DNA of 16,535 nt from Nanopusillaceae archaeon. Its GTDB lineage: Archaea > Nanobdellota > Nanobdellia > Nanobdellales > Nanobdellaceae. Numbering within the stretch: the stretch's first letter is position 1; the number at the start of each line of letters is the position of its first letter. The position numbers were made by a program, and so were the translations under genes. This document shows, in pieces, positions 1 to 16,535 of the stretch. Where the stretch lies: positions 1-16,535 of the forward strand of contig JBMFJD010000014.1 in the NCBI GenBank assembly GCA_049974095.1. The letters are read 5' to 3'. The notes under the pieces were generated by a model. That model saw only the letters and a program-made list of their open reading frames with translations, was not told where the DNA came from and did not search any database.

Positions 1-205
1 CGGCCGGGCCTCCAGATGGACCAGATGTTCCTTGTAATGGTACAAATACATTTGTTACTAATATATTTACTCCATTAACTTGTAATTGTGTACCAACTGT
101 TGCTGTATATTGTTGTCCATTTACTGTTAATATTACAGAAGCTTGTCCTTGGCTAAAGAAGTAGTATATTGTGCAACTGGATATCCTACTGTAATATTTA
201 CTCCA
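1..205 (-). other. Start-less open frame running off the left edge; probable out-of-frame 3' continuation of the surface-protein gene 133..921
   Basis: The reverse-strand frame offset from ORF 133..963 is open from 205 to position 2. It reads ...YYFFSQGQASVILTVNGQQYTATVGTQLQVNGVNILVTNVFVPLQGTSGPSGGPA. It contains no in-frame ATG, GTG or TTG. Its composition and the pattern GQ.Y...NGVNI.V echo SGQSYVFNGVNITV at the end of the upstream ORF. Confidence 0.4.
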
Positions 206-921
206 TTAAATACATATGATTGTCCTGAATATAATGTTTCAACTTGTGCTGCTGGTACTAAGTATAAGTAATTTTGGTTTGGATTGTAGTATAAGTAATA
301 TGATGTATTGAATAATGTTATTGGTTGTGGTGATGTTTGCAATTGTGTTACATCTACTCCTGGTTCAAAGAATACTGTTAAGCTAAATGCTGTTGCTTGT
401 GATGATGCTGCTAATGCTACATTTGGTTGTGGAGATGAAGATGATGTTGATGTTTGTACATATTTTAATTGGTAATTAGATAATGGTTGTACATATGCTG
501 TATATTGATATGTTGTTGTTTGTCCATTTACATTTGTTGCAAATGATCCTGATCCTACTTGTATTGCTTGTAATGAACTATTTAATGAATTACCTAAGTA
601 CAATGGTGCTCCTTGTAAGTAAAATGGATATGAATTTGGAATTACTGCTGATTGTCCTTGTAATTGTACTTGTAATGAAGATGTACTAACTGAAGAACTT
701 GTTGGTACAGATGTAAATGTTTCTAAACCAGCTACTATATTTGAAGCCCCTACAACATCTGCTGCATTTGCATTTGCTCCTACTGCTACTGTCCATGCTG
801 ATGGATTAGATTCCATTGATTGAGCTAGTTGTCCTATTGATGGTGCTCCTGATGCACTATATACTGCCAAACCTAATGCTGTCAATGCACCTATTGTGGC
901 CAAAGTCTTACCTTTCATCAT
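133..921 (-). CDS. Secreted Ser/Thr/Gln/Asn/Val/Tyr-rich cell-surface (S-layer-like) protein, signal-peptide-bearing part
   Basis: The ORF track gives 133..963. I prefer a start at the tandem Met codons 916..921, which yields MMKGKTLATIGALTALGLAVYSASG|APS, a Sec-type n/h/c signal. A TATA-like box lies about 28 nt upstream of 921. There are three N-x-S/T sequons (NSS, NTS, NIT). The protein has no Cys and almost no charged residues, a low-complexity beta-rich composition typical of archaeal envelope proteins. No family could be assigned by eye. Confidence 0.6.
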   Translation of the reverse strand: MMKGKTLATIGALTALGLAVYSASGAPSIGQLAQSMESNPSAWTVAVGANANAADVVGASNIVAGLETFTSVPTSSSVSTSSLQVQLQGQSAVIPNSYPFYLQGAPLYLGNSLNSSLQAIQVGSGSFATNVNGQTTTYQYTAYVQPLSNYQLKYVQTSTSSSSPQPNVALAASSQATAFSLTVFFEPGVDVTQLQTSPQPITLFNTSYYLYYNPNQNYLYLVPAAQVETLYSGQSYVFNGVNITVGYPVAQYTTSLAKDKLL

Positions 922-943
922 AAAAGATATATGTCTTTCTCTT

Positions 944-955
944 CCTTTATATCTT
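944..955 (-). promoter_or_regulatory. TATA-like box (reverse strand AAGATATAAAGG) for the surface-protein gene
   Basis: It is centred about 28 nt upstream of the Met codons at 916..921, the same spacing seen at other first genes in this window. The AT-rich background makes any single call weak. Confidence 0.3.
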
Positions 956-1035
956 TTTTCCATGAATATTTAAATTACAGCAACATTTAAAAGAATTTCT
1001 TTTTTTGATTAAAAATGTTAACTACTAAAAAATAG

Positions 1036-1701
1036 TTACAAATTTTTTATTAAAACCATTGGCAATAAATCTAAGATAGGCATAAAGAAAAGTATCCATA
1101 ATAATATTGGTATTATTGATAACCACATATTTACTAGAATCAATAAAGAAAATATTATTTCAATAAATCCAAATATTAATCCAAGAGATAATATATTAAA
1201 GAATATTGTTGATGAATTATGAATTTCTAAATTATATTTATCAATTTTTCCAAATAAAGAACCATAAAATGCATATAATGAAAATATTGATAATAATATT
1301 ATTGCAGAAACTATTATTGAATATGGTGTTGCTAAAGATACAATCAAATTAGAGAAATTTAATGTTCCTGTCATAAAGTATCCATTATAAATTGTATAGG
1401 AAAAAAGATAGAAATATATAACAACTAATAAAGATATAAACAATAAGATATTTTGAAGAATTTGTGGAATAAATAATGATAAAAATGAAACATTATATTT
1501 TGGTTCTAGTTTTTCCTCAGATAAATTTTGATAATACCATACAATTAATCTTGGATAATAGTAAGAATAAATATATGCTCCTATTATTGGAATCGAATTT
1601 ACTAATAACAATATTGTTTTTAAAATACCATATATCATCCCTGTTATTATATCTTTTTTATACAAATTATATGACTCTTTAACTAATTTCGTAAACTCCA
1701 T
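1036..1701 (-). CDS. Polytopic membrane protein of unknown function, tandem paralogue A
   Basis: 221-aa ORF with an N-terminal amphipathic segment (KESYNLYKKDII), then multiple hydrophobic spans. It has the conserved motif IPIIGAYIYSYYYPRLIVWYY and a YGSLFGKIDKYNL loop. It aligns along its full length with the neighbouring 204-aa ORF. Confidence 0.6.
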   Translation of the reverse strand: MEFTKLVKESYNLYKKDIITGMIYGILKTILLLVNSIPIIGAYIYSYYYPRLIVWYYQNLSEEKLEPKYNVSFLSLFIPQILQNILLFISLLVVIYFYLFSYTIYNGYFMTGTLNFSNLIVSLATPYSIIVSAIILLSIFSLYAFYGSLFGKIDKYNLEIHNSSTIFFNILSLGLIFGFIEIIFSLLILVNMWLSIIPILLWILFFMPILDLLPMVLIKNL

Positions 1702-1732
1702 AAAATATTTTTGTAAGATTATTTTAAAAAAA

Positions 1733-2347
1733 TTATAGTCCTTTCGACCTTAATAATGCTACCAATGTTATAACTGGTGTAAAGAAAATTATATCTAATA
1801 TTAATATTATAATACTTCCGATAATTGGACTGAAAAAGAATAAAAAGCTAATAATAACTACTATAATCAAAATTATTATAGATAACAATAACAGGTAAAA
1901 GAATATCTCCAATGATTTCATAGCATCTATTTTTAAAGAATCCACCTTACCCAATATTGAACCATATATGTTATATAACCATAATATTTCTAATATGGTC
2001 CCTACTCCAATAAAAAGTAATGATAATAGTAAAAATAAATTTGAACTTATTGAGATACCAGATACTATTAGAAAAGATAAAATAATTACTGCAGAAAATA
2101 TTAATAATGTACTTATAAATATAGCTTTAAACGCAACATTATAATTAGATTTTATATCTTCTCCAGTAATCTTTTTATAATACCAAGAAACAATTCTTGG
2201 ATAAACATAAGCATAAATTAAATTCCCTATCAATGGTATTGCCAATAAAAAACTCGCTATTACTAATATCAAACCGAATATTGAAGATGATATTATATCT
2301 TTTTTCCATAAATTAAAAGCTTGTTTATAAGTATCTATAAGACCCAT
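1733..2347 (-). CDS. Polytopic membrane protein of unknown function, tandem paralogue B
   Basis: 204-aa ORF. KQAFNLWKKDII, IPLIGNLIYAYVYPRIVSWYY and YGSILGKVDSLKI match paralogue A. By hand alignment about 31 of the first 78 residues are identical. Confidence 0.6.
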   Translation of the reverse strand: MGLIDTYKQAFNLWKKDIISSSIFGLILVIASFLLAIPLIGNLIYAYVYPRIVSWYYKKITGEDIKSNYNVAFKAIFISTLLIFSAVIILSFLIVSGISISSNLFLLLSLLFIGVGTILEILWLYNIYGSILGKVDSLKIDAMKSLEIFFYLLLLSIIILIIVVIISFLFFFSPIIGSIIILILDIIFFTPVITLVALLRSKGL

Positions 2348-2371
2348 AGAAAATATTTTAAAGAAATTTTT

Positions 2372-3895
2372 TTATTTTTTAGCAAATTTTATTCCTCTTT
2401 TTTCATATTCAATCATATCTAATAACAATTCTTCCTCATTTTTATATTCTTTCTTTAATAAAAACTTTGCAGATAAATAACTTATTCCTCTACCTGCATA
2501 TATAAATAGAAATCTTTTTCCATAATTTTTTAATAATTCTGCAGTAACATTTAATTTTGCCTCATCTTCTATATCCCTTTCATTTTTTGCTACACCAAAA
2601 TATTGACCTCCACATTTTTTACATTTAAATCCTTCATCATAATCCTTTACTTTTATCTTATATTTTGTTTTACATGCCATACATACTAATATCATTTCTG
2701 TATTTTCAATTCTTTCTTTTACTAATTTCAATATTTCTCTCCATTTATCAGAAATTAATACATCAGATACATATTGTTCTAATCCTAAAATTCCTAAAGG
2801 AGATAATGTTTCCTTATCAACAATATTTACTTTTATTTCTCCATTTTTTATTTTTTCAAATACTTTTTTAGTATTTTTTAAATCTAATTTTTCAATAAAT
2901 AATTCATTTAAAGTTTCTCTATATACTGGAGTATTTATTAAATGCTCCATTATTCTTCTAACTGTAGATTTAGAATAATCTGCATCCTTTCTTATTACTC
3001 CAAATCTTTTCGCTACATGAGTAAATTTCCATATAAATAAATCCGTATTTACAATTGCCCTTTCCAATATTTCTTCAATTTCTTCAGGTTTTATATTTTC
3101 AATTATTTCTTTTATATCTTCTTTACTAATAAATCCAGCTTTTAATAATATTCTATAAGGATCTGTTTTTATTCCAACAACAATTCCATATTTTTCAGAT
3201 ATTATTTGAGAAATTATTCTTGATATAGAATCATTTACTTTATTTCCAAATGGTGCATGAATTATAAACCAATCCTTATATTGCTCAATATAAATATTAT
3301 TTTTATCTGGATAAAAATATAATTCTTGATTTTTTAATTCTTCCCTATCCATTAATTCTTTTTTTATTTCCTGTGCTTCTTGTGCTACATCAAATGGTAC
3401 AGGTAATAATTCTCCTTCCCAAGATGGTATTGCAGATTCAAAATCATTTTCTAATGATACATATATTTTATTTCTATCTATTTTTTCAATTTTCCATGGT
3501 AATCCCTTTAATATAAATATAGTACCTGGGTTTCCATGTTTTGCAACAAATTCTTCATGTAAAATTCCAATTTTTTGTCCAGTAGTTATATCATATACAT
3601 TATATGATTTTTCATCAGGTATCATTGATATATTATCTAAAAAATAAAATAATCCTTTTCTTGTTTTTATCAATTTGTTATTATCTTTATCGAATCTAAT
3701 AATTTTTATTGAATCTAAAAAATTAATTACTTCTAAAAATTCCTCATATTTTAAATCTTTATAAATATAGGATCTCTTTATAGTATTCCAAACAAAATTA
3801 ATATCAACTTCTCCATATTCTAAAACAATACCAACAATTTGATTTGCTAATACATCTAAAGCATTATAATGAATTTCTGGTTTTTCAAGTCTCAT
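2372..3895 (-). CDS. Stand-alone Lhr-type helicase C-terminal module (DEAD/H-associated winged-helix plus domain 4) with a C-terminal zinc ribbon; no RecA-like helicase core
   Basis: The N-terminus PEIHYNALDVLANQIVGIVLEYGEVDINFVWNTIKRSYIYKDLKYEEFLEVINFL matches the start of the Lhr DEAD/H-associated region (PLDVLAQQ...). Later segments GTIFILKGLPWKIEKIDRNKIYVS and IPSWEGELLPVPFDVAQE fit the same family. A Cx2C-x16-Cx2C motif (CMAC...CKKC) lies at about 2612..2683. No Walker A or DExH motif is present, and the upstream neighbour is a divergent gene. Confidence 0.7.
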   Translation of the reverse strand: MRLEKPEIHYNALDVLANQIVGIVLEYGEVDINFVWNTIKRSYIYKDLKYEEFLEVINFLDSIKIIRFDKDNNKLIKTRKGLFYFLDNISMIPDEKSYNVYDITTGQKIGILHEEFVAKHGNPGTIFILKGLPWKIEKIDRNKIYVSLENDFESAIPSWEGELLPVPFDVAQEAQEIKKELMDREELKNQELYFYPDKNNIYIEQYKDWFIIHAPFGNKVNDSISRIISQIISEKYGIVVGIKTDPYRILLKAGFISKEDIKEIIENIKPEEIEEILERAIVNTDLFIWKFTHVAKRFGVIRKDADYSKSTVRRIMEHLINTPVYRETLNELFIEKLDLKNTKKVFEKIKNGEIKVNIVDKETLSPLGILGLEQYVSDVLISDKWREILKLVKERIENTEMILVCMACKTKYKIKVKDYDEGFKCKKCGGQYFGVAKNERDIEDEAKLNVTAELLKNYGKRFLFIYAGRGISYLSAKFLLKKEYKNEEELLLDMIEYEKRGIKFAKK

Positions 3896-3903
3896 AAATA
3901 AAA

Positions 3904-3912
3904 TTATATAAA
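3904..3912 (+). promoter_or_regulatory. TATA-like box (TTATATAAA) for the GT-C gene
   Basis: It is centred 26 nt upstream of the ATG at 3934, inside the 38-nt divergent intergenic region. Confidence 0.3.
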
Positions 3913-3919
3913 CATTTTA

Positions 3920-3928
3920 TTTATAAAT
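3920..3928 (-). promoter_or_regulatory. TATA-like box (reverse strand ATTTATAAA) for the Lhr C-terminal module gene
   Basis: It is centred about 29 nt upstream of the start at 3895 and sits back-to-back with the box at 3904..3912. Confidence 0.25.
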
Positions 3929-3933
3929 AAAAA

Positions 3934-5259
3934 ATGAATATTGAAGAAACAAAGAAATATATCTATATTTTCCTAATTTCGTTTATTCCACAATTATTAG
4001 TAATTATAACATCTCCATTAACTTTATTTTGGGACGAATATTCATATTTGGATAATATAAAGCATGTATTATTAAATACTCCATACTTTGAATATTACAG
4101 ATTTCCATTATTATGGTGGATATTAATTCCTGCTGCATATTTTTCAAATTTCAATATATTTGCAATAAAATTATTTTTAGCGATTATTTTCTCTTTATCA
4201 ACAATTTTCTTATATAGAATATTAAAGAATTATAATAGTGATACAATAAATTTTATATTAATTTTATTTTATTCATTAAATGGACTAATATTAATTTGGG
4301 GATCAAGAATTTATCCAGATATTTTAGCAACGTCTTTACTTATTTTTTCAGTATATTTTTATTTTAAATTTTTAGAAAACAATAAAGAAAGAAATTTAAT
4401 TTTATATTCATTATTTTCAGATTTATCTATTTTATCAAAATATGAATATGGTTTATGGTTAATTCCTTCTTTAATATTTTTGAAAAATAAAGATAAAATA
4501 AAAACAATTATTTATTCTTTTATATTTGCAATTCCATATTTTTTATATAATTTAATTTTATATCATAATCCAATATATATTTTTATTAAACAGGCAGAAG
4601 TTGTATATACATATACTATATCTCAACCAATTACAGTTTTTTTATATGAATTATTAATATTTTCAGGTATTTATTTATTATCATTAATCCAAAATCCAAA
4701 GAAAATGAATAATTTTGAAAAATCAATCTATTTATATATAATTTTATCATTAATATTTTTATCATTCTTTGTTAAAGCAAAAGATCCAAGATATATTTTA
4801 ATGATATTGCCAACATTTGTTATAATAACAAGGAAATTTATAGAAAAAATAAAAGGATTACAATTACCATATTTCCTGTTTTTCTCTATATTAAACGCTT
4901 TATCTATGTATTATGGACTTATTTATATATTGAATTATAATACAAATCTTGGAAATACATATCTAAATTATATTTATAGAGCATCTATATTCTTGAAACA
5001 ATATAATCCCTCAACAATACTAACAAATTATCTCTGGCCTGAAATAGCTTATTATACAAATTCACAAGTTTATATAATGTATAATGCAACATATTTAATT
5101 CCAAGAGTTCATCCACAATTTATAGTATATACACCAGACTGCGGTGTATCTTTCCAATTTAACCCAGAAAATTATAATATATCATTAATATATTATTATA
5201 TAGATCCCGGTGATTGCTCTGTATATATTTATAAGGTAAATAGCTATGAAGTTAAATAA
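3934..5259 (+). CDS. GT-C fold membrane glycosyltransferase (ArnT / dolichyl-phosphate-mannose-protein mannosyltransferase-like, PMT_2-type)
   Basis: 441 aa and highly hydrophobic, with many predicted spans. An acidic DE motif sits in the first loop after TM1 (LTLFWDEYSYLDN), as in GT39/GT83-type enzymes. The C-terminal soluble tail is about 100 aa. There is no WWDYG motif, so this is not an AglB/STT3 oligosaccharyltransferase. Confidence 0.6.
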   Translation: MNIEETKKYIYIFLISFIPQLLVIITSPLTLFWDEYSYLDNIKHVLLNTPYFEYYRFPLLWWILIPAAYFSNFNIFAIKLFLAIIFSLSTIFLYRILKNYNSDTINFILILFYSLNGLILIWGSRIYPDILATSLLIFSVYFYFKFLENNKERNLILYSLFSDLSILSKYEYGLWLIPSLIFLKNKDKIKTIIYSFIFAIPYFLYNLILYHNPIYIFIKQAEVVYTYTISQPITVFLYELLIFSGIYLLSLIQNPKKMNNFEKSIYLYIILSLIFLSFFVKAKDPRYILMILPTFVIITRKFIEKIKGLQLPYFLFFSILNALSMYYGLIYILNYNTNLGNTYLNYIYRASIFLKQYNPSTILTNYLWPEIAYYTNSQVYIMYNATYLIPRVHPQFIVYTPDCGVSFQFNPENYNISLIYYYIDPGDCSVYIYKVNSYEVK

Positions 5260-5903
5260 TTTTCTAATGTAGATTCATTTATAAATCCTCTAAATATAAA
5301 TGTTCCATTATTTTTTATCATAATAATAAAAGGCCATGTCGTTATATTATATTTTAAATCATAATATCTTATAAAATAGTTTGGATATGAAGAATCAAAT
5401 GAATAAATATATAATGAGTCATAATATTTTGTATATAGATATGTTAATATATCTCCCTCATTATAACATTCTGTAGAACATACCTTATTATTATAGAAAT
5501 ATAGAATTAATGTAAAGTTTGTATAATCACATTCTTCAATATAATTTCTTGTTAATAAAAAATGTAAATATTCTAAATTAAAATATTGAGATTTTAAATA
5601 ATCTACTTCTCCCTTATTAAAATATATATTTTCAGGAGATTCCAAATATGTTAATTCCAATCCAATTTGAGCAATTTGTGATTTTAAATATTGTAAAAAT
5701 GAAAAATAATTTTCTGTACATTCTAATTTTTGAGATTGAGCTAAATATTGAGCAGAAATTACTAAAGAATTTATATTATTTATTTGCAATATACTTTGTT
5801 GAAATGAATATTGATATAAAATATAACCTAGTAAAATACCTAGGAAAAATGTTAATATTGAAATTATTATTGATAATGTTATTATATTTTTTGCTTTATC
5901 CAT
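5244..5903 (-). CDS. Membrane-anchored (N-terminal TM) extracytoplasmic thioredoxin-fold protein with a CSTEC (CxxxC) motif
   Basis: The N-terminus MDKAKN is followed by one hydrophobic span. The C-terminal about 90 aa aligns by eye to E. coli thioredoxin in three blocks:
- LILYFYNNKVCSTECYNEGDILTYLYTKY against [27 protein letters not shown]
- ITTWPFIIMIKNNG against IRGIPTLLLFKNGE (cis-Pro loop)
- GFINESTLENYL against GALSKGQLKEFL
The Cys residues are C62, C125, C142 and C146. The start overlaps the GT2 gene's stop by 8 nt. Confidence 0.5.
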   Translation of the reverse strand: MDKAKNIITLSIIISILTFFLGILLGYILYQYSFQQSILQINNINSLVISAQYLAQSQKLECTENYFSFLQYLKSQIAQIGLELTYLESPENIYFNKGEVDYLKSQYFNLEYLHFLLTRNYIEECDYTNFTLILYFYNNKVCSTECYNEGDILTYLYTKYYDSLYIYSFDSSYPNYFIRYYDLKYNITTWPFIIMIKNNGTFIFRGFINESTLENYLTS

Positions 5904-7206
5904 TTTTATTTTTATTTACAATTTTATTTATTAAACTATTATTCCATACAATTCCGCCCCATCTCAATTCTCTTCCAAATATCTTATAATATATAGATAT
6001 AATAATAAAGAGAGAATTGAAATATAAAGAAAAAAATAAATATATTATTGAATAAAGGATTAAAGATTTCCAAGATTTACTTTTATCATATTTTCTATAA
6101 AATTTAATAAAAAGGAAGAAATTTACTAATAAGATCAAAGAAAATATGTATAAAATTAATGTAGAAGAAGATAAAAGTTGATAGATATACATATCTATAT
6201 TAAAGGAAAAAGAATTTTTAATAAAATATAGTATATCATAATTTACTAACGATAAATATAATAAAAAATTATAAAATTGATACAGATAAAGGTAAAAAAT
6301 TATTGAAAACGTTATTGGTAATAAAATATACAATGTTATATTTATTCCAAATCCTATTTCCCTTAAATATTGATTTTCTAGATCTCTATATTTTGAATAA
6401 TTTTCTATAAATCCAAGATACCATCTTACTCTTTGTTTTAATAATTTCTTAAAAGAATCTGGTGGTTTTGTATAAATAATACTTTCTGGACAATATTTTA
6501 TTTTTAATTTATTTTTCTGAGCTCTCAATGCAATTTCCATATCTTCAGTTATATTTTTTTCATCAAATAATCCAATTTTATCAAATACCTCTTTTTTAAA
6601 TACGGAAAATGGACCTGGAGCAATAAATATTGCACTCATGTAATCTAAAGCAATCCTTGAGAAATTATATATTACATAATCAATATATTGATATTTTTCT
6701 ATCCAATTTTTTGTTTCATTTATTTGAACAGATGGAACTACAATTGATATATCTGGATATAGGTAAAAATATTTTATCATTTTTTTCAAAGAATCATTTT
6801 GAGGAATAGAATCTGCATCCAATACAACAATATAATCTCCACTTACTCTTTTTATTCCATAATTTAATGCAGATGCTTTTCCACCATTTTCTTTCTTATA
6901 TACTTTTACAAAATTATATCTTTCATATTCTTTTGCAATTTCATATGTTCTATCTTTAGATCCATCATCAACAATTATTATTTCTAATTTTTCCTTTGGA
7001 TAATCTAAATTAATTAATCTTTCAATTGTCTCTCTAATATTTTTTTCTTCATTATATGCAGGTACAACTATTGATACTTTTGGATATTCTTTTATTTCAA
7101 TATCCTTTTTTTCTTCCTTATAATATGATAAAAATAGCAAAGTATAAATAGAAATTAATAATTCTACAAATACAATTATTAATATTATAAAAGGGGTAAT
7201 ATACAT
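5896..7206 (-). CDS. Family-2 glycosyltransferase of the processive beta-glycan synthase type (cellulose/chitin/NodC/PgaC-like), integral membrane
   Basis: The protein has one N-terminal TM span, then the GT-A core VSIVVPAYNEE. The motifs present are DDGSKD, the DxD motif VVLDADS, ITED, and QRVRW (codons 6421..6435). These make up the D,D,D,Q(Q/R)xRW signature. Several C-terminal TM spans follow. Confidence 0.8.
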   Translation of the reverse strand: MYITPFIILIIVFVELLISIYTLLFLSYYKEEKKDIEIKEYPKVSIVVPAYNEEKNIRETIERLINLDYPKEKLEIIIVDDGSKDRTYEIAKEYERYNFVKVYKKENGGKASALNYGIKRVSGDYIVVLDADSIPQNDSLKKMIKYFYLYPDISIVVPSVQINETKNWIEKYQYIDYVIYNFSRIALDYMSAIFIAPGPFSVFKKEVFDKIGLFDEKNITEDMEIALRAQKNKLKIKYCPESIIYTKPPDSFKKLLKQRVRWYLGFIENYSKYRDLENQYLREIGFGINITLYILLPITFSIIFYLYLYQFYNFLLYLSLVNYDILYFIKNSFSFNIDMYIYQLLSSSTLILYIFSLILLVNFFLFIKFYRKYDKSKSWKSLILYSIIYLFFSLYFNSLFIIISIYYKIFGRELRWGGIVWNNSLINKIVNKNKNG

Positions 7207-7249
7207 AAAAATAAAAATTATTCAAAAATTTAAATTTGATATATTTCTT

Positions 7250-7939
7250 ATGGTAGATATAAAATGGATAGGACATGCCTGTTTTTTAATAAAAGGAAGC
7301 TATGGAAATATATTAATTGACCCATTTATATATGAAAATCCTGTAGCAAAATATAATAAAGAAGATCTAGAAGATATAGATTTAATTTTAATAACTCATG
7401 GGCACAGTGATCATATAGGAAATGCTATAGAAATTGCAGAAAAAAATAATGCAACAATAATTGGTATATATGAATTAACAAGATATCTGGGAAAATTTGG
7501 AGTAAAAACAATTGGAATGAATTTTGGAGGAAGATATATACATAATAATATTGAAATATATTTATTTCCAGCAATTCATTCATCAGGATTTATTGATGAT
7601 CAAGATAATATAATTTATTTAGGAGAACCTGGAAGCTTTGTAATTAAAATTGATGATAGAATAATATATCATGCTGGAGATACAATGGTATTCGAAGATA
7701 TGAAATTAATACCAAAAATTGTTGGAAATATCGATTTAGCATTATTGCCAATTGGAGGACATTTTACAATGGATGTGGAGCAAGCATTAATTGCAATAGA
7801 ATATTTAAAACCAAAAAAAGTTATTCCAATGCATTATAATACATGGAACATGATAAAAGCAAATCCATATGAATTAAAAGAGAAAGCAAAAGATACTGAG
7901 GTGATAATATTAGAACCAAGTGGAGAAATCGAAATTTAA
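7250..7939 (+). CDS. Metallo-beta-lactamase-fold metal-dependent hydrolase (UPF0173 family)
   Basis: The motifs IKWIGHACFLIKG, ILIDPF, LILITHGHSDHIGNA, YHAGDT, LALLPIGGHFTM and VIPMHYNTW match the conserved UPF0173/MBL pattern throughout. Confidence 0.85.
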   Translation: MVDIKWIGHACFLIKGSYGNILIDPFIYENPVAKYNKEDLEDIDLILITHGHSDHIGNAIEIAEKNNATIIGIYELTRYLGKFGVKTIGMNFGGRYIHNNIEIYLFPAIHSSGFIDDQDNIIYLGEPGSFVIKIDDRIIYHAGDTMVFEDMKLIPKIVGNIDLALLPIGGHFTMDVEQALIAIEYLKPKKVIPMHYNTWNMIKANPYELKEKAKDTEVIILEPSGEIEI

Positions 7940-8684
7940 TGCTTTAGAAGCATTAAAAAATAGTTTTATATTTTATTATAAAAATTTTTTTAATATTTTA
8001 ATAATTTATTTACCATTTTTTATTCCTAATTTAATTTTATCTCTATTCTTTAAAGTTAATTATAAAAATTTGCTATCTTTAAATATCTATATTCTAGAAT
8101 ATTTACTTCTTTTACTTTTAATTTCAATAATTATTTATCCATTTGAAAAAATAACAATATATCTTTATTTTTATAATAAAAATATTAAAGAAGCATATAA
8201 GGAATCATCAAAATATTATTTTGGTATTTTATTCATTTATATAATTTTCTTACTAATTTCTTCTTCCCTTATTATTTTATCTTTAATACTTTCACTTATT
8301 TTTTCTTTCCCAATATTTATTCTAACAGAAAATTTTTCTCTTGTTTTTTATTCAATAATCTTTTTATTTATAATTTTTTCAATTATTTCTTTAATAATTA
8401 CAAATAAATTTTTCTTATCACCACTAATATATATTTTTAGAAGAAAAATTGTTTTCAGATCTTTAAAAGAATCCTGGAAGATAATAAATATAAAAAATGC
8501 TACAAAAATATTTCTAATACAATTAATATTTTATTCTATTGCAATAATTATATTAATTTTACAACAAATATTAAATATACATTTATATTTAAAGATCCTT
8601 TATGTATTTATTTCTACATTTTTCCTAATACCAATTGGAGGAATATTTTCCTTATATATTTATCAACAATATCAAGATAAATAA
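7920..8684 (+). CDS. Polytopic membrane protein of unknown function (GTG start)
   Basis: 254 aa with an N-terminal amphipathic segment (FNALEALKNSFIFYYKN) followed by many hydrophobic spans. The architecture resembles the 1036..2347 paralogues, but homology is not demonstrable by eye. There is no in-frame ATG anywhere in the ORF. GTG at 7920 is the only canonical start after the in-frame stop at 7911..7913. Confidence 0.55.
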   Translation: MEKSKFNALEALKNSFIFYYKNFFNILIIYLPFFIPNLILSLFFKVNYKNLLSLNIYILEYLLLLLLISIIIYPFEKITIYLYFYNKNIKEAYKESSKYYFGILFIYIIFLLISSSLIILSLILSLIFSFPIFILTENFSLVFYSIIFLFIIFSIISLIITNKFFLSPLIYIFRRKIVFRSLKESWKIINIKNATKIFLIQLIFYSIAIIILILQQILNIHLYLKILYVFISTFFLIPIGGIFSLYIYQQYQDK

Positions 8685-9154
8685 CCTTCAAATCTTAATA
8701 ATTTTTCCTTAAATTCTTTTCCTAAAGGTGTATATTCTCCTATATTTTTATTACTTTTTATTACTCTATGACATGGTATTAAAATTATAAACGGATTATT
8801 TTTTAATGCTCTAATTATATTTATATAACTTAATCCTGTTTTTTCTTTTAATTCCTTATAACTAATTACTTTACCCTTTTCTATTTTTAATATTTCTTCA
8901 TATACTTCATTAAATTTATATTTAGATAAATTAAAACTAAATTTCTCCCCATTTAATACTTTTTCGATTCTTTCTTCAAAAAATTTATCTAATTTTTCAT
9001 CAAAAAATAAATCTCCATCTAAATTATGAAATATTGCTATACTTTTTAATTGCTCAATTAATTTTTCTTGATCTTTATTTAATGAATATGCTAATACTTT
9101 CCCCTCCTTTATTATATATCCTGAATAAAATTCTTCTCCTAGTATTTTAATCAT
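8672..9154 (-). CDS. ogt: Methylated-DNA--protein-cysteine methyltransferase (O6-alkylguanine-DNA alkyltransferase)
   Basis: The active-site motif IPCHRVI is followed by G.Y..G, and a helix-turn-helix region ISYKELKEKTG lies upstream. At 160 aa the size is typical of archaeal Ogt. The ATG directly abuts the bcp stop (TAGATG at 9152..9157). Confidence 0.85.
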   Translation of the reverse strand: MIKILGEEFYSGYIIKEGKVLAYSLNKDQEKLIEQLKSIAIFHNLDGDLFFDEKLDKFFEERIEKVLNGEKFSFNLSKYKFNEVYEEILKIEKGKVISYKELKEKTGLSYINIIRALKNNPFIILIPCHRVIKSNKNIGEYTPLGKEFKEKLLRFEGYLS

Positions 9155-9592
9155 CTAGCTATTTTCTTTTATAATTTCTAATGATTTATATGCATGTTCT
9201 TTTGCATTTGATAATGATTTTAATATTGATATTATATTCATATTTTTATCAATAATAAATGTTATTCTTGTTGCTCCTTTTCCTCTTCCTTTTGCATTAT
9301 ACAAATTTATTATTTTTAATTCTGGATCTGCTATTAATGGAAATTGTGCACCATATTTTTCTGCAAATTTCTTTTGAGTATCTAATTTATCATTACTAAC
9401 TCCTATTATTTCTGTATTATATTTTCTAAATTCTTCATATAATTCTACAAATCTTTTCAATTCTTGAGTACATCCGGATGTAAATGCTTTAGGATAAAAA
9501 TATAAAACTACGAAATTTTTTTGCTTTAATATTTCTGATAATTTTATTTTTCCTTTTGTAGATTCAGCTTCAAAATCTAATGCTTTTTCCAT
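9155..9592 (-). CDS. bcp: Peroxiredoxin, BCP/PrxQ subfamily (single-Cys form)
   Basis: VVLYFYPKAFTSGCTQE contains the peroxidatic Cys. IIGVSNDKLDTQKKFAEKY is also present. At 145 aa and with only one Cys, it fits the single-Cys BCP form. Confidence 0.85.
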   Translation of the reverse strand: MEKALDFEAESTKGKIKLSEILKQKNFVVLYFYPKAFTSGCTQELKRFVELYEEFRKYNTEIIGVSNDKLDTQKKFAEKYGAQFPLIADPELKIINLYNAKGRGKGATRITFIIDKNMNIISILKSLSNAKEHAYKSLEIIKENS

Positions 9593-9622
9593 TAATTAAT
9601 ATTAAAAAATATATTAAAAAGC

Positions 9623-10294
9623 CTATTGTTTTACTTCTTTATATGTAAACCACCAATCAAACCCATCTAATTCTTTTTTATTTATCTTTTCTAATCTTTC
9701 CATAGCTTCTTCTATTTTATCTGATGGTGGAATTATTACTTTATTTCCTATAATTTCATTATTTGGCCAATTTGCTGGAATTGCTACATTATACTTATCT
9801 GCTATCTGTAAAGCCTTTACCATTCTTAATATTTCATCAATATTTCTACCTAATTCTTGTGGATAATATAATATTGCTCTAATTGTTCCTTCTGGATCTA
9901 TAACAAATACTGCTCTTACAGTATTTGTTCCTTTTTCAGGATGAATCATTCCATATAAACTTGCAACTTTTCCTTGATCATCTGCAATAATTGGAAATTC
10001 TATTTCTTCTTTTAATTTTTCTTTTATCCATTCTATCCACTTTATATGAGCGTATACTTGATCTATAGACAATCCTATTAATTCTGTATTTAATTTTTTA
10101 AATTCTTCATATCTTTTTTGAAATGCATAAAATTCTGTAGTACATACTGGCGTAAAATCTGCTGGATGACTAAACAATACTACCCATTTTCCCTTATAAT
10201 CTTCCGGAAACTTTATTTTTCCTTTTGTAGTTATTGCTTCAAAAGATGGCGCTTTTTCTCCAATTCTTGGTATAGATCTAATTTCTCTTTCCAT
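9623..10294 (-). CDS. Archaeal-type 1-Cys peroxiredoxin (Prx6 subfamily)
   Basis: The motifs [41 protein letters not shown] and PANWP are present, along with the long C-terminal arm typical of this subfamily. The protein has a single Cys. Confidence 0.9.
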
Positions 10295-10313
10295 AATATA
10301 ATATTTATAGTAA

Positions 10314-10325
10314 CAATTATAAACT
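10314..10325 (-). promoter_or_regulatory. TATA-like box (reverse strand core TTTATAA) for the 1-Cys prx gene
   Basis: The core at 10317..10323 is centred 26 nt upstream of the start codon at 10294. Confidence 0.3.
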
Positions 10326-10331
10326 TTATAG

Positions 10332-10344
10332 TACGAAATTAGTA
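10332..10344. promoter_or_regulatory. Imperfect 6-1-6 palindrome TACGAA-A-TTAGTA; candidate operator shared with the sod promoter
   Basis: It differs at one arm position from the perfect sod site TACGAA-T-TTCGTA (13274..13286). It is centred 44 nt upstream of the prx start, compared with 46 nt for sod. It abuts the lrp TATA-like box. Confidence 0.35.
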
Positions 10345-10355
10345 AAATATATAAG
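10344..10355 (+). promoter_or_regulatory. TATA-like box (AAAATATATAAG) for the Lrp/AsnC gene
   Basis: It is centred about 28 nt upstream of the ATG at 10378. Confidence 0.3.
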
Positions 10356-10377
10356 ATTTTCAGTATAATAAAATATT

Positions 10378-10809
10378 ATGAAAAAATCAAAAATTGATGA
10401 TATAGATATAAAAATAATAAAATTATTAGAAAGAAATTCTAGAATATCAAATATGGAAATAGCTAGAAAATTAAATTTATCTGAAGGAGCTATAAGAAAA
10501 AGAATAGATAAATTAATAAAAATGAAAGTTATAAAGAGATTTTCTGCAATAATAAATTATAATTTATTAGGATATAAAATATGCTGGATAGGATTAAATA
10601 TAGAGAAAAATAAAATAGTTGATGTAATAAATAAAATACCTATAAATGATAATATAAAAGGAATATTTTTAACTTATGGAGATCATGATATCATTATAGA
10701 ATATATATACAAAGAAAATAAAGAGCTAGAAGATTATTTAAATAAAATAAGAGAAATAAGCGAAATAAAAGAAATATGGCCTGCAGTATCAATAGAAAGA
10801 ATTTACTAA
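10378..10809 (+). CDS. Lrp/AsnC-family transcriptional regulator
   Basis: The N-terminal HTH DDIDIKIIKLLERNSRISNMEIARKLNLSEGAIRKRIDKLIKMKVIKRF is followed by a RAM-type C-terminal domain. The size is 143 aa. Confidence 0.85.
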   Translation: MKKSKIDDIDIKIIKLLERNSRISNMEIARKLNLSEGAIRKRIDKLIKMKVIKRFSAIINYNLLGYKICWIGLNIEKNKIVDVINKIPINDNIKGIFLTYGDHDIIIEYIYKENKELEDYLNKIREISEIKEIWPAVSIERIY

Positions 10810-10816
10810 TTTTTTA

Positions 10817-10831
10817 CCTATAGGTACGTAC
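10817..10831. promoter_or_regulatory. Two abutting 8-nt palindromes CCTATAGG / GTACGTAC upstream of the 2-Cys prx TATA-like box
   Basis: Both are perfect self-complementary octamers sharing G10824. They are centred about 40-45 nt upstream of the ATG at 10869. They are among the few C/G-containing stretches in this intergenic region. Confidence 0.3.
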
Positions 10832-10837
10832 ATCATA

Positions 10838-10849
10838 CTTTATAAAAAT
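10838..10849 (+). promoter_or_regulatory. TATA-like box (CTTTATAAAAAT) for the 2-Cys prx gene
   Basis: It is centred 25-26 nt upstream of the ATG at 10869. Confidence 0.35.
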
Positions 10850-10868
10850 ATAATTCAATATACTATTT

Positions 10869-11501
10869 ATGGAAGCAACATTACAACAAACAATAAAAAT
10901 AATAGGAGTAGGGGATAAAGTACCAGAATTAAAGATAAACGTATACGATCCTGTAGATAAAAAGTTCAAAGTAATAGATATATATAAAGATATATTAAAT
11001 AAGGGGAAATTTTTAGTATTATTCTATTATCCAGCAGACTTTACTTTTGTATGTCCAACAGAATTAGAAGATTTAGCAGAAAAATATGAAGAAATAAAGA
11101 AAGAAGGAGCAGAAGTAATTTCTATGTCTACAGATACTGTATATACACATCTAGCATGGCACGCAACGGAAAAATTATTGGAAAATGTAAGATATCCAAT
11201 GGGAGAAGATCATAATGGAAATATAGCAAAAATGTTCAATATATATGATTATAATTCTGGAGTTTCATATAGAGCAACAATTATAATAGATCCTGATGGA
11301 AAGATTGTTGCAATGGAGATACATTCTAATGATGTGGGAAGAGATGCTGATGAATTATTAAGAAAAATAGAAGCATTTAAATATGTAAGAGAGCATCCTG
11401 GAGAAGTATGTCCAGCAAAATGGGGTAAGGAGGTAAATGTAACATTAAGACCAGGAGAAAACTTAGTAGGAAAAGTATATGAATATTATAAAAGAAAATA
11501 G
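10869..11501 (+). CDS. ahpC: Typical 2-Cys peroxiredoxin (AhpC/Prx1 subfamily)
   Basis: FLVLFYYPADFTFVCPTE contains the peroxidatic Cys. The C-terminal HPGEVCPAKW contains the resolving Cys. The protein is 210 aa. Confidence 0.9.
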   Translation: MEATLQQTIKIIGVGDKVPELKINVYDPVDKKFKVIDIYKDILNKGKFLVLFYYPADFTFVCPTELEDLAEKYEEIKKEGAEVISMSTDTVYTHLAWHATEKLLENVRYPMGEDHNGNIAKMFNIYDYNSGVSYRATIIIDPDGKIVAMEIHSNDVGRDADELLRKIEAFKYVREHPGEVCPAKWGKEVNVTLRPGENLVGKVYEYYKRK

Positions 11502-12203
11502 TTAATAGAGAAGATATAACAATATTTTTTTCAGCACCATCTCCAAATCTCTTTTTGGTAGACCTAGTAAACTATATATAACATCTTCATGAATTAATAT
11601 ATCTTTTACTTCTATCTTATCTACTCCTACGTAAAATATTCTAATATCTCTTCCATATTTATTTTCCATTTCTGGTGATGAAACAAAAATAGCTGTTGGT
11701 GGAATATTTTTTGTTTGAATATATTGAACAGTAGTAAAACCTGAAACATATGAAATAAAGATAGCCTCTCTTAAAAGTTGCAAAAAAACTTCGAAAAAAG
11801 AATCGTTTTTAAATAAACTATTTATGCTATTTATATAACTCCTTCTCTTATATTCTATGCTATAAACTCTTTTATAATCTTTATTAAAAGCTCCATAATC
11901 TGATTCTAGTATATATGGTCTTTCTTTATTTATAGATACCCAAGAATATTTTCCACTTTTTAAAATGATTGTTCTATAATCTTTTCCCCCATCATGATGT
12001 CTTCCTATTACAACATAACCATCGCATCCTATAAAATCACTAGAAGAGCATTTTTTAATAATAATCTTATCTAGAGGTATCATATTCTCATTATTCCTTA
12101 TATAATTATGGAAATTTATTCTTCCTTCGCATTCATCAGAAGAACTTTCGATCGGAAAAATTCTCTGAGAATCTATTATTTCTTCCAGCTCCACCTCCTT
12201 CAT
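11502..12203 (-). CDS. Hypothetical cytoplasmic protein (233 aa) with an N-terminal Cys/His cluster and a C-terminal D-x11-E-V-K motif
   Basis: The long ORF has no TM span or signal peptide. Its ATG overlaps the stop of orf135 (ATGA at 12200..12203). Potential metal-binding residues are C25, H32, C52, C60, H69 and H70. The segment GRDIRIFYVGVDKIEVKD (D186...E198-V-K200, nt 11604..11648) is present. I recognised no family. Confidence 0.6.
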   Translation of the reverse strand: MKEVELEEIIDSQRIFPIESSSDECEGRINFHNYIRNNENMIPLDKIIIKKCSSSDFIGCDGYVVIGRHHDGGKDYRTIILKSGKYSWVSINKERPYILESDYGAFNKDYKRVYSIEYKRRSYINSINSLFKNDSFFEVFLQLLREAIFISYVSGFTTVQYIQTKNIPPTAIFVSSPEMENKYGRDIRIFYVGVDKIEVKDILIHEDVIYSLLGLPKRDLEMVLKKILLYLLY

Positions 12204-12607
12204 TCATTTATTTTTTTATAAAAGTTTAATAATATATCTTCGATACTTTTAAAAACTCTAGAGTAAATCTTATTTATATTTGGGCTCTCAATTACCCATC
12301 TTGAATACTTAAATTTTCCACCAGACATAATAAAAGTATATATAAAATATTTTACCTTATTATTATCTTCTCTTTCATATACTTTTATTACTCCACCTCC
12401 AGAATAATTTTTATTCTCATCTCCAAATATTATACGAATATATAAAGATTCATTCCTTTTGATCATTTCCTTTATATAATTTTCTATTCCTTTTTCTTCA
12501 TATTCTCTAATAATATTTTCCAATTTTTCTTCTTTTCTTATTTTTATTTTTATTTCTTTATTATCAATAACATATTCTATTCCTTTCGGATCTTCTTCTA
12601 TATACAT
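12200..12607 (-). CDS. Hypothetical cytoplasmic protein (135 aa), no Cys or His
   Basis: The ORF starts 9 nt after the sod stop on the same strand. It has a charged helical N-terminal half (EKLENIIREYEEKGIENYIKEMIKR) and a beta-like C-terminal half with two SGG motifs (YSGGGVIKVY, MSGGKFKYS). I recognised no family. Confidence 0.6.
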   Translation of the reverse strand: MYIEEDPKGIEYVIDNKEIKIKIRKEEKLENIIREYEEKGIENYIKEMIKRNESLYIRIIFGDENKNYSGGGVIKVYEREDNNKVKYFIYTFIMSGGKFKYSRWVIESPNINKIYSRVFKSIEDILLNFYKKINE

Positions 12608-12616
12608 AATAAAGAA

Positions 12617-13234
12617 TTATACTTTAAGTTTATCAAATCTAGCCTCTACTACCTTCCAGTCTATATTATCAAAGAAAACATCTACATATCCTTTCCTATT
12701 ACTTCCATAATCTAAATAATATGCATGCTCAAATACATCTAATGCTAATATTAATTTAGAATTCTGGACCATATATGTATTTTGTTCATCAGAAATAGAA
12801 ATTACCAATTTATTTAAATCATCTGACCATAATAACCATGCCCATCCTCTTGCTGCCATAGCAGTTGCTTTCATTTCTTTTACGAATTTATCAAATAATC
12901 CAAAATCTTTATCTATTTGCGTTCCTAATGCTCCACCAGGTTTTCCGCCTTCACCCCCTAGATGTCCAAAATATATTTCATGATTTATCATTCCTCCAAA
13001 AGCTCTGGTCCATTCTACTTTTAATTCTCTTATCAATGAATATGTAACATTTGCTGCATTATAATCTTCATCTGTTAGACTTTCTAACTTTTGACTTATT
13101 TCGTTATATTTTTTTACATATCCTTCATATATTTTCAAATGTTCTTCAATTGTTTTTGCAGAAATTCCTTTCATTTGAAATAATTGTGGTCTTTCTTTCC
13201 TAAAATCTATTGATTTTCTCTCAACAAATACCAT
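12617..13234 (-). CDS. sod: Fe/Mn superoxide dismutase
   Basis: The C-terminal signature DVFEHAYYLDYGSNRKGYV carries the Asp and His ligands. GGMINHEIYF and EEHLKIYEGYV supply the other two His ligands. The protein is 205 aa. Confidence 0.9.
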   Translation of the reverse strand: MVFVERKSIDFRKERPQLFQMKGISAKTIEEHLKIYEGYVKKYNEISQKLESLTDEDYNAANVTYSLIRELKVEWTRAFGGMINHEIYFGHLGGEGGKPGGALGTQIDKDFGLFDKFVKEMKATAMAARGWAWLLWSDDLNKLVISISDEQNTYMVQNSKLILALDVFEHAYYLDYGSNRKGYVDVFFDNIDWKVVEARFDKLKV

Positions 13235-13255
13235 AAATTATTATATATAACAATG

Positions 13256-13265
13256 TTTTATAAAT
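13256..13265 (-). promoter_or_regulatory. TATA-like box (palindromic core TTTATAAA) for sod
   Basis: The core at 13257..13264 is centred 26-27 nt upstream of the sod start at 13234. Confidence 0.3.
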
Positions 13266-13270
13266 TTCTT

Positions 13271-13289
13271 ATATACGAATTTCGTATAT
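13271..13289. promoter_or_regulatory. Perfect 9-1-9 inverted repeat ATATACGAA-T-TTCGTATAT; candidate operator upstream of sod
   Basis: I read it directly and checked the arms for exact reverse complementarity. It lies just upstream of the TATA-like box and is centred 46 nt from the sod start. It contains two CG dinucleotides in an otherwise nearly pure A/T intergenic region. Confidence 0.45.
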
Positions 13290-13398
13290 CCAAAATTATT
13301 TTTTTATAAAAATAAAAGATCAAATTTCATTTTTTATTATCTATAAAAAATATATTCCTTTTATTATCTAATCTATAGTTTATATAAATTAAATATAT

Positions 13399-13410
13399 AA
13401 AAAATAAAAG
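13399..13410 (-). terminator. Oligo-T tract (reverse strand CTTTTATTTTTT) just downstream of the histone gene
   Basis: It begins 6 nt after the histone stop codon (13416..13418). Archaeal intrinsic termination uses oligo-T runs. The AT-rich background lowers specificity. Confidence 0.3.
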
Positions 13411-13415
13411 AGATT

Positions 13416-13643
13416 TTATAAGCCTCTTAATTCTCTAATTGCTAACCTTATATCATCTTCATGAACTGTCTTTCTTCCTGCGTGTTTTGATAATTCTACT
13501 GCTCTTTCAGCTATTGCATCTGCAACTTGCAATACAGCTTCTACCATTGCTAATTTTGCATCTTGTCCTATCCTAGATGCACCTGCCTTCCTCAAAACTC
13601 TGTATAGTGGTGCTACTGGAATTGGTGTTGTTCTTTTTGCCAT
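13416..13643 (-). CDS. Archaeal histone (histone-fold DNA-binding protein)
   Basis: The 75-aa sequence IPVAPLYRVLRKAGASRIGQDAKLAMVEAVLQVADAIAERAVELSKHAGRKTVHEDDIRLAIREL matches the HMf-type pattern, including HAGRKT. It has a short basic N-terminal extension, MAKRTT. Confidence 0.9.
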   Translation of the reverse strand: MAKRTTPIPVAPLYRVLRKAGASRIGQDAKLAMVEAVLQVADAIAERAVELSKHAGRKTVHEDDIRLAIRELRGL

Positions 13644-13662
13644 AATATTATTATTAGCAAAG

Positions 13663-13674
13663 GTATATAAAAAT
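13663..13674 (-). promoter_or_regulatory. TATA-like box (reverse strand ATTTTTATATAC) for the histone gene
   Basis: It is centred about 25 nt upstream of the start at 13643. Confidence 0.35.
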
Positions 13675-13737
13675 CTTTTGGTTTTAAGGAAAGATAAAGT
13701 AGATTTAACATGATCTTAATATAATCCCCCTACAAAG

Positions 13738-14619
13738 TTATGTCATCATGTCCAAAACTTCATTACCAATGTAAAATGTTGTTTCGAATTGAGTTACTAT
13801 TCCATTAGATTGTTCTATTAAGATTGGGTACTCATAAATATTACCATTTCTCTTTAGATATTCTATAGCAAATTTCAAATTTATTTTTCCATTATATTCC
13901 TTATATAACCATCTATAAGCAAAAGGAAGAGTTTTATATTTTTCATATATTTCATTAAATAATTTCTTAGCATTTGGATCTCTTATTGGTTTATTTGATA
14001 TAATAGAATATATTCCTGATAGCATATAATCTTTTACATATCCAGATCCATTTGTAGCAAATGGTTCTACAGCATATATTCCTTCAGATAATTTTGTTTT
14101 TGAATTATTATTATAATTTGGTATATTAATTCCAGCATGTAATACATATTCTTCTATTTTATGTCCAGATAAATTATATATTGGTTTATAACCAAAAGAT
14201 TCTATTGTATTCTCAATTATTTCTCCAATTTTAGATATCTCTATATCTTTTCTTATTACTTTTCTTACATTATCTAATGCCTGTTTAGATGCTTCAATTA
14301 AATCCTTATATTTATTATCATTTATTTCAATAGTAAATGCTGTATCAATTATATATCCATTTACATGTACACCATAATCAAATTTTACAACATCTCCTTC
14401 TTTTAATACATTATTATCATTTACTGTTGGTGTATAATGTGCTGCGATATTATTTATTGATATATTAACTGGAAATGCCGGAAACCCTCCTAAATCTATT
14501 ATCTTTTGTTCAATATATTCAACAATATATAATATACTTTCTCCGGGTTTCAATAACTTTTCTGCTTCACTTCTTATTTTTTTAGCAATTTCTCCAGCTT
14601 TTTTTAAATCTTCAAGCAT
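13738..14619 (-). CDS. map: Methionine aminopeptidase, type 2 (archaeal)
   Basis: NNIAAHYTP, the metal-binding block VKFDYGVHVNGYIIDTAFT, LSGHKIE and YAVEPFAT are present, with a C-terminal inserted helical domain. The protein is 293 aa. Confidence 0.9.
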   Translation of the reverse strand: MLEDLKKAGEIAKKIRSEAEKLLKPGESILYIVEYIEQKIIDLGGFPAFPVNISINNIAAHYTPTVNDNNVLKEGDVVKFDYGVHVNGYIIDTAFTIEINDNKYKDLIEASKQALDNVRKVIRKDIEISKIGEIIENTIESFGYKPIYNLSGHKIEEYVLHAGINIPNYNNNSKTKLSEGIYAVEPFATNGSGYVKDYMLSGIYSIISNKPIRDPNAKKLFNEIYEKYKTLPFAYRWLYKEYNGKINLKFAIEYLKRNGNIYEYPILIEQSNGIVTQFETTFYIGNEVLDMMT

Positions 14620-14935
14620 TTCTTATTTTCTTCAAAGAAGTTTCACTTTCTAGCCAATCTAAATATTCTTTATTTCCATCATCAACTTTTATTTCAATTA
14701 TTTCTGGTATCTTATATGGATGAATTGATTTTAAAAAATCTTTTAGCATATCAAAAATCTCTTTTCTTGTTTTTATTATTAATAATTCTTCTTTTTCATC
14801 TTTTATATTGTTATTTTCCCAATATAATGATCTAACTTCCTTTATACTAATGCATGCTGCATATCTTTTTTCCAATATTTTCTTTGCGATTTCCTCTCCT
14901 TTTCCAAAAGGGACAGTTGTCAATACAATAATCAT
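14612..14935 (-). CDS. cutA: CutA1 divalent-cation tolerance protein
   Basis: AACISIKEVRSLYWENNNIKDEKEELLIIKT and HPYKIPEIIEIKVDDGNKEYLDWL match the CutA1 pattern. The protein is 107 aa. Confidence 0.85.
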   Translation of the reverse strand: MIIVLTTVPFGKGEEIAKKILEKRYAACISIKEVRSLYWENNNIKDEKEELLIIKTRKEIFDMLKDFLKSIHPYKIPEIIEIKVDDGNKEYLDWLESETSLKKIRNA

Positions 14936-15693
14936 ACTAATATATCTTCTATATATTTATATAATTGATTCCAATCTAAGTATACTTTCTTTAAAGTTAA
15001 ATATTTAGGATCAGAAGGAGATGGTTTTGGCTCTAGTTTATATATAAATACTTTATCAATTAATTCTAAAGGAAATAAATTAGAACCTATAGAAATTAAA
15101 AATGTAATTATCCTTCTTATCATTTCATATAGAAATCTGTTTCCTTCAATTATATTTAAATAAAATTCTTCTTCTTCTTTTACTTCAAATTTATATATAT
15201 TACATATTGGATTCTCTACTTTTCCTTTTACAAAATTATGAAAACTTTTTTTACCAATAAAATATTTAGATCCTTCAATATATCTATTTATATCAAATTC
15301 TTTTTCCTCAGAATTTATTATTATTTTTTCAGAATTCAATAAATATTTTGGTTTATATTTTTTATCAAATAATTTCTTTGGTAATCTATATTCATACAAT
15401 TTTCCATTAGAAAATTTCCTAATATTTATAAATTCTTTTAATTTATATACATTCAATATTTTTATATCATTATTTTGAAAATTTGAAAAATCAATATTTT
15501 TTTCTGTTGAAATTACAATATAATTTTCCTCCGCATTTACTCCTTTATCAGTTCTTGATACTATTGATAATTTAAAATTCTTTATATCAAAATAATCTAT
15601 TATTTCTCCAGATATTGTTTTTAATCCTTTTTGATATGCTATTCCATGATATTTTTCCCCATTATATTTAATTCTTAACAGATAATTATACAT
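14932..15693 (-). CDS. truA: tRNA pseudouridine synthase A (TruA family)
   Basis: LRIKYNGEKYHGIAYQ is followed by the catalytic-Asp motif SRTDKGVNA. The later F.G...FHNF element (FIGKKSFHNF) and YEMIRRI are also present. The protein is 253 aa. Confidence 0.75.
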   Translation of the reverse strand: MYNYLLRIKYNGEKYHGIAYQKGLKTISGEIIDYFDIKNFKLSIVSRTDKGVNAEENYIVISTEKNIDFSNFQNNDIKILNVYKLKEFINIRKFSNGKLYEYRLPKKLFDKKYKPKYLLNSEKIIINSEEKEFDINRYIEGSKYFIGKKSFHNFVKGKVENPICNIYKFEVKEEEEFYLNIIEGNRFLYEMIRRIITFLISIGSNLFPLELIDKVFIYKLEPKPSPSDPKYLTLKKVYLDWNQLYKYIEDILV

Positions 15694-16417
15694 TTTTTAT
15701 TATTTCTAAAAATTCTTTTGCATTTTTATACATCATTGAATTATTGAACATAACATATGTTTCCTTCTTATTATATTTTAATACTTTTTCTTTTATTCCT
15801 TCCAATTCTTCTTTTGAATAATCATAATTGTATATTAATTTATTTCCTTCATGTAATCCATGTAATCTATAATATCTTATATCTGAATCATAAACAGGCT
15901 CCTCAATATTTATATCTACAATATCAATTAAATCAAATTCTTTACATATCCTTTCCCTATTTTCTTTACTCCATCCTCTTAATTCAATTGCAATCTTATA
16001 TTTTTTACTTATTGAATTAAAGAAATTATATGCATTTTTTATATTTTCTCCTGTATCTTTAAATGAATTTGGTAACTGTATTACAATAATTTTTGCTTTT
16101 AATATATTTGCTATTTCTTCCTGCTTTTCCCAAAATTCAAATACCTCTTTTGTATTTCTTAAATATCCGACTTTTCCCTTTAATTCTTTATAATTTTTTA
16201 TATTAGATTTCTTCCATGTAAAAGAATTTACATCATGTGTTATTCCTTGAAATACTTTAAATGCAAATTCAAAATTTTCTGGTGCTTCATTCCTTATTTT
16301 TTTAACCCATTCAATATCTGGAATAGAATAAAATGTATTATTTAATTCTATTACATTAAATTCTTTATAATATTTTTTCCTTGAAATTGGAAAACCACAT
16401 GTACCAACTTTTATCAT
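15686..16417 (-). CDS. DUF72-family protein
   Basis: The N-terminus IKVGTCGFPISRKKYYKEFNVIELNNTFYSIP matches the DUF72 signature (GtsGW...Y...f..vE.N.tFY). YYRLHG and FNN lie near the C-terminus. The protein is 243 aa. Confidence 0.8.
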   Translation of the reverse strand: MIKVGTCGFPISRKKYYKEFNVIELNNTFYSIPDIEWVKKIRNEAPENFEFAFKVFQGITHDVNSFTWKKSNIKNYKELKGKVGYLRNTKEVFEFWEKQEEIANILKAKIIVIQLPNSFKDTGENIKNAYNFFNSISKKYKIAIELRGWSKENRERICKEFDLIDIVDINIEEPVYDSDIRYYRLHGLHEGNKLIYNYDYSKEELEGIKEKVLKYNKKETYVMFNNSMMYKNAKEFLEIIKNV

Positions 16418-16470
16418 TATAATTAATTATAATAATAAAAAATAAAACTATAGTTAATAGATAAAAAAGT

Positions 16471-16535
16471 TTATGAATAAAATAGTTCATAATTTCCAAA
16501 GCCAGAAGGAACAAATGTTTCATTTGTAGAAATAA
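16471..16535 (-). CDS. Possible 3' end of a reverse-strand gene truncated by the right window edge
   Basis: The reverse frame reads ...ISTNETFVPSGFGNYELFYS then a stop (TAA at 16471..16473). Only 20 codons are visible. No plus-strand gene start is compatible with this region, and the very high coding density makes a gene end here plausible. Confidence 0.25.
   Translation of the reverse strand, partial: ISTNETFVPSGFGNYELFYS

Follow-up and report, generated by a model that had tools for sequence, protein, structure and literature searches.

orf135 and orf233, which follow the superoxide dismutase gene (sod) of a Nanopusillaceae archaeon, belong to a family-wide, dispensable and very fast-evolving two-gene unit. 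Across the family this unit keeps its position and architecture, carries a common signature in its large protein, evolves fast with its two genes co-varying, and has been lost repeatedly. From these sequence comparisons we tentatively read the pair as the local version of a Nanopusillaceae-specific two-gene module that may be a nuclease-based module of genetic conflict rather than an aid to the superoxide dismutase (SOD); we put the probability of this reading at roughly 0.4. The tiny genomes of DPANN symbionts should hold only genes that matter, but much of their gene content remains unannotated. The pair is a clean, tractable example: it is locked behind a housekeeping gene, evolves about ten times as fast as neighbouring genes, is repeatedly lost and still keeps an active-site-like signature. 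Were it a nuclease-based conflict module, it would be among the first such systems defined in Nanoarchaeota, and three existing co-culture systems carry different alleles of it.

Layout of the sod locus

The window analyzed here is a 16,535-nt stretch of Nanopusillaceae archaeon contig JBMFJD010000014.1 (23% GC). The anchor gene directly upstream of the pair is sod (12617..13234, minus strand), which encodes an Fe/Mn superoxide dismutase (Pfam Sod_Fe_C, 8.6e-29) with 82-94% protein identity to those of other Nanopusillaceae. Its TAA stop is separated from the ATG of orf135 (12607-12605) by the 9-nt spacer ttctttatt (12608..12616, minus strand). The small first gene of the pair, orf135 (12200..12607, minus strand), and the large second gene, orf233 (11502..12203, minus strand), overlap as ATGA at 12203-12200, where the TGA stop of the former meets the ATG of the latter. 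The TAA stop of orf233 (11504-11502) abuts, with zero spacing, the TAG stop (11499-11501) of a convergent 2-Cys peroxiredoxin gene (prx, 10869..11501, plus strand; Pfam AhpC-TSA, 8.6e-32), which is the conserved downstream boundary of the slot. An earlier sequence-only reading of this DNA had claimed the 9-nt gap, the ATGA overlap and the abutting stops, and each is correct. It had also described both proteins as free of transmembrane spans, in agreement with their maximal 19-residue Kyte-Doolittle values of 1.26 (orf233) and 0.48 (orf135), compared with 2.91 for a membrane control.

The neighbourhood comprises sod, three AhpC/TSA-family genes, an Lrp/AsnC regulator and an MGMT-type DNA_binding_1 protein. 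No DNA methyltransferase family was found among the called genes of this ~10.5-kb neighbourhood, in which the MGMT-type protein is the sole alkyl-transfer protein.

orf135 and orf233 are real open reading frames. Random codons at 23% GC include about 9% stops, so that 233 codons would stay open by chance with a probability of ~1e-10; both genes show coding periodicity (GC1>GC2>GC3), with GC3 similar to that of neighbouring genes; and a second contig, 99.6% identical to the window, retains both frames open.

The sequence-only reading could place neither protein in a family and had called for profile and structure searches. These have now been run, and no housekeeping family could be assigned to either protein. 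Searches of the window pair against Pfam, NCBIfam, PADLOC and PHROGs gave zero family matches, and PDB sequences, queried with the single proteins and with three profiles, yielded only noise-level scores. A word-index search of 5.8 billion proteins returned only the query itself for orf135 and likewise for orf233, the profile version adding only the YN1 protein. Exhaustive phmmer comparison of orf233 with 1.84 billion representative proteins yielded two weak matches (P0003 and P0004), which were rejected as spurious: both are repeat proteins aligned over a single 33-residue stretch. A single-sequence AF2 model of orf135 (pLDDT 72, pTM 0.67) has the topology beta3-alpha2-beta4-alpha, and Foldseek comparison of it with PDB and BFVD produced no match at E<=0.001 and no TM-score >0.4; the corresponding model of orf233 was unusable (pLDDT 33). 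The ORFan status of the two proteins reflects sequence saturation, not true uniqueness.

Counterparts of the pair in related genomes

In another 31 related loci the sod stop is followed 5-21 nt later by the start of a plus-strand pair of one small and one large gene; these loci are those of Nanobdella aerobiophila, YN1, N. acidilobi and N. stetteri together with about 27 loci from genomes and hot-spring metagenomes. The proposal of a two-gene module tied to sod is borne out by this shared slot and by the co-variation of the two proteins (below); as to the conservation of the neighbourhood, counterparts are both paired and linked to sod in these 31 loci. The small proteins measure 124-233 aa and the large ones 216-292 aa. 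Stop and start codons of the two genes overlap in most loci, the junction being TAATG or longer in YN1, N. acidilobi and N. stetteri.

The slot is empty (26-36 bp) in nine related Nanopusillaceae loci, which are scattered over the SOD tree and in which sod is intact. It holds other genes in four loci, its content in L003, L086 and L114 being four minus-strand genes, and in three loci the pair is disrupted. The pair is present at the same site in all major lineages of Nanopusillaceae. Outside the family, in Aenigmatarchaeota, CPR bacteria and elsewhere, SOD homologues are found without a neighbour pair of this kind and without a protein carrying the signature described below. The pair is ancestral: it has stood behind sod since before the cultivated genera (Nanobdella, YN1, Nanopusillus) split, and has repeatedly been lost.

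By sequence, four types of pair can be distinguished, none of which aligns with another. Whole-length comparisons across the types were insignificant with hmmsearch, gave P-values of 0.01-0.9 with hhalign, and were no better than shuffles when leave-one-type-out profiles were used. We accordingly dropped the claim of alignable homology after these whole-length profile tests and retained the signature alone. Homology of the four types rests on position, architecture and a short signature that was noticed after the fact.

Signature and evolutionary rate

All large proteins, in all four types, share the signature D-x10-22-E-x-K-x5-25-Q[LV]xR. Among 2,366 ORFs of at least 100 aa from 161 loci, the composite signature matched 34, every one of which (34/34) is the second gene after sod. 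In orf233 it occupies 11781..11906 on the minus strand (E100-S-D102 ... E117-Y-K119 ... Q138-L-L-R141); D102, E117 and K119 (orf233 numbering) are invariant across the four types, and QLxR also aligns. Shuffling produced the composite signature at 0.02-0.3% per protein (0.1-0.2% for orf233), whereas D.{10,22}E.K without QLxR was present in 56-69% of the shuffled sequences, the proteins being rich in Lys, Glu and Asp. It is thus QLxR that makes the signature specific, while the nuclease reading hangs on the context of the motif. In the 25 large proteins of the Nac type, E128, D130, E148, K150, Y162, K164 and L167-Q168-x-F-R-S172 are invariant, despite a mean column identity of just 71%. Hydrophobic stretches follow the D and precede E-x-K in the large proteins and, combined with crude Chou-Fasman propensities, hint at a hairpin around D...ExK.

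The PD-(D/E)xK superfamily (RecB/Cas4/NucS type) is defined by the motifs D ... ExK ... Q-h-x-x-Y. We regard the signature region of orf233 as a candidate active site of this type, probably followed by a helix. Like the nucleases of the superfamily, the large proteins would have an Asp, a hydrophobic strand, a short turn and a second hydrophobic strand ending in E-x-K, and 12-19 residues further on a helix starting with Q-L-x-R; as in type II restriction enzymes, a few residues are kept while the remaining sequence has diverged beyond recognition. Two features depart from the superfamily pattern: where the Q motif should have Y at its fifth position, the large proteins carry E or S, and the cysteines typical of Cas4 are missing. 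The large protein is thus putatively PD-(D/E)xK-like on its motif, an assignment that profiles and structures do not back: no type matched any PD-(D/E)xK member family in Pfam, NCBIfam or PDB sequence and profile searches, with whole proteins or with core segments. Taken over all four types, searches of Pfam, NCBIfam, PADLOC, PHROGs and PDB profiles likewise came back empty. The YN1 large protein scored E=0.005 against the PADLOC Cas4d model, which is not significant given the eight proteins scanned.

Apart from the short active-site-like signature, the module is near-neutral in its evolution. In the best-sampled (Nac) type, dN/dS was 0.745 for the small gene and 0.733 for the large gene, compared with 0.06-0.25 for nine neighbouring genes and 0.064 for sod, which the pair exceeds more than 10-fold. 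Variation is spread evenly along both proteins, a pattern as compatible with simple relaxation of constraint as with an arms race. In a published SNP table of N. stetteri, the large gene has 12 non-synonymous and 0 synonymous SNPs (PMC6142677 supplement). Distances between small proteins correlate with those between large proteins (r=0.85, Mantel p=1e-4; partial r=0.85 controlling for flanks), while the correlation is ~0.4 between pair and sod and 0.69 between flank and flank. The two proteins co-vary as a unit, largely independently of the flanks.

Readings of the pair

As a conflict module, the pair would work as follows. The large protein would be a nuclease of the PD-(D/E)xK type, with a restriction-endonuclease fold in which the Asp and Glu-x-Lys sit on a beta-hairpin that is followed by the QLxR helix. 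The small protein may bind it as a partner, either as an inhibitor (antitoxin-like) or as a specificity or sensor subunit, and the overlapping stop and start codons would couple the translation of the two. Together they may act as a toxin-antitoxin-like or defence-like nuclease module. Transcription from the sod promoter would read through into the pair and express it weakly, on a transcript shared with sod.

Like type II toxin-antitoxin operons, the pair consists of two genes on one strand, the smaller of them first, whose stop and start codons overlap, and it is dispensable, fast-evolving and co-varying. Unlike in these operons, its proteins (124-233 and 216-292 aa) exceed the usual size, its first protein has no recognisable DNA-binding antitoxin domain, no known toxin family is matched, no dedicated promoter is evident, and its site is fixed family-wide and not scattered or mobile. 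Searches of all types with Pfam, NCBIfam and PADLOC found no known toxin family and no antitoxin DNA-binding domain (HTH, RHH, AbrB). With two-component modification-dependent (type IV) restriction systems and other nuclease-based defence the pair shares a candidate nuclease plus partner with no methyltransferase in ~10.5 kb, as well as presence/absence polymorphism between close relatives; it differs in having no NTPase motif or domain and no PADLOC match, and in lying between housekeeping antioxidant genes and not in a defence island. PADLOC-DB 2.0 (5,027 models) gave 0 significant matches to the pairs of the window, YN1, Nanobdella and N. acidilobi or to the 25 Nac-type large proteins. The fixed site weakens the conflict-module reading, because persistence at one position over deep divergence is unusual for toxin-antitoxin or defence cassettes.

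The strongest competitor, possible though in our view on the doubtful side, holds that the pair encodes lineage-specific orphan proteins under weak constraint, with a structural, regulatory or host-interaction role and not a nuclease one, or with almost no role; that D/ExK/QLxR is a structural or binding motif and not an active site is likewise conceivable but doubtful. A dN/dS of ~0.74 with even variation along both proteins is what such orphans would show, as are the repeated loss and disruption of the pair, the lack of N. acidilobi peptides (below) and the lack of profile or fold evidence for any enzyme family; moreover, high non-synonymous SNP density is general for Nanoarchaeota hypothetical proteins as a class (PMC6142677). 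Set against this, the flanking genes have diverged between lineages to a dS of ~0.3-1.6 while the frames of the pair have stayed open over 124-292 codons at 23% GC, which requires selection. A few charged residues that stay invariant amid change form the pattern expected of catalytic residues, and the stop/start overlap together with the r=0.85 co-variation points to a functional complex.

The second of two readings offered from the sequence alone, a two-gene defence or toxin-antitoxin cassette inserted downstream of sod, survives in part. A fast, dispensable, co-evolving pair with D...ExK...QLxR fits a nuclease-based conflict module. The pair is not a recent insertion: the same site is used in all major lineages, the base composition is native, there are no tRNAs, repeats or viral relatives, and no known defence or toxin-antitoxin family was matched. 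A mobile cassette of this kind, inserted recently and with alleles swapped between strains, is quite improbable. It would account for the DNA identity between the window and YN1, which drops from 80-95% to ~40-50% over exactly 12622-11524, at the borders of the pair, and is back at 88-93% in prx; for a pair history partly decoupled from the flanks (r ~0.4 with sod, 0.69 flank with flank); and for the differing slot content of some loci, such as L003, L086 and L114. We considered the identity drop as a cassette replacement and rejected this, because a flanking dS of 0.3-1.0 combined with a dN/dS of ~0.75 is enough for vertical descent to erase similarity. GC and GC3 are native, no integrase, tRNA or meaningful flanking repeat is present, viral contigs searched with three queries contained no relatives, and PADLOC models were unmatched. 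A 16-nt direct repeat on either side of the pair (11483-11498 and 12663-12678) was discarded as an attachment site; it sits in conserved prx and sod coding sequence.

A shade less probable still is a role in housekeeping DNA repair, in which the large protein would be a nuclease working with an accessory subunit and regulated together with the oxidative-stress and MGMT genes so as to counter oxidative DNA damage. The nuclease-like signature, the adjoining sod, peroxiredoxin and MGMT-type genes and the stable position across the family would suit it, but repair enzymes are conserved, whereas the pair is near-neutral and unrecognisable between genera, is missing from nine related loci, has no arCOG assignment in N. 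acidilobi and has no relatives beyond one family among 1.84 billion representative proteins.

The other of the two earlier readings, an accessory pair that would supply SOD with metal or sense damage and form one functional operon with sod, is very unlikely: the pair does lie directly behind sod (5-21 nt, same strand) in every lineage that has it and inside a block of antioxidant genes, but it is dispensable (nine empty slots with sod intact and equally conserved), is weakly constrained (dN/dS ~0.74 compared with 0.06), keeps no Cys or His unchanged, whether the types are compared with one another or the Nac-type large and small proteins among themselves, is separated from sod by a T-run in most relatives, and is not found beside the SOD homologues of Aenigmatarchaeota, CPR bacteria and others. 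The Cys/His cluster that had been noted in orf233 does exist (three Cys and four His: C25, C52, C60, H32, H69, H70 and H205), but it is not conserved in counterparts, and the large protein of N. acidilobi lacks Cys altogether. With SOD metallochaperones such as CCS of Cu/Zn-SOD the pair has only the sod linkage in common; unlike them it carries no conserved metal-binding Cys/His, is dispensable while sod is kept, and is near-neutral. Prokaryotic Fe/Mn-SODs are not known to have a dedicated accessory protein of the metallochaperone kind.

For the nuclease-based conflict module, two observations on expression count against it. The spacer between sod and the pair contains in most relatives a T5-T7 run that resembles an archaeal terminator (the longest T run of the window spacer is 3), and the published N. 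acidilobi proteome includes no peptides from the pair (PMC4935971 Supplementary Data 1). The YN1 paper and its supplement hold no expression data on the pair. It is unlikely that the pair is a hitherto undescribed conflict system of DPANN archaea, a nuclease with its partner wired permanently into the 3' end of the sod transcript, with a dose that would track oxidative-stress transcription. At the same low level we place the joint proposal that a system wired in this way would serve as a stress- or infection-triggered addiction or abortive module, or as a nuclease processing nucleic acid of foreign or host origin in an obligate symbiont unable to make nucleotides.

Upstream of the three genes a single promoter is obvious, a TATA-like box of sod, TTTATAAAA (13256..13264, minus strand), with its centre ~26 nt before the sod ATG. 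It lies in a longer stretch, TTTATAAAACATTGTTATA, whose conservation extends from the window to YN1, N. acidilobi, N. stetteri and RSNS12. Inside sod, 22-31 nt upstream of the orf135 ATG, lies TTTGATAAA; similar strings are ubiquitous in this AT-rich genome.

The sod-linked gene pair

Re-reading of the window, a contig from a Nanopusillaceae archaeon (Nanoarchaeota/Nanobdellota), confirmed every coordinate proposed for the unit in the sequence-only reading. The sod gene (12617-13234, minus strand) is followed by a 9-nt spacer (ttctttatt, 12608-12616, minus strand) and by orf135 (12200-12607, minus strand), which is joined through an ATGA overlap to orf233 (11502-12203, minus strand; 'hypothetical protein ACP5GJ_04205' at NCBI). 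The orf233 stop codon abuts that of a convergent 2-Cys peroxiredoxin gene (10869-11501, plus strand). Both orf135 and orf233 are real genes, because chance would hardly ever leave 233 codons open at the base composition of the window (23% G+C), both show GC1>GC2>GC3 periodicity with native GC3, and both are kept in a second, 99.6% identical contig. Directly 3' of the orf233 ATG lies a GC-rich, Shine-Dalgarno-like string (AAGGAGGTGG, 12191-12200, minus strand), odd for a 23% GC genome; no in-frame start codon follows within 15 nt.

As had been claimed from the sequence, both proteins lack membrane spans and match no entry in Pfam, NCBIfam, PADLOC, PHROGs or PDB sequences. Only self matches were found among 5.8 billion proteins; two orf233 matches from an exhaustive HMMER search of 1.84 billion representatives were repeat proteins and were judged spurious. 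The single-sequence AlphaFold model of orf233 was useless (pLDDT 33). That of orf135 was moderate (pLDDT 72, pTM 0.67), with three strands, two helices, four strands and one long helix, and no likeness to it was found in the PDB or in a viral structure library. Taken singly, the two proteins are ORFans; the picture shifts once the conserved sod neighbor serves as an anchor.

The slot behind sod in related genomes

The SOD protein was used to scan one genome per species and JGI metagenomes. About 55 Nanopusillaceae loci share one backbone: cutA, methionine aminopeptidase, histone, sod, a slot, peroxiredoxins, Lrp and an MGMT-type gene. In 31 further loci the slot holds two genes on the same strand as sod, first a small and then a large one; the small gene begins 5-21 nt past the sod stop, and in most cases stop and start codons overlap. 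The neighborhood conservation raised as a check in the sequence-only reading was thus found. The pair is disrupted in three loci, which may be assembly errors, and the slot is empty in nine, with just 26-36 bp to the next gene. Three loci carry four paralogous minus-strand genes instead, and one a single minus-strand ORF. By sequence, the pairs fall into four types: that of the window (small protein 135 aa, large 233 aa), of strain YN1 (135 and 219 aa), of Nanobdella aerobiophila (124 and 216 aa), and a Nac-type of Nanopusillus/Nanobsidianus (about 220 and 275-292 aa). All major branches of the SOD tree contain the pair, and empty slots are scattered over the tree, which argues that the pair is ancestral to the family and was lost several times.

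The four paralogous genes, seen in some Nanopusillus genomes, are unannotated (about 120-316 aa, N-termini like MDGxYTNLDE), and none has a Pfam match. They lie between sod and the MGMT-type gene on the minus strand (fetched loci L003, 5939-8960; L086, about 1050-4110; L114, about 770-3810; L111, about 2725-5740), in L111 side by side with the pair. The slot thus also resembles a small region of variable content. A gap of 0-4 nt separates the end of the pair from that of the convergent peroxiredoxin gene in the window, YN1 and Nanobdella (window 11499-11504; L007 7703-7711; L010 7669-7678), so that the transcripts of the two must overlap or terminate in each other's coding sequence.

Evolution and possible nature of the pair

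Among 16 Nac-type loci, median dN/dS was 0.745 for the small and 0.733 for the large gene, with variation spread evenly along both proteins. The values for other genes were 0.064 (sod), 0.06 (histone), 0.08 (cutA and bcp), 0.10 (MGMT-type gene), 0.11 (Lrp), 0.115 (methionine aminopeptidase), 0.17 (peroxiredoxin) and 0.25 (an unannotated membrane protein). Independent published data agree with fast evolution of the large gene: for N. stetteri, the per-gene SNP table of one population (Jarett et al., 2018, PMC6142677 supplement) gives the second gene behind sod (843 nt) 12 non-synonymous and 0 synonymous SNPs, against 0 and 2 for sod itself. The small and large proteins are correlated in their pairwise distances (r = 0.85 with Mantel p = 1e-4, and again 0.85 once the flanks are removed), compared with r of only about 0.4 between pair and sod and 0.69 between flanks. 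Hence the pair evolves as one unit with a history partly separate from that of sod. Between the window and YN1, exactly the interval 12622-11524 shows a drop in DNA identity, from 80-95% down to some 40-50%. Since the flanking genes of these two have dS of 0.3-1.0, vertical descent at the measured rate of the pair suffices to erase similarity over this distance, and cassette replacement is unneeded as an explanation.

Ordinary statistics did not show homology between the four types. The best BLAST match had E = 5.5e-4 (YN1 versus Nanobdella large proteins), hmmsearch and hhalign were insignificant, and with leave-one-type-out profiles the left-out protein scored no better than its own shuffles. 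An alignment of the large proteins of all types has just five non-initiator columns that are invariant, among them orf233 D102, E117 and K119; Q138-L-L-R141 follows. The corresponding pattern, D.{10,22}E.K.{5,25}Q[LV].R, was noticed after the fact. Among the 2,366 ORFs with 100 or more codons in the 161 fetched loci it matched 34, each of them the second gene behind sod; the proteins of the window, YN1 and Nanobdella belong to these. Of composition-preserving shuffles, 0.02-0.3% contain the full pattern; the D...ExK part alone occurs in 56-69% and is worthless by itself, so specificity comes from QLxR. Common descent of the types is a reasonable reading, given three independent matches, no false positive, and the same genomic position and gene order. 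In 25 Nac-type large proteins, E128, D130, E148, K150, Y162, K164 and LQxFRS are invariant.

The acidic-acidic-lysine signature appears to sit in a beta-hairpin: D is followed by a hydrophobic run, a short turn, a second hydrophobic run ending in ExK, and a helix starting with QLxR. This layout is the hallmark of RecB/Cas4/NucS-like nucleases of the PD-(D/E)xK superfamily; restriction-type nucleases are known to retain no more than such residues. The pair belongs to no described family, and its nearest kind would be a PD-(D/E)xK nuclease with a coupled partner. We consider a nuclease-plus-partner conflict module, toxin-antitoxin-like or defence-like, the main reading (probability roughly 40%), and a nuclease fold of the large protein an even bet. 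Profile and structure methods gave no support for this fold, and the main rival, orphan proteins under weak constraint whose role is not that of a nuclease, has a minority chance.

The sequence-only reading had offered a defence or toxin-antitoxin cassette inserted behind sod. Its conflict-module part survives in the main reading, but recent mobile insertion is unlikely: the site is identical in all lineages, base composition is native, no tRNA, integrase or meaningful repeat was found, and the viral contigs scanned contained no relative. A housekeeping repair nuclease is also unlikely, and the other earlier proposal, an SOD accessory, fails, both on the same grounds: sod is kept without the pair, the pair is barely constrained, no Cys or His is conserved (the N. 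acidilobi large protein lacks cysteine entirely), and the pair was not found beside the SOD genes fetched from outside Nanopusillaceae. This leaves a resident two-protein unit that evolves fast and whose members co-evolve, a real finding beyond single-genome ORFans.

Expression and wider surroundings

A conserved TATA-like box (TTTATAAAA, 13256-13264, minus strand) lies about 26 nt before the sod ATG, and the 9-nt spacer before orf135 is too short to fit any promoter. Most relatives, with or without the pair, carry a T5-T7 run, which resembles an archaeal terminator, immediately behind the sod stop (L007 6619-6638; L010 6619-6624; L004 6619-6626; L008 6619-6625); in the window spacer it is broken. 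Together these features make expression of the pair by partial read-through from sod plausible; should the run terminate transcription, strains would differ in read-through. Proteome data for N. acidilobi (PMC4935971, Supplementary Data 1) include SOD but neither of the next two 'uncharacterized proteins', Nps_00685 and Nps_00690, which lack an arCOG.

Just upstream of the TATA-like box, at the BRE/operator position, the window has an inverted repeat with perfect 9-bp arms (ATATACGAA-A-TTCGTATAT, 13271-13289, minus strand). YN1, Nanobdella and Nanopusillus lack this repeat, whereas the TATA-to-start stretch TTTATAAAACATTGTTATA is conserved. The repeat may be a binding site for a regulator, specific to this strain.

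Lineages differ by rearrangement of the antioxidant block (window 8672-11501 versus L004 8198-10495 and L007 7709-12209). The window, YN1 and Nanobdella all have the 2-Cys peroxiredoxin gene; the Nanopusillus/Nanobsidianus clade lacks it here and has an inverted MGMT-bcp-Lrp-prx order. In YN1, bcp and the MGMT-type gene are separated by two genes for large membrane proteins (464 and 307 aa), which by eye we take to resemble cytochrome bd oxidase subunits. Among the SOD homologues of loci L011-L081 and L122-L161, the closest relatives outside Nanopusillaceae are from Aenigmatarchaeota (73-74% identity), followed by CPR/Patescibacteria (Roizmanbacteria, Berkelbacteria, Saccharibacteria; 36-59%) and then other DPANN, suggesting an SOD lineage common to small-celled episymbionts of both domains. 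Elsewhere in the window (2372-3895, minus strand), a 507-aa protein consists of C-terminal Lhr modules only (WHD_Lhr, DEAD_assoc), without the helicase core, and may represent a split gene, as is known in Nanoarchaeota.
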